NCBI GenBank assembly: GCA_963727505.1
Contig: CAVSGP010000004.1
Span: 544,001 to 608,000 of the forward strand
From: an uncultured Trueperaceae bacterium
GTDB taxonomy: Bacteria; Deinococcota; Deinococci; Deinococcales; Trueperaceae
DNA length: 64,000 nt
Direction of reading: 5' to 3'
The notes under the pieces were generated by a model. The model did not search any database. It had not been told where the DNA came from and saw only the letters and a program-made list of their open reading frames with translations. Shown here one piece after another: positions 1-64,000 of the stretch; position 1 is the stretch's first letter, and every line of letters starts with the position of its first letter. The translations under genes were made by a program, and so were the position numbers.

Positions 1-1
1 C

Positions 2-790
2 GTGACGATCCTGGACGATCCTGCCGCATGCAACGACACCGCGCGTTACCCCCAACTGTTCCAACTCGACACGCAGACAGGCAACGTGCAACCGGTGGTC
101 CTCAACAGCGGGGTGCAGGTCACGCAGCCGACCGTCCCCGTCGACGACCAGATCACCCCCGACGAGACGCTCTACTTCCTGGTGCCGGGAACCAACAACG
201 CCCAGGTCTGGGCCGACCCGGTGCCGCACGACACCAGCCTCGAGAAGCAGGTGGCCAGCCTGCCAAGCCAGGACCAGACCGCGCTCGCGACCAACGGCAC
301 GGATCTGGTGGCCGTCACCAATCCCTATCCCTACACGTCGGGGAGTTACGTGCAGTCGTTCGTGCAGACCGTCACGCCCGGACTGCTGACGCCTACCGGT
401 ACCCAGATCGACACGATCTACGGGGCGAATGCGCTGGCCATCGATCCGTCGGACGCGACTTCCCAGGTGGTGGTGGCCGGTCACAGCTCGACAGGGTACG
501 GGCAGATCGCCGTGCACCCCGATCCGAGCACCAAGCCCACGGCGACCACGCTCGACTATGCGGGCTACAGCGGGACGGCCGCAGCCATCGACCCGGTGAA
601 CCGCTTCGCCTACGTCGTCGACAACGAGCGCATCGTCGTGCTCGACCTGCTCAGCATCGCCAGCCAGCCTAACGGTTGGTACAAGGCGTTCGACTTCTCG
701 AGCACATCGGATCTCGCGCTGCCCCAGGACGCCACCGGACGCTACGCGACGGCGCTGGCGTGGACGCGCGCCAAGCCGACGACACCCTGA
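2..790 (+). CDS. Hypothetical protein, 5'-truncated by the window edge; probable beta-propeller-like extracellular protein
   Basis: Open frame with host-like codon usage. Repeated 'ALAIDP'/'AAAIDPVNRFAYVVD' blade-like motifs; Thr/Ser/Pro rich. Confidence 0.6.
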   Translation: MTILDDPAACNDTARYPQLFQLDTQTGNVQPVVLNSGVQVTQPTVPVDDQITPDETLYFLVPGTNNAQVWADPVPHDTSLEKQVASLPSQDQTALATNGTDLVAVTNPYPYTSGSYVQSFVQTVTPGLLTPTGTQIDTIYGANALAIDPSDATSQVVVAGHSSTGYGQIAVHPDPSTKPTATTLDYAGYSGTAAAIDPVNRFAYVVDNERIVVLDLLSIASQPNGWYKAFDFSSTSDLALPQDATGRYATALAWTRAKPTTP

Positions 791-817
791 CCGCCGGGCC
801 CGCCCGGCCAGGCAGCG

Positions 818-1819
818 TCAGGCGGGCAACTCCACCTCACCCAGCCCCGCGATCCCGCTCCGGATGTGTTCGACCAGACGGCCCTCGACTGCTCTGTGGG
901 CGGTGCGCAACGCGCTCGCCACCGCCCGTGCGTCGGCGCTGCCATGTCCGATGAAGGCGTGCCCATCGACGCCGAGGAGCGGTTGCGCACCGTACTCCGC
1001 CGGGTCGAGGCGAGCGGCGACGGCCCGCAGGCTCGGCCGCACCAGCATGCCCCCGATGCGGCTGCGCAGGTCGCTTCGCAGGGCGTCGCGTACCCAGGAG
1101 AACAACTCCCTCGCCTCGCCCTCCGCCAGCTTGAGGATCACATTGCCGGTGAAGCCGTCGGTGACGACCACGTCGGTGAGACCGCGGAAGAGGTCGCGCC
1201 CTTCCACGTTGCCGTAGAAACGCACGCCGCGGGTCTCCTTGAGCAGCGCATGGGCCCGCAGGACCAGCTCGTTCCCCTTCTCGGGCTCCTCCCCGATCGA
1301 CATCAAGCCGACGCTGGGCGATGCCACGCCCCACATGGTCCGCACGAAGATCGAGCCCATCAGCGCGAACTGCTGCAGGTGGGAGGGGCGGCACTCGGCG
1401 TTGGCGCCGACATCGATGAGCGCTACGAAGCCATCCTTGACGGGGACGTTCGCGAGGATGCCGGGACGTTCGACACCGCGCAGCCGACCCAGCACGAACA
1501 GCGCGGCCGCCATCGTGGCGCCGGAGTGGCCCATCGACACGGCCGCCGAGGCCTCACCGTCCTTCACCATCTGCATCGTGACCATCACGCTGCTGTCGCG
1601 CCTGCGGCGCACGTCGGCGGCATGCTCTCGCATGGCGATGACGTCGTCGGCGTGGCTCACGGGCAGGGAGGCTCCCCGCTGGTTCAGACCTGCGCGCAGG
1701 CGATCCTCGTCCCCCACGAGAACGACCGGCACGCCCTCCGCCGCGGCGGCGAGCGCGCCGTCGAGCGCCGCGTCGGGCATCCGGTCGCCCCCCATGGCAT
1801 CGAGCGCGATCGGTTCCAT
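818..1819 (-). CDS. plsX: Phosphate acyltransferase PlsX
   Basis: Begins MEPIALDAMGGD; motifs 'IDVGANAEC', 'GNVEGRDL', 'VVVTDGFTGNVILK', 'IGHGS'. TATACT lies 8 nt before the ATG. Confidence 0.95.
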   Translation of the reverse strand: MEPIALDAMGGDRMPDAALDGALAAAAEGVPVVLVGDEDRLRAGLNQRGASLPVSHADDVIAMREHAADVRRRRDSSVMVTMQMVKDGEASAAVSMGHSGATMAAALFVLGRLRGVERPGILANVPVKDGFVALIDVGANAECRPSHLQQFALMGSIFVRTMWGVASPSVGLMSIGEEPEKGNELVLRAHALLKETRGVRFYGNVEGRDLFRGLTDVVVTDGFTGNVILKLAEGEARELFSWVRDALRSDLRSRIGGMLVRPSLRAVAARLDPAEYGAQPLLGVDGHAFIGHGSADARAVASALRTAHRAVEGRLVEHIRSGIAGLGEVELPA

Positions 1820-1877
1820 ATCGGGGCAGTATAGCGCCGCTGCCGCGAGCTCCCGGCGAGCCGCTAGACTGTCGGAC

Positions 1878-2816
1878 GTGGATGTTCGCTCCTTCGAGGC
1901 TCCCGACGGCGAGCGGCTGGACGTCGCCATCGCCATTGCGCTCGAGCTTTCCCGCACCTACGCCAAGGAGCTGGTCAGCGAAGGCTACGTGACGATCGAC
2001 GGCAGGCCGGTCGGCAAGGCCGCGTACAAACTCGGCGGCCACGAGATCGTCTCGGTGTTGCTGCCGCCGCCCCGCCCCATGCTCGTGGAGCCGGAGGACA
2101 TCGACCTGGACATCATCTACCAGGACGACGATCTAGCCGCCATCGACAAGCCGCCCAACCTGGTGGCCCATCCCACGGCAACGTTGCGCTCGGGTACGGT
2201 GGTGAACGCCCTTCTGGGGCGCATGGACTTGTCGAAGGAGAAGATCTACGATCCCGGTGACGAGGCGTACCGGCCGGGCATCGTGCACCGCCTCGACAAG
2301 GACACATCCGGCGTGATGGTGGTGGCCAAGACCGACGCGGCTCATCGACACCTGGCGGCGTCGTTCAAGAAGCGCCTCACCGAGAAGGAGTACGTGGCCA
2401 TCGCGGTGGGATCGATCGACGACGCCGTCCACCTCGATGCCCCCATCGGTCGCCACCCCGTAAAGCGTCAACAGATGACGGTCGGCGGCGAGACATCGAA
2501 GCACGCTGTGACTGCCTTTCGCGTCATCGCCCGGATCCCCGGCTACGTGCTGGTGAAGGCCAAGCCGCACTCGGGACGCACCCACCAGATTCGGGTGCAC
2601 CTCGCCCACTTGGGGGCTCCGGTCCTCGCGGACACGGTCTACGGCCGCGAGTCCGAGGTGATCGATCGCCAGGCGTTGCACGCCTACCGGCTCACCCTGC
2701 CCCACCCGCGAGACAACCAGGCCATCACCTTCATCGCGCAGGTGCCCGTCGACATGGTCAATGCCTGGCTACGCCTGGGGGGCTCCTGGCCTCCCAGCGA
2801 GGACGAAGCACTCTAG
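1878..2816 (+). CDS. rluD: RluA/RluD family 23S rRNA pseudouridine synthase with S4 domain
   Basis: Motifs 'IDKPPNLVAHP', catalytic 'GIVHRLDKDTSG', 'GRTHQIRVH'. GTG start 7 nt after TAGACT. Confidence 0.9.
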   Translation: MDVRSFEAPDGERLDVAIAIALELSRTYAKELVSEGYVTIDGRPVGKAAYKLGGHEIVSVLLPPPRPMLVEPEDIDLDIIYQDDDLAAIDKPPNLVAHPTATLRSGTVVNALLGRMDLSKEKIYDPGDEAYRPGIVHRLDKDTSGVMVVAKTDAAHRHLAASFKKRLTEKEYVAIAVGSIDDAVHLDAPIGRHPVKRQQMTVGGETSKHAVTAFRVIARIPGYVLVKAKPHSGRTHQIRVHLAHLGAPVLADTVYGRESEVIDRQALHAYRLTLPHPRDNQAITFIAQVPVDMVNAWLRLGGSWPPSEDEAL

Positions 2817-2832
2817 CGCCGATGGGCCCGCC

Positions 2833-3486
2833 ATGAGCCCGCTCTGGCTGCTCGTTTACGGTTCCCTGCTGCTGGCCGTCGTGCTGGCCCTGTCGGCGCT
2901 GACCGGTATGAAGCGCTACCGGCGGCTGGGCAGCGCGCTGCAACTCCTGATGTCGCTGCTGCTGCTGGCGCTCGCGGGCCTGGCGCTCGTCATCGCCGTG
3001 GGCGTGCACGGCTACCGGGCGCTGACCCAGGAGGTCACCGCTGCCACGGTGGACGTCGAGCAACTTGCGCCCCAGACCTACCGGGCGCGCGTGAGCTTCG
3101 CTGGCGGCGGCGAGCGGACCTACGATCTCAAGGGGGACGAGCTCTACGTCGACGCCCACATCCTCAAGTGGAAGCCGGTGGCCACCCTGCTGGGGTTGCA
3201 CACCGGCTACCGGCTCGATCGCATCGCCGGCCGCTACGCCAGCATCGAGGACGAGCGCTCGAAGGCGCACAGCGTGTACGTCCTGCAACCGGGAGGGCGC
3301 GTCGACGTCTTCGACCTGGCGCGTCGCTACCCGGTGCTCGCCCCCCTTGTCGACGCTCGCTACGGCAGCGGAACGTTCGTGCGGCTCGGGTCGGGTGGAC
3401 GTTTCGCCATCCGCGTCTCGACGACCGGGCTGCTGGTCCGCCCAGTCGGAGCGCCGTCCGGGCCCAACGACACGCACGCTCGGTAG
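2833..3486 (+). CDS. Hypothetical membrane protein (two N-terminal TM helices)
   Basis: Hydrophobic N-terminus, host-like codon usage, directly downstream of rluD. Confidence 0.7.
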   Translation: MSPLWLLVYGSLLLAVVLALSALTGMKRYRRLGSALQLLMSLLLLALAGLALVIAVGVHGYRALTQEVTAATVDVEQLAPQTYRARVSFAGGGERTYDLKGDELYVDAHILKWKPVATLLGLHTGYRLDRIAGRYASIEDERSKAHSVYVLQPGGRVDVFDLARRYPVLAPLVDARYGSGTFVRLGSGGRFAIRVSTTGLLVRPVGAPSGPNDTHAR

Positions 3487-3524
3487 ACTGTCCCGCAACG
3501 TCACGATGAAGGGACGGTGACCCC

Positions 3525-5348
3525 ATGTCCCAGGCGGACCTTCCCGCATGGCAACTTGACAGCATCTACCCCGGCCTCGACAGCCAGGCCTACCGAGACG
3601 ACCGCGACGCCCTCGTGAAGGGTATCGACGAGCTCGAGGCGTTCCTGGACGAGCACCGGATCCGCGCGCCGGCGAACGGTGGCGACGCGGACCCCCCGGT
3701 GGGCACGCTCGAGGCGCTCGTCGGGCGACTCAACGACCTGTACGAGGCCTTCGCCACCCTGGGATCGTTCCTCGGCAACGCCCTCTCCGTCGACGCCTCC
3801 GACGACCGTGTGCGGGCCGAGCTCACCGCGCTCGATCCGGCGGAAGCGAAGCTCGGCGCCCTCGTGGCCCGCGTCACCGGCTGGGTCGGTGGACTCGACC
3901 TCGATGCCGCGGGCGAGAGCTCCGCCCTGGTGCGCGACCACGCCCACGTGCTGAAGCGCATCCAGGCGGACGCGCTGCACCTGATGGGTGAGGAGGCCGA
4001 GGCCCTGGCCGCCGCGCTCGACGCCAGCGGCGCGAGCGCCTGGGAACGGCTGCACTCCGACCTCGTGAGCCGCCGCTCCCTGACCGTGCGCCTGCCCGAC
4101 GACGACGAGGCGAAGCCCTACGGCGTCGCCGAGCTCTACGTGCGGCTCGCCGACGAGCGCGACGACGTGCGGGCGGCGGCCTTCGCAGCGCAGACCGAGC
4201 TCCTCGAACGGGACGCGGTGCCCTTCGCGGCCGCGCTCAACGGGGTCAAGGGCCAAACCCAGGAGCTGGCACGCCGGCGCGGCTGGCCTTCGGTGCTGGC
4301 GTCCACGCTGTTCGACAACGCCATCGACGCCGCCAGCCTTGAAGCGATGCGCACCGCCACGGCCGAGGCCGCGCCGGTGATGCGCCGATACCTCAAGGCG
4401 AAGGCGCACTTCCTGGGCAAGGAGGCGCTCCGCTGGTCCGACCTGCAGGCCCCGGTCTCGATCGGAGAGCCGCAGCGCTTCGACTGGGAGCAAGCCAAGA
4501 CGTTCGTGATCGAGCGCTTCGGGCGCTACTCGCAACGCCTGGCCACCTTCGCCGAGCGTGCCTTCCGGGAGGGCTGGGTCGACGTCCCGCCGCGACCCGG
4601 AAAACGCAACGGCGCGTTCTGCAGCTCGGTGCTCGGGCGCCGGGAATCGCGCGTCATGCTCAACTTCGGCGGCCGCCTGTCCGACGTGTTCACGCTCGCG
4701 CACGAGCTCGGGCACGCCTACCACAACGACTGCCTGTACCGGTACGAACGCACCGCCATGCAGACGCAACTGCCGATGACGTTGGCGGAGACCGCCAGCA
4801 TCTTCTGCGAGACCCTTGTCACCAACGGGCTCCTGGACGAGGCCGACGATGCCATGGAACTCGCGATCCTGGAGCAGGATCTGCGCCAGACGTCGACGCT
4901 CGTGCTCGACGTCGAGGCGCGCTTCCGTTTCGAGTCCGCGGTGTTCGAGGGGCGCGCCAAGCGACCCCTGACCCCGACGGAGCTCGACGAGCTCATGAAT
5001 GGCGCGCAAGGCGAGGTGTACGGCGACGCCCTGGCCTCTGACGGTGGCCACCGGCTGGCCTGGGCCGAGAAGCCGCACTACTACTTCAGCAGCCGCTCGT
5101 TCTACAACTATCCGTACACCTTCGGGTTCCTGTTCGGCCGCGGCCTCTACAGCGCCTACCGGGAGGACCCCGATGGGTTCCTGGAGCGCTACGATGGGCT
5201 CCTCGCCAGTACCGGCATGGCCGACGCGGCCGCGCTGGCCAACGAGTTCGGCATCGACATCCACGACGCCCGCTTCTGGCGCAGTAGCCTGGCTGTAGCG
5301 CGGGAACGCGTAGAACGGTACGAGACCCTCGTAGGAAGGATGGCCTGA
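3525..5348 (+). CDS. M3 family oligoendopeptidase (PepF-like)
   Basis: 'TLAHELGHAYH' zinc motif, 'LAETASIF', 'FYNYPYTFG', N-terminal 'WQLDSIYP'. Confidence 0.92.
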   Translation: MSQADLPAWQLDSIYPGLDSQAYRDDRDALVKGIDELEAFLDEHRIRAPANGGDADPPVGTLEALVGRLNDLYEAFATLGSFLGNALSVDASDDRVRAELTALDPAEAKLGALVARVTGWVGGLDLDAAGESSALVRDHAHVLKRIQADALHLMGEEAEALAAALDASGASAWERLHSDLVSRRSLTVRLPDDDEAKPYGVAELYVRLADERDDVRAAAFAAQTELLERDAVPFAAALNGVKGQTQELARRRGWPSVLASTLFDNAIDAASLEAMRTATAEAAPVMRRYLKAKAHFLGKEALRWSDLQAPVSIGEPQRFDWEQAKTFVIERFGRYSQRLATFAERAFREGWVDVPPRPGKRNGAFCSSVLGRRESRVMLNFGGRLSDVFTLAHELGHAYHNDCLYRYERTAMQTQLPMTLAETASIFCETLVTNGLLDEADDAMELAILEQDLRQTSTLVLDVEARFRFESAVFEGRAKRPLTPTELDELMNGAQGEVYGDALASDGGHRLAWAEKPHYYFSSRSFYNYPYTFGFLFGRGLYSAYREDPDGFLERYDGLLASTGMADAAALANEFGIDIHDARFWRSSLAVARERVERYETLVGRMA

Positions 5349-6127
5349 TGAACTATCGTGATCTCTTCGATCTCTCGGGCAAGCAGGCCCTCGTCGTGGG
5401 CGCGGGCTCGGGGATCGGCCGGGCGGTGGCCGCGGGACTCTCCGACTTCGGAGCCCAGGTCATCTGCGCCGACGTGCACGCCGAAACGGCGGAAGCCGCG
5501 GCGGCGGAAGTCGAGGGGCGCGGAGGCAAGGCGCGCGCGGTGACCATCGATATCACGCAAGAAGCCCAGGTCCGCGACCTCATCGGCGGCTTGAACGCGC
5601 TCGACGTGCTCGTGAGCACGCCGTCGATCAACGTGCGCAAGCCCCTGCTGGAGGTCTCGGTCGAGGAGTTCCAACGCGTAGTCGACCTCAATCTCAAGGG
5701 AAGCTTCCTGGTGATGCGCGAAGCCGGCAAGCGCATGGCCGCGCAGGGCAAGGGTAGCCTCGTCTTCTTCTCCTCCATCCGCTCGCAGGTCGTCGAGCCC
5801 GGTCAGGGCGTCTACGCGGCGACCAAGGCCGGCACCTTGCAGATGATCCGCGCGCTGGCCGCAGAGCTCGGGCCCAAGGGCGTCCGCGCCAACGCGGTAG
5901 CCCCTGGGGTGGTGGAGACGCCGCTGACCGCCCAGATCAAGAACCAGCCGGAATGGTACCGGGCCTACGCAGAGAAGGGCGCATTGGGCCGGTGGGCGCA
6001 GCCGAGCGAGATGGTCGGCGCGGTGGTGTACCTCGCCAGCGACGCCGCCAGCTTCGTGACGGGCTCGATCCTCTACGTGGACGGCGGCTGGACCGCCGTG
6101 GACGGGCGTTTCACGCCACCTCTGTGA
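5348..6127 (+). CDS. SDR family NAD(P)-dependent oxidoreductase
   Basis: 'GAGSGIG' Rossmann motif, 'YAATK' catalytic motif, 'VDGG'. Confidence 0.92.
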   Translation: MNYRDLFDLSGKQALVVGAGSGIGRAVAAGLSDFGAQVICADVHAETAEAAAAEVEGRGGKARAVTIDITQEAQVRDLIGGLNALDVLVSTPSINVRKPLLEVSVEEFQRVVDLNLKGSFLVMREAGKRMAAQGKGSLVFFSSIRSQVVEPGQGVYAATKAGTLQMIRALAAELGPKGVRANAVAPGVVETPLTAQIKNQPEWYRAYAEKGALGRWAQPSEMVGAVVYLASDAASFVTGSILYVDGGWTAVDGRFTPPL

Positions 6128-7392
6128 GCCTGAGTGCGCACGCCCGGCGCGCGGCCGAGGCGGTCGATCCCGACCGCGTGGCCGCCCTGGCGCGCGGTCT
6201 GGTGCGCGTGCGCAGCGTGTTCGAGCCCGAACGGGGTGGCACCGAGGCGGAGGCGGCCGGGTTCGTGGCGGACGCGCTGCGCGAGATCGGGCTCGAGCCC
6301 GTGATCGAGGACGCCGCGCCAGGTCGCCCCAACGTCATCTGCGACTGGTCGGGGAGCGCCTTCGACCCGGCGCTGCACCGCACCCTCATGTTCGAGGGGC
6401 ACACCGACGTGGTCACCGAGGGCGACCCCGGGCAGTGGACGATCCCTCCGTTCGAGGGACGGATCGAGGGTGGCGTGCTCCACGGGCGCGGCAGCGCCGA
6501 CATGAAGGCCGGCGTGGCCGCCGCCATCGCCGCGTTGGAGGCCGTCCGCCGCGTCGCTCCCGACCTACCAGGGCGCATCCGTCTCGGCATCGTCGCCGAC
6601 GAGGAAGGCATGATGCTCGGCATCAAGAGCTTCATCGAGCGGGGCTGGGCCGACGAGGTGAGCGGGGCCATCATCTGCGAGCCCGAGGAGAACGAGATCT
6701 GCCTGTTCCAGAAGGGTGCCATGCGCCTGCACGTGCGGGTGCGCGGCGTGATGAGCCACGGCGCGATGCCGTATGCCGGTGTGAACCCCATCCTTGGGGT
6801 CGCCGACATCATCGCGGGCGCGCGGTCCATCGAACGCGCCGAGCAGGCGCGTCTGGGGGAACACCCCTACCTCGGACGGCCCTGGCTGACGCCGACCATC
6901 GTGACCGCGCCACCCAGCGGCGAAGCGCAGCACAACGTGATGCCCGAAGAGGCCTATCTGGCGCTGGACATCCGCACCGTGCCGGGCCAGGACCACGACA
7001 CCCTGTTGGAACGCATCGTCGCGCTCTGCCGCTCCGTCGAACGCGCGACCGATCGACTGACAGTCGCTGTGGAGTGCTTCGAATCACGCCCCTGGACCGA
7101 GACGCCCGCCGATGACCCGTTGGTCCGGGCGATCGAGACCGCCTACCCCGAGGTGCTCGAGCGGGCACCCCGTTACGGGGGCGTGCCCGGCGCCACCGAT
7201 GGCACCTTCTTGCGGGCCTGGCGCGACGTTCCCATCGTCACCCTCGGGCCGGGTGACCGCACGATCCCCCATCAGGTCAACGAGTTCGTGCGGCTGTCGG
7301 AAGTCGTGACGGCGGCACGGCTTTACGCCGCCACAGCCGTGGAGTACCTTGGACGGGAAACCCCCATCCATCCCGTCTCCGCTGACGGGTAG
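6124..7392 (+). CDS. M20 family metallopeptidase/amidohydrolase (ArgE/DapE-like)
   Basis: Motifs 'GHTDVV', 'GRGSADMKAG', 'ADEE', 'CEP', 'GATDG', 'HQVNE'. GTG start overlaps the SDR stop. Confidence 0.9.
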   Translation: MSLSAHARRAAEAVDPDRVAALARGLVRVRSVFEPERGGTEAEAAGFVADALREIGLEPVIEDAAPGRPNVICDWSGSAFDPALHRTLMFEGHTDVVTEGDPGQWTIPPFEGRIEGGVLHGRGSADMKAGVAAAIAALEAVRRVAPDLPGRIRLGIVADEEGMMLGIKSFIERGWADEVSGAIICEPEENEICLFQKGAMRLHVRVRGVMSHGAMPYAGVNPILGVADIIAGARSIERAEQARLGEHPYLGRPWLTPTIVTAPPSGEAQHNVMPEEAYLALDIRTVPGQDHDTLLERIVALCRSVERATDRLTVAVECFESRPWTETPADDPLVRAIETAYPEVLERAPRYGGVPGATDGTFLRAWRDVPIVTLGPGDRTIPHQVNEFVRLSEVVTAARLYAATAVEYLGRETPIHPVSADG

Positions 7393-7435
7393 GCCGCGCC
7401 GGACCGGGGCCGGTGATCCTCGAAGGAGGAACGAC

Positions 7436-8935
7436 ATGAAGCGAGTGCTGCTCTTCCTGGTGGCTTCGACGTTGGTTGGCAGTCTGGCTTGGGCAGCGGA
7501 TCCGCCTCCGCAACAAGGCGGCACCGTGACGGTAGCCATCACGGCCGACCCTCCCGGATGGGATCCGACGGCCTCCACCTCACAGGAGATCGCGCGCGTG
7601 GTCTACCACAATGTCTACGAAGGTCTGGTGCGGCTCGACCGCAACGGCAACATCGTGCCGGCCCTGGCGAAGTCCTGGACGGTCAGCCCGGACGGCACCA
7701 CCCTCACCTTCCAGCTCCGGAGCGGCGTGACGTTCCACGACGGCACGCCCTTCACGCCCGAGGACGTGGTGAAGACCTTCGAGCGGGCCAAGGACAAGAC
7801 CTCGGGGCACACCCATCCCGAGTACTACGCCTCGATCGACACCATCGAGGTCGGGCCCGACAACACGGTCGTGTTCCATCTCAGCAAGCCCAACTCCAGC
7901 CTGCTGTTCAATCTGGCGCGGCCGGACTCGGTCATCTATCCGCCGTCGAAGGCCAGCACCCAGCGAAGCCACCCCATCGGCACCGGGCCCTTCATGTTCG
8001 CTTCCTACACGCCGGGTAGCGAGGTGGTGCTGGAGCGCAACCCCCACTACTACATCCAAGGCGAGCCCTACCTCGACAAGGTCGTGTTCAAGATCATGCC
8101 GGACCCGAATACTCGCTTCGCGGCACTGCAGGCCGGTGACATCGATATGATCGCCAGCTCGCTGCCGCCCGAGCAGTACCTGCAGATCAAGAACGGCAGC
8201 GTGGCCGGCGTCAAGGGCGCTGAGGGCACAGCCACGACCGAGATCACGCTGGCACTCAACAACGCACGGCCGCCGCTGAACGACAAGCGCGTGCGCGAGG
8301 CCATCACCATGGCCATCGACAAGAAGGCGATCGTTCAGGGGGCCATGTTCGGTCTCGGCACCGTGATCAGCACGCACATGACGCCCGCGGAGCCGTACTA
8401 CATCAACCCCGACCCCTACCCCTACGACCCGGCGAAGGCCAAGCAATTGCTCGCCGAAGCCGGTTATCCGAACGGCTTCAAGATCAAGCTCGAGCTGCCC
8501 CAGCCCTACCCGATCGAGCGGCGTACGGGTCAGGTCATCGCTCAGCAGCTCAAGCAGGTCGGCATCGACGCGCAGGTGTCGGTCGTGGAGTGGACCACCT
8601 GGCTGCAGCGCATCTTCCTGGGTGGCGACTACGACATGACCATCATCGGCCACTCCGAACCGCGCGACATCAGCATCTACGGCAATCCCAACTACTACTT
8701 CCACTACGACAACCCGGTTGTGCAGAATCTGCTCAAGCAGGCCGAGGCCGCGACCTCGCCGCAAGTGCAGACCGCCGACTACCAGGAGGTCGGGAAGACC
8801 ATCGCTCAGGATGCGGTGAACGTGTGGGTCTTCAGTCCACCGTACCTGGTGGCCACGCGCAACGACATCTACGGCTTCTGGACCAACCAACCCACGCCGG
8901 CGATCGACATGACCCGCGTCTACCGCGCCCCCTAG
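7436..8935 (+). CDS. Peptide/nickel ABC transporter substrate-binding protein (family 5)
   Basis: Signal peptide MKRVLLFLVAST; motifs 'LAKSWTVSPDG', 'FHDGTPFT', 'PIGTGPF'. SD AGGAGG. Confidence 0.93.
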   Translation: MKRVLLFLVASTLVGSLAWAADPPPQQGGTVTVAITADPPGWDPTASTSQEIARVVYHNVYEGLVRLDRNGNIVPALAKSWTVSPDGTTLTFQLRSGVTFHDGTPFTPEDVVKTFERAKDKTSGHTHPEYYASIDTIEVGPDNTVVFHLSKPNSSLLFNLARPDSVIYPPSKASTQRSHPIGTGPFMFASYTPGSEVVLERNPHYYIQGEPYLDKVVFKIMPDPNTRFAALQAGDIDMIASSLPPEQYLQIKNGSVAGVKGAEGTATTEITLALNNARPPLNDKRVREAITMAIDKKAIVQGAMFGLGTVISTHMTPAEPYYINPDPYPYDPAKAKQLLAEAGYPNGFKIKLELPQPYPIERRTGQVIAQQLKQVGIDAQVSVVEWTTWLQRIFLGGDYDMTIIGHSEPRDISIYGNPNYYFHYDNPVVQNLLKQAEAATSPQVQTADYQEVGKTIAQDAVNVWVFSPPYLVATRNDIYGFWTNQPTPAIDMTRVYRAP

Positions 8936-8949
8936 GCGCGTCCGCGAAC

Positions 8950-8976
8950 GGGGGACGGCGGACCGCGCCGTCCCCC
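8950..8976 (+). promoter_or_regulatory. Intercistronic GC hairpin after the SBP gene (mRNA stabiliser/attenuator)
   Basis: GGGGGACGGCG-gaccg-CGCCGTCCCCC, an 11-bp stem without a U-tract. Confidence 0.55.
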
Positions 8977-8986
8977 CCGCCGCCCG

Positions 8987-9931
8987 ATGCTCGGCTTCCT
9001 CACGCGCCGCTTCCTCACCGCCATCGTCAGCGTGCTGCTGGCGTCGGTCGTGGTCTTCTCCGCGCTGCTGGCCGTACCGGGCGATCCGGCCGAGGTCATC
9101 CTCGGGCTGAACGCCAGCCCGGAAGCCTTGACGGCTCTGCGACATCAGCTCGGGCTCGACGAGCCCGCTGCTCAACGCTACGTCCAGTGGCTGGGAGGCA
9201 TCCTTCACGGTGACTTCGGCGAGTCCCTGAACTACCAGAAGCCGGTCGGGGCACTCATCCGCGGCCGCCTGGGCGTCTCCGTCCCGCTGTCGCTGGGAGC
9301 CGCCCTGGTGGCATGCCTCATTGCGCTTCCCCTGGGCATCCTGGCAGCCTTGCGCCGCGGCACGGTGCTCGACCCGCTGATCACGGCCTCCTCGCAGGTC
9401 GGCGCAGCGATCCCGAGCTTCTGGCTGGGTCTGATGCTCATCCTGTTCTTCGCCGTCCGCCTGCACTGGCTGCCCGCCGGGGGCTTCGCGGGCTGGCACA
9501 CCGACCCGGTGCGATCCCTGCGCAGCCTGATCCTCCCTGTGTTCGCCCTGGGCCTGGGGCAGGCCGCCGTCATCACCCGCATGACGCGCGCCGCGATGCT
9601 CGAGGAACTCGATCAGGATTACGTCCGGACGGCGCGCGCGAAGGGACTTGCCACGCGCCGCGTCGTCCTGCTACATGCGCTGCGCAACGCCCTGGTCACG
9701 ATCGTGACGATCTTCGGCCTGAGCCTCACCAACGTCTTCATCGGCTCGATCATCATCGAGCAGGTCTTCGCGCTGCCGGGGATGGGTAGGCTGGTGCTCA
9801 CCGCCATCGGCGCGCGCGACTTCCCCCTGCTCCAGGGCGAGATCCTCGTCTACGCAGCCACCATCGTGGCGCTCAGCTTCCTAGTGGACATCTCCTACGG
9901 CCTGCTCGACCCACGCATCCGGTACGAGTGA
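8987..9931 (+). CDS. Peptide ABC transporter permease (DppB/OppB-like)
   Basis: 'PGDPA', 'GDFGES', EAA loop 'DYVRTARAKGL', C-terminal 'LDPRIR'. Confidence 0.93.
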   Translation: MLGFLTRRFLTAIVSVLLASVVVFSALLAVPGDPAEVILGLNASPEALTALRHQLGLDEPAAQRYVQWLGGILHGDFGESLNYQKPVGALIRGRLGVSVPLSLGAALVACLIALPLGILAALRRGTVLDPLITASSQVGAAIPSFWLGLMLILFFAVRLHWLPAGGFAGWHTDPVRSLRSLILPVFALGLGQAAVITRMTRAAMLEELDQDYVRTARAKGLATRRVVLLHALRNALVTIVTIFGLSLTNVFIGSIIIEQVFALPGMGRLVLTAIGARDFPLLQGEILVYAATIVALSFLVDISYGLLDPRIRYE

Positions 9932-10743
9932 TGCAACGGCGGCTCAATCTCGCGCTGGGAGCCATTCTAATCGGGCTCGTCGTGGTGGCCGCGCTCGTGA
10001 GCTTCGTGTGGTTGCCTTTCGATCCCAACGCCCTCGACTTCGCCGCGCAGCTGAAGGGGCCCTCCGCGCACCACTGGCTGGGGACCGACCAGTTCGGACG
10101 CGACCTCTTCAGCCGCGTGCTCGTAGGCGCCCGGGGGACGCTCTACGTCGGCGTCATCGCGGTGGGACTCGCGCTCACCATCGGTGGGTTGCTGGGAGCC
10201 GTCGCCGGCTACGCCGGGTCGCTCATCGACGAACTCCTCATGCGTTTGGTGGACGTCCTCTACGCTTTCCCCGCCATCCTTATGGCACTGCTGCTTGCCG
10301 CTGTCTATCAGCCGGGTACGTTGACCGCCATGAGTGCCATCGGTCTGGCCACCGTGCCGATCTTCGCGCGCCTCACGCGCTCCTCCGTGCTCTCGCTCAA
10401 ACAGCGGGACTACGTGGAGGCAGGCCGCGCGCTGGGCGCCGGCCACAGCCGCTTGTTGCGGCGCTACATCCTGCCAGGAGCCCTCGGGCCGCTCGTGGTG
10501 CAGGCGAGCCTCAGTATGGCCGTAGCGGTGCTGGCCGAGGCGGCTCTCAGTTTCCTGGGGCTGGGCACGCCCCCCGGCGTGCCGTCGTGGGGCAACATGC
10601 TCAGGGAAGCGCAGGGCTTCCTGGCCATGAGCCCGTATCCGGCGCTGGCGCCGGGTCTTGCCATCGTCTGGACGGTGCTGGGGTGGAGTCTTCTAGGAGA
10701 CGGGCTTCGCGACCTTGCCGATCCCCGCAGCCGCCGCAGATGA
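9928..10743 (+). CDS. Peptide ABC transporter permease (DppC/OppC-like)
   Basis: 'HWLGTDQFGRDLFSR', 'YVEAGRALGA', 'LSFLGLG', 'GDGLRD'. Confidence 0.93.
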   Translation: MMQRRLNLALGAILIGLVVVAALVSFVWLPFDPNALDFAAQLKGPSAHHWLGTDQFGRDLFSRVLVGARGTLYVGVIAVGLALTIGGLLGAVAGYAGSLIDELLMRLVDVLYAFPAILMALLLAAVYQPGTLTAMSAIGLATVPIFARLTRSSVLSLKQRDYVEAGRALGAGHSRLLRRYILPGALGPLVVQASLSMAVAVLAEAALSFLGLGTPPGVPSWGNMLREAQGFLAMSPYPALAPGLAIVWTVLGWSLLGDGLRDLADPRSRRR

Positions 10744-10992
10744 GAGCCCCGCACGTGACGCCCGCTCTCGTTCCAACCGCTTGCGCGAGCACGCCCTAAG
10801 CAGGTAGGTAGGGTAGCCCGGCTCCTCCCCCGTCCGACCGAGTCGGAACTGGAAAGGCCTCTCCCACGTGCGCCCTGTCTCGATCGGCGTCTGCGCGCGG
10901 TGGTTGTGCGCCCCTCGGCGGCAACCAAGGCGCAACCCGCCTCTGTCCACTATGAGACTCCCGCAAAGGGAATCGTGTGGAGGAGGTAGAGC

Positions 10993-11532
10993 ATGTCCAG
11001 GAAGAAGATTGGCGTGAGGCTCAAGCTGGCTCATGAAACGTTCGGGAGCCTTGTCGATGAGGTGCTGGCACGCTCCGGCCTCTCGACGCCCGACCCGTCC
11101 TCTGGAGGCGTTGCCGAGATCATCCTCGACTACCCCCTCGCCTGGGCCTTCGGGCAACTCGACACGATGAACAGCATCGAGCGCGCACGCACGCTGGTCG
11201 TCACGCAGTCGAATCACCCGGCCTACCACGACTGCCTGGCGAGCTACCACGTCAGCGGCGTGGTCGAATCGACCAACGAGCCTGCACTCCTGAGCGGGGT
11301 GTACGCCGCGGCCGCGTCCCAGCGCACCTATCAGTGGAAGTCCGGGCTCACATACATGGAGCTCCGGGTGACGCGGCTGCTGCTCAAGGGGTTCGATACC
11401 GGTCGGGCGGCCGCTCAGCTCAGCATCTCATTCAAGACCGTCAACGCCCACGTCTCCAATGTCCTGGGCAAACTCGGCTTCGACAACCGCGCTCAGCTCG
11501 TTGCAGGCTTGCTGAGCCATCACCAGGCCTGA
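10993..11532 (+). CDS. LuxR-family HTH transcriptional regulator with a degenerate receiver-like N-terminus
   Basis: C-terminal 'LTYMELRV...AAAQLSISFKTVNAHVSNVLGKLG..NRAQL'. SD GGAGG. Confidence 0.85.
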   Translation: MSRKKIGVRLKLAHETFGSLVDEVLARSGLSTPDPSSGGVAEIILDYPLAWAFGQLDTMNSIERARTLVVTQSNHPAYHDCLASYHVSGVVESTNEPALLSGVYAAAASQRTYQWKSGLTYMELRVTRLLLKGFDTGRAAAQLSISFKTVNAHVSNVLGKLGFDNRAQLVAGLLSHHQA

Positions 11533-11558
11533 CCCCTAGGGGTCTCCCCCATCTCGCC

Positions 11559-11594
11559 AAGGGCGCCGTTCCATCTCCTTGGAACGGCGCCCTT
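11559..11594. terminator. Hairpin between the convergent luxR and TPR regulator genes (probable bidirectional terminator)
   Basis: Perfect 15-bp inverted repeat AAGGGCGCCGTTCCA-tctcct-TGGAACGGCGCCCTT. Confidence 0.75.
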
Positions 11595-11653
11595 CCTGCG
11601 AACCCGCTGACGTTCATCTCGCTCCTGCCGAGCGGCGCCTTCGCGAAGTGGGC

Positions 11654-14129
11654 CTACGACGTCTCGGTGCGCCAGCGCTTACGTATACGCCGGATGCGCG
11701 CGTTCGCCAACGGCCGGCGAGGATCGTTCGGGGGTAGGTGCCGCCGCGTTTCCTCCCATAGCTCCAGGTCGTCCCCCTGCTGATTGGCCAGGTCGATCAT
11801 GGCATCGGCGTCGCCCGACGCAAGCACCGCCTGCCGGAGACTCTCCTCGAGGTGCTCGCGCAGCTCGACGACGGTCGGCGCCTCGGACTCCGGCAGGAGG
11901 GGGCCGCGATAGAGCTCCAAGGCCGCTTGCACCTTGCCTTCGTGCAACAACTCGAGCACCTTCACGAAGTCGGCCTCGTACGCCTCGGCGATGTGATACG
12001 GAAGCGGTTCGATCGGGATCACCTTGCGCGCACGCGAGATCGTTGCCTTCAGCGTGCTCTTGTTCGCGCGGTCCCCATAGAGCGCCAACGCGAGTTGTTC
12101 GCCCCGGATCCCCTCACGGTTTGCAGCCAGTACCGCGATCAACTCCGCGAACCGCAGGCTGAGCGTCGTCTCACCGTCATTGCCCCACAACGACCGCTTG
12201 CCCAGGAGCCGAATCTTCAGCTTGGGCTCGTCGTTCCTGAACAGCGCCTTCAACTGCACGACTTCGGGCCCGTCACCCCCGAGGAGTAACCAACCCGAGT
12301 CCCCAAGGTCCTTTAGAAAGCGAGCGTTACGTTCCATGAGGGCGTGGGCTTCGTCGGGGCGCCCCTCACGCAGGAAGTGGCAACCAAGATGGATCAACGC
12401 CTGAGCTGCGTAGGCGCCGAAGGGCTTCGAGATGAATTCGTCTGCAGCCTTCTGAAGGAGCGCTTCACCGTCACTCCTGCCCGTTGCCGCTAGAGCACAG
12501 CCAAGTGCCAGTCTGGCCACTCGTTCGTGAGCCGGGGACACCTCTCGCGACATCTCCATCGCCTCCGCAGCGACCTCGACCGCTCTACGCCGCATCCCGA
12601 GAACACCGTAGATTCGAACGAGATCGTTTGCAACCGTCGGAAGCTGAGATCGTGACGCATTCGCTGCAACCAGTTCGTAATAGTGCTTTGCCTCCTCCAC
12701 GTCACCAGCAACCAACGCGAAGTCGCCAAGCGTAGACAGAATCCCCTCTGTCGTCGGTGTTCCGACAAGAGACTTTCGGAATCTGAACTGTCGCGAGGGC
12801 CTGCTCTGCGCTGGCCACAGCGCCGGTCAGCAAGCGAGTGTATGCGGCGAAGTTGACAAGCGTGAGGCGAAGAAGCTCCTCTCTGAGACCGACCGTGTGA
12901 AACTGCCTCAACGCCCATCCTGCCCAGTGCTGCGCACGGCCATAATCTCCAGCTGACAAGTGAGCCAGCGCCATGTCACCTGCTACAGAAACCACGAGCC
13001 TTGGTCGACCAGCACGCTCGCCGTACTCCATGGCTTCTCTGAGAGCCTCAATTGCCGCAGGAATCTGACCGTCGAGAGTGAGTAGGAAACCGAGTGCCGC
13101 CGCGGTTACTGCATTGGGGCGTGCATGGTAGGCCCGCTCAGCCTCAGCGATGGAGCCCGAACGGACATCGATCGTTGCACGAAGCGCCCTAACATTTGGG
13201 GCCTCATGACGTTCCAGGTAGCGATCGACCAATGGCATTAGTGACCGCCAGCGGTTGACTGTTACCGCGGAACTGAACTGCCAGTAAACGACCTTCTCGT
13301 CACGCAAGAGCCAGCTTGGTAGCCCCGATATCGTCCTCCAAAACCGTTCGAACTGGCCAGTGTCAAAGAGGATGTTGCCCGCCTCTTCGACCATCTCTGG
13401 CACTCTCGTTGGAGCATGCCTTGCCGCCAATTCAAAGGCCTCCACCCACTTGCCATTCCTAATTAGCGCATCTACGCCCACACCCGCGTCCCTGGCCGAG
13501 AGTGCACGCACGGCAAGACCCAACTCCTTGGGATCTTCGGGGTCTTCTGGCCAAGCCAGCCCGAGAGCTCGTTCGACCAGAGCAATTGCCCCTCCGGTCT
13601 TCCAAACTGCTGAAACAATAATGCTCTCTTCACACTCGTCCCCGTAGAGATCAAGAGCCTCTTCCCGTGTCAACGCCAGATCGGAAGTCCCAACGGACTT
13701 CCATCCATCGCGCGATTCAAACTCTCCTGAATCGCAGGCGGCCTGCTGAACTAGGAGGTTCGGCGCCCGAACCACGGATGCAATCTCGCTCGCCCATTGC
13801 GGACACTTGTGTGCTTGCGTCAATACGAACGTAATTGGCTCAAGGGAAGGCAGATACGACTCAAGTACGCTCAGGCCATAGGAACCATCTGCACCGGTGC
13901 CGAACAATGGTGCGCCCAAGCCAAACCTGACCGCCTCCGATAACGCATCACCGACGGCAACATCGTCAGAACAATCGACCGCCTCTAGATCCATCCAGAT
14001 TAGTGGCTGTTCCGGCTGGCGTAGGCTTGCAATGACCCTGTTCAATCCCCAATCTTCGTCTGCCAAGACGGCTACAGGCGAGCCTGGCTCCGAGATCATC
14101 GCGCGGACACGGTCGATCCAAGCGTTCAT
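11654..14129 (-). pseudogene. MalT-like (degenerate STAND)-TPR-wHTH/BTAD transcriptional regulator, ~824 aa if one +1 frameshift near 12775 is removed (pseudogene or sequencing error)
   Basis: ORFs 12702-14141 and 11654-12715 join in frame (…QIPKSLVGTPTTEGILSTLGDFALVAGDVEE…) when one base is removed. MalT-like 'DLALTREEA'; SARP-like 'KIRLLG…ELIAVLA…ALELYRGPLLP'. SD GGAGG before ATG 14129. Confidence 0.75.
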
Positions 14130-14210
14130 GACCTCCTCCATGCCCAGTCTTCCAAGGAAGCCGAATCCGAATGGCGAAGCTCAACTGCTGCCGACTTATG
14201 CTTGGCTGAC

Positions 14211-15392
14211 ATGGAGCTCTCCTCACGCGCGATTGCTCGTAGAGCAAAGACGTTCCTCCGAAACCACGAACTTGGAATATTCGTGCCGGTCTTGCCTGGC
14301 CTGGAGCAGACGGCACTGGATGAAATCGAGGCGCTTGGCCACAATGCAATAAGAACCACTGGCGGAGTATCGCTCAGAGGCAGTCTCGCAACGGTATACG
14401 CAACCAATCTAATGCATCGGACTGGCAACCGGGTTCTCATACGCATCGACAGCTTCCTTGCTCAGAGCTACCCTATGCTCTACGATCACACAAAGAAACT
14501 CCCTTGGGAGATACTTCTAGGCAACTGCCCATATGTTGAGGTGAAGGTTGCCTTCGCACAGTCGCGGTTGCGAAACAAGAGTCACATCCGAGCTGTTGTC
14601 AGAGACGCCATTATTGACCGTTGCAAGCCTCTCGGGCTAGGTCCAGGGTTTGCGACACCAACCGGGGTCACGATCTTCCTACGACTTCATCAGGATAGGT
14701 GCACCATTAGCCTCGACTCGACTGGCACACATCTGCATAAGCGGGGATACCGAGTTGAGGAAGTCGCTGCACCAATTCGCGAGACGACGGCAGCAGGCAT
14801 CCTTTCGCTGGCAGATGCAAGCTCATACCAGGCAATCGTTGATCCATTTTGCGGATCAGGGACATTCTGCATCGAAGCAGAGATGCTTGTTCGAAGGGTC
14901 GCTCCGGGGCTGAAGCGTTCTTTTGCAATTGAACGCACACCGCTTCATTCGGCAGGGACCTATTCTCAAGTGCGGCGGGAAGTAGCTTCTCGCGAAATGC
15001 GTGCGCTCGGAGTTCGCATTCTGGGTAGCGACATTGAACCAAGAGCCGTGGAGTCCGCACATGCTGGACTTGCCCGTGCCAAGTGTTCTATCGCAAGGTT
15101 CCGCGTGTCAGACGCCTTGAACATCAATTTCCAATCGCTCAAGACGACAAGTGAACGAGGGCTGATTGTCGCCAACTTGCCATATGGGAGAAGACTTTCC
15201 ACACCAGCCGAGGTGCAGACCATGCTTGTCGAGTTCAAGGACCATTTGCTGACTCGCGGTGCGGGATGGGACTTTGCTCTCGTCACCGCTCACCCGGACA
15301 TCTTCGCGAACTCAGCACTCATGGTGAAGAGGCAAGTTGGATTCACCAATGGCGGATTGAGGGTGGTGGCGCTGTTGGGTGCTGTGCCTTAG
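14211..15392 (+). CDS. THUMP-domain class I SAM-dependent RNA methyltransferase (RlmL/YpsC-like)
   Basis: 'PGLE', 'ISLDSTG..LHKRGYR', 'APIRETTAAG', 'DPFCGSGT', 'ANLPYG'. Confidence 0.88.
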   Translation: MELSSRAIARRAKTFLRNHELGIFVPVLPGLEQTALDEIEALGHNAIRTTGGVSLRGSLATVYATNLMHRTGNRVLIRIDSFLAQSYPMLYDHTKKLPWEILLGNCPYVEVKVAFAQSRLRNKSHIRAVVRDAIIDRCKPLGLGPGFATPTGVTIFLRLHQDRCTISLDSTGTHLHKRGYRVEEVAAPIRETTAAGILSLADASSYQAIVDPFCGSGTFCIEAEMLVRRVAPGLKRSFAIERTPLHSAGTYSQVRREVASREMRALGVRILGSDIEPRAVESAHAGLARAKCSIARFRVSDALNINFQSLKTTSERGLIVANLPYGRRLSTPAEVQTMLVEFKDHLLTRGAGWDFALVTAHPDIFANSALMVKRQVGFTNGGLRVVALLGAVP

Positions 15393-15460
15393 GTCAGAAG
15401 CCGGTTGACGGCGAGCTCTGGCTCTCTCGCAACCTCCCGTCGAACTGTTGTGAACCGTCG

Positions 15461-16549
15461 TCAAGTGCGGTGATAGACAAGAAGTCCTTCAGCGGCGTTC
15501 GCTTCGTGCGTACCAAAGAAGGACGGGCTTCCAGCGCATTCGATCTTTCCGAGGAAATAGAGTCGCTCAAACTCGGCAACAAGCTCGGGATCAAACTGTG
15601 TCCTTGAGCCGTTGCGGACATATTGCAGTGCCTGCCTGGCGGGCATCGGGCTTCGATATGGGCGTTCACTAGTGAGCGCCTCAAATACGTCAACAATCGC
15701 AATTACGCGCGCAAGACGTGGTATCTCCTCCCCTTTGAAGCCAAGCGGGTACCCTAGGCCATCCCACCGTTCGTGGTGAGCACGAACGACATCTGCGATA
15801 GGACGAAATGTGACGGACACTGATGCAAGTAAGTCTGCCCCATATGAGGGATGCCGGCGAATCTCAGCGAACTCGTCCTCGGTCAGTCGGCCACTCTTCA
15901 GAAGGATATATTCGGGAACCGCTATCTTGCCCAGATCATGCAGTCTCGCTGCCCAATAGAGCACGGTCGTCTCTCTTGACGAAATGCCAAGCGCGTGTCC
16001 CATAACGAGCGCATTGCGTGCAACGCGCTCGCAGTGCCCTTGGGTGTGGTGGTCCCGAACCTCAACAGTGTTTGCAAGACTTGCAAGAACTCGTTGATAT
16101 CCTTCGAATTCTGCAACGCCACTTGCGCTCCTTCCCTGATGGCTTGGAGGCACATGTGCACGGGATACTAGCACTGTGGACATGCCTGCGAAGGTAGCGA
16201 ATACGGCACCCTGAAAAGCCCACCACCCAGTACCAGCGAAGGAATCCTGAATCTTCAATAACTGGTGCACTGCGATGGGAGAAACTAGCGCAATTGCGAC
16301 AACACTCGTGGCAAGGGCGCCAAGGACGCCGCCCCAGGCCGCGCCTACCAAAATCGGAAACAACATCGTCTCCGCCATCGCGGCATAACCAAACTCGATC
16401 CCCACGGCCCTGGTTGCAACCAGGAGGATGGCCGGCGCAAGGACGGCGAATGCTATGGCAGCTGAACGAATGCTTGGAAAGCCCGGCTCACGCGACCTCG
16501 TGCCTTGCAGGCGTAGATGCGAAGCCAATCGCCAGAGCGCGCCCCTCAT
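15461..16549 (-). CDS. Membrane-anchored HD-GYP domain protein (putative cyclic-dinucleotide phosphodiesterase); start uncertain
   Basis: 'HDLGK', 'HHERWDGLGYP', 'DVFEALTSERPYR', 'QFDP'; about four N-terminal hydrophobic segments. Confidence 0.88.
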   Translation of the reverse strand: MRGALWRLASHLRLQGTRSREPGFPSIRSAAIAFAVLAPAILLVATRAVGIEFGYAAMAETMLFPILVGAAWGGVLGALATSVVAIALVSPIAVHQLLKIQDSFAGTGWWAFQGAVFATFAGMSTVLVSRAHVPPSHQGRSASGVAEFEGYQRVLASLANTVEVRDHHTQGHCERVARNALVMGHALGISSRETTVLYWAARLHDLGKIAVPEYILLKSGRLTEDEFAEIRRHPSYGADLLASVSVTFRPIADVVRAHHERWDGLGYPLGFKGEEIPRLARVIAIVDVFEALTSERPYRSPMPARQALQYVRNGSRTQFDPELVAEFERLYFLGKIECAGSPSFFGTHEANAAEGLLVYHRT

Positions 16550-16662
16550 TGACTGTCCACCCCTCTGGGTACGCAAACACAGCGTGGTGAGGCGATAATC
16601 TGAGTTGAGCGCGACAAAGAAAAGCCCACGACATACGCCTCCTCTCGGCGTAGTCATAGACT

Positions 16663-16700
16663 AAAAGGCCGGCGCTTATGGACCACATAAACGCCGGCCT
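16663..16700 (-). terminator. Intrinsic terminator downstream of the small peptide gene
   Basis: Minus strand AGGCCGGCGTTTATG-tggtc-CATAAGCGCCGGCCT followed by TTT. Confidence 0.8.
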
Positions 16701-16779
16701 AGACAGACAAACTCTCAGTCATCTTGTGTCACTACATTATGACTCCGATGTAGCGATACCTAACGCCAGAAGACCGCCT

Positions 16780-16881
16780 TCAGCGTTGCGAGAAGTGCGA
16801 ACCTGCAGAGACAATTGCGGGCAAGCTGGCGACGAGTGCAAACACGATAGCCATGAAGATGCGCTTCCCTGTATTCTTCAT
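16780..16881 (-). CDS. Small secreted-type peptide (33 aa) MKNTGKRIFMAIVFALVASLPAIVSAGSHFSQR; below the ORF-track cutoff
   Basis: Strong SD (GGGAGGATGGGAGAAAT-ATG). Basic n-region, hydrophobic h-region and V-S-A cleavage motif. Has its own promoter and terminator. Confidence 0.65.
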   Translation of the reverse strand: MKNTGKRIFMAIVFALVASLPAIVSAGSHFSQR

Positions 16882-17127
16882 ATTTCTCCCATCCTCCCGA
16901 AACCCGTTTGCCGGGTAACGACATCTCTTCATCCACGGTCTCCCATACCGAGGATGCGCTTCTCAGGTCTCCCAACCTTGAAGCATTCTTCTGAGTCCAT
17001 CGGACTCAACGACTTGGAGCTGTTGGGGTTCTGTGGTCCAGACTCTCCCTGACTCAGCTCCCATCTCTTCCAACACCCGGGAAATCCCGGTAACCGATCA
17101 GGCCTCCCAACCAAATCGATTGGCGTT

Positions 17128-17156
17128 AGTGTACACACGACAGTGGCCTTCGTCAA
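17128..17156 (-). promoter_or_regulatory. Sigma70/SigA-type promoter for the peptide transcript
   Basis: Minus strand TTGACG-N17-TACACT. Confidence 0.75.
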
Positions 17157-17333
17157 GGGAAATCTAGCACTTCACGTGAACGTGTGTTTGCGTATATATG
17201 CTGTCCCCAACAGTGCGGGGCACTTCTGACTGTGGCGTACTTCGTCTAGTGGCCTCGGGGCCGTGTAATAGAATCTAGTGCACAGGAACTGTGCTGGGTA
17301 GGAGGATACCGGCAAATACCGCCGCAGCGATCA

Positions 17334-19005
17334 ATGACGAAAGAAGTCGAGCAGCTCGTTCGCGAAAAGTATCCTGGCGTCCAACTCGATAGTGACGTCC
17401 AAGCATGGGCGTTCCTTGAGGAGTTCGACAAGGGTGTAGAAGCGTACTCCAAGAAGGTCAACCCTACGCCCGCAGATGATCGATGGGTAGGCGTATGTCT
17501 ATTTCAGTTGGTGCGTGACTTGGAGGCGCTGGAAGCACTCTACCGGGCGTTGAACCGGGGTGAGCCGGCTGCTCGCGTAAACATCGCCCATGTGCTCAGA
17601 TTTGTGGAGCGCGCAGAAGACGCATCCGAAGAACTGAGCAAGGTGAAGCCCGAGCAATTCTCGTCTTCATATGACCAAGTCCTGTATTTCAGGGTGTTGA
17701 GCATACACGAGGAAAACAATGGCAACCTAAGGGAGGCACTTAGGTCTGCCGAGGAAGCGTGGCGCCGAATTCAGGGCATACCGGAGTTTGGGCTTCTTGC
17801 CCCCCCCATCCTTGCCCAGCTTGCGACACTTCACGGCAGAATTGGTAGGTCGCAACGAGCGCTCTGGTTCCTCGAACGGGGACTACAACTTACGTCTGGT
17901 GCCGAGCTTCGAAAGCTCCAGCTAAGGCGCGCTTACGTCCTGATCAGTCTCGGCCGTTACCAGGAAGCACAATCTGAACTCGAAGCCCTGGACTTGGCGC
18001 ACGCTCCAGATATCTTCCAGCCGGAACGTCATTGGCTTCTTGGAGAAGTCGCAAGGTCCAGGGGAAACCTCTCAACGGCAATCCACGAATACGAGCAGGC
18101 AATTGAATTGTCGGTTCAATTGCAGATGGGCTACGAGGAGTTCCTCAGGCCGAATCCCGCTCATGGCCATCCTTGGAAACCAGCGGTGACTTCAGTGCGG
18201 CCGCCGAGCATGCTGCACGTGCCCAGACGCTTATCTCCGACAAGTCTGACAGGCTGGAGTTCCGATTTCGGGAAGTCCTCCTGCTTTACTGGCAAAGCAT
18301 ACACACGAGTGAGCACGCCATCGATAGAACTCGATGCGCTGATTGATGAGCTTGGGGCAATGGGCCTCTTGAAGGAGCAGGGCCACGTCCAACTCCACAA
18401 AGCAGAGATCCTCCGTGTCGCCGGAGGCGCCTTCGAAGTTGAGCTTGATAAGCTTCAGGCACTAAGCGTTACACTTCAGAATCCGGCGTTCCTAGCGCCT
18501 GAATGGTCGCTACTGCATGCGCTTGAGGAAGTTGCCAGGCGAACTCATCCGCGCATTGCCGGTCGAGCGCATAGCGCGCTTCGGATTGCTACGTTGGGCC
18601 AAGAGCTCACTTGAACTAGATTCGAGGCCAGTCAACATCCCACTCCGCAAGGGCGTCGAAGTTCTTGCGTACTTCCTCGAAAACAAGGCCGTCACCCTCA
18701 AACAACTCCTCGCCGAGGTCTTCCCCGACGACAAACCCCGGAGCGCAAAGTCGTACTTCCACCAGTTCCGCCACCAGCTTCGAGAGAATGTGGAGGGGCT
18801 CGAGATCGAATACGACGGAGAGTCCAAGATGTACCGACTCAAGAGCGAGATCGACATCGTTTGGGACGTGTCGGAACTCCGCGCCGGCCGGATCATGGGT
18901 AAGACCGGGCTCTTCTTGCCGAGTTCTGGCAACGACTGGGCGCTCGCCGTCGATCGATCCTTGGATCCCTCCCGGGAGGCGGTCGGAGTCCTCGAGGTGG
19001 TCTGA
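17334..19005 (+). pseudogene. TPR-repeat protein with a C-terminal SARP/OmpR-like winged-helix domain, ~555 aa if four +1 insertions are removed (pseudogene or sequencing errors)
   Basis: TPR-like helices ('LISLGRYQEAQSELE', 'LLGEVARSRGNLSTAIHEYEQAIEL'). Alternative frames restore 'RIPLMAILG' and 'GDFSAAAEHAARAQTL'. C-terminus 'LRIATLG..LELD..EVLAYFLE..LLAEVFPD..FHQFRHQLR'. Confidence 0.72.
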
Positions 19006-19014
19006 AACAGCACC

Positions 19015-19047
19015 GCAGGCGGGCCACCGCCTGTGCTATTCTTGTTT
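19015..19047 (+). terminator. Probable terminator of the TPR-wHTH gene, overlapping an extended -10 (TGcTATTCT, 19034-19042)
   Basis: GCAGGCGG-gcca-CCGCCTGT stem followed by GCTATTCTTGTTT. Confidence 0.5.
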
Positions 19048-19048
19048 C

Positions 19049-19114
19049 GACGGAAGAGATGGTGGTTGGGAGATCCCGGAGCGGCGGTTGGGAGCCACAA
19101 GCTCCGGGTTTTTC
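19049..19114 (+). ncRNA. Candidate G/A-rich small RNA (~65 nt), possible sponge of the neighbouring UCCC sRNA
   Basis: Extended -10 upstream and terminator CCCGGAGC…GCTCCGGG-TTTTT. Carries CGGAAGAGATGG and two GGTTGGGAG motifs complementary to 19236-19265. Confidence 0.45.
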
Positions 19115-19180
19115 TGTGCCGTTGGGCGTTCGCTTCCAGAACCGCGAGCCGATCCCATGCCGACGGCCCGCCTGTCGGGG

Positions 19181-19214
19181 CTGTAAGAATCCTGTAAGAA
19201 TGCCTGGCTATACT
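19181..19214 (+). promoter_or_regulatory. Activator-type promoter: 11-bp-period direct repeat plus -10
   Basis: CTGTAAGAATC-CTGTAAGAATG. The second CTGTAAG ends exactly 10 nt before TATACT (19209-19214), the same geometry as a pho box. Confidence 0.65.
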
Positions 19215-19220
19215 CAAGTC

Positions 19221-19307
19221 GTGGACCTGAGGTAACTCTCCCAGTACCTCTTCCCATCTCTTCCGAACAACGGGCTCCGCGCCTCCCACGCGGAGTCCAA
19301 CTTTTTT
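19221..19307 (+). ncRNA. Candidate C/U-rich trans-acting small RNA (~87 nt) with three UCCC motifs
   Basis: Dedicated promoter upstream. Hairpin GAGGTA/TACCTC with loop ACTCTCCCAG, linker TTCCCATCTCTTCCGAAC, and terminator GGGCTCCGCG-cctccca-CGCGGAGTCC-AACTTTTTT. Confidence 0.6.
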
Positions 19308-19538
19308 GGGCCCCTGCGATACAGGGGCGCGATGCACCGGGCCGTAGCATTACAGCCAGCATCGTGTGCTGACCCGTGCTCCGCGCGGAATATGGCGGGA
19401 ATATGGCGGTTCGGTACGGGCTGTGCAGCGACCCTCAACGACCGCGCTGTCGTACCGCATTTGCTTGCGGGGGACCCCGAAAGTGTGTTAAAAAGGGTAG
19501 TTGCCAGCTTACCCAAATCCGAGGAGGAAGCCCATTTC

Positions 19539-21776
<2,238 letters not shown>

Positions 21777-21794
21777 GCCCAGAACTGCCATAAC

Positions 21795-21829
21795 GAAGGG
21801 GCATCGCTCGCGACGAGCGATGCCCCTTC
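21795..21829. terminator. Hairpin terminator between the convergent rpsA and htpX genes
   Basis: GAAGGGGCATCGCTCG-cga-CGAGCGATGCCCCTTC. Confidence 0.8.
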
Positions 21830-21888
21830 TGCTTGGACCTACGCTGACAGCACGAGCGCTGCCCTCGAGCGCCGGTCCGGCGACCGGT

Positions 21889-22863
21889 CTACATGCGCCG
21901 CAGCCGGTCGACCCTCTCCTGGATGGGCGGGTGGGTGGCGAAGAGGTCCACGCCGTTGTGCCTCGCAAGGGGATTCACGATGAACATGTGACGCACACCC
22001 TCGGAGACCTCGAGGCCGTCACCCTGGTAGCTGCCGAGCTTCTCCAGTGCACTGGCCAGGCCCTCCGGGTTGCGGGTGATGTACGCACCGGTGGCGTCGG
22101 CCAGGAACTCACGCCGGCGGCTCACAGCAAGCCTCAGGATGGTCGCCAGGATGGGACCGAGCACCAGAAGGGCGACCAGCAGGACCATCATGATGCCCTG
22201 GCCACGATTGTTGCCGCGGCCTCCGCCGCGACGGCTGCGCGACCCCCCCAACTCGCCGAACTGGAACCACCGCAGCACAAGGTCCCGCAGGATGACGATC
22301 GCGCCAATGGTCGCAGCCAGCATCGACAGGAACCGAATGTCGTAGTTGCGCACGTGCGCCATCTCGTGAGCGACCACGCCCTCGAGTTCCTGCCGGTCCA
22401 TCATGTCGATGAGACCGCGCGTCACCGCGATCGATGCGTGCTGTGGGTCGCGCCCGGTGGCGAAGGCGTTGGGCGCGGGTGAGTCGATGACGTAGATGCG
22501 GGGCGGGGGTACCCCCGCCCCGATGGCGACCGCCTCGGTGACGTTGACGAGGTAGCGGTGCTCGTCCTTGGTGGCCTTGCGGGCACCTGCTGCTCCCAGC
22601 GCGAGCTGATCGCTGAACCAGTACGCCACCACACTCTGCCCGGCCCCGATGACACCCGCCACCGACACGAAGAACAGGGCCGACCCTGGGTTCGTGACCT
22701 GCGCCAGCAGGTAGCCGATGGCACCGAGCAGCGCCACCATGATGAGCCCCAGCCCCCACGACATCCGGCGATTGGTCGCTTGCCAGTCCAGGAGGTTGAT
22801 ACGCCTCCCGGTGGCACCGTCGGTGATGACGTTCGGCAGGACCCCTGCGCCGCGTGACGTCAT
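21889..22863 (-). CDS. htpX: M48 family zinc metalloprotease HtpX-like
   Basis: 'PNAFATG', 'AHEMAH', 'SRRREFLAD', 'THPP'; follows lemA. Confidence 0.88.
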   Translation of the reverse strand: MTSRGAGVLPNVITDGATGRRINLLDWQATNRRMSWGLGLIMVALLGAIGYLLAQVTNPGSALFFVSVAGVIGAGQSVVAYWFSDQLALGAAGARKATKDEHRYLVNVTEAVAIGAGVPPPRIYVIDSPAPNAFATGRDPQHASIAVTRGLIDMMDRQELEGVVAHEMAHVRNYDIRFLSMLAATIGAIVILRDLVLRWFQFGELGGSRSRRGGGRGNNRGQGIMMVLLVALLVLGPILATILRLAVSRRREFLADATGAYITRNPEGLASALEKLGSYQGDGLEVSEGVRHMFIVNPLARHNGVDLFATHPPIQERVDRLRRM

Positions 22864-22886
22864 GATGGGTCTGTCGCCGGCTCAGC

Positions 22887-23441
22887 TCAGCCCGCGAACG
22901 ACACCTTCGGGACTTCGCGATCGGCTTCGGGGATCTCCAGGAAGACCGCCTGCTTCTTGTTCATGGGGCCGGCCAGGAACACGCCGGGGATGGTCTCGAT
23001 GGCGTTGTTGTACTGCAGCACGGCATCGTTGTAGAACTGACGGGCGTAAGCGATCTTGTTCTCGACGCTCGACAGCTCTTCCTGAAGCATCTTGAAGTTC
23101 TCGTTCGCCTTGAGCTCCGGGTAGTTCTCGGCGATGGCGAACAGCCGACCCAACGCACCCGTCATCTGGTTGGCGGCGTCCGCCGACTCGTTGACGCTCT
23201 TGGCATTCATGAGGGCCTGCCGCGACCGCGCGACCTCCTCGAACACGGTCTTCTCGTGGGCGGCGTAGCCCTTGACCGTCTCGACGAGGTTCGGGATCAG
23301 GTCGACGCGTCGCTTGAGCTGCACGTCGATCTGGCTCCATGCGTTCTGGAAGCGGTTCTCCAAACTGATGATCCGGTTGTAGACACTTACCGCCGAGATC
23401 GCCAGGATGGCCAGAATGACCAACACCACGATGGTCGCCAT
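22887..23441 (-). CDS. lemA: LemA family protein
   Basis: '[28 protein letters not shown]', 'ENYPELKAN', 'RQFYN'. Confidence 0.95.
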
Positions 23442-23533
23442 AAGACCTCCTAGCGTTCAGTGTATAGGACGCCACTACGACAGCAGGGGGAAAATCTACG
23501 ATGACAGGCGCAGCGCCCCGCAGGACATCGCCG

Positions 23534-24637
23534 TCAACGCAACCGCTCGCGGATGACGCCTCCACCGAGCAGGCGCTCTCCCTCGTACAGGACGGCGGAC
23601 TGACCGACCGTCACCGCGAATTGCGGCTCGTCGAAGTCGAGGCGGAAACCTTCGCCCGTTCGCGTCAGGGTCGCCGGTACCGGGCTCTGCCGGTAGCGCA
23701 CCTGCGCGTGGACCTGCCGCGGGAGGTCGGCCTCGCCCACCAGGAAGTTGCTGCGATCAGCCGTCAGGCCCGACCAGAAGCACATCTCTCGCGGGCCAAC
23801 GACCACCGTGTCGTCCTCGGGGCGGAGCTCGATGACGTAGCGCTCCAGATGCGACTTCCACAGGCCAAGCCCCTTCTTCTGGCCGATGGTGTAGAACTGA
23901 ACGCCCCGGTGCTCGCCCACCACGGCGTCGCCACGGCTGGCGTCCACGACAGGGCCCGGCCGCTCCTGGCTGGCGTCCTGCAGGTAGCCCCGAACCGTGT
24001 CCGGCACGAAGCACAGACCCGACGAGCTCTTCTTCTCGGCCGTGAGCAGACCGCGATCGGCCGCCAGGGAACGCACCTCGCCCTTGCTCAGCTCCCCCAG
24101 AGGGAACAGTAGGAAGGGCAGGATCTCGCGTGGCAGAGCCCACAGAAAGTAGGTCTGGTCCTTGTCGTCGTCCTGTCCACGGTGCAGCTCGACGCCGTCG
24201 GGCCCGTCGACGCGCCGCACGTAGTGGCCGGTGGCGAGGAAGTCGCACCCCAGCACTTGCGCACGCTCGATGAACGCGCCGAACTTGATGTGGCGGTTGC
24301 ACCATACGCACGGGTTCGGGGTCTCGCCGGCCTCGTAGCTCGGCACGAACGGATCGACCACGATCTCTTGGAAGCGCTCCCGGAAATCGAGCAGGTAGAA
24401 GGGGACGTCCACAGCGTCCGCCACGCGCCGCGCATCGTAGGCGGCCTCCGGGCTGCAGCACAGGTCGAAGGCGCCGGTTGGACAGTCGTCGGGCCAGAAG
24501 CGGGCCATCGTTCCGACGACCTCGAAGCCGCCCTCACGCAGCAAGGCGGTGGCGACCGACGAGTCCACACCGCCCGACATGGCGCTGAGCACCTTCGGGG
24601 CGGCGGCGGGGTTCGGGGTTGGGTCGAGCCGTTCCAC
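23534..24637 (-). CDS. mnmA: tRNA-specific 2-thiouridylase MnmA
   Basis: 'AMSGGVDSSV', 'TPNPCVWCN', 'ATGHY', 'KDQTYFL', 'GQSAVLY'. GTG start. Confidence 0.95.
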   Translation of the reverse strand: MERLDPTPNPAAAPKVLSAMSGGVDSSVATALLREGGFEVVGTMARFWPDDCPTGAFDLCCSPEAAYDARRVADAVDVPFYLLDFRERFQEIVVDPFVPSYEAGETPNPCVWCNRHIKFGAFIERAQVLGCDFLATGHYVRRVDGPDGVELHRGQDDDKDQTYFLWALPREILPFLLFPLGELSKGEVRSLAADRGLLTAEKKSSSGLCFVPDTVRGYLQDASQERPGPVVDASRGDAVVGEHRGVQFYTIGQKKGLGLWKSHLERYVIELRPEDDTVVVGPREMCFWSGLTADRSNFLVGEADLPRQVHAQVRYRQSPVPATLTRTGEGFRLDFDEPQFAVTVGQSAVLYEGERLLGGGVIRERLR

Positions 24638-24742
24638 AGCCAACCAGTCTAGCCGACCCTGCCGCGCATGACCCCAGATGAGCGACACCCTGCCCCAGGG
24701 GCTGCCGGAACGTACGGTAGACTGGTCCGCACGGAGGTGGAT

Positions 24743-25111
24743 GTGAAAGGCGCTCGCATCCTGCAGCTCGTTCTGGTCATCCTGTTGGCGCTCTACATGG
24801 TGGCGTTCAACAATGTGAACCCGGATCCCCTGACGTTGCCGCTGCTCCCCATGCTGATCCCACTGCCGCCGGTGCTTGTGGTGATCGTCGCGTTGGTAGG
24901 CGGGTGGCTGCTCGGGTGGATCCCCGTCCGGATCGCGCTGTGGCGCCGCAGTAGTGAGACCCGTCGGCTGCGCCGGCGCCTGAGCGAGCTGGAGGGGGGG
25001 CATCCGTCGGGCGGAACGGCTCCCGCGGAGCGCGAGCCCGTCATCCCGGACCGTTTTCCTATCATCCCGGACCGGCCACCGCCTCCGGACGAGGAGACCG
25101 AGCCGTCGTGA
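24743..25111 (+). CDS. LapA/DUF1049-like small membrane protein
   Basis: Two TM segments followed by a basic coiled-coil 'RRLRRRLSELE'. SD GGAGG before GTG; stop overlaps the recJ start. Confidence 0.65.
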   Translation: MKGARILQLVLVILLALYMVAFNNVNPDPLTLPLLPMLIPLPPVLVVIVALVGGWLLGWIPVRIALWRRSSETRRLRRRLSELEGGHPSGGTAPAEREPVIPDRFPIIPDRPPPPDEETEPS

Positions 25112-27423
25112 CCCCGGCCGACGACCCTCGGCCGCCCTCGCCCGCCTGGTTCCTGCGTCCTCCTGCACCCCCGCAAGCCGTCCGTTCGCTGGCGCGCAGC
25201 CTCGGTGTGCCGCCGCTGCTGGCGGCCATGCTGTGGTCGCGGGGGCTGCGCGACGATGCTCCCGAGCACCTCAATCCGCCGCTCGAGCTCACCCGCATTC
25301 CCCACCTCGAGGCGGCCGCCGAGCGGCTCGAGCGAGCCATCCGCGGCGGTCAGCGCATCCTCGTGCACGGCGACTACGACGCCGACGGTATCAGCGGCAC
25401 CGCCGTCCTGACCCTGGGCCTGCGCGAGCTGGGCGCGAGCGTCGAGCCGTTCATCCCCGATCGGCTCACCGACGGTTACGGCATCCACCCCGACCGGGTG
25501 CCGGAACACGCGGAACGCTGCGAGCTGTTCGTCACCGTCGACTGCGGCATCTCCAACCTCGAGGAGATCCGCCGCCTCCAGGAGGCCGACGTCGACGTGA
25601 TCGTCACCGACCACCACACTCCAGGTGACGCCCGGCCCGACTGCCTGGTCGTCCATCCTGCCACCTCGCCGCTCGCCACCGACGGCCTGCCGCAGCTCAC
25701 CGGCGCCGGCGTGGCCTTCCACCTCCTGTGGGCGTTGCGCCTCCGCCTCGGACTCGAAAGGCCGGACGACTACGCCGATCTGGCGGCCATCGGCACCATC
25801 GCCGACGTCGCTCCGCTGCTGGGCGAGAACCGCGCCCTCATCGTGCCGGGCCTGGAGCGCCTGGCGGACTCGCGCTGGGCGGGCGTCCGGGCCATCGTCA
25901 AGCAGTCGCACCTACGCGGCGCGATCACCGCGCGGCAGGTGGCCTTCGTGGTCGCGCCGAGGCTCAACGCCGCCGGCCGGTTGGGCGAGGCCGATCTGGG
26001 GCTGGAGTTGCTCACCACGGCCAGCGAGCGCAGGGCCAGCGAGCTCGCCGCCTACCTCGATGCCCGAAATCAGGACCGGCGCCGCATCCAGGACGAGATG
26101 TTCGCCCAGGCTCTGGAGATCGTCGACCCGGAAGCTCCGGCGCTGGTGGTCGAGGACGCGCGCTGGCATCCCGGCGTCATGGGCATCGTCGCCTCGAAGT
26201 TGCTCGAGCGCTTCTACAAGCCCGTCTACATCGTCGCCAAGGGCAAGGGCAGCGTTCGCTCCACGCCCGGCATCTCCGCGGTCAACGGGCTCCGCGCCGC
26301 ATCCGAGCATCTGCTCCGTTACGGGGGCCATGCCCAGGCCGCCGGATTCGCCCTGGACATGGCGAAGCTGCCGGCGTTCCGTGACGCCATCCACACCTAT
26401 GCCTCGCGCTTCCCCCGCCCGCAGCCGCAGATCACGGCCGACGCCGTGCTCTCGGGCGAGGAGGTCGAACGGGGATTGTGGCAGGCCATCCGGACCCTCG
26501 AGCCCTTCGGGGAGGGCCATCCCGCACCGGTCTTCGCCCTCATCGATCGGCTCGACAGCGCCCGCGCCGTGGGACGCGAACGCGCCACGCTGCAGCTCAG
26601 GATCGGGGGTGTGAAGGGCGTGGCCTGGAAGATGGGCACGCTGGCAGACGCCTTGCCGCTGGGCGCGCCCGTCAACGCGGCCGTGACGCTGGCCGAGAGC
26701 GAGTGGCGCGACCGGAAGACCTTGGAGTTCGTGGCGGAGGCCGTACGCCCGTTCGAGCGCCTGCCGCTTGTTCCGGTCGAAGGAGGTGCCGGCGCGGCCG
26801 ACCCCGGCATCCCCCGCGTGATCCGCGGCAGTTTGCCTGACGTCCGCCCCCTGGACGCTCCGGACCTCGACGCGCTGGTCGCCAGCCCGAACGGTCCGCC
26901 GCACGCCGTCTCTGCCGTCTGGCTCCGCCGGCTTCCGGACGACGACGCCGTCCACGCACTGCGCGCGGTGATGGCGCGTGCGTCGCGGATCGGATTCGAC
27001 CTGGACGCCTCCGCGCTCGCCGCGCTGCAAACCCAGGCGCTGCGCTTCCCCACCGTGGACGAGGTGCGACGTGGCTTCGTGGCTCTGCGGCGGGGCCTCG
27101 CGCTGCCCTTCGAAGGAGCCAAGGCCGCGCGCACCCGGGCGGCGCTGGAGGAGCTCGAGCTCGTGGACGGCAGTGGCCGCGTGCTGAGCGGACAGAAGCG
27201 CGATCCCTACTCCTCGGATACCCTGCTCGACGGCCTGCTGCAGCGCCACCTGCTGCTGCGCTTCGTCACCGCCTACCGCTTCCTCGATGACGCCGGCTTC
27301 GCTCGCAGCGTGGAGACCCTCTTCGGCGCGAACGCAGCGCTTTCCGATGAAGCCGCGGCGCGCGCCGCGGGGGCGCTGCCGACCTCACCGAAGGTCGTAT
27401 CGGATGGCATCGCCGGCCGTTGA
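25108..27423 (+). CDS. recJ: Single-stranded-DNA exonuclease RecJ with C-terminal extension
   Basis: 'HGDYDADG', 'TVDCG', 'TDHH', 'GTIADV', 'PRLNAAGR', 'GGHAQAAG', 'EPFGEG'. Confidence 0.95.
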   Translation: MTPADDPRPPSPAWFLRPPAPPQAVRSLARSLGVPPLLAAMLWSRGLRDDAPEHLNPPLELTRIPHLEAAAERLERAIRGGQRILVHGDYDADGISGTAVLTLGLRELGASVEPFIPDRLTDGYGIHPDRVPEHAERCELFVTVDCGISNLEEIRRLQEADVDVIVTDHHTPGDARPDCLVVHPATSPLATDGLPQLTGAGVAFHLLWALRLRLGLERPDDYADLAAIGTIADVAPLLGENRALIVPGLERLADSRWAGVRAIVKQSHLRGAITARQVAFVVAPRLNAAGRLGEADLGLELLTTASERRASELAAYLDARNQDRRRIQDEMFAQALEIVDPEAPALVVEDARWHPGVMGIVASKLLERFYKPVYIVAKGKGSVRSTPGISAVNGLRAASEHLLRYGGHAQAAGFALDMAKLPAFRDAIHTYASRFPRPQPQITADAVLSGEEVERGLWQAIRTLEPFGEGHPAPVFALIDRLDSARAVGRERATLQLRIGGVKGVAWKMGTLADALPLGAPVNAAVTLAESEWRDRKTLEFVAEAVRPFERLPLVPVEGGAGAADPGIPRVIRGSLPDVRPLDAPDLDALVASPNGPPHAVSAVWLRRLPDDDAVHALRAVMARASRIGFDLDASALAALQTQALRFPTVDEVRRGFVALRRGLALPFEGAKAARTRAALEELELVDGSGRVLSGQKRDPYSSDTLLDGLLQRHLLLRFVTAYRFLDDAGFARSVETLFGANAALSDEAAARAAGALPTSPKVVSDGIAGR

Positions 27424-27466
27424 GCGGCCTGGCCGAACTCCGTGAGGCGCGTGCGATACTGACGGC

Positions 27467-30385
27467 ATGACCAGCCCCGCCGCGTCGCCGTTGCCCGTGG
27501 ACCCTTCGACCGTCGTCACGCTGGAGCGCGAGCTGAAGGCACGGCTGCAGGGCGAGGTGCGCTTCGACGAGACCGCCCGCACGCTCTACGCGACCGATGC
27601 CAGCCCGTACGAGATCCGGCCGATCGGCGTCGTGGTTCCACGCACGGCCGACGACGTGCGGGCCACGGTCGAACTCGCCGCGCGTCACGGCGTGCCGCTG
27701 CTCCCGCGCGGCGGCGGGACCAGCCTGGCGGGCCAGACCGTGGGCCGCGCTCTGGTCGTGGACGTGTCGAAATATCTCGACCGGGTGCTCGAGGTGAACC
27801 TCGAAGAGCGCTGGGCGCGCGTCGAGCCCGGGGTGGTACGCGACCGTCTCAACGCCGAGCTCGCGCCCCACGGCCTGCAGTTCACGCCCGACATCTCCAC
27901 CACCAGCCGCGCCAACATCGGCGGGATGGTCGCCAACAACTCGGCGGGGACGCGCAGCATCAAGTACGGCATGACGGTCGACCAGGTCGAGAGCATGCGC
28001 GTACTGTTGATGGACGGCACCGAGCTGGAGCTGGGGCCCGTCGACGACGAAGCGCTCCGAGCCAAGCTGGGTCAACGGGACCGCGAGGGCGAGCTCTACC
28101 GGACCGTGCACCACATCGTGACAGAGCACGCCGATGAGATCGACGCGCGCTATCCGAAGATCATGCGGCGCGTCGGGGGCTACAACCTCGATGAGTTCGC
28201 TCCCGGACGCCCCTTCAACCTGGCCAAGCTGGTATGCGGCAGCGAGGGCACGCTCGCCGTGATCCTGGACGTCACCGTACGCCTCGATCCCGTTCCCACC
28301 CACCGGCTGCTCGCCATGCTGCACTTCGAGACCCTGGAGAAGGCGCTCACGGCCGTGCAGCACGTGAACCGCCACGGCCCGTCGGCGGTCGAGCTGATGG
28401 ACAGGGACATCTTCGTGCTGGGCAGGCAGAATCGCGCCCTGGAGCCCCTGCTCGGCTGGCTGCAGGGCGACCCGGGCGCCGTCCTGATGGTGGAGTTCGA
28501 CGGCACCTCCCCACAGGAGATGCGCGCCGGGCTGCAGAGCCTGCAAGGAGACCCGGACGTCACCGGGCTCGCCTACGCTACGTATCTCGCCACGGCGCCC
28601 GAACAGCAGGCGCAGATCCTGCAGTTCCGGCGCGATGGGCTTGGCATCTACTCGACCGTGAAGGGGCGCAACAAGCCGACGCCCTTCGTGGAGGACAGCT
28701 CCGTGCCGGTCGAGAACCTGCCCGCCTACATCGCCGAAGTCGCCGAGGTCTGCCGTAAGCACGGCGTCCACGTCGTGTTCTACGCCCACGCCTCGGTCGG
28801 TGTGATCCACCTGCGTCCGCATCTCGACCTCAAGACCGAGCAGGGTGTCGCCGCCTTCGAGGCCATCAGCCGCGAGGTGTTCGAGCTGGTGAAGAAGTAC
28901 GGGGGGTCGTGGAGCGGCGAGCACGGTGACGGGCTGATCCGCTCCTACCAGAACCCCGCCATGTTCGGGCCGGTGCTCTACCAGGACTTCCGCGCCATCA
29001 AGGAGGCCTTCGACCCGGCGAAGCTGCTCAACCCGGGCAAGGTGGTCGACGCCCCGCCCATGACCGACGACCTGCGCTACGGCGCGGACTACCCCGAGGT
29101 GGAGCTCCCCACCCACTTCGATTTCTCCGCCGACGGCGGGTACCTCGGCGCGATCGAGAACTGCAACGGCGTGGGGGCGTGCCGCAAGGTCGGCACCGGC
29201 ACCATGTGCCCGAGCTACATGGCGACGCGCGACGAGGACCACAGCACGCGCGGGCGGGCCAACGTGCTGCGCGACGCCCTCAACGGCCGCATGCCCGGAG
29301 GTCTCACCAGCCGCGAGGTCTACGACGTGCTGGACCTGTGCCTGGAGTGCAAGGCGTGCAAGGCCGAGTGCCCCAGCCAGGTCGACATGGCGACGATCAA
29401 GTACGAGTTCTTGCAGCACTACTACGACGATCACGGCACCCCGCTGGCGGTGCGCGCCGTGGGCAACGTGGCCCGCGTCGCGCCGTTGGCACAGCGTCTG
29501 GCCCCGCTCAGCAACGCCCTGTTGCCCAGCGCGCCCGTGCGCTGGGCCATGGAGAAGCTGGTCGATGTCGACCGGCGGCGGGTGATGCCGCGCTACGCCA
29601 GGGAGACCTTCAAGCACTGGTTCGAGCGCGAGCGCGAGCGCGCATCGGTGCGGACAGCGGGCGCCGACCGCCGGGTGGCGCTGTTCGCCGACACCTGGAC
29701 GATGTTCAACGAGACGGCGCCGGGGCAGGCGGCGGTGCGGGTGCTCGAGGCGCTGGGCTACGCCGTCGAGCTGGTGCCGTACGGCTGCTGCGGGCGGCCG
29801 CAGCTGTCCAAGGGCCTGCTGCGCGAGGCCAAGGGGATGGCGCGGCGTAACGTGGAGCGGCTCCACCCCTACGTCGAGCGTGGCATCCCCGTGGTCGGGC
29901 TCGAGCCGTCCTGCGTCACCGCTCTCGCCGACGACTACCGGGGGTTGCTCCCGGGCGCCCGGACCGATGCCGTCGCCAACAACGTGGTGATGATCGACCA
30001 GTTCCTGGCCAAGGCCTGGACCCGCGGTGAGATCGATCCGTCCGCAGCCTTCGAGAAGCGGCCGGGAGAGACGATGCTGCACGGCCATTGCCAGCAGAAG
30101 GCGGTGCTGGGTACCGCTTCCACGCGAGCCGTGCTGGAGTGGGTCTCCGAGGAGGTCCGCGAGGTCGACTCCGGCTGCTGCGGCATGGCCGGATCGTTCG
30201 GCTACGGTCACCACGACCTATCGATGGCCATCGGCGAGCAACGCCTCTTCCCCGCCGTGCGCGAGCACCAGGGGGACACCGTGGCGTGTGGCTTCAGCTG
30301 CCGTCACCAGATCGCGGACGGCACCTCCAAGCAGGCGCGGCATGTCGTCGAGGTGCTGGAGGAGGCCCTCGCCCCGCGTCGTTGA
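27467..30385 (+). CDS. FAD-binding/Fe-S oxidoreductase (GlcD+GlcF fusion, YdiJ-like 2-hydroxyacid dehydrogenase)
   Basis: 'RGGGTSLAGQ', 'GSEGTL', 'SGEHGDG', CxxCxxCxxxC motifs, CCG domains. Confidence 0.9.
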   Translation: MTSPAASPLPVDPSTVVTLERELKARLQGEVRFDETARTLYATDASPYEIRPIGVVVPRTADDVRATVELAARHGVPLLPRGGGTSLAGQTVGRALVVDVSKYLDRVLEVNLEERWARVEPGVVRDRLNAELAPHGLQFTPDISTTSRANIGGMVANNSAGTRSIKYGMTVDQVESMRVLLMDGTELELGPVDDEALRAKLGQRDREGELYRTVHHIVTEHADEIDARYPKIMRRVGGYNLDEFAPGRPFNLAKLVCGSEGTLAVILDVTVRLDPVPTHRLLAMLHFETLEKALTAVQHVNRHGPSAVELMDRDIFVLGRQNRALEPLLGWLQGDPGAVLMVEFDGTSPQEMRAGLQSLQGDPDVTGLAYATYLATAPEQQAQILQFRRDGLGIYSTVKGRNKPTPFVEDSSVPVENLPAYIAEVAEVCRKHGVHVVFYAHASVGVIHLRPHLDLKTEQGVAAFEAISREVFELVKKYGGSWSGEHGDGLIRSYQNPAMFGPVLYQDFRAIKEAFDPAKLLNPGKVVDAPPMTDDLRYGADYPEVELPTHFDFSADGGYLGAIENCNGVGACRKVGTGTMCPSYMATRDEDHSTRGRANVLRDALNGRMPGGLTSREVYDVLDLCLECKACKAECPSQVDMATIKYEFLQHYYDDHGTPLAVRAVGNVARVAPLAQRLAPLSNALLPSAPVRWAMEKLVDVDRRRVMPRYARETFKHWFERERERASVRTAGADRRVALFADTWTMFNETAPGQAAVRVLEALGYAVELVPYGCCGRPQLSKGLLREAKGMARRNVERLHPYVERGIPVVGLEPSCVTALADDYRGLLPGARTDAVANNVVMIDQFLAKAWTRGEIDPSAAFEKRPGETMLHGHCQQKAVLGTASTRAVLEWVSEEVREVDSGCCGMAGSFGYGHHDLSMAIGEQRLFPAVREHQGDTVACGFSCRHQIADGTSKQARHVVEVLEEALAPRR

Positions 30386-30616
30386 AGGCCGCTGTCGGTC
30401 CTGTACGGAGAATCCGATCGCAGCGCCCGACCGCGGCACCGGCGTGCTGCGACCGCCCCAGCAGCCCCGGCCTACGGCGTCCGAGGGCGCCCGGCGGGAA
30501 GCGGTGACGGTTGCCCGGCACCCGCCAGAGATCACGCTTACCATGCGTTAGATCGGCTTCGTGGAGCGGCCTGTCGTGCCGCGGTCAACGCCGCGGTGTT
30601 CCCTAGGAGGGGTCTC

Positions 30617-31603
30617 ATGATGAGACGGGTCGTATTGTTGTGCCTTGCGCTGGCGGCCTCGGCGTTGATGTTGTCGGCGTGCACCACCTCGAGCGGTGGT
30701 GGTGGTGCGACGAATGCCACATTCAACGGCGTGACCGCGCTCGACGCGACGGCCGGTACCGCCAGCCTCAGCGTCAGCGCCCTGGACGGCCAGGGGAACG
30801 TGGTAAGCACGGGCACGCTCTCGGACCCCGCCGCCACGGTGACGTCGGTGTCTGACAGCGGAGGGCCGGTCGCGACGTCGTACTCGGCCAACGCCACGAT
30901 CTGCGGGCAGATCACCGGCAGCAGCGGCGACATCACCGGGATCCTGACGCTCGACGCCACGGGCTCGATGTCCTCGAGCGACCCCACCATGCTGCGCGCA
31001 GATGCGGCCAAGGGGTTCGTCGCTCGCATGGCTTCGACCGATCGTGCCGCCGTCGCGTCGTTCGACACGAGCGTGACGCCCACTTCCGGATACCTGGCCA
31101 TCTACCTGCACCAGCCGCTCACGTCAGACAAGACCCAACTGGACACCGCCATCGACGCGGCAACGTACAACGGTGGCACCACCAACCTGTGGGACGCTGG
31201 CGTCGACAGCGCCAACTACCTCGCCGCGGTCACCGGCAGCAACAAGATGGCCCTGCTCCTCACCGACGGCGCGGACAACGCCTCCTCGAGCACGCCGGCG
31301 AACGTCGTCACGGCGGCCCAGGCAGCCGGCGTGAAGGTCTACACGGTGGGCCTGGGGAGCTACGTCGACTCGCAGGATCTGATCGACATCGCTTCGCAGA
31401 CGGGCGGGACCTACACCCAGGTGCAGGACGCCACCGACCTCAGCGCCCTGTTCAACAGCATCTTCAACGCCACCCAGGCGGCGGGCTGCATCCAGGTGCA
31501 GTTCAGCCCCGTTCCCGCGTCCGGCCACATCCTTCATGGTCAGCTGACCTTCAAGCTCGACGGCCAGCTGCTGACCGCCAACTACACCGTCGTCTTCCCG
31601 TAA
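30617..31603 (+). CDS. VWA-domain lipoprotein
   Basis: Lipobox LSAC; MIDAS-like 'LDATGSM', 'GGTTNLWD', 'LLTDG', 'VYTVGLG'. SD AGGAGG. Confidence 0.85.
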   Translation: MMRRVVLLCLALAASALMLSACTTSSGGGGATNATFNGVTALDATAGTASLSVSALDGQGNVVSTGTLSDPAATVTSVSDSGGPVATSYSANATICGQITGSSGDITGILTLDATGSMSSSDPTMLRADAAKGFVARMASTDRAAVASFDTSVTPTSGYLAIYLHQPLTSDKTQLDTAIDAATYNGGTTNLWDAGVDSANYLAAVTGSNKMALLLTDGADNASSSTPANVVTAAQAAGVKVYTVGLGSYVDSQDLIDIASQTGGTYTQVQDATDLSALFNSIFNATQAAGCIQVQFSPVPASGHILHGQLTFKLDGQLLTANYTVVFP

Positions 31604-31648
31604 CGCCTGTCTTCCGGTGGGCCGTGGCCTCGCGCCATGGCCCACCGG

Positions 31649-33487
31649 TCACATCTCCTGCGGAGCCTCGATCCCCAGGAGCCCCAGCGCCTCGGCCAGT
31701 GTGGACCGCACCCGGTCGACGAGCGCAAGGCGCGCTTCACGCTGGCCCGGCGCGGACTTGAGCACCTGCGTGTCCGGTCGACCGTCCGGGCCCTTGTGGT
31801 TGTAGTAGCCGTTCCAGGCGGTCGCTAGGTCGAGGGCATACTGCGCCAACAGGTGGGGCGCCAGGTCGCGCGCGGCGGCCTCCACCACTGCGGGGAAGCG
31901 GAGGATGGCCTGCGCCAGACGCACCTCGAGACTCCCGAGGACGGCGAAGTCGGCCTGCGTGCGCCCGATGCCCTCGGCCTCGGCCGCGCGCAGGATGCTG
32001 CAGGCCCGGGCATGGGCGTACTGAACGTAGGGGGCGCTGTCCCCTTGCAGGGAGAGCGCCTGCTCCCAGCGGAAGTCGATGACCTTGCGGGCCTCGCTCT
32101 TGAGCATCCCGAAGCGCAGCGCTCCCACTCCGACCTGGCGCGCCACCGTGTCGATGCTCGGCAGCTCCGGGTTCTTCTCCTCCACCACGGCCCGGGCGCG
32201 GCGCCGCGCTTCGGCCAGCACGTCGTCGATGGACAGGGTGACGCCCTTGCGGCCGCTCATGGGCTGGCCCTCCAGGGTCACGACCTCGTAGGCCAGGTGG
32301 TGGGAGTTCCGGTGGGCCCGCCGCCCCTCCTCGGTGTTCGACAGGGCCAGCGCGGTCCGGACCAGGGTCTGCGGGTGGCTCTGCCGAACGTCGATGACGT
32401 TGATGATCTCCTGCCCGTGGGCGAAGGTGTGGCCGTCGGGGTGCATCTCCCCGTCCGGCGCACTGGAGTAGAGCACCTTGCCGGACGGCTGGCGCTCGAA
32501 GTCGCGGAAGCGCAGCCCCTCGAAGATCCCCGCCTTCCAGAACTGGTACCCGATGTCCTTGGCGACGTACATGGCGTTGCCGTCGCTTCGCACCAGCACC
32601 ACGTGCGTCTCCTCGAGACCGGGCAGGAACTCCGACACGTCCATGACGAGCGCGCCCGCGAACTTGCCTTCGGTGGGGCGCGACACGTAGGGGCTGGCCT
32701 CGAGGACGTCGAGGCCGCGCCGCAGGAAGCCGCCGTGCACCACGTCGGACTCCCACACGAGCAGATCGTACTCGGCGCCGAGCGCGTGGAAGGTCTCGAG
32801 CTGCGCCGCCACGACGCGCTCGACCTCCGCGCGAAGCTCGCCGCGCTCGAGACGATGCATGACCTCCGAGACGCCCGCATCGATGCGTTCGCCGTCGCTC
32901 TCCTTGGCCTCGCCGAGGCGGACGTAGAGCTCGCCGAGCCAATGGTCGTACTTGCGTTCGCCGTCGTAGCGCTCCCCGAAGTACTCGGTCGCGAACAGGC
33001 TCTCGGCCGCCTGCCGTCCGGTGTCGTCGATGTAGTTCTGTACCTCGACGTCGTTCCCGGCCGCCTGCAGGATGCGGGCGCAGGCGTCGCCGAGCACGAT
33101 GTTGCGCAGGTGCCCGACGTGCGCCTCCTTGTTGGGGTTGACCGACGTGTGCTCGAGGACGACCTTGAGACCGGCTCCCGCCGGGGGCGGTGGCGCCTGC
33201 ACGACCTGGGCGACGAAGTCGCCTGGCACGAGGTGGAAGTTGATGTAGGGGCCGACGGCGTCGGCGCGCGCAACGCCGATGGGCAACGCGAGCGCGGCGA
33301 TGATGTCCTGCGCGATAGTAACGGGGTTGCGCCGCAGACGGCGCGCGAGCGTGAAGGCGACGGGGGTGCCATAGTCGCCGGGCTTGTCGGCGGGCACCTC
33401 CTGGATCGCGACCTCGGCGTCCTCCACCTCGAGGCTCGCAAGCGCGGCCTGGACGGCCTCTCGTAGGGCTTGGGTGACGTCGGCCAT
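31649..33487 (-). CDS. argS: Arginine--tRNA ligase
   Basis: 'EHTSVNPNKEAHVGHLRN' (HIGH-like), 'MSGRKG', 'GDSAPYVQYAHARACSIL'. Confidence 0.95.
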   Translation of the reverse strand: MADVTQALREAVQAALASLEVEDAEVAIQEVPADKPGDYGTPVAFTLARRLRRNPVTIAQDIIAALALPIGVARADAVGPYINFHLVPGDFVAQVVQAPPPPAGAGLKVVLEHTSVNPNKEAHVGHLRNIVLGDACARILQAAGNDVEVQNYIDDTGRQAAESLFATEYFGERYDGERKYDHWLGELYVRLGEAKESDGERIDAGVSEVMHRLERGELRAEVERVVAAQLETFHALGAEYDLLVWESDVVHGGFLRRGLDVLEASPYVSRPTEGKFAGALVMDVSEFLPGLEETHVVLVRSDGNAMYVAKDIGYQFWKAGIFEGLRFRDFERQPSGKVLYSSAPDGEMHPDGHTFAHGQEIINVIDVRQSHPQTLVRTALALSNTEEGRRAHRNSHHLAYEVVTLEGQPMSGRKGVTLSIDDVLAEARRRARAVVEEKNPELPSIDTVARQVGVGALRFGMLKSEARKVIDFRWEQALSLQGDSAPYVQYAHARACSILRAAEAEGIGRTQADFAVLGSLEVRLAQAILRFPAVVEAAARDLAPHLLAQYALDLATAWNGYYNHKGPDGRPDTQVLKSAPGQREARLALVDRVRSTLAEALGLLGIEAPQEM

Positions 33488-33707
33488 GGCGCGCTCACGC
33501 TACCACAAGGCCCTCACGCGCCCTCGCTGCCCGGCGTAGGCGCGCGTTCGGCAACGCATGCGCGGCAGCGGGGCGGGCAGTTTATACTGTTGGGACTGGC
33601 CCGACGTCTCTTTCGCCGGGATCCGCCCCGCGGGCGGGATCGCGAGCATCGTCGGCGCGCCGGAGAAGGTAAGCCACCTTCCAGCTGAGCCGCACAACTG
33701 CAGTAAA

Positions 33708-33728
33708 CTTGACAAGTGTTGACTCAGG
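33708..33728 (+). promoter_or_regulatory. HAIR-like (HspR) operator upstream of lon
   Basis: CTTGACA-N7-ACTCAGG versus consensus CTTGAGT-N7-ACTCAAG (3 mismatches). Confidence 0.55.
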
Positions 33729-33825
33729 TTTCGACGTTCATTCGGTGCGCGGTCCACAGGCCCGCACGCGGTCACGTTCACCCTCGTCCCCAGCGCCCCG
33801 CGCTTCGCGCAGGCTAGGAGAGCCC

Positions 33826-36291
33826 ATGGCAGAGACTCCCACCCCCACCGACTTCAGCGCTCCGATCCCGGTGTGCCCGGTGCGCGGCAGCGTGCTCTAC
33901 CCCACCATGGTCATGCCGATCGACGCCGGGCGAGGCATCTCCATTCGCGCCATCAACGCCGCGCTCGACCGCGACCGCACGATCGTCATCGCCAGCCAGC
34001 GCGACCGCGACGTGGAGGAGCCCAAGCCCGAGGATCTCTACGAGGTCGGCACCGCCTGCAACATCATGCGCATGAAGAAGAATCCCGACGGCAGCATCCA
34101 GATGCTGGTGCGGGCCTTCGCGCGCGTGCACATCGATCGCTACCATGGCTCAACCGGCCTCATCGAGGCCGATGTGAGCCCCATCGAGGTCCCCGAGGGC
34201 AACGACGTGATGGTCCAGGCGACCTTCCGCGAGCTCAAGGAGAAGTTCGCCGATCTGGTCGAGAACGGTAGCCGGCAGGTCCAACACGAGGTCGCCCAGT
34301 TCGTCATGAACCTCGAGGACGCCGGCCAGTTCGCCGACTACGTCGCCTACCACCTCGATTTCAAGCTGCCCGACAAGCAGAGCGTGCTCGAGGCGACCAC
34401 GGTCGAGGAGCGCCTGCGCAAGGTGTTGCTGCTGATCGACACCGAGCTCGAGCTCCAGGAGACCCAGCGCCGTCTGCAACGCGAGGTCAAGGAGGAGATC
34501 GACCGCAACCAGCGCGAGTTCTTCCTCCGCGAGCAGATCAAGGCGCTGCAGAAGGAACTCTCCGGCAACGACGAGGACGAGGACGAGGTCGAAGCCTTCC
34601 GCGAGAAGCTCGAGGCGCTCGAGCTGCCCGAGGTCGTGATGAAGGAGGCGCAACGCGAGCTCAACCGGCTGTCGCGCATGCACCCCGACTCCGCCGAGGC
34701 CTCGGTCATCCGCACCTACCTCACGACCCTCACCGAGCTGCCGTGGAACAAGCGCAGCGAGGACCGGCTCGACATCGGCAAGGCCGGCAAGATCCTGGAA
34801 GAGGACCACTACGGCCTGGAGAAGGTCAAGGACCGCGTGATCGAGTACCTGGCGGTGCGCAAGCTCAAGGAGGAGCGCGCGCAGAAGGGCGAGCTCGACG
34901 CTTTCGAGGTCAACAAGGGACCGATCCTCCTGTTCGTGGGGCCGCCCGGCGTCGGCAAGACCAGCATCGCCAAGTCGATCGGCAAGGCGCTCGGGCGCGA
35001 GTACGTGCGCATCTCGCTGGGTGGTGCGCGCGACGAGTCGGACATCCGCGGGCACCGGCGCACCTACATCGGTTCGATGCCGGGCCGCATCATCCAGGGC
35101 ATCCGCCAGGCCGGCACCAAGAACCCGGTGTTCCTGCTCGACGAGGTCGACAAGCTGGGCGCCTCCTACCAGGGCGACCCCTCGTCTGCCCTGCTCGAAG
35201 TGCTCGACCCGGCGCAGAACAACAGTTTCGTCGACCACTACCTCGGCGTCCCGTTCGACCTCTCCGAGGTCCTCTTCATCGCCACGGCCAACTACGCCCA
35301 GCAGATCCCCGAGGCGCTGGCCGATCGCATGGAGATGATCGAGTTCTCCAGCTACATCGAGCAGGAGAAGATGGAGATCGCCAAGCGCTACCTCCTGCCC
35401 CGACAGATCACCGAGAACGGGTTGAAGGCCAACCAGCTCAGCATGTCCGACGGCGCGCTGTCGAGCGTCATTACCTCCTACACGCGCGAAGCGGGTGTGC
35501 GCAATCTCGAGCGCATCATCGGAACGCTCTGCCGCAAGGCCGCCAGGCGCATCGCCGAAGGCGACGCCAAGCGGGTGCGCATCACCGAGCGCAGCCTGGA
35601 AGGGTACCTGGGCGCTCACCGATTCACCCCCGAGTCGGAAGCCGAGGACAACCTCGTCGGTGTCGCGACCGGCATGTACTACACCCCAGTGGGCGGGGAC
35701 ATCCTGTTCGTCGAGACCTCCATCACGCCCGGCAAGGGCGGGCTGGTCCTGACCGGGCAGCTCGGCGACGTCATGAAGGAGTCCGCCCGGGCCGCCCTGA
35801 CCTACGCCAAGTCGAACGCCGAGCGCTTCGGTATCCCGAAGGGGACGCTGGACGAGAGCGAGATCCATATCCACGTGCCGGCGGGCTCGACGCCCAAGGA
35901 AGGGCCCAGCGCGGGCGTGGCCCTCGCCACCTCGTTGATCAGCGCGCTCACGGGCACGCCGGTTCGCAAGGACGTCGCGATGACGGGCGAGATCACGCTG
36001 CGGGGCCGCGTGCTGCCCATCGGCGGCCTGAAGGAGAAGATCCTGGGTGCCAAGCGGGCGGGGATCAAGCACATCCTGTTCCCCGAGAAGAACAGCGCAG
36101 ACATGAAGGACATCGCCACCCACCTCACCAAGAGTCTGCAGCTCCACGAGGTCACCGATCTGGACGGGGTGCTCGAGGTGGCGCTGGTCGGTGGGCTCAA
36201 GGCGCTCGAGCAACGCAAGGCCAGCGGTGGTGGCGGCAAGCGCAGTCGCCGCAGGAGCGGCAAGGCAGGCGAGGCGGGCGTCCAGGCCTGA
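33826..36291 (+). CDS. lon: ATP-dependent Lon protease
   Basis: LON N domain, Walker A 'GPPGVGKT', 'LLDEVDK', catalytic 'PKEGPSAG'. Confidence 0.96.
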
Positions 36292-36318
36292 GGCCGCCGC
36301 CTGCCATCGATCGGAAGC

Positions 36319-36349
36319 GAGGGGCCGGGCCGCGAAGGTCCGGCCCCTC
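36319..36349 (+). terminator. Hairpin after lon
   Basis: GAGGGGCCGGGCC-gcgaa-GGTCCGGCCCCTC. Confidence 0.6.
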
Positions 36350-36402
36350 CCCGTGCCCGCTCCCGGTCCCGGGAACGCACGACGGCTGCGGTATCCTGGC
36401 GC

Positions 36403-37179
36403 ATGTCATCGCCGAACGCCCACATCCGACCCCTCATCGCTGGCAACTGGAAGATGCACAAGCTGCCCAGCGAGGCCACTGCCTGGCTGCGCGCCTTCCT
36501 CCAGGGCCTCGACGCCACCGACCACGACCACTGCGACCTCCTGCTCAGCGTTCCCTTCACGCACCTCGCGCCGATGGCGGCGCTGGCCCGCGGCACCAAC
36601 GTGGCGCTGGGCGCGCAGGACGTCAGCGCACACGAGCAGGGCGCCTACACCGGAGAGGTCTCGGCGGCCATGCTCCGCGATGCGGGCGCGCGTTACGTGG
36701 TCGTCGGCCACTCCGAGCGCCGCGCCTACCACGGCGAGGACGACGCGCTGATCCACGAGAAGCTGACGCGCGCGCTCGAGGCCGGACTGGTGCCCATCCT
36801 GTGTGTCGGTGAGCGCGAGGAGGAGCGCGTCGCGGGACGGGCACGCGACGTCGTCCTGGGGCAGCTCGAGGGCGACCTGGAGGGCATCGAACTGACGGGG
36901 CCCGATGCCCTGGTCATCGCCTACGAGCCGGTCTGGGCCATCGGCACAGGCCGCACCGCCACCGCCGACGACGCGCAGGAGATGGGGGCTGCCCTGCGCG
37001 AGGCCGTCGTGAAGCGCTACGGCGACACCGGACAGGCGCTGCGGCTCCTCTACGGCGGCAGCATGAAGCCCGCCAACGCGGCCGAGCTGCTCGCGATGGG
37101 CGACGTGAACGGCGGCCTCATCGGCGGCGCCAGCCTCGACACCGACCAGCTCCTGGCCATCGTGGAGGCGGCACGGTGA
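36403..37179 (+). CDS. tpiA: Triosephosphate isomerase
   Basis: 'AGNWKM', 'GHSERR', 'AYEPVWAIGTG', 'YGGS', 'GGASL'. Confidence 0.97.
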   Translation: MSSPNAHIRPLIAGNWKMHKLPSEATAWLRAFLQGLDATDHDHCDLLLSVPFTHLAPMAALARGTNVALGAQDVSAHEQGAYTGEVSAAMLRDAGARYVVVGHSERRAYHGEDDALIHEKLTRALEAGLVPILCVGEREEERVAGRARDVVLGQLEGDLEGIELTGPDALVIAYEPVWAIGTGRTATADDAQEMGAALREAVVKRYGDTGQALRLLYGGSMKPANAAELLAMGDVNGGLIGGASLDTDQLLAIVEAAR

Positions 37180-38225
37180 GCCTGTTGCAGGACGTGCGGG
37201 GCAAGCTGACGGGCATCGGCGCCCGTGCCCTGCTGGTGACGGCGCCGGCCAACGTGCGCTATCTCTCCGGGTTCACCAGCCCCGAGGACGGCGTGGTCGT
37301 GGTCACCGGCGAACGAGCCGCCCTGCTCACCGACGGCCGCTACACCGCCCAGGCGGCCGAGGAGTCCCGGCTCGAGGTCGTCATCACCCCGAACTGGGAG
37401 GAACACCTTTCCGAGATGGTGGGCGATCGGCGCCTCGCCGTCGAGAGTGAATACCTCAGCCTGCAGCGGTTCCGGCGCATCGCCGAGCGTCTGGGGGCCG
37501 AACCCGTGGCGACCGAGGCGTTCCTGGCGTCGTTCCGGCTCATCAAGAACGCGCAGGAGATCGCCAAGCTGCGGGAAGCGGCGCGCATCACCGACGAGGC
37601 CTTCGAGAAGGTCGTGCCGATGCTACGGCCGGGGGTGCGCGAGATCGAGGTCGCCCTCGAGCTCGAGCGCCACATGCGCCTGGCCGGCTCCGGTGGGCCG
37701 GGCTTCCACATCATCGTGGCGAGCGGCCTGCGCAGCGCGATGCCGCACGGCGTCGCCTCGACCAAGACGATCGAGGCCGGCGACCTGGTCACGCTCGATT
37801 TCGGCGCCGTGTACGAGGGCTACCACGCCGACATGACGCGGGCAGTGGCGGTCGGCGACATCGACCCCGAGCTCCGCCGCCTCTTCGACGCCGTGCTTGA
37901 AGCGCAGGAGGCGGCCCTGGCGACCGTGGCGCCGGGGCGCTCGGGCCGCGAGCTCGACGCGGTCGCGCGCGATCTGCTGGCCGGCCACGACCTCGCCGAC
38001 GCCTTCGCGCATTCGCTGGGCCACGGCACCGGGCTCGAGATCCACGAGGGCCCGCGGCTGTCCACCCGCTCCGACGACCTGCTCGCCCCGGGCATGTCGG
38101 TGACCATCGAGCCCGGGGCCTACCTGCCGGGCTTCGGCGGGGTCCGCATCGAGGACCTCGCCATCGTCACGGAGGACGGCCACGAGCTGCTGTCCAAGAG
38201 CCCGAAGTCGTTCCGGCAGGTGTGA
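37176..38225 (+). CDS. Xaa-Pro aminopeptidase/prolidase (M24 family)
   Basis: 'DFGA...YHADMTR', 'HSLGHGTGLEIHE', 'TIEPG', 'GVRIED'. Confidence 0.92.
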   Translation: MSLLQDVRGKLTGIGARALLVTAPANVRYLSGFTSPEDGVVVVTGERAALLTDGRYTAQAAEESRLEVVITPNWEEHLSEMVGDRRLAVESEYLSLQRFRRIAERLGAEPVATEAFLASFRLIKNAQEIAKLREAARITDEAFEKVVPMLRPGVREIEVALELERHMRLAGSGGPGFHIIVASGLRSAMPHGVASTKTIEAGDLVTLDFGAVYEGYHADMTRAVAVGDIDPELRRLFDAVLEAQEAALATVAPGRSGRELDAVARDLLAGHDLADAFAHSLGHGTGLEIHEGPRLSTRSDDLLAPGMSVTIEPGAYLPGFGGVRIEDLAIVTEDGHELLSKSPKSFRQV

Positions 38226-38255
38226 AGGAGGCACGCGCGTGTGCGGCACCGGGGT

Positions 38256-39665
38256 TCAGCCGAGGGTGTCGATCCAGGCGCGCGCCGCGTCGAGCAGAGC
38301 CCTCACGTCCTCGGGCGTGGGGGCCTCACAATAGATGCGGAGCACCGGTTCGGTGCCGCTCGGCCGATAGAGCAACCAGGCGTCGTCCGACAGGTTGAGC
38401 TTGACGCCGTCGAGCCGTTCTACCGAGGTGACCTCGCGCGCGCCCACGCGCGCAGGCGGGTCGCGCAGCTCCGCCAGCACCCGCTCCTTGAGCGCATTGC
38501 CTGAAAGGTGGAGGTCCAGCCGGTCGTAGGCGTGGCGCCAACCGGCCTCGCGCTCGATGCCCGCGAAGCGCTCGGGCAGCGATTGCCCGCTGCGCACCAC
38601 GCTCTGCACCAGCAGCAGCGTGTTGACGATGCCGTCGCGTTCGGGGATATGCCCCGCCACGCCGATGCCGCCGGACTCCTCGCCGCCGATCAACACGTCT
38701 TGCGACAGCATGGCATCGACGATGTACTTGAAGCCGACCGGGGTCTCCACCACGGTGCGGCCCCGCTTGGACGCAAGGCGCTCGATGACGCGCGACACCG
38801 TGAAGGTCTTCACCACCGTGCCCGCGCGCCCGTCGTGGGCGAGCTCGTCGAGTAGCACCGCGAAGATCTGGTGGGCGTCGAAGAACGCCCCGCCGGGAAG
38901 GACCACGCCGAGCCGGTCGCCGTCCCCGTCGGTGGCCGCGGCGAACCAGGCATCGGCCCCTAGCATGCGCTCGCGCGTGTCGGCGAGGTTGACGGCGATC
39001 GGCTCTGGATTCACGCCGTAGAACAGCGGGTGCGGCTCCCCGTGCACAGGTTCGATCTGGAGCGCCAGTCCCCGCGAAGACGCGAAGCCGGTGAGCCATC
39101 CGCAAGCGGCGCCACCCATGGCATCGTGCAGGATGCGTCCCTCCGCCCGGGACAGCACGTCCATGTCGAGCACGCCGTCGAGGGCCCCGTAGTAGGCCTC
39201 CCGCACATCGAAGCGCTCGATCCCCTTCGGGTCGGCGTCGCCTGCCAGTCTGGCCGTTCCCACACGCCGCGCCACGTCGCGGTAGATCTCGTCCGTGGCG
39301 GTCCCGCCGTACGGACCCTTGAGCTTGAACCCGTGGTAGCGCGGCGGGTTGTGCGACGCCGTCAGCATCACGCCGCCGCCCGCGCGATAGTGCGCCACGG
39401 CGTACGAGAGCGCCGGCGTGGGCAGGTATCCGTCGGAGATCAGCACCTCGAGCCCATGGCCGGCCAGCTCGCGGGCAGCCTCGAGCGCGAACAGTTCGCC
39501 TCCGAAACGGGTGTCGTGACCCACCACCACGCGGCGGGCGTCACGTTCGAGGAGATGCTCGGCGTACGCAGCCGCCGCACGGCGCACGTTGGCCACCGTG
39601 AACCGGTCGGCGATGACGTCACGCCAACCGTCGGTCCCGAAGACCAGGGATGGGAATGGGTCCAC
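38256..39665 (-). CDS. Phosphoglucomutase/phosphomannomutase family protein
   Basis: 'FGTDGWR', 'TASHNP', 'DGDGDR', 'GGEESGG', 'RPSGTEP'. Confidence 0.93.
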   Translation of the reverse strand: MDPFPSLVFGTDGWRDVIADRFTVANVRRAAAAYAEHLLERDARRVVVGHDTRFGGELFALEAARELAGHGLEVLISDGYLPTPALSYAVAHYRAGGGVMLTASHNPPRYHGFKLKGPYGGTATDEIYRDVARRVGTARLAGDADPKGIERFDVREAYYGALDGVLDMDVLSRAEGRILHDAMGGAACGWLTGFASSRGLALQIEPVHGEPHPLFYGVNPEPIAVNLADTRERMLGADAWFAAATDGDGDRLGVVLPGGAFFDAHQIFAVLLDELAHDGRAGTVVKTFTVSRVIERLASKRGRTVVETPVGFKYIVDAMLSQDVLIGGEESGGIGVAGHIPERDGIVNTLLLVQSVVRSGQSLPERFAGIEREAGWRHAYDRLDLHLSGNALKERVLAELRDPPARVGAREVTSVERLDGVKLNLSDDAWLLYRPSGTEPVLRIYCEAPTPEDVRALLDAARAWIDTLG

Positions 39666-39822
39666 CTCGTCTCCTCTCCCCCTCGAGCAACGGGCGGCGC
39701 CGCGGCCGGGAACCGCCCGCCGCCACGGCAAGGCGCGTCCGAATCTACCACGGACCCCGTCCGGCACGCTGTGCCGGCCTCCTGGCCGAGCGCGCATCGT
39801 CCATGCCGGGCTAGACTGGCAC

Positions 39823-40593
39823 ATGCCCGTGGTCGTCAAGTACGGCGGAAACGCCATGACCGACGACGCCACCCGCCTGACGGTGGCCTCGGAGATCCGC
39901 GCGCTGTTCGAGGCCGGGGAGGATCCAGTGGTCGTGCACGGCGGCGGCCCCTTCATCAACGCTGCGCTCGACGAGACCGGACTGGAGCACCGCTTCGTAC
40001 GGGGATTGCGCGTCACCACACCCGAGAGCCTCGCGGTGGTCGAACGGGTGCTCACGCTGCTGGGCAAGCGGCTGGCGCAGGACGTCGGCCCCGCCCTCGG
40101 CCTGAGCGGGCGGGACGCCACGCTGCTGCGCGCCGAGCTACTCGATCCGGCGCTGGGACGCGTCGGCCGGGTCACCGGCGTCAACCGGGGCGCGCTCCGG
40201 GCGCTCCTGGCGGCACGCTTCGTGCCGGTGCTGGCCTGCCTGGCGCTCGACCCCGACGGTGCTCCGCTCAACGTCAACGCCGACGAGGTCGCCGGCGCCG
40301 TCGCCGGCGCGCTCGGCGCCGGTTGCGTCTTCCTCACCAACGTGCCCGGCGTGCTGGACGACGCCGCGCGCCCCGAGAGTCTGCTTGCAACCCTGACGCG
40401 CCGGGACGTCCAGGCTCGCGTCGAGGACGGCCGCATCGACGGCGGCATGATCCCGAAGGTCGAGGCGGCCCTGCGCGCCATCGACCTCGGCGCCCCCTAC
40501 GCTGTCATCGCCGACGGGCGGAGCGCAGAAGGCGCCCGCCGTGGGCTGCGCCGACGGGGCGGCACGCGCGTGCTCGGCGACGACGGCGGATGA
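39823..40593 (+). CDS. argB: Acetylglutamate kinase
   Basis: 'VVKYGGNAM', 'VHGGGP', 'GLRVT', 'NVNAD', 'GGMIPK'. Confidence 0.93.
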   Translation: MPVVVKYGGNAMTDDATRLTVASEIRALFEAGEDPVVVHGGGPFINAALDETGLEHRFVRGLRVTTPESLAVVERVLTLLGKRLAQDVGPALGLSGRDATLLRAELLDPALGRVGRVTGVNRGALRALLAARFVPVLACLALDPDGAPLNVNADEVAGAVAGALGAGCVFLTNVPGVLDDAARPESLLATLTRRDVQARVEDGRIDGGMIPKVEAALRAIDLGAPYAVIADGRSAEGARRGLRRRGGTRVLGDDGG

Positions 40594-40661
40594 CGACGAT
40601 TGAGAATGTCGTAAGTGAGCCGCTGCTAGACTCCCCTCGATCCAAGGCGAGAGGAGCCCGC

Positions 40662-40862
40662 ATGCTCGAACGACTCTCCAAGCTCCCCAATCAGGCGCTC
40701 CATTGCGAGGCACGCAGGCTCGAGCGCAGGCTCATCGAAGGCGTCGCCGACGGCCCCGAGATCGATGCTTACGTCGCCTTCGAGAGCGAGCTGGGTCGGC
40801 GCTGGCTGCTGGCGATCGAACTTCCCGACGCCCTGGACGGGCTTCTCGACCCGCGCGACTGA
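40662..40862 (+). CDS. Small hypothetical protein (66 aa)
   Basis: SD GAGGAG before ATG, upstream TAGACT, host-like codon usage. Confidence 0.55.
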   Translation: MLERLSKLPNQALHCEARRLERRLIEGVADGPEIDAYVAFESELGRRWLLAIELPDALDGLLDPRD

Positions 40863-40983
40863 GTTGTGCGTCGGAGGTCGAGCCGCGCTTCGCGCGTCAT
40901 GTTCGACCAGCAAGCAACTTCACCCTCTCCCGAGATGAATTCTTTCCACTCGCGGTCGCGCCGGTTCTGGTAACCTAGCCGAG

Positions 40984-42147
40984 ATGCCTCGTCGCCGCCC
41001 GCTCTTCGTCCTTGGCTTGACGCTCGCCTCGCTGACCTTCTCGGCGGCCTGGGCTCAGAACTCGACCATCACGGTGCAACCTGGCGATTCCCTGTGGGGA
41101 CTCGCGCAACGCTACAGCACCACCGTCGACGCCCTGCGACAGGCCAACGGCCTGGTGGGCGACGCGCTGAAGCCCGGCACCAGCCTGAAGCTGCCGCAGG
41201 GCGGCAACGCAACGCCCGATGCCTACGTTGTCCAGCCGGGCGACACCCTGTACGACATCGCACTGGCGTTCCACCTGCGGGTGGACGACCTCATCGCATA
41301 CAACAACCTCAGCGGCTCCACCATCAAACCCGGGCAGACGCTCAAGCTGCAGCCGAGCACGCCCGCGCCGGCACCACTGGTCATCACGGTCCAGCCCGGC
41401 GATACGCTTTGGAACCTCGCTCAGAGCTACCAGGTCACGGTCGCGACGCTGGCCAGCGCCAACGACCTGAGTTCTGGAGGCATCCTCCACCCGGGCGACA
41501 GCCTCAAGGTTCCCGGCCGCTATGCCAGTCCCAGCACCGACACCGGCGGCCCCGTGCCGCCGACGGTGACGGTCAACAAGGGCGACAGCCTGTGGTCGAT
41601 CGCGCACCGCTACAACACCACGATCGCGGCGCTCATGAGCGCCAACGATCTGCCCTCCAGCAACCTGTTCGCCGGGCAGACGCTGCGCATCGTGCCGGCC
41701 GGCGAGCTCGGGGCCGCACGCACCAACTACGCCACCCCGACGCCCGCGCCCGCCTCGGGCATGATGTGGCCCATCCACGGGCCCATCACCTCGCACTTCG
41801 GCTACCGCCAGCTTCGCGTTGACGGCTCCAACTTCCACACCGGCCTCGACATCGCCGGCAACGCGGGGGAGGCCATCCATGCCGCGGTCGGAGGCACCGT
41901 GGTCCTGGCGGGCTGGAACGGCGGGTACGGCCTGTGCGTGATCATCAAGAGCGGCAACACCGCCTACTACTACGGCCACGCGTCCGCCCTACTCGTACAG
42001 CAGGGGCAGCAGATCCAGGAGGGTCAGGTGATCGCGCGGGTGGGCACCACCGGGCACTCGACAGGCCCGCACCTCCACTTCGAGATCCGCGTCGACAACG
42101 ATCCGGTCGATCCGCTTCCGCTCCTCCAGACCCAGGCCAGTCGCTAG
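40984..42147 (+). CDS. Secreted LysM x4 - M23 peptidoglycan endopeptidase
   Basis: Signal peptide; four 'V.PGD.LW' LysM repeats; 'HTGLD', 'YGH', 'TGPHLHFE'. Confidence 0.93.
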   Translation: MPRRRPLFVLGLTLASLTFSAAWAQNSTITVQPGDSLWGLAQRYSTTVDALRQANGLVGDALKPGTSLKLPQGGNATPDAYVVQPGDTLYDIALAFHLRVDDLIAYNNLSGSTIKPGQTLKLQPSTPAPAPLVITVQPGDTLWNLAQSYQVTVATLASANDLSSGGILHPGDSLKVPGRYASPSTDTGGPVPPTVTVNKGDSLWSIAHRYNTTIAALMSANDLPSSNLFAGQTLRIVPAGELGAARTNYATPTPAPASGMMWPIHGPITSHFGYRQLRVDGSNFHTGLDIAGNAGEAIHAAVGGTVVLAGWNGGYGLCVIIKSGNTAYYYGHASALLVQQGQQIQEGQVIARVGTTGHSTGPHLHFEIRVDNDPVDPLPLLQTQASR

Positions 42148-42259
42148 CGCCAATCCCGCCGATGGGCGCCGCATCTCCGACCGCACCCCTCGCCTCCGAC
42201 CGCGGGCACAGCCGCCGGGCGCCCAGCCTGGTAGCGAGGCGTGAACGCAGAGGCCTGCC

Positions 42260-43045
42260 GTGCGCGTGATCGTCGTCGGGGACATCCACATGCAGGCCGA
42301 CAAGCTCTGGCGCATCCTGCGGGAGGCGGAGCTTGCCGACGAAGGGCACCGGCCCACCACCGCCTTCGTTCAGGGCGACAGCCGACTGGTGCTGCTCGGT
42401 GACCTGGTGCACGCCAAGAGCCGCGAGCGCTACGCCGATCTCATCAACGTACGCCGGTACGACGAGTACAACCCGCGTCACCTGGAACGCGCCGAGAAGG
42501 CTCAGACGACGTTCCTCCGCGAGGTCAAGGGGTTCCAGGACCGCCTGCCAGAGGGCAAGATGGTCATCCTGATGGGCAACCACGACTTCAACGCCGTGCA
42601 CCCCGAACAGGGGCCGCTGCGCACGGACGACGTCTCGCACCTCGAGTGGAAGGTCGGCTATGGCGGCGAGATGGACCCCGAGATCCGGCAGTGGATCCTC
42701 GCCTGGCCCTCCCAGGTCGTGATCGAGGACCTGCACCTGGCGCACGTCGGCCCGCTCCCCGAGCACAACACCTACGACAACGGCTTCTACCTCGAGAATC
42801 GGCGCCGCTGGATCTACGAGGAGAAGGACTTCCTCGAGGAGACCCCCTACCGGCTCGGAATCTACGGCCACACGCCGGTACGCGGCGGCGTGAACATCGC
42901 ATCCCAGGGGCGCGCCATCCTGCTCGACACCAACGGGTACCAGGACGAATACAGCTATCTCGACGTGGACGTCGCCGAGCAGCGCTACCGACTGCGCATG
43001 CGGGGCCTGTTCTTCGACGAGACCGTCGCGCGCGCCGACGACTGA
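42260..43045 (+). CDS. Calcineurin-like metallophosphoesterase
   Basis: 'GDIH', 'GDLVH', 'GNHD', 'YGHT'. Confidence 0.85.
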   Translation: MRVIVVGDIHMQADKLWRILREAELADEGHRPTTAFVQGDSRLVLLGDLVHAKSRERYADLINVRRYDEYNPRHLERAEKAQTTFLREVKGFQDRLPEGKMVILMGNHDFNAVHPEQGPLRTDDVSHLEWKVGYGGEMDPEIRQWILAWPSQVVIEDLHLAHVGPLPEHNTYDNGFYLENRRRWIYEEKDFLEETPYRLGIYGHTPVRGGVNIASQGRAILLDTNGYQDEYSYLDVDVAEQRYRLRMRGLFFDETVARADD

Positions 43046-43058
43046 GCGAGCACGCCTA

Positions 43059-45098
43059 CTACTGCTCGACGCGCTGATCGTAGGTCGGCGTCATCACGAA
43101 CCACGTCTGGAACGGCGCCAGGTCGACTGGCTGGCCGCCCTCCGTCACGAAGCGCACACCGTCGGCCATGTCCCAGTGTCCGCGGACGGCGCGCCCACGC
43201 ACGTAGAGGGTCGCCGGCCCTCCCTGCAACGGGATGTAGAGCCGGCCCTCGGGGTCGTCGGGCAAGGGGCGCGCGCTGATCTTGGCCATCACCACGGCGT
43301 CTACCAGCACGTTCTCGCCGGACGCGTCGCTGGCGCCACTGCCATTGCGGACCCAACGGTATCTGTCGAGCGTCGGGAGGTACCGGAAGCCCGTCTTGTA
43401 GTCCGCGCTGAAGCGGTCGGTAACGCTGATGACCGTGGGAGCGTCGCTGGGAGGCCGGAACAACGTACCCGTCAACACGCGCGTGCGCGACGGGAGCAGC
43501 CGGTTGACGGCGCGACGTAGGGCGTCGCCCTGGCTGTAGAGGTTGTACGGCGCCTGGCGCTGGCTGGCGCGCTTGAACAGATCGCCGCGGTGGAGGGCGT
43601 CCAGCGTCGGCAAGGCACCCTGCTTGATGGCGATCATGGCGCCCGGCGACCCGCCGTCGTGCACCAGCACGGCGTTCATCGAGTCGGTGATCTTCACGAA
43701 GTAGTCGCGCGCACTGCGGATGGGCCCGACCTGGCCGGGATCTGCGGTGTCGTAGATAAGCATGAGCCGCGTCAGGCCACCCTCGACCGGCATCTCGACG
43801 ATGCTCGAGGCCTGCTTCAAACCTGCCTGCGGGTAACCGTGGACATTGTCGACCAGCACCGCCAGCGGCCGCTCGAGCTGCTGCCGGAAGGGGGCGGGCG
43901 CAGTGACGGGCGATCCCGTGCCGGTGGCGCTTCCGTCCGGTGACGTTGCACTGCCACGACCGGCCGCGTTGGCCTGGGTGGTGCCGCCCACCTGCCCGGC
44001 CGACGGCGCGTTCCCGCCCGGGGTGCGGCTGCCCGCACGGTTCGTGGCTACGTCGGCACTGCCCGGCGGAGCACCGCTGCTGCTCGGCGCACCCGTTGCC
44101 GGCGCCGGGGCCCGCACGTCGGCTCGCACCGTCGGGAGTGGTACCTGCTGCGCGGCGCTGACGGAAACCTGCGGCGTCACCTGCACGTTGCGGGCGTTGC
44201 CGGCCGTAGCGCTCGCCTGCGGCGCCGACAGGGCGCGCGGCGCCGCCACCGATGCCGACGCCTGGGGCGCGTCCAGGGATCGCGGCGCGGCGACCTGCGC
44301 CGACGCCTGCGGTGCCTGAAGCGGCTGCGCCGCGGCGACCTGCGCCTGAGCCTGGGGCGCCCGGAGACTCTGCGCCACGCTAACCGACGCCTGAGGCCGG
44401 GGAACAGCCTGGGCCGGGGCCACCTGCGCCTGCGTCTGCGGCGAGGGCACACTCTCCGCCGGCGTCACGCTGGACTGCGGCGTGATGGCCAGGCTCGTAG
44501 CCTGTGGCACCTCGGCCTGCACTTGCGGCTTGGGGATCGTGATCGAAGGGGCCGCCTGCCTGGGCTGCAGCTGCACCGGGTTGATATCGGGCAAGGTGGC
44601 CGCGGTGGTCGCCCCCGACCGCTGCGCGGGTGCCGGGGCAGCCGGCGCGGGCGGGGTCGGAGACGTCAGGCTGGGCGCCGGAGCCTCGGCCGCCTGCGCG
44701 GGCGGCGCCTGCGGTTGCGGGGCCGGCTGCCGCACTTGAGGCTGCGGCTGGACCGGGGCCGGCGGCTGCGCAGTAGCCTGCTGCGGCTCGGGCGCCTGCG
44801 GTTGGGGCTGCGGGGCGCTCCTCGCCTGTGGCTCGCCGATCGTTCCGGAGGCCACCTGCGGCTGGGACGTTTGCGGCGCGGGCGCCTCCGCCGCCGGCGC
44901 CTGCGTCGTGGTCTGGGACTGCTGTGGCGAGCCCAGGGTGACGACCAGATAGTGCTCCAACTTGCGCGGTTTGGGGGCGCTCAGGAACACCGCCAACAGC
45001 AGCAGCGCCACCAGATGGACGGTGACCGAGAGCAGGAGGGCGCGCCGCCTGTCCGGATCGCGCCACGCATCGGCGAGGCGGGTCACGCCCGTGATCAA
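43059..45098 (-). CDS. TonB/TolA-like membrane-anchored Pro/Gln/Ala-rich protein with C-terminal DUF3048 (YerB-like) domain
   Basis: TM 'LLLSVTVHLVALLLL' (S-x3-H), long P/Q/A linker, then 'RPLAVLVDN..PQAGL..EMPVEGGLTRL..GPIRSARDYF..HDGGS..APYNLY'. Coupled to exbD. Confidence 0.8.
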   Translation of the reverse strand: MITGVTRLADAWRDPDRRRALLLSVTVHLVALLLLAVFLSAPKPRKLEHYLVVTLGSPQQSQTTTQAPAAEAPAPQTSQPQVASGTIGEPQARSAPQPQPQAPEPQQATAQPPAPVQPQPQVRQPAPQPQAPPAQAAEAPAPSLTSPTPPAPAAPAPAQRSGATTAATLPDINPVQLQPRQAAPSITIPKPQVQAEVPQATSLAITPQSSVTPAESVPSPQTQAQVAPAQAVPRPQASVSVAQSLRAPQAQAQVAAAQPLQAPQASAQVAAPRSLDAPQASASVAAPRALSAPQASATAGNARNVQVTPQVSVSAAQQVPLPTVRADVRAPAPATGAPSSSGAPPGSADVATNRAGSRTPGGNAPSAGQVGGTTQANAAGRGSATSPDGSATGTGSPVTAPAPFRQQLERPLAVLVDNVHGYPQAGLKQASSIVEMPVEGGLTRLMLIYDTADPGQVGPIRSARDYFVKITDSMNAVLVHDGGSPGAMIAIKQGALPTLDALHRGDLFKRASQRQAPYNLYSQGDALRRAVNRLLPSRTRVLTGTLFRPPSDAPTVISVTDRFSADYKTGFRYLPTLDRYRWVRNGSGASDASGENVLVDAVVMAKISARPLPDDPEGRLYIPLQGGPATLYVRGRAVRGHWDMADGVRFVTEGGQPVDLAPFQTWFVMTPTYDQRVEQ

Positions 45099-45502
45099 CC
45101 CCCCGTCGCGATGGCGAGGCGTTTCGCGCCGGCCTGCTTGATCAGGTCCATGACGCGCACGACGAGACCGTGGGGGACGGTCGTGTCGGCGCGGAGCACG
45201 ACGGTGGTGTACCCGGTGGCCGCCATCCGGCCGCGCACGACATCGACCAGCTGCGCCTGCGACACGGCGCTGCCACCCACGAAGATCTGCTCGTCCTTGG
45301 TGATGGTGACCGTGGGGAGCGTCGAGGGCTCGGTGACGGCCGTCTGCGCCGACGGCAGGTCGACCGGAAGGCCCGACTCCATGGTGATGAAGGTGGTGGA
45401 CACCATGAAGAAGATCACCAGCAGGAACACCACGTCGACCATCGGGGTGAGGTCGATGCTGGGCGCTGCTCTCAGGCGGCTGCGGCCGCGCGACTCACGC
45501 AT
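45095..45502 (-). CDS. exbD: ExbD/TolR family biopolymer transport protein
   Basis: 'IDLTPMVDVVFLLVIFFMV', 'VDLPSA', 'LRAD..VPHGLVVRVMD'. Confidence 0.9.
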   Translation of the reverse strand: MRESRGRSRLRAAPSIDLTPMVDVVFLLVIFFMVSTTFITMESGLPVDLPSAQTAVTEPSTLPTVTITKDEQIFVGGSAVSQAQLVDVVRGRMAATGYTTVVLRADTTVPHGLVVRVMDLIKQAGAKRLAIATGG

Positions 45503-45511
45503 GGTGGTCCC

Positions 45512-46198
45512 CTACGCCTGCGAGGCGGCCCGCGCCGCGGAGGGCTCCCGCTCGGCGGCCTGAGGCTCCGTTCGAGACGTCTCCTCCTTGCGCGCCGCGA
45601 CGGCCTGAACCACGTTCCCCATCAGCTCCTCGCGGCGCCGGTCGATCTCCATCAGGATGGTGTCGACCCGGCTCGCCAGGTAGTTCTGGCCGATGACGGT
45701 GGGGATGGCGACGATCAGGCCGGCTGCCGTGGTGACCAGTGCCTGCCCGATGCCGTCGGCCAGCACCGACGGGTTGCCGGTGCCCTGGTTGGCGATCTCT
45801 GAAAAGGCGAGGATCATGCCGGTCACGGTACCGAGCAGGCCCAGCATGGGGGCGATCTGTGCGATGGCCGCCAGCGGCCGCAGACCGCGGGTTAGGTTCT
45901 GCTCCTCCTGGAGGGAGGCCTCCTGGAAGGCCGCCTCGACAGCGGAGCGACCGTACGGCAGCCGCAGCAGCGCCGCGCGTAGCACCCGGGCGACCGGGCC
46001 GCCGTGCTGCTCGCACGCGGCCAGCGCCAGCTCCAGATCGCGCTCGCGTACCGCAGCGTTGACACGCCCCATCAGCACATCGCTATCGAGGCGCTCCTTG
46101 GAGAGCTTGAAGAAGCGTTCGAAGAACAGGTAGACGGCGTACAGCGAAACGAGCAGAATTGCGACCAGAACGGGGCCGCCGCTCATCAGAAGACTCAT
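45512..46198 (-). CDS. exbB: MotA/TolQ/ExbB proton channel protein
   Basis: 'APMLGLLGTVTGMI', 'GIGQALVTTAAGLIVAIP'. Confidence 0.9.
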   Translation of the reverse strand: MSLLMSGGPVLVAILLVSLYAVYLFFERFFKLSKERLDSDVLMGRVNAAVRERDLELALAACEQHGGPVARVLRAALLRLPYGRSAVEAAFQEASLQEEQNLTRGLRPLAAIAQIAPMLGLLGTVTGMILAFSEIANQGTGNPSVLADGIGQALVTTAAGLIVAIPTVIGQNYLASRVDTILMEIDRRREELMGNVVQAVAARKEETSRTEPQAAEREPSAARAASQA

Positions 46199-46314
46199 GC
46201 GCGACTCCTCATCGTAGGACCGTCAGCATAGGTGGCTTCGCAATGAACGCCATGAGACGGTTATACCAGAGGCTTCATGCGACTTCATCCAACATTGGGT
46301 CCGGGAACGGCCCC

Positions 46315-49056
46315 TCAACCGGTGTTGCGCATCCCCGCTGCCACGCCGAGGAGCGACACCAGTACCGCGTACTCCAAACCCTCGCGCTCCGGGCTCTCCT
46401 CGGGCAGCGCGCGCAGCCTGCCCAGCAGCTCGACCTGGAGGAAGCTGATGGGGTCGACGTAGGGGTTGCGGAGCTCGATGGAACGCGCCAGCGTGGGATC
46501 GTTCTCGAGAAGACCATGACCGGTGGCGCGCTCGACCTGCTCGACCGTCCGGACGTGCTCCTCGTGGATGATGGCGCGGAAACGCTCCCGCAAGCCCTGG
46601 GGCACCAGCTCCAGATAGCGCTCGAAGATGTCGAGATCGGCCTTCGCTAGGCTCATCTGCGCGAAGTCGATGAGGGTGCCGAAGAACGGCCATTCGCGCA
46701 CCATCTCCGCGGTGAGCTCCGGCGGCAACACCGCCAGCCCCGAGCCGAGCCCGAACCAGCCCGGGAGGTTGGCCCGGCACTGTGTCCAGGAGAACACCCA
46801 CGGGATCGCGCGGAGGTTGTCGAGCGAGCGGTCTCCGGCACGGCGGGCAGGCCGCGAGCCGATATCGAGGCGGCTGATCTCCTCGATGGGGGTCACGGTG
46901 TGGAAGAAGTCCAGGAAGCCGTCGCTCTCGAGGAGGGTGCGATAGCGCTCCCTCGCGGCGCGCGAGGCGCGCTCCATGGCCTCGCGGTAGCGCTCGGGGA
47001 GCTCGGGGAGCGGGCCGGCATCGCGTGCCGAGGAGAGGATGAAGGCGTGCGCGACCTGCTCCAGGTGACGGTGAGCGAGGTCGGAATCGGCGTAGCGCGC
47101 CGCCAGTGCTTCCCCCTGCTCGGTGATGCGCATCCGGCCCCCGAGGCTTCCCGGCGGCTGTGCCAGGATGGCCCGCCCGGCGGGGCCACCTCCCCGACCG
47201 ATGCTGGTGCCGCGGCCGTGGAAGATCCGCAGCGGCACGCCGGCCTCGCGGCAGATCTTCGCCACGCCGTCCTGCGCCTGGTAGAGCGCCCAGTTGGCGG
47301 CCAGGAAGCCGGCGTCCTTGTTCGAGTCCGAGTACCCGATCATGACCTCCTGCACCCCGCGGCCCTCCACGTGGCGGCGGTAGGCGGGGACCGCGAACAG
47401 GCGCTCGATGACGCCGGGCGCGGCCCGCAGGTCGGCCTCCGTCTCGAACAGCGGGGTGGCGTCGATGGCCGATACGCCCGCCTGCTTGGCCAGCACCAGC
47501 GCCTCCAGGATGTCGGACACCCCTTCGGTCATGCTCACCACGTAGCTCCCGGTCGCCTCCTCGCCGAAGCGCGCCTGCGTGCGGCGGACCTCCTCGAGGA
47601 AGGCCAGCGCGCGCTCGGCCTCCGGTCCCAGCGCCGCTTCGGGCGGAGCCAGAGGACGCGGCGAGCCCAGCTCGCGTTCGAGCAGCGCGACGCGGACGTC
47701 CTCGTCGAGCGAGGCGTAGTCGTCCACGACCCCGGCGTGGCTTAAGAGCTGCGCCACCGCCCTCTCGTGCACCTGCGAGTGCTCGCGCAGGTCGAGCGGA
47801 GCGAGGTGGAAGCGGAACGCGCTGGCACGGTGCAGCGCGGGTCGCACGAACGACCGGGCCGCGCGCTCGCCCTGACCGGCCTCGAGCGTGCTCTCCACCA
47901 ACGCCAGGTCGTCGACGAGCGCCTGCGCGCCACCTGGGTATCCGACCGGCCCTTCGCGGCGCAGCGCCGCGCGTTCGCGCTCGAGGAAACGATGCACGTA
48001 CGCCAGTTTCTGCCGGTAGGGCTCCTCGTGGAAGCGCACGGGCGGACCCTCCGTCTGCAACAGGCGCTGCAGGTCGTCGCGGAAGGGCTTGGTCAGGGTC
48101 ACCCTCCGCTCCCACAGCGACAATCGCTGCACCAGGGCGTCCACATCCGCGAGATAGGCGTCGAGCGCGACCTCCGCCTGCAGGGTGATCGCCTCGCGGG
48201 TGACGTCGGGCGTGACGAAAGGGTTGCCGTCACGGTCGCCGCCGATCCACGAGCGGAATCCCAGCACGGTCGGCAGGGGCGGGTTCTCCGCGACGCCGTA
48301 GACGGCGTCGAGCGCCTCCTCCATGTCCTGCATGAGGCGCGGGATGGCGTCGAGCAGCGAGCGACGGAAGTAGTAGAGGGCGCTCTTCACCTCGTCGAGC
48401 ACGGTCGGCTTGACCGCGAACAGCTCGCGCGTCTGCCACAGGGTGGCGATCTCGGCGAAGACTTCGTCGTTCAAGCGGACCTCTTGCTGCGGCGACAGCT
48501 CGTGCTCGCTCGAACGTCGCAGGGCCGCCGCGATACGCTCGAGCTTGAGTCGAACGGTGTAGCGCTTGACCTCGGTGGGATGCGCGGTCAGGGTGAGCCC
48601 GACGTCGATCTTCTCCATGAAGGAGCGCACCTGGCCGCGCGTCCATCCCTGGTCGCTCAGGCTCCTCACCGCCGCTGCCACCGACTCGGGACGCGGCGAT
48701 TCCGGGGTGGCGTGCGCGTCGCGCAGGCGGTTCACGCGCACGCGATGGATCTCCTCGGCAAGGTTGATGAGCTGGAAGTAGACGGTGAAGGCCCGAAGCA
48801 GTCGCTCGGCCGTTGCCAGATCGAGCTCTGCGATACGCTCCTCGAGCGCATCCGCGGCACCGGCCTGGCCCGCGCGGCGCTGCTTGGTGCCGGCGCGCAC
48901 GCTCTCCACCAGGTCGAACAGTCGCTCCCCCTCGAGCTCGCGCAGGACCGTGCCCAGTGCGCTTCCCAGGAACCCTACGTCTGCCCTGAGTTGTTCGAAG
49001 GCGTCCTGTGGGCTGTCGTGCAGCTTCTCACGGTCGTTCTCTGCCTCGGGGTCCAC
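46315..49056 (-). CDS. ppc: Phosphoenolpyruvate carboxylase
   Basis: 'LTAHPTE', 'SWIGGDRDGNP', 'QEVMIGYSDSNKDAG', 'FHGRG', 'LRAIPWVF', C-terminal 'MRNTG'. Confidence 0.96.
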   Translation of the reverse strand: MDPEAENDREKLHDSPQDAFEQLRADVGFLGSALGTVLRELEGERLFDLVESVRAGTKQRRAGQAGAADALEERIAELDLATAERLLRAFTVYFQLINLAEEIHRVRVNRLRDAHATPESPRPESVAAAVRSLSDQGWTRGQVRSFMEKIDVGLTLTAHPTEVKRYTVRLKLERIAAALRRSSEHELSPQQEVRLNDEVFAEIATLWQTRELFAVKPTVLDEVKSALYYFRRSLLDAIPRLMQDMEEALDAVYGVAENPPLPTVLGFRSWIGGDRDGNPFVTPDVTREAITLQAEVALDAYLADVDALVQRLSLWERRVTLTKPFRDDLQRLLQTEGPPVRFHEEPYRQKLAYVHRFLERERAALRREGPVGYPGGAQALVDDLALVESTLEAGQGERAARSFVRPALHRASAFRFHLAPLDLREHSQVHERAVAQLLSHAGVVDDYASLDEDVRVALLERELGSPRPLAPPEAALGPEAERALAFLEEVRRTQARFGEEATGSYVVSMTEGVSDILEALVLAKQAGVSAIDATPLFETEADLRAAPGVIERLFAVPAYRRHVEGRGVQEVMIGYSDSNKDAGFLAANWALYQAQDGVAKICREAGVPLRIFHGRGTSIGRGGGPAGRAILAQPPGSLGGRMRITEQGEALAARYADSDLAHRHLEQVAHAFILSSARDAGPLPELPERYREAMERASRAARERYRTLLESDGFLDFFHTVTPIEEISRLDIGSRPARRAGDRSLDNLRAIPWVFSWTQCRANLPGWFGLGSGLAVLPPELTAEMVREWPFFGTLIDFAQMSLAKADLDIFERYLELVPQGLRERFRAIIHEEHVRTVEQVERATGHGLLENDPTLARSIELRNPYVDPISFLQVELLGRLRALPEESPEREGLEYAVLVSLLGVAAGMRNTG

Positions 49057-49148
49057 GCGGCCGATTCTATCGCGGCGGGCCGCGCGACCCGGATCACGGG
49101 CCGGCCGAAACGCCGATCGGCCCGCGCCTCCCCGCGCCCACCACAGCG

Positions 49149-49931
49149 TTAGTCCTCTCGATCCCCGTCCGGCGCCGGCCACTGCAGCCGCCGGATCGAG
49201 CGTGCGCGCCGCCCCTCCAACTCGAGCACCACACCGCAGAGGGTTCCGCGGCCCTGGGCGGGCCGGTAGCGGCGCGGCAGCTTGTGCACGAAGCGGGCGT
49301 GCACCTCTTCGAAGCCCATGCCGATGGACGACGCCTGCACACCGCTCATGCCCGCATCGGTGATGTAGGCAGTGCCGCGTACGATGGTCTCGTCGGCAGT
49401 CTGGACGTGCGTGTGCGTGCCGATGACGGCGCTCGCCCGGCCCGCCAGGTGGTAGAGCATCGCCTTCTTCTCGCTGGTGGCCTCGGCGTGGAAGTCGACC
49501 AGCAGCGCCTGACCCTCCGGAACGTCCTCGACGACGCCGTCGACGGCCCGGAAGGGGTCGTCGAGTGCATCCATGAAGACGCGCCCCATCGCCTGCGCCA
49601 CGGTGATGCGCTCGCCGTTACGGGCCTGGAAGGCCGCAGCGCCCACCCCTGGGGTTCCGGGAGGGTAATTGGCGGCCCGGATCAACCGCGGGGTCTCCTC
49701 GGCCAGCTCGACGGCTTCCCCCTGGTCCCAGCCGTGGTTGCCGAGGGTGACGACGTCGACTCCGGCCTCGCGGAGTTGCTGGAAGTGCCGCCGCGTGATG
49801 CCGAACCCGCCGGCCGCGTTCTCACCGTTGGCGATGATGAAGTCGTAATCGTCGCGGGCCTGTTCGAGGTAGGCCTGCACGACCTTCATGCCTGGCGTGC
49901 TGAAGATGTCGCCGATGAACAGGACGCGCAC
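49149..49931 (-). CDS. TIGR00282/YmdB family metallophosphoesterase
   Basis: 'FIGDI', 'NGENAAGG.G', 'GNH', 'DFHAEATSEK', 'GTHTHVQTAD'. Confidence 0.92.
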   Translation of the reverse strand: MRVLFIGDIFSTPGMKVVQAYLEQARDDYDFIIANGENAAGGFGITRRHFQQLREAGVDVVTLGNHGWDQGEAVELAEETPRLIRAANYPPGTPGVGAAAFQARNGERITVAQAMGRVFMDALDDPFRAVDGVVEDVPEGQALLVDFHAEATSEKKAMLYHLAGRASAVIGTHTHVQTADETIVRGTAYITDAGMSGVQASSIGMGFEEVHARFVHKLPRRYRPAQGRGTLCGVVLELEGRRARSIRRLQWPAPDGDRED

Positions 49932-49933
49932 AG

Positions 49934-50019
49934 CGCATGCTACCAAGGGGCCGGCATGCGCCGCATGCTACCAAGGCCGGCATGCGCCGCATGCTACCAA
50001 GGCGCGAGCATGCGCCGCA
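49934..50019. repeat. Three imperfect tandem copies (period 26-28 bp) of a unit with core CGCATGCTACCAAGG
   Basis: Exact cores at 49934-49948, 49962-49976 and 49988-50002, each followed by GCATGCGCCGCA. Confidence 0.9.
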
Positions 50020-50112
50020 GGCGACCGCGCGGCCGGCTCGTGGTGAGCGCCGTCAACCGCATACGTACGCCGAGGCCGGCGCAGCGCCGCCGTGCTAGGC
50101 TTTCCATGCACC

Positions 50113-50574
50113 ATGGACTTCGACGCCGTCGACCGCAGCATCCTTCACATCTTGCGCGAGGACGGACGCGCGTCGCACGCCAGCATCGCCAAGGCGGTCG
50201 GGCTGTCGGCGCCCGCCGTGGGCGAGCGCATCCGCAAGCTCGAACAGGCGGGCGTCATCCGCGGCTACCGGGCCGTGCTCGAGCCGCACGGCGTCGGCCT
50301 CCCGATCTGCGCCTTCGTCGCCATCGCACCGCAGCCCCGCAAACCGGCGCAGGGCCTGGTCGAACGCCTGCTCACGCTGCCCGAGATCGAGGAGCTGCAC
50401 GCGGTCGCCGGCACCTACTCCTACATCGCCAAGGTGCGCGTCGCCTCCACCCAGGCGCTCGACGGCTTCCTGGACCGGCTGTTCATGCTCGAGGGTGTCG
50501 AGCGCACCGAGACCACCATGGTCCTGCGCACCAACGCCGAGCGCCCGATGTACCTGCCTTTCGAGGCGGGATGA
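50113..50574 (+). CDS. Lrp/AsnC family transcriptional regulator
   Basis: 'DRSILHILREDGRAS...VGLSAPAVGERIRKLEQAGVIRGY'. Confidence 0.93.
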   Translation: MDFDAVDRSILHILREDGRASHASIAKAVGLSAPAVGERIRKLEQAGVIRGYRAVLEPHGVGLPICAFVAIAPQPRKPAQGLVERLLTLPEIEELHAVAGTYSYIAKVRVASTQALDGFLDRLFMLEGVERTETTMVLRTNAERPMYLPFEAG

Positions 50575-51740
50575 GCCAGCGCTTCGAGCTGCGCCCGTTG
50601 CGCGAGGAGGACCTCGCGGGCCTGCTCGAGGACCTGTCGATCGCCTTCGGTGAGGTCCCCGCCGCCGCCAAAGACCGCATCGTCGCCGAGATCCGATCCC
50701 ACCTGCCCGTCACCCTCGGTAGCTTCGAGGACGGGCGGCTGGCGAGCAGCGCGGTGATGCTGCCCTTCGAGATGCACGTCGGTGGCGTGCGCCAGCGCGT
50801 GGGCGGCCTGGCGAGCGTGCAGACCGCGCCCTGGGCGCGGCGGCGCGGCCACGTCGCCCACCTCCTGCGGGCGTGGTTCGAGCGCCTGCGGCAGGACGCC
50901 GTGGGCTGGTGTGCCGAGCACCCGTTCGATCCCCGCTTCTACGCGCGCTACGGCTTCCAGTCGCTTCCCAACGGACGCTCGCTGGAGGTGCCGCCGAGCT
51001 ACTTCACCGCAGGCCGACCGCCCGACGCAGAGCGCCTGACCGGCGGCGACTTGACGGTCCTCAAGCCCATCCACGAAGCCTTCGCCCGCCGCTACAGCTT
51101 CGCGCTCACGCGCGACGACGACGCACGCGACAGCTGGGGTCTCGTGGCCCGCAGCTGGACCGGCGAGCAGCGGCACGCCTTCCTGCTGGAGGACGCCTAC
51201 CTCGTGTTCGCCCGCTTCCAGGACGGCACCCGTCAGCTGCGCGTGAGCGACCTGGCCTGGGCCACACCCGCCGGACGCGAGCGCCTCGGACACTTCCTGC
51301 GGGCGTTCGAGGGCCAGGTCGAGCGGGTGCACATCCACCTGCCACCGGGCGACGCGTTGCTGCTCGACGCCACCGCCCGCCACGCCGTGCGCACGCCGCT
51401 GCTGCAGGTGCGACTGGTCGACGTAGCCGCAGCCCTCGCTCCGCTGACCGCTCCGCGCCCCAGCCACTGGCGCCTGGCGCTCGAGGACGAAACGTGCCCG
51501 TGGAACCGTGGCGTGTTCGCCGTAGCACTGGGACCCGAGGGTTGCGCCGTCGAGCCCGACGACGGCGCGGCCGACGTGAGACTCCACGTGCGCGAGCTGG
51601 CGGCGCTGCTCACGGGCGCGGCCACGCCCGAGACGCTGCTCGCCGACGGACGGGCGGAAGGCGAACCGCAGGCGCTCTACGCTCTGGCGGAGTTGATGCG
51701 CGGTCAGCCGCCGTTCCAGACCGAGAGCGACCGATTCTGA
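50571..51740 (+). CDS. Eis-like GNAT acetyltransferase with C-terminal SCP2-like domain
   Basis: 'SVQTAPWARRRGHV', 'FYARYGF', 'D..CPWN.G'; start overlaps the Lrp stop. Confidence 0.85.
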   Translation: MSQRFELRPLREEDLAGLLEDLSIAFGEVPAAAKDRIVAEIRSHLPVTLGSFEDGRLASSAVMLPFEMHVGGVRQRVGGLASVQTAPWARRRGHVAHLLRAWFERLRQDAVGWCAEHPFDPRFYARYGFQSLPNGRSLEVPPSYFTAGRPPDAERLTGGDLTVLKPIHEAFARRYSFALTRDDDARDSWGLVARSWTGEQRHAFLLEDAYLVFARFQDGTRQLRVSDLAWATPAGRERLGHFLRAFEGQVERVHIHLPPGDALLLDATARHAVRTPLLQVRLVDVAAALAPLTAPRPSHWRLALEDETCPWNRGVFAVALGPEGCAVEPDDGAADVRLHVRELAALLTGAATPETLLADGRAEGEPQALYALAELMRGQPPFQTESDRF

Positions 51741-51767
51741 GGCTCCCCCGGCGACAGCGCCGCCCCC

Positions 51768-53318
51768 TCAATCCTGCTGGATCGCCTCCAGGAACCACGA
51801 GGGGAAGCGCCCGTGTTGTCGCCGCAAGTAGCCCGGGAAGTCGGCGTCGAGCAGGTAGGTGACGGCGTAGTCGTTCTCGCTGCGCACCGAGCGACCGTAG
51901 GCCTGCACCACGCTCAAACAGGTCCGCCAGTCGTACCAGCCCGGGTCCAGCTCCATGCGACGCGCCACTTGCGGGTCGCCCAGATAGGGATAGGGGATCT
52001 TGCAGAGCACCTGCCACCGTGCCAGGTCCTCGGCCAGGTCGATCCCCTCGGTCATGCTCGGCGACAACAGGATGGTCGGTTCGTCGGATTCCAGGTGAGC
52101 GTTGAGCGCAGCGTCGCGTTCGCTGGCGTCGCGGTGGGTCACCAGCCGCCAGGCGTGCTCGCGCGGCAGACCGCGCTCGATCGCCTGCGCGATCCGGTAG
52201 GAGTGCGCGTGGATGATGCCCTTCTCGTCGGCATGCCGTTCGCACAGCTCGGCGATGGCCTGCACGAGCTTGGGCAGCCCGGCGACGAGGTAGTGCCGCG
52301 TGAGGCGGGTGGTGGGCAGCAACACCAGCGGCCGGTTCTCGGGCGGGAAGCTCGAAGGCGTGCGGATCACCGCGGCATCCTCCTGCTCGATACCGAGCCC
52401 GCGCAGGAACGTCCCCGGATCGAGCACCGTCGCCGATAGCATGAGGACGTGCGCGTGGCCGTGGAACAGGAGCGGCTCGGCGAAAGGCGCCACCTCGACC
52501 GGCTTGAACACCAGCGCCTCGCCGGCCTGCGAGCGCCGGCGCTCCGCCACCCACTCCACCCCGTCCTCGTCACGGCTGTTGACCAGCAGCTCGAGGCGTG
52601 CGAGCTGCCCGTCGAGCCACTGCTTCGTCTGCAACCGCGACAGCGCGGCGCTCTCGGGAAGGTCCTCCGTGCGCAACTCGAGGTCGAGCTCGCGGCCGCG
52701 CTCCAGCAGCTCCGGCACCAGCTCCTCGGCGAAGTCGAAGTAGGCGTCCGTTCCCAAGGGCGGTGGGAGCCGCCGTTCGATGCCCGCCCGTGCCAACCAG
52801 CCCTCCCCGAGGGTGACCTGCACGAATCCCATCAGCGCCCCCTCGGCGTTGTGTGCCTCGTCGAGCACCAGCAGCTCACGCTGGCGGAACCCGCCGGCGT
52901 AGTTGAGCTCCGCCAGGTAGTAGGCGTAGTTCAGCGTCGCCGACGAGGCGGCCATGGCGACGTCCTTGGCCATGAAGTAGGGGCAGTCATCGCAGGCGGG
53001 GAAACGGCGGCCGGCGATGCACGGCGCCGCCGCCGCGTGCGTCGGCGCGACCAGGCAGGGGTAGTTGCTGCGCCCCTTCATCAGCGCGAGTTCGGGGAAG
53101 TCGCGGGTGTACTGTTCCTGGAGCACCTTCTGGGCCGTGAGGACGTAGCTCGAGCCCGCCTCCCGCGCCAGCGCCACGGCGATGGCCGACTTGCCGGAGC
53201 CGGTGGGCGCCTCCACGATCACGAAGCGCTTGCCCTCGTCGAAGGCGTCGCGCGCCGCATCGAGCGCCTCGCGTTGGCCGTCACGGTAGCTGGCGAAGGG
53301 GAAACTGCCCGAGGGCAC
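51768..53318 (-). CDS. DinG/Rad3-like ATP-dependent helicase
   Basis: 'EAPTGSGKS', 'KGRSNYPC' with Cys cluster, 'DEAH', 'SAT', 'QAYGRSVR'. Confidence 0.9.
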   Translation of the reverse strand: MPSGSFPFASYRDGQREALDAARDAFDEGKRFVIVEAPTGSGKSAIAVALAREAGSSYVLTAQKVLQEQYTRDFPELALMKGRSNYPCLVAPTHAAAAPCIAGRRFPACDDCPYFMAKDVAMAASSATLNYAYYLAELNYAGGFRQRELLVLDEAHNAEGALMGFVQVTLGEGWLARAGIERRLPPPLGTDAYFDFAEELVPELLERGRELDLELRTEDLPESAALSRLQTKQWLDGQLARLELLVNSRDEDGVEWVAERRRSQAGEALVFKPVEVAPFAEPLLFHGHAHVLMLSATVLDPGTFLRGLGIEQEDAAVIRTPSSFPPENRPLVLLPTTRLTRHYLVAGLPKLVQAIAELCERHADEKGIIHAHSYRIAQAIERGLPREHAWRLVTHRDASERDAALNAHLESDEPTILLSPSMTEGIDLAEDLARWQVLCKIPYPYLGDPQVARRMELDPGWYDWRTCLSVVQAYGRSVRSENDYAVTYLLDADFPGYLRRQHGRFPSWFLEAIQQD

Positions 53319-53394
53319 GGCTCAGGCTATCACGGCACCGGCGGGCCCCCCGGCCGGGCTCGGCAGCGGCGCAGCGGACCGCGCCCGCTCCCGA

Positions 53395-54498
53395 TCAGGC
53401 CGGCGCTTCGCCACCGCCCCCGGGAGGCTCGAGCTCGCAGCAGTTGCGTCCCCGCGCCTTGGCCCGGTAAAGAGCGTCGTCGGCGCGTTCGACCAGGCGC
53501 TCCAGCACATCGCCACGCCGGTAGGCGGTCACACCGAAGCTGGCCGTGACGGGACGCACGTCCCAGGCATGCAGCTCGAGCACCGCCCGCAGACGCTCCG
53601 CCAGGCCCAGGGCCTCGTCGGCACCCGTGTTCGGGGCCACCACCAGGAACTCCTCGCCGCCCCAGCGACCCAGCTCGTCCTCGGTGCGGAGCGTATCGCG
53701 CACCACTGCGGCCAGCTCCATGAGCACCGCGTCGCCGGCGCCGTGACCGTGCACGTCGTTCAGGACCTTGAAACCGTCGATGTCGAAGAGGATCAGCGCG
53801 AACGGGGAACCGCTCCGCCGGGAGCGCGCGATCTCACGGCGGACGGCGAGCTCGGTGGCGCGGCGGTTCGCCTGGCCCGTGAGCAGATCGGTGAGGGACT
53901 CCCGCTCCGCCTCCTGCATCCGAACCTGTGCCTCGCCCAGAGCGGTGCGCCAGGCCGCCAGGGCCGAGGCCAGAACGATCGCCACCAGCCCGCCCCCCTG
54001 GAACTGCAAGAAGGCGGCCACGTCCGCGAAGGTCGTCGCCGGCGCCAGCGCGGCCGGCAGGCCCGCGAGCCAGATCAGCGACCAGGAGACGCCCGTGAAC
54101 CAGCGTGCGGAGCGCGCCGAGAGCACGTAGAAGGCGTAGATGTCGATCAGGTACAGCCACAGGCCGGCCGACAGCAGAGTGGCGGCGCTGAGGCCCTGCA
54201 CGGTGAGGGCCAGGAATGCGTGCGCCAGGAACGCAATGGTGAGCAGCACGAGGCCGGTGAGCTCCCAGGGCCGCGAGACGGCCCGCCGGACCAACAACCG
54301 CACGATGAACACCGCACCGATGAGGATCACCAGCAGGCGGGCGGGGACGTCGCCGCCGTAGCCCCACATACCGGTCCGGCTCAGCGCCACGTCCGCCACG
54401 TACACGAACCAGCCCACCAACAACACCTGCAGGTGGTTGCGCAGGTGGATACGTTCGATGCTGGCGTGGGCGTCGATCCCTGGGTGCGTCCCTACCAC
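53395..54498 (-). CDS. Membrane-bound diguanylate cyclase (GGDEF)
   Basis: TM-rich N-terminus; 'DIDGFK.LND.HGH', RxxD I-site (RTED), 'GGEEF'. Confidence 0.92.
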   Translation of the reverse strand: MVGTHPGIDAHASIERIHLRNHLQVLLVGWFVYVADVALSRTGMWGYGGDVPARLLVILIGAVFIVRLLVRRAVSRPWELTGLVLLTIAFLAHAFLALTVQGLSAATLLSAGLWLYLIDIYAFYVLSARSARWFTGVSWSLIWLAGLPAALAPATTFADVAAFLQFQGGGLVAIVLASALAAWRTALGEAQVRMQEAERESLTDLLTGQANRRATELAVRREIARSRRSGSPFALILFDIDGFKVLNDVHGHGAGDAVLMELAAVVRDTLRTEDELGRWGGEEFLVVAPNTGADEALGLAERLRAVLELHAWDVRPVTASFGVTAYRRGDVLERLVERADDALYRAKARGRNCCELEPPGGGGEAPA

Positions 54499-54569
54499 GC
54501 TTCCAGGATGCGACGAGGTGGGTAACGGAACGCTTACCCGGCAGCCGTCCAGGCCGCCATGGAACAGCA

Positions 54570-54598
54570 GAACGGGCCGGCGGTTGGCCGGCCCGTTC
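54570..54598 (-). terminator. Hairpin downstream of tRNA-Leu
   Basis: GAACGGGCCGGC-ggttg-GCCGGCCCGTTC. Confidence 0.7.
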
Positions 54599-54601
54599 GC
54601 G

Positions 54602-54689
54602 TGGTGCCGAGGAGGGGACTTGAACCCCTACGACCTAAGCGGTCACTAGCCCCTCAAGCTAGCGCGTCTACCAATTCCGCCACCTCGGC
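54602..54689 (-). tRNA. tRNA-Leu (GAG)
   Basis: GCCGAGG acceptor stem, D-loop GGAATTGGTAGAC, anticodon loop TTGAGGG, long variable arm, GTTCAAG T-loop, encoded CCA. Confidence 0.97.
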
Positions 54690-54724
54690 AAGCCCTCAGA
54701 GCGGCCGTGCAGCGCGCAAACTGG

Positions 54725-54754
54725 ATGATACGTCGGGCGCTACGGGAGTGTCAA
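54725..54754 (-). promoter_or_regulatory. Sigma70-type promoter of tRNA-Leu
   Basis: Minus strand TTGACA-N18-TATCAT. Confidence 0.75.
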
Positions 54755-54818
54755 GAACGTTCACTCCTGGACGGCGTTCGTGCCTCCTCCGCCGGCTCGC
54801 GCCCGGTATCCTTGGGGC

Positions 54819-55499
54819 ATGACCGAACGCCGCTTCCGCCGCATCCAGGAGGTCCTGGACCGACGCCAACCGGACCTGACGATCCTCGCGGAGGACGTGT
54901 ACAAGCCGCACAACCTGTCGGCCATGCTGCGCTCGAGCGACGCCGTGGGCATCGGTACGGTCCATGCCGTGAGGCCCACGGGGGGCGTGCCCACCTACAA
55001 CGCCACCAGCGGCTCGGCCGAGAAGTGGGTGGCACTCCGCGTCCATGACACCCTGGAAGGGGCCCTCGTCCGTGTGCGCGCCCAGGGCATGCAGGTGCTC
55101 GCGGCGCACTTCTCCGACGCCGCGGTCCGCTACGACGCCGTCGACTACACCCGGCCGACGTGCGTGGTGTTCGGCAACGAGAAGGAGGGCGTGTCGCCGG
55201 CGTGTGCCGCCGCCGTCGACGGACACGTGGTGATCCCGATGCTAGGCATGGTGAGCTCGCTCAACGTTTCGGTGGCGACGGCGGTCATCCTCTTCGAGGC
55301 ACAGCGCCAGCGCCGCCGGGCGGGGCTCTACGACACCCCGCGCCTCGACGAGGCGGAGCGCAACGCGTTGACGGTACGTTGGCTGCACCCGCGTCAGGCC
55401 CGCTGGCTCCAGGCCCGCGGCCTGCCCCTACCCCGCCTGCTCCCCGACGGCTCGCTGCCCGCCGAGACGGTGGCAAGGCTCGCTGACGGGGAGCCGTAG
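54819..55499 (+). CDS. trmH: tRNA (guanosine(18)-2'-O)-methyltransferase TrmH
   Basis: 'KPHNLSAMLRSSDAVG', 'GNEKEG', 'IPMLGMVSSLNVSVA'. Confidence 0.92.
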   Translation: MTERRFRRIQEVLDRRQPDLTILAEDVYKPHNLSAMLRSSDAVGIGTVHAVRPTGGVPTYNATSGSAEKWVALRVHDTLEGALVRVRAQGMQVLAAHFSDAAVRYDAVDYTRPTCVVFGNEKEGVSPACAAAVDGHVVIPMLGMVSSLNVSVATAVILFEAQRQRRRAGLYDTPRLDEAERNALTVRWLHPRQARWLQARGLPLPRLLPDGSLPAETVARLADGEP

Positions 55500-55517
55500 C
55501 GCCGCTAAGCTGAGGTC

Positions 55518-56660
<1,143 letters not shown>

Positions 56661-56708
56661 ACACCCATGACGCGCAGCTTCCCGGGGACCCGGCGGGGGC
56701 GCTGGTAG

Positions 56709-58366
<1,658 letters not shown>

Positions 58367-58405
58367 GCGAGCCGACGCGCTCCTGCAGGGCGGCGTTCGC
58401 CGCCT

Positions 58406-58960
58406 CTAGCCGTTCTCTTCCGCTTCCAGCGCAGCTTCCTTCTGTCGCTGGTAGGCCTCGATGGTCGACCCGATGAGGGCGTGCGTCTCGTCCATGCCGT
58501 GCCATTCGTCGACGTGGGTGTGTTTCCCCTCGAGCTCCTTGTAGATGGTGAAGAAGTGCTCGATCTCGCGCAGACGGTGACGTGAGACGGTGTCGAGGTG
58601 GCGGTTGCTGTCGTATCGCGGGTCATCCACCGGCACGGCCAGGAGCTTCTGGTCGCGCCCCTTCTCGTCGCTCATCTCCAGGAAGCCTAGCGGCCGCGCG
58701 CGCAGCACCGCACCAGGGAAGGTGGCGCGCGTGATCAGCACCAGGATGTCGACCGGGTCGCCGTCCTCGGCGAGCGTTCCGGGGACGAAGCCGTAGTCGC
58801 CGGGATAGTGCATCGGGCTGTAGAGGACGCGGTCGAGCCGGAAGATCCCCAGCTCGGGGTCGTACTCGTACTTGTTGCTGCTGCCGGAGGGCACCTCGAT
58901 GACGGCGTTGACGACGTCCGGTGCGTTCACGCCGGGGCTCAGGTCCTTGAGGTTGGTCAC
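58406..58960 (-). CDS. ppa: Inorganic pyrophosphatase (family I)
   Basis: 'KYEYD', 'YPGDYGFVPGTLAEDGDPVD', 'HFFTIYKELE'. Confidence 0.95.
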   Translation of the reverse strand: MTNLKDLSPGVNAPDVVNAVIEVPSGSSNKYEYDPELGIFRLDRVLYSPMHYPGDYGFVPGTLAEDGDPVDILVLITRATFPGAVLRARPLGFLEMSDEKGRDQKLLAVPVDDPRYDSNRHLDTVSRHRLREIEHFFTIYKELEGKHTHVDEWHGMDETHALIGSTIEAYQRQKEAALEAEENG

Positions 58961-59595
58961 GTTGGCTCTCCTGTCTCGAGGGCGGGCTCCGGCCGCACGC
59001 CGCACACGGTGTCGAGGAATAGGGCGTGCACGCGGTCGTCGCCGAGAAGCTCGGGGTGGAACACGGTGGCCATCAGGCGCTCGTCCACAGCAGCCACGAT
59101 GTCGTCGTCGTAGCGTGCCAGCACACGCACGCTCTCCCCCACCCGGGTGATGCGCGGCGCCCGGATGAACAGGGCGTGGAAGGGCACGGCGAGGCCGTCG
59201 ATGTCGAGGTCGGCCTCGAACGAGGCCACCTGCCGCCCGTAGTCGTTACGGGTCACGGAGATGTCCATGAGGCCGAGGCGCGGTTGATGCGGGTAGCCCA
59301 CGATGTCCACGGCCAGCTCGATGGCTCCGGCGCACGTGCCCCACAGCGAGCCGCCCTCGCGGTAGAAGCGCTCCAGCGCGGTGTCGAGCCCGTAGTCACG
59401 CATGAGCTTTGCCATGGTGGTCGACTCCCCGCCCGGGATCACCACGCCCTGCAGACCGTCGAGGTGACGGGGCAAACGCACCTCGACCACCGTCACGCCG
59501 AGGCGCTCGAGCGCCAGGCGGTGCTCGCGGAAGGCGCCCTGCAGGGCCAGCACGCCGACGCGTCGAGAGGGGGCGGGGTCGTCCACGGCAGTCAT
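58957..59595 (-). CDS. pdxT: PLP synthase glutaminase subunit PdxT
   Basis: 'LALQGAFREH', 'PGGESTT', 'GTCAG', 'FIRAP', 'FHPEL'. Confidence 0.95.
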   Translation of the reverse strand: MTAVDDPAPSRRVGVLALQGAFREHRLALERLGVTVVEVRLPRHLDGLQGVVIPGGESTTMAKLMRDYGLDTALERFYREGGSLWGTCAGAIELAVDIVGYPHQPRLGLMDISVTRNDYGRQVASFEADLDIDGLAVPFHALFIRAPRITRVGESVRVLARYDDDIVAAVDERLMATVFHPELLGDDRVHALFLDTVCGVRPEPALETGEPT

Positions 59596-59650
59596 TGTGT
59601 CACGCCGATGGCCCGCACCGAGCGGCGCGGGACGACGCGCCCGTCCCTGC

Positions 59651-60640
59651 CTAGGCTTCCATCCCAGCCAGCACGCCCTTCACCAGGGCCCGGGCCACGA
59701 CCGTCTGAACGGCGACCGAGAGGCCGTAGAGCGGCGCCGACGGACCCCGCCCGGTGCTGAGGACGAAGGTCGTGTCACCGTCGAACACCGTGTGTGACGG
59801 CCGAGTGACTCGAGCGATGCCCATGTGTGCGCTCTGTGCCAGCGCCCTCGCGCCGGCCTTCGTGAGGGGAGCGTCGGTAGCGACGACGACGAGCGTCGTC
59901 TGCGTCCCGAGTCGGGCGAGCGCGAAATCGACGGCAGCCTCCGAAAGCGCCTCTCTCGGTCCCGCCACGAGGCTCCCCGACTCGGCATCGACGATGCTCC
60001 CGGCCGCGTTGCTGATGCCCAGCGCGGCGACGACCGCACCTCCGACTTGCATCGCCGCGCTGCCGACGCCGCTGCGCACGGCGGCCCCCGGACCGCCGAA
60101 CTGGCCCACCGTGGCGCCGGTTCCGGCACCTACGGCCCCCACGAGGACGGGCGCCGACGTCGCCGCCTGCGCAGCGGCCGCGCCGGCGGCGGCGTCGGGC
60201 CGCACCCCCGCGTCACCGACGTTGAGGTCGAACAGCGCGGCAGCCGGCACGATCGGCACACGACCGTACGGCGTGACGTGGCCGCGTCCCATCCCCTCGA
60301 GCCAGCGCATCACCCCGTCCGCAGCCGCGAGGCCGAAGGCGCTGCCTCCCGTCAGCAGCACCGCGTCCGCACGCTCGACGGTCTTCTCCGGCGCCAGAAG
60401 GGCGGTCTCGCGCGATCCCGGGGACGCACCCATCACCAGGCCCGAGACGACGCAACCGCCCACCGGACACACGACGACGGTGCATCCGGTGCGGGCAACG
60501 GCCTCGGTCCAGTGGCCGACGAGGATGGCCTGGACGGCCGTGAGGCTGTCGTTTTCGATGGCTGTGCTCCCCTCTCCGGCGGATCGCGCCTCAGCCGCCG
60601 GCCCGGAACGACCGGGCGGGCGCGGGAGCGCCGGCTGCAT
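59651..60640 (-). CDS. P1/S58 family (DmpA-like) peptidase; start uncertain
   Basis: 'VGHWT....TGCTVV', 'PGSRET', 'LTGGSAFGLAAADG', 'GAGTGA', 'HT.FDGDT.F'. Confidence 0.85.
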   Translation of the reverse strand: MQPALPRPPGRSGPAAEARSAGEGSTAIENDSLTAVQAILVGHWTEAVARTGCTVVVCPVGGCVVSGLVMGASPGSRETALLAPEKTVERADAVLLTGGSAFGLAAADGVMRWLEGMGRGHVTPYGRVPIVPAAALFDLNVGDAGVRPDAAAGAAAAQAATSAPVLVGAVGAGTGATVGQFGGPGAAVRSGVGSAAMQVGGAVVAALGISNAAGSIVDAESGSLVAGPREALSEAAVDFALARLGTQTTLVVVATDAPLTKAGARALAQSAHMGIARVTRPSHTVFDGDTTFVLSTGRGPSAPLYGLSVAVQTVVARALVKGVLAGMEA

Positions 60641-60660
60641 ACCCTCGCCGAGACCGACCG

Positions 60661-62934
60661 TCAGCGACCGCTAGGAGACGCGCTCCCAACCGTTGAGGAC
60701 GTACCCCCCGTCGAGGCCGTGGGGCCTACCTGGGCCCCCGCCGGCAGGTACTGATCGACGTTCTTGGGGTCCACCTCGATCATCTCGATCTGGTCGGGTG
60801 GGGTATCGACGGTGGCGCGCTTGCCGGTGCGCTTGTCGATGGGCAACTGCAGCTTCACGGTGGACAGGAACCCCTGCGTGCTCAGGTCGGTGGTCGACTT
60901 GAAGGCCGCCTTGGTGCCGGTCGGGTCGAGCGCCCCCGTCTTCAGGTCGATGTTGTGGAAGACGACGCCGTCCGGGACCGGGAAGCCGCTGGAATCCGCG
61001 GAGTGACCCCGCAAGGCACCCTGCGCGAAGGTGTTGAACGCGAAGATCGGCTGTTGCGAGCTGGTCACCAGATGGCTGGTGCCGTCGGCGTAGGTCATGT
61101 GCCTCGGCATCGGCTTGTTGTCATCGTTCCCGATCCACACGGCGCCGACCAGACCCGGCGTGAGCCCCACGAACCAGATGTCGCGCTCCGAGTCGGTGGT
61201 GCCGGTCTTGCCGGCCAGCCAGTGGCCCGGAACCTCCGCCCGCCACGAAAGCGCCCAGTTCGGCTTCCGATCGACGATGTTGCCGTGCATCATGTCCAGC
61301 ATGATGTAGGCCGTTTGCGGGCTCCATACCCTGGCCCGGCGCGGATGCGCCTCGTAGAGCACGTTGCCCTGGGAGTCCTCGACCTTGTTGACGAAGTAGG
61401 GCACGGTGTACACGCCGCCGTTGGCGAAGGCCGCGATGGCGGCGGCATGCTGCAGCGGCGTCACCTCGAAGCTGCCGAGCGCCATGCCGAGGTAGGGCTT
61501 GACGCTATAGCCGAGCTCACGCGCCTTCTCGGCGACGGCCTCCGGCGTGGCAGCCTCGAGGGCCTTCACTGCCGGGATGTTGCGGCTGCGGTCGAGGTTC
61601 TCGCGCGCCGTCTGGTAGCCGTCGTAGGCGTTGTCCCACTCTTTGGGCTGGTAGTCCGGCTGGCCCTTGACCTTGAAGATCGTCTTGTCGTCGACCAGGA
61701 TGCTCGCCTGGTTCAACGCCCCCTGCTCGACGCCGGTGCCGTACACGATGGGCTTGAACGACGAGCCGGGCTGGCGATAGGCCTGGATGGCGCGGTTGAA
61801 CTCCTGCGGAGGCTGGTTCGGTCCGAGCTTCTGCCCGACCATCGCCAGCACCCCGCCCGACTGCGGGTCGATGCCCACGATCGCCATCTGGGCGCCGGCC
61901 GGGATCTCGGTGGTGCGGCTGGCCTCGTTGGCCGCCTTCTGCGCCTGCACGTCGATGGTGGTGTAGACCTTGAGCCCGCCGCGCCCGAACACCATGTTCT
62001 CGCCGTAGCGTTGCGTCAGCCAGTTGCGCACCGCCAGCACCACACCGCGGGACAGGTCGGAGCTGATGCTCGATTGCACCACGACGTTCTCGCCGGTGCG
62101 GGTGGCCTTCACCACGTCGCCCTTGTCGTCGTAGGTGACGTTCCAGCCGCGCGGCTCGAGCTTGTAGCTCCACGCCCTCTGCGCCGCCTCCTTGGAGATG
62201 GTGCCACGCCGGACCATCTTGTCCAGCACGTCCCGCATCCCCTGGCGCGCAGCGGTGAAGTTGTCGTGCATGGCGTTGGGCGCGGGGATCAACCGCGCCA
62301 GGTAGAGCCCCTCGGCAAGGTTCAGCTCGATGGGGTTCTTGCCGAAGTAGGCCTGCGAAGCGGCCCGGATGCCGTAGACGTTGCCGCCCCAGAACACCAC
62401 GTTGATGTAGCGCTGCAGGATCTCCGGCTTGGTCAAGCGACGCTCCAGCTCGACCGCCAGCATGATCTCCTTGGCCTTGCGCTCCAACGAACGCTCGCCG
62501 GCGATGTTCTGCAGCACGGTGTTCTTGATGACCTGCGTGGTGATGGTGGAGCCGCCGCGGTTGGAGTGCGCGAAGAACTCCTGGTAGGTGGCCTTGGCGA
62601 TGCCGGGCAGATCGAAACCGTAGTGCCGGAAGAACTGGTCGTCCTCCGAGGCCACGATCGCCTCCAGCGCCGCCGGGGACACCTGGCTCAACGTGACCGG
62701 GATGCGGTTGGTCGGCTCCTTGTTCTTCCCCACCGCCGGCACGATCGTCCCGATGCGCGTTCCGTCCTGCGCGTACACCTCGGTGTTGGACGTGTACTCG
62801 AGCGCGTCGACCTGATCGAGCGAGGGCAGATCCTGTGCCCAGTGCAACGCCGACGAGCCCACGAGGGCCACGAACGACAGGACCGCCGCGAGGGCGAGCA
62901 GGTAGAGCCCCTGGACGACTTTCACGAGGTTCAT
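60661..62934 (-). CDS. Class A penicillin-binding protein (transglycosylase/transpeptidase, PBP1A-like); start uncertain
   Basis: 'EDDQFFRH.G', 'GGSTITTQ', 'RKAKE', SxxK 'SSFK', 'SRN', 'KTGT'. Confidence 0.92.
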   Translation of the reverse strand: MNLVKVVQGLYLLALAAVLSFVALVGSSALHWAQDLPSLDQVDALEYTSNTEVYAQDGTRIGTIVPAVGKNKEPTNRIPVTLSQVSPAALEAIVASEDDQFFRHYGFDLPGIAKATYQEFFAHSNRGGSTITTQVIKNTVLQNIAGERSLERKAKEIMLAVELERRLTKPEILQRYINVVFWGGNVYGIRAASQAYFGKNPIELNLAEGLYLARLIPAPNAMHDNFTAARQGMRDVLDKMVRRGTISKEAAQRAWSYKLEPRGWNVTYDDKGDVVKATRTGENVVVQSSISSDLSRGVVLAVRNWLTQRYGENMVFGRGGLKVYTTIDVQAQKAANEASRTTEIPAGAQMAIVGIDPQSGGVLAMVGQKLGPNQPPQEFNRAIQAYRQPGSSFKPIVYGTGVEQGALNQASILVDDKTIFKVKGQPDYQPKEWDNAYDGYQTARENLDRSRNIPAVKALEAATPEAVAEKARELGYSVKPYLGMALGSFEVTPLQHAAAIAAFANGGVYTVPYFVNKVEDSQGNVLYEAHPRRARVWSPQTAYIMLDMMHGNIVDRKPNWALSWRAEVPGHWLAGKTGTTDSERDIWFVGLTPGLVGAVWIGNDDNKPMPRHMTYADGTSHLVTSSQQPIFAFNTFAQGALRGHSADSSGFPVPDGVVFHNIDLKTGALDPTGTKAAFKSTTDLSTQGFLSTVKLQLPIDKRTGKRATVDTPPDQIEMIEVDPKNVDQYLPAGAQVGPTASTGGTSSTVGSASPSGR

Positions 62935-63061
62935 GCTACCAGGGCGAGCCATGAGCCGGAGTTAAGCAGTCGCACACGGACCCTCATGCTCGTTTCCGCG
63001 CGAGGCGCGCGCTCGTCGATCGTCGGACCGGCAGCCCACACGGCGACGACGCCTTCGGTCC

Positions 63062-63985
63062 TCACCAGCCGCGCGTGGCGAGCAGCTCCTCCTCCTTGAG
63101 GGTGTCGAGGTTGATGCCGACCATGGCCTCTCCGAGGTTCCGCGACACCTGCGCCAGGATCTCCGGGTCCTCGAAGTGGGTGACCGCCTTGACGATGGCC
63201 TCGGCACGCCGCAGCCACGCCTCATGACGCTTGCCGTCGTCCTGCTCGCTCATGGCCGACTTGAAGATGCCGGAGCCCACGAAGACACCGTCGAGACCGA
63301 GTTGCATCATCATGGCGGCGTCCGCCGGGGTGGCGACGCCACCGGCTGCGAAGTTCACCACGGGCAGCTTGCCGGTCTCGTGGATGGAGCGCACCAGGTC
63401 GACGGGTGCGCCGTGGTCCTTGGCGTAGGCCATGAGCTGCTCGGGGCGCATCGCCTGGATGGCGCGGATCTCCCCCATCACGGCGCGCGCGTGGCGCACC
63501 GCCTCCACCACGTTGCCGGTGCCGGCCTCGCCCTTGGTGCGGATCATCGCCGCGCCCTCCCCGATGCGCCGGAGCGCCTCGCCGATGTTCGTGGCCCCGC
63601 ACACGAACGGCACCGTGAAGGCGAACTTGTCGATGTGGTAGGCCTCATCGGCCGGCGTGAGCACTTCCGACTCGTCCACGAAATCCACGCCCAGCGCCTG
63701 CAGGATCTGCGCCTCGACGAAGTGGCCGATACGGACCTTCGCCATCACCGGGATCGAGACCGCATCGATGATCTGCTCGACCAGCCCGGGATCGCTCATG
63801 CGGGCCACCCCGCCCTGCGCCCGGATGTCGGCCGGCACGCGCTCCAGCGCCATCACCGCCGTCGCTCCGGCATCCTCCGCGATACGCGCCTGATCCGCCG
63901 TGACGACGTCCATGATGACGCCACCCTTGAACATCTCGGCAAATCCGGTCTTCACCTTGGTGCTGCCGATCTTCTTCTCTGCCAT
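63062..63985 (-). CDS. pdxS: PLP synthase lyase subunit PdxS
   Basis: 'KGGVIMDV', '[11 protein letters not shown]', 'RTKGEAGTG', '[13 protein letters not shown]'. SD AAGGAG. Confidence 0.96.
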
Positions 63986-64000
63986 GGCCACTCCTTCTCG

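Follow-up and report, generated by a model that had tools for sequence, protein, structure and literature searches.

A probable RRNPP-like peptide-sensing locus associated with a C-rich small RNA in Trueperaceae

Analysis of a 64,000-nucleotide stretch of the genome of an uncultured Trueperaceae bacterium (hereafter the window) revealed a small gene for a putative pro-peptide, a divergent gene for a TPR-containing regulator and two candidate small RNA genes downstream of the latter. The host is a soil bacterium of the Deinococcus group, and cell-to-cell signalling of the kind considered here has so far been described mainly in Gram-positive bacteria. The 33-amino acid open reading frame (ORF) on the minus strand (16780..16881; coding 16881..16783, stop 16782-16780) is signal-peptide-like with a seven-residue tail and is preceded by the Shine-Dalgarno (SD)-like stretch GGGAGGAUGGGAGA. 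A consensus scan detected a putative sigma-70-type promoter (TTGACG, 17 nt, TG-extended TACACT; 17128..17156, minus strand), of which the -35 hexamer and the TG-extended -10 are kept in the alignment of relatives, followed by an mRNA 5' leader of about 240 nt with repeated UGGGAG motifs (16882..17121, minus strand) that is likewise alignable; the 5' ends of this and all other transcripts were placed from promoter consensus, and no RNA run was found to contain the locus. An intrinsic terminator with a 15-bp stem including 9 GC pairs and a subsequent T run is located at 16666..16700 (minus strand). These features are in keeping with the first-pass annotation, which had regarded the tiny signal-peptide-bearing gene as a transcription unit of its own.

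Regarding the pro-peptide, variability per position, computed over 31 distinct peptides, amounts to 0-0.41 bit at positions 1-9, the near-invariant N-terminus MKNTGKRIF that precedes the hydrophobic core, while variability peaks at positions 28-30 (2.5-2.8 bits) and 25 different tails occur among the 31 peptides. A26 and R33 are invariant, G27 is present in 29/31 and a helix-breaking Pro at -6 in 25/31 of these peptides. By sequence rules, n-, h- and c-regions are recognisable, with small residues at -3/-1 and a motif ending with the invariant Ala, then Gly, and secretion and cleavage of a Sec-type pro-peptide are predicted. In the tail, three hypervariable residues lie between invariant ones and a conserved S-Q precedes the invariant C-terminal Arg; we infer that cleavage frees a seven-residue peptide G-x-x-x-S-Q-R, the three middle residues of which differ among lineages. 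The homologue in genome G012 contains the tail motif twice, which may be compared with the tandemly duplicated pheromone propeptides that are the subject of another study (PMC11343458).

The pro-peptide gene is divergent from the regulator gene in 9/9 close loci and adjoins it in 30 of 31 further Trueperaceae loci, related genomes in these counts being non-independent observations. It was also detected beside regulators of 39-50% identity in three genomes (G012, G015, and G024), and the regulators of family f5, of 22-23% identity, are adjoined in 3/3 cases by a different ORF of the signal-peptide-plus-tail type. The first-pass annotation had paired the peptide with a TPR receptor and proposed to look for co-occurrence of the divergent small ORF with TPR-wHTH homologues; the close, further and distant loci bear out both the pairing and the co-occurrence, and the fold of the TPR domain, nearest to Rap and NprR, agrees with it. 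Genes encoding 17 Opp/Dpp-type binding proteins in the genome indicate a capacity for peptide import.

The regulator gene (17334..19005, plus strand) encodes a TPR domain (approximately residues 1-407) and a C-terminal winged helix of the SARP/OmpR type, as seen from profiles, models and relatives. The window copy is broken up into three frames, whereas relatives have an intact ORF of 554-556 amino acids. The contigs of four public runs from two studies are all without one base at 18147, 18183, 18324, and 18609, and omission of the four extra single bases gives an uninterrupted frame of 555 amino acids; the frameshifts of the window copy are thus four extra bases. The AF2 model of the regulator (pLDDT 91.7) has 23 helices over residues 5-407, and a profile search gave no matches to membrane-protein families. 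In the structure ranking (VIA) of the TPR domain, RapF-PhrF came first (Z 29.9), followed by phi3T Rap with pheromone (29.4-29.8), RapJ-CSF (28.9) and NprR (28.5), with MalT domain III (28.4) tied within 1 Z unit of NprR and APC/C subunits at 26.8; as TPR superhelices resemble one another, this likeness is no proof of peptide binding. The C-terminal DNA-binding domain (residues 413-514 in the model), modelled alone with a pLDDT of 89.8, matches AfsR (8hvr_I, E 4.7e-4, TMq 0.68), EmbR and then OmpR-family DNA-binding domains. Together with the intact relatives, these structure matches confirm the earlier description of a divergent TPR protein ending in a SARP/OmpR-like winged helix. Among Pfam families, only generic TPR families were detected in the TPR part (AimR E 0.057, 13 bits vs. 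a cut-off of 26.7), and a PDB profile search returned NprR at 2.5e-5 among generic TPR matches. Neither BTAD nor Trans_reg_C of Pfam matched the Trueperaceae regulator, which retains only two helices of the BTAD part, and in this comparison NNH6 (29-30 bits) was the only Pfam match; an f5 homologue has a weak BTAD match below the cut-off (E 0.0018).

Like the RRNPP(A) systems (Rap, NprR, PlcR, PrgX, Rgg, AimR), the Trueperaceae locus combines a TPR-type receptor, predicted to be cytoplasmic, with an adjacent gene for a predicted exported pro-peptide, of which a short C-terminal part with conserved anchors and a variable core is the likely ligand, and the solved structures nearest its TPR domain are those of RapF, RapJ, phi3T Rap, and NprR. 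It differs from them in having a C-terminal winged helix where they have an N-terminal HTH (or, in Rap, an N-terminal helix bundle), in lacking a significant sequence match to RRNPP families, in the invariant N-terminus of its pro-peptide and in its host phylum, Deinococcota. In the available text of two RRNPP surveys, cytoplasmic-receptor peptide signalling is treated as a trait of Bacillota, to which the introduction ascribes the peptide signals, and a term search for the stem "Deinococ" gave no hit (PMC9765709, PMC10075063). Regarding the output domain, for which the SARPs AfsR and EmbR are the best structural matches, AfsR is described as having a TPR domain besides its SARP domain (PMC10936776). 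Relative to large SARPs the order is reversed here, with TPR first and the winged helix last, and a NOD ATPase is missing; proteins of the SARP family have the OmpR-type winged helix and BTAD at the N-terminus, whereas the Trueperaceae domain is C-terminal and has no BTAD match. The divergent gene may therefore be pictured as encoding a cytoplasmic receptor-regulator with a TPR solenoid of about 400 residues like that of the peptide-bound Rap and NprR receptors; the peptide, once secreted, processed and re-imported, would bind in the TPR groove and switch DNA binding by the winged helix.

The conserved N-terminus of the pro-peptide allows another reading, in which the 33-amino acid product stays in the membrane as a single-pass micro-protein and tethers or modulates the regulator, with the TPR domain binding the cytoplasmic MKNTGKRIF and the outer tail being a variable appendage or a sensing stub. 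An invariant nonapeptide is odd for a mere n-region of a signal peptide and is left unexplained by the secreted-signal model, while positions 1-9 hardly vary in peptides with variable tails, and since the N-terminal codons show synonymous changes the constraint acts on the protein. TPR domains commonly bind short terminal peptides, and adjacency to the regulator gene is equally strong under either model. The small -3/-1 residues, the Ala-Gly junction, the Pro at -6 and the S-Q with the final Arg nevertheless fit a cleaved and recognised tail better, and the three most variable positions lie between invariant tail residues, as expected of specificity residues, so that we consider a membrane micro-protein rather unlikely.

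Downstream of the regulator gene, the C-rich sRNA (19221..19307, plus strand), delimited by alignment and terminator, consists of a 5' GUGGACC, hairpin 1 with the loop CUCUCCCAG, the linker UCUUCCCAUCUCUUCC and a terminator hairpin with the loop CCUCCCA. Its alignment (A5) contains 16 pairs, with 99% of cells paired and 6 pairs changed on both sides, and covariation as high was found in 0/500 shuffles. Covariance-model matches were detected in 92/128 Trueperaceae genomes, with 2-6 copies per genome in further contexts. With the exception of one tRNA elsewhere, no Rfam family reached its gathering score in the window, the best sub-threshold matches to the sRNA being ar14 (19.3 bits, gathering 58.8, E 1.3) and FsrA (15.4 bits, gathering 80, E 7.6). 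By these comparative criteria the C-rich sRNA is a new and widespread structured family that is absent from Rfam, and the covarying structure, the terminator and a -10 at 19209-19214 agree with its earlier description as a self-contained small unit. It adjoins the regulator gene in only 28/61 genomes, and in genus g15 it is present in 5/5 genomes while the regulator was found in 0/5; the peptide mRNA would thus be only one of its targets. Neither Hfq nor CsrA was found in the genome (G000, 97.4% complete), the CsrA profile PF02599 being detected by the same search in three named control genomes.

The predicted promoter of the sRNA (19181..19214, plus strand) has two 11-bp direct repeats, CTGTAAGAATC and CTGTAAGAATG (19181-19202), and 6 bp further on the -10 TATACT; the repeat, of 11-bp period, occurs once in the window vs. 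0.01 expected. This box architecture recurs at eight other promoters in the genome, and in all nine a TAnnnT -10 is placed 10-11 nt past the box. Box promoters head pilT, pilB, three pilin genes and a minor-pilin operon, which marks the CTGTAAGAAT repeat, as judged from its sequence context, as a promoter box common to the sRNA and the type IV pilus genes. As in class II direct-repeat promoters (the SARP afs box and the PhoB pho box), a pair of 11-bp direct repeats stands in place of the -35; in the proximal repeat conservation stops 9-10 bp short of the -10, and in SARP targets the repeats are described as spaced by 11 bp, the 3' one lying 8 bp from the -10 (PMC10936776). Different from those boxes are the repeat itself (YYGTAAGA), the regulon of type IV pilus genes plus sRNA and the binder, which is probably a REC-SARP response regulator (Response_reg + BTAD) encoded elsewhere rather than the TPR protein. 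All box-rich genomes searched contain this regulator, and no match to it was detected in G018 (0 boxes) or families f3 and f4 (0-1 boxes).

The circuit as first drawn had the TPR-wHTH protein bind the repeat and activate the sRNA in response to the peptide. The C-terminal domain is indeed SARP-like, SARPs bind 11-bp direct repeats near the -10 (PMC10936776), the box lies directly 3' of the regulator gene in many genera, the sRNA being adjacent in the 28 genomes mentioned above, and the winged helices of the two regulators, TPR and REC-SARP, are distant relatives (27% over 113 amino acids, E 0.001), which makes overlapping specificity conceivable. However, the box heads pilus genes, follows the REC-SARP regulator and is abundant where the TPR regulator was not found: genomes of genus g28, in which neither regulator nor sRNA was found in the genomes searched, have 16-20 boxes vs. 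0-2 for a control pattern, G016, G021, and G014 have 7-16, and in G023 a box is located directly upstream of the sRNA. Activation of the sRNA by the TPR protein is not supported and appears improbable.

Regarding the target of the sRNA, the peptide mRNA leader and the reverse complement of the complete sRNA are collinear, the consensus fold of the leader places GGGA in hairpin loops, and CTCCCAA occurs in 29/29 intergenic regions. At the distal site GGAAGAGAUGGGAG (17058..17071, minus strand, about -190 from the AUG), 14 positions pair with the sRNA linker at -26.0 kcal/mol, a value reached by 4/500 dinucleotide shuffles, and in the 3.26-Mb genome this is the only site besides the sRNA gene that matches the linker-complementary 14-mer with at most one mismatch. 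The SD-proximal site UCGGGAGGAUGGGAGA (16885..16900, minus strand) was identified from predicted duplexes, which in several genomes have -20.9 to -26.1 kcal/mol at -15 to -21. Across genomes, each linker pairs with its own leader at -26.0 to -36.0 kcal/mol; at most 4/500 shuffles were as strong in 6/10 pairs, and in the other four (G004, G002, G007, and G017) pairing was not above shuffles (25-39/500), a background that is inflated by the G-rich leader and the C-rich sRNA. Compensatory changes were detected at both sites: at the distal one in G020, AUCUC to ACCCUC in the sRNA is matched by GAGAU to GAGGGU in the leader, its own pair reaching -35.9 kcal/mol vs. -20.3 and -26.2 for the cross pairs; further variants are found at the distal site in L046, L050, and L079 (GUCCC/GGGAC) and at the SD-proximal site in L077 (ACCCAUCCUCUUU/AGAAGAGGAUGGGU) and L080. 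The proposal that the sRNA acts on the peptide mRNA is thus supported by collinear complementarity with compensatory changes in several genera, and the covariation of the paired segments, for which a search had been suggested, is seen at two leader sites in several lineages. With its predicted promoter, terminator, conserved structure and compensated target complementarity, the RNA has the features of a base-pairing, trans-acting sRNA. Its three CUCCCA-type motifs (two loops and the linker) would pair with G-rich motifs of the 240-nt leader, near -190 and at the SD region, most likely blocking translation, and peptide output would be gated post-transcriptionally in a chaperone-independent manner.

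Could the complementarity instead have arisen incidentally, from an ancient inverted duplication and a shared G-rich and C-rich composition, the "sRNA" serving mainly as a leader, attenuator or protein-binding element tied to rpsA? In most loci one copy precedes rpsA, which also holds for G012 and G014, whose regulator gene is located elsewhere or was not detected, and the plus strand of the leader is a weak sRNA homologue (27.6 bits in L047 and, in six further loci, 7-15 bits). Protein S1 binds pyrimidine-rich RNA, and the linker is of this type. Nevertheless, 2-6 copies per genome lie in other contexts, the sRNA has a box promoter and a strong terminator of its own with rpsA starting 230 nt further on, and the upkeep of pairing by compensatory changes in several lineages and at two leader sites speaks against drift after duplication, making this origin of the complementarity unlikely. 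Less probable still is a type I toxin-antitoxin-like pair, with the peptide as membrane toxin and the sRNA as trans-encoded antitoxin at a distal standby-like site and the SD, for although a 33-amino acid hydrophobic product, a long structured leader and complementarity far upstream and at the SD resemble what is reportedly found for tisB/istR-1, this would leave the linkage to the TPR regulator in 30/31 loci unexplained, the sRNA occurs widely in genomes without a detected peptide module and is often not adjacent to the peptide, and the cleavage-site pattern and conserved tail ends are foreign to such toxins.

RsaE/RoxS of Bacillota is a C-rich-loop sRNA, as is the mycobacterial 6C. Like these, the Trueperaceae sRNA is short, has C-rich motifs in its hairpin loops and linker that would pair with SD-like, G-rich sequences and, with Hfq and CsrA not found in the genome, is probably independent of chaperones; 6C is described as binding its targets via C-rich loops without chaperones (PMC6486639). 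It differs from both in sequence, phylum and box promoter, in having no Rfam match and in that one target leader resembles an antisense copy of the complete sRNA. Similarly, a peptide gene divergent from a TPR receptor gene is found on pCF10, the RNAs of which are reportedly cis-antisense products of overlapping operons, whereas the Trueperaceae sRNA is encoded in trans, 2.1 kb away, by a separate gene that has its own regulon, and the intergenic region holds two promoters that appear back to back. RNA-RNA pairing of prgQ and Anti-Q is described as controlling the peptide-signal gene at the PrgX locus (PMC3181467). GGA-loop RNAs that sequester CsrA/RsmA need CsrA, for which no profile match was obtained in G000.

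Between the regulator gene and the sRNA lies a G-rich small RNA (about 19049..19114, plus strand), recognised from its terminator and conservation, that contains CGGAAGAGAUGG, UUGGGAGAU and, inside the terminator hairpin, UUGGGAGCC. Its extended -10 element TGTGCTATTCT (19032..19042, plus strand), of the TGnTAnnnT type, is at the same place in seven relatives, and the RNA is kept in eight genomes, with GTTGGGAGC invariant. Pairing of the sRNA linker with this region has -23.9 kcal/mol, reached by 1/300 shuffles; outside genus g1 the complementarity fades (71/300 in G019, 48/300 in G020), and the unit was not found in five more distant loci (L046, L050, L077, L079, and L080). Of the suggested sponge, a conserved, independent small unit stands, whereas significant complementarity is confined to genus g1, where the RNA can pair with the sRNA and might, as a weakly supported possibility, titrate it.

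Overall, the locus probably represents a module for RRNPP-like peptide sensing that is controlled by an sRNA, and we hold with moderate confidence that the best explanation of the whole is a two-gene Trueperaceae signalling module that is gated by the sRNA, the latter being driven by the box that is common to the type IV pilus genes and probably bound by the REC-SARP regulator, with an RNA in genus g1 that may titrate the sRNA. More tentatively, it is possible that Trueperaceae, as diderm Deinococcota, run true peptide quorum sensing with a Rap/NprR-like TPR-SARP sensor, lineage-specific "pherotypes" in three tail residues of a heptapeptide, gating by an sRNA of the pilus regulon (with an anti-sRNA in one genus) and a coupling of cell-density sensing to pilus or competence behaviour. 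If true, RRNPP-style signalling outside Bacillota would have arisen independently or go back to an ancient common origin. A search of openly accessible papers found no description of the peptide-receptor pair, the sRNA or the box. The new, widespread sRNA family adds to the scant sRNA biology of its phylum and is unusual in having comparative, compensatory support for one target before any experiment, while the direct-repeat box, with the REC-SARP protein as candidate regulator, delimits a type IV pilus regulon that is open to direct tests. A receptor and pro-peptide pair with another DNA-binding output in Deinococcota would extend the known range of peptide quorum sensing; the 25 tail variants among 31 peptides provide ready specificity hypotheses, and the Trueperaceae pair would offer a clean test case for the re-wiring of TPR sensors to new effectors.

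In the source genome (3.26 Mb, 15 contigs; window at C4:544001-608000), an RlmL-like methyltransferase gene (14202-15392, +) and an HD-GYP gene (15461-16657, -) are followed by the 33-aa peptide ORF (16881-16783, -), an intergenic region of 450 bp, the TPR regulator gene (17334-19005, +), two small terminated units on the plus strand, one for a G-rich RNA (about 19049-19114) and one for a C-rich sRNA (19221-19307), and rpsA, encoding five S1 domains, from 19539. At gathering score, Rfam gave no match at the peptide/regulator/sRNA locus, the sole match in the window being a tRNA (54605-54689, -; 55.9 bits), and the best sub-threshold matches to the sRNA unit were ar14 (E 1.3) and FsrA (E 7.6). 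The HD-GYP gene, of the c-di-GMP phosphodiesterase type, comes immediately after the terminator of the peptide gene; it was detected in the same place in eight of the 39 scanned loci, as well as in the close relatives and genome G012, and may be an output partner of the peptide/regulator module.

Regarding the regulator gene, the reading frame shifts several times in the window assembly, and in relatives the gene is one ORF of 554-556 aa. Four public metagenome runs (two studies) yielded contigs at least 99% identical across the regulator stretch; all have one base fewer at 18147, 18183, 18324 and 18609, and removal of the four extra bases gives an uninterrupted 555-aa frame that is identical to the G004 orthologue in 452 of 555 aligned columns. 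Since the extra bases are missing from these contigs, the frame breaks are most likely assembly errors, and other frameshifts in the window and genome should therefore be treated with the same caution. A pseudogene reading was rejected, all four breaks being single extra bases missing from the contigs of the four runs. The metagenome contigs break or diverge within the gene (17839-18655, with loose ends at 17839, 18111, 18143 and 18619-18655), and the locus lies at contig ends in many MAGs, a pattern that may reflect receptor variants in co-existing strains.

Pfam detected generic TPR repeats in the regulator and NNH6 on its C-terminal 150 residues (29-30 bits, barely over the cut-off), while neither Trans_reg_C nor BTAD was matched. 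An AlphaFold2 model built with 43 homologues (pLDDT 91.7) has 23 helices (residues 5-407), a beta-alpha winged-helix unit (413-514) and two terminal helices. The isolated C-terminal domain (pLDDT 89.8) had as its best structural matches the SARPs AfsR (8hvr_I, E 4.7e-4, TMq 0.68, rmsd 3.3 Å) and EmbR, followed by OmpR-family DNA-binding domains (SaeR, VbrR, YycF, PhoP and PhoB). The first-pass annotation, which described a TPR protein with a SARP/OmpR-like winged helix at its C-terminus, was thus correct according to the full-length and isolated-domain models and their structure matches. For the full-length model, the highest target-normalised TM-scores in Foldseek were those of RapJ-CSF (0.74-0.77) and the Rap of phage phi3T with pheromone (0.68-0.71). 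The VIA ranking, in which rows up to one Z unit apart are ties, placed RapF-PhrF (Z 29.9), phi3T Rap (29.4-29.8), RapJ (28.9) and NprR (28.5) at the top, with MalT domain III (28.4), APC/C subunits (26.8) and AimR (near 22) in lower rows. Because TPR solenoids look alike and close Z rows tie, the likeness of the modelled TPR domain to Rap and NprR is a resemblance, short of proof. A complex prediction for the TPR domain (1-410) and the 33-aa peptide (score 0.15, mark 0.32), run without controls, counts neither way.

Homologues of the regulator are annotated merely as hypothetical or TPR proteins, most of the named ones carrying a Trueperaceae label and a few the labels of other phyla. Those of four genus-g10 genomes (G130, G131, G136 and G137) match profile positions 1-414 alone, have open frames of 413-457 aa (for example G131:C13:1164100-1165323) and seem to be without the winged helix; the sRNA directly follows the short homologue in three of these four genomes. 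In search of the regulator's own operator, k-mers were counted and two sets of intergenic regions (29 and 13) were aligned; this revealed no convincing repeat, only the RNA motifs and an element, CGTATAWW, that resembles a -10.

The proposed association of a small peptide with the TPR receptor is supported by comparison of loci: in nine of nine close loci the ORF is conserved, divergent and separated from the regulator start by 320-490 bp, and it is also present in G012, G015 and G024, where regulator identity is 39-50%. Among GTDB species genomes, 39 regulator loci were identified, 31 of them with sufficient upstream DNA, and the peptide filter was passed in 29 of these 31; L061 is a thirtieth locus with the ORF, without a strong Shine-Dalgarno sequence (SD), and at the remaining one (L071) no peptide ORF was detected. 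In family f5, three regulators with 22-23% identity are each paired with a different ORF on the same plan, i.e., a signal-like N-terminus, Ala at -1, a Gly-rich tail of 15-18 aa and Arg at or next to the C-terminus. Weaker candidates were present beside the regulators of G025b and G013, and none was detected beside those of G025a and G033.

Across 31 distinct 33-aa peptides, positions 1-9 (MKNTGKRIF) are essentially invariant and positions 10-25 are hydrophobic and variable, with Pro at position 21 in 25 of the 31 and V, A, G or S at position 24. An invariant Ala at position 26 is followed by Gly at 27 (29 of 31), the most variable positions of all at 28-30 (2.5-2.8 bits), mostly S-Q at 31-32 and an invariant Arg at 33, giving 25 different tails. 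The main rival to a secreted signal is an uncleaved, single-pass membrane micro-protein whose invariant N-terminus is bound by the TPR domain. This alternative is retained because the secreted-signal model leaves the N-terminus unexplained, which is not only invariant but, as synonymous codon changes indicate, constrained at the level of the protein; we nevertheless consider it unlikely. Signal-peptidase I cleavage sites follow the -3/-1 rule, and under the secreted-signal reading the peptide is a predicted substrate of this enzyme that would release G-x-x-x-S-Q-R. With conserved anchors and a hypervariable core, the tails look like those of signalling peptides with diverging specificity. The 43-aa pro-peptide of G012 (L031:3851-3979, -) carries the tail motif AGLEHR twice, which recalls tandemly duplicated pheromone pro-peptides. 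Opp/Dpp-type binding proteins number 17 in the source genome, one of them encoded inside the window.

Twelve copies of the sRNA from ten genomes were aligned, with a mean column identity of 81%. The proposed structure comprises a first hairpin with a GAGGUA/UACCUC stem and CUCCCA within its loop, a single-stranded linker (UCUUCCCAUCUCUUCC) and a terminator hairpin with the loop CCUCCCA. Under this structure 99% of alignment cells are paired (40-52% in slid controls), and both sides have changed in 6 of 16 pairs, with none of 500 shuffles as high. The covariance model matched 92 of 128 family genomes, a tally that takes in the unpublished genome G118, and 27 of 36 genera, often with 2-6 copies. 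The sRNA is alike in design to the C-rich-loop sRNAs 6C and RsaE/RoxS, is a member of no Rfam family, and constitutes a new family within an already known type of sRNA. A second, diverged copy in the source genome (C9:353798-353880, +; 39.6 bits) has CCCCC loops, half a repeat box and a TAGAAT -10, and similar second copies were detected in G002, G003, G006, G007, G008, G009 and G019. Neither Hfq nor CsrA was found in the source genome, and a reading of the GGGA-loop RNAs as CsrA sponges was rejected on the latter ground.

No non-coding part of the locus is more conserved than the 5' leader of the peptide mRNA, which would run for about 240 nt from an inferred start near 17121. The 7-mers most frequent in it, complements of UUGGGAG, are present in 29 of 29 intergenic regions, and its consensus fold places GGGA in hairpin loops. 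The leader is collinear with the reverse complement of the entire sRNA, such that UUGGGAGGCC (about -230 from the AUG) faces the terminator loop, GGAAGAGAUGGGAG (-190) the linker, AGGGAGAGU (-169) loop 1 and GGUCCAC the 5' end. Since its plus strand scores as a weak sRNA homologue, in three first-scan loci and six more with filters off, an origin of leader and sRNA by inverted duplication is suggested.

The sRNA had been proposed to act on the peptide mRNA, and examination of the paired segments for covariation supports this, with compensating changes in several lineages. The G020 linker (CCCACCCUCUUCC) and leader (GGAAGAGGGUGGG) pair at -35.9 kcal/mol, the cross pairs reaching -20.3 (G020 sRNA, source-genome leader) and -26.2 kcal/mol (source-genome sRNA, G020 leader). 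GUCCC pairs with GGGAC in G024, ACCCAUCCUCUUU pairs with AGAAGAGGAUGGGU at the SD in L077, the SD pairing of L080 has one G-U wobble, 17 positions are paired with one mismatch in L046 and L050, and in G017 loop 1 has changed to CCCUCCC and the leader to GGGAGGG. For six of ten sRNA-leader pairs the own-pair energy was reached in at most 4 of 500 leader dinucleotide shuffles; it was reached in 25-39 of 500 for G004, G002, G007 and G017, which have central mismatches at the distal site and the SD as best site. No other site for the 14-mer target was detected in the source genome at up to one mismatch. These results derive from module-wise analysis, used instead of unlimited-length folding of the whole sRNA and leader, which gave long, uninformative duplexes. 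Judged from these sequence comparisons, the pairing is maintained by compensating changes and is likely to be direct, at the distal site and the SD; taken on its own, we consider sRNA-leader pairing quite probable. The simplest outcome would be repressed translation of the peptide mRNA, a direction of effect that we infer.

Regarding the G-rich RNA, suggested to be a sponge for the sRNA, the small unit has its own conserved extended -10 (TGnTAnnnT; 19032-19042) and a terminator enclosing the invariant GUUGGGAGC; eight genomes from three genera carry it. In five genomes of genus g1, 12 nt in the 5' part of this RNA are perfectly complementary to the linker, with duplex energies of about -23.4 to -23.9 kcal/mol that no more than 1 of 300 shuffles reached. 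Complementarity is weaker in G003 (10 of 300) and fades to within chance in G019 (71 of 300) and G020 (48 of 300), and the unit was not found in five more distant loci examined. Within g1 the linker is invariant. Conserved complementarity in this single genus makes titration of the sRNA plausible.

The box upstream of the sRNA (19181-19202) consists of two 11-bp repeats (YYGTAAGAnnn), followed by TAnnnT 10-11 nt past the second GTAAG. This arrangement was detected at nine promoters of the source genome, with gene names read from the sequences: those of the sRNA, pilT, a minor-pilin operon, a gene pair ending in pilB, a 74-aa ORF and a leader ahead of an unassigned ORF, two heading three tandem pilin genes, and one at C5:236587-236760 (+), where a C-rich non-coding stretch of about 150 nt, containing a hairpin, precedes a thioredoxin-domain gene and is a possible further small RNA or leader. 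The boxes outside the locus are at C4:126372, C5:78284, C5:236587, C9:145534, C9:601055, C9:605728, C9:737513 and C9:738398. The box defines a type IV pilus regulon. At L015 (genome G017), a 2-kb insert between regulator and sRNA holds an opposite-strand type IV pilin gene, which is another physical link of the module to pilus genes.

Enrichment of the box pattern was seen throughout family f1 and in family f5, the reversed control pattern occurring 0-2 times in most f1 genomes. This distribution argues against the TPR regulator as activator of the sRNA through the repeat, as the first-pass annotation had it. Where the regulator was not found, boxes number 9 in G014, 16 in G016 and 7 in G021, and 16-20 (controls, 0-2) in three near-complete genus-g28 genomes, in which the sRNA was not found either; in G023, also without a detected regulator, a box lies directly upstream of the sRNA. 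G005, G001, G009 and G008 were unusable for regulator absence, the locus being at contig ends or rpsA missing too. A response regulator with receiver, winged helix and BTAD (REC-SARP; Pfam Response_reg 2e-24, BTAD 2.7e-6) is encoded in the source genome about 5 kb past the window end (350 aa; C4:613240-614289, -). Every box-rich genome searched, g28 included, yielded this regulator, and searches of G018 (0 boxes) and of families f3 and f4 (0-1 boxes) did not find it; family f2 has a 43-44% identical homologue and no boxes. Counted as co-occurrence among related, hence non-independent, genomes, REC-SARP fits the box distribution much better than the TPR regulator. SARP promoters have exactly the layout of the box (PMC10936776). 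From distribution and layout together, the box is assigned to REC-SARP as its candidate activator. A distant relationship links their winged helices (27% identity over 113 aa), so the TPR regulator and REC-SARP may compete at the box.

In its proposed working, the module is like RRNPP systems, but RRNPP receptors have an N-terminal HTH, which this regulator does not, and RRNPP family profiles gave no membership match; with these two features failing, the module is not classed as an RRNPP member. The DNA-binding domain is like that of SARPs, but in reversed architecture. No such module, sRNA or box was found described for Deinococcota in the literature searched, and the stem "Deinococ" is absent from two RRNPP surveys (PMC9765709, PMC10075063).

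Peptide and regulator are almost always together. Of 61 regulator-bearing genomes, 28, from at least 14 genera, have the sRNA on the regulator's strand and no more than 7 kb downstream of it (within 1.5 kb in 24). The remaining 33 are mostly fragmented assemblies in which regulator and sRNA fall on separate contigs; the two are clearly apart in G012, G058, G059 and G060. In 15 further loci no sRNA was detected downstream of the regulator, including with filters off. The regulator is followed by rpsA in 22 of 39 loci. In genus g15 the sRNA is present in all five genomes and the regulator was found in none. Thus, the near-constant partners, peptide and regulator, form the core module, whereas the less constant sRNA, which also occurs in genomes with no detected regulator, is often a neighbour and has a wider role. 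The best overall explanation, in which our confidence is evenly balanced, is a secreted-peptide/TPR-receptor module in which the peptide leader would be under sRNA control.
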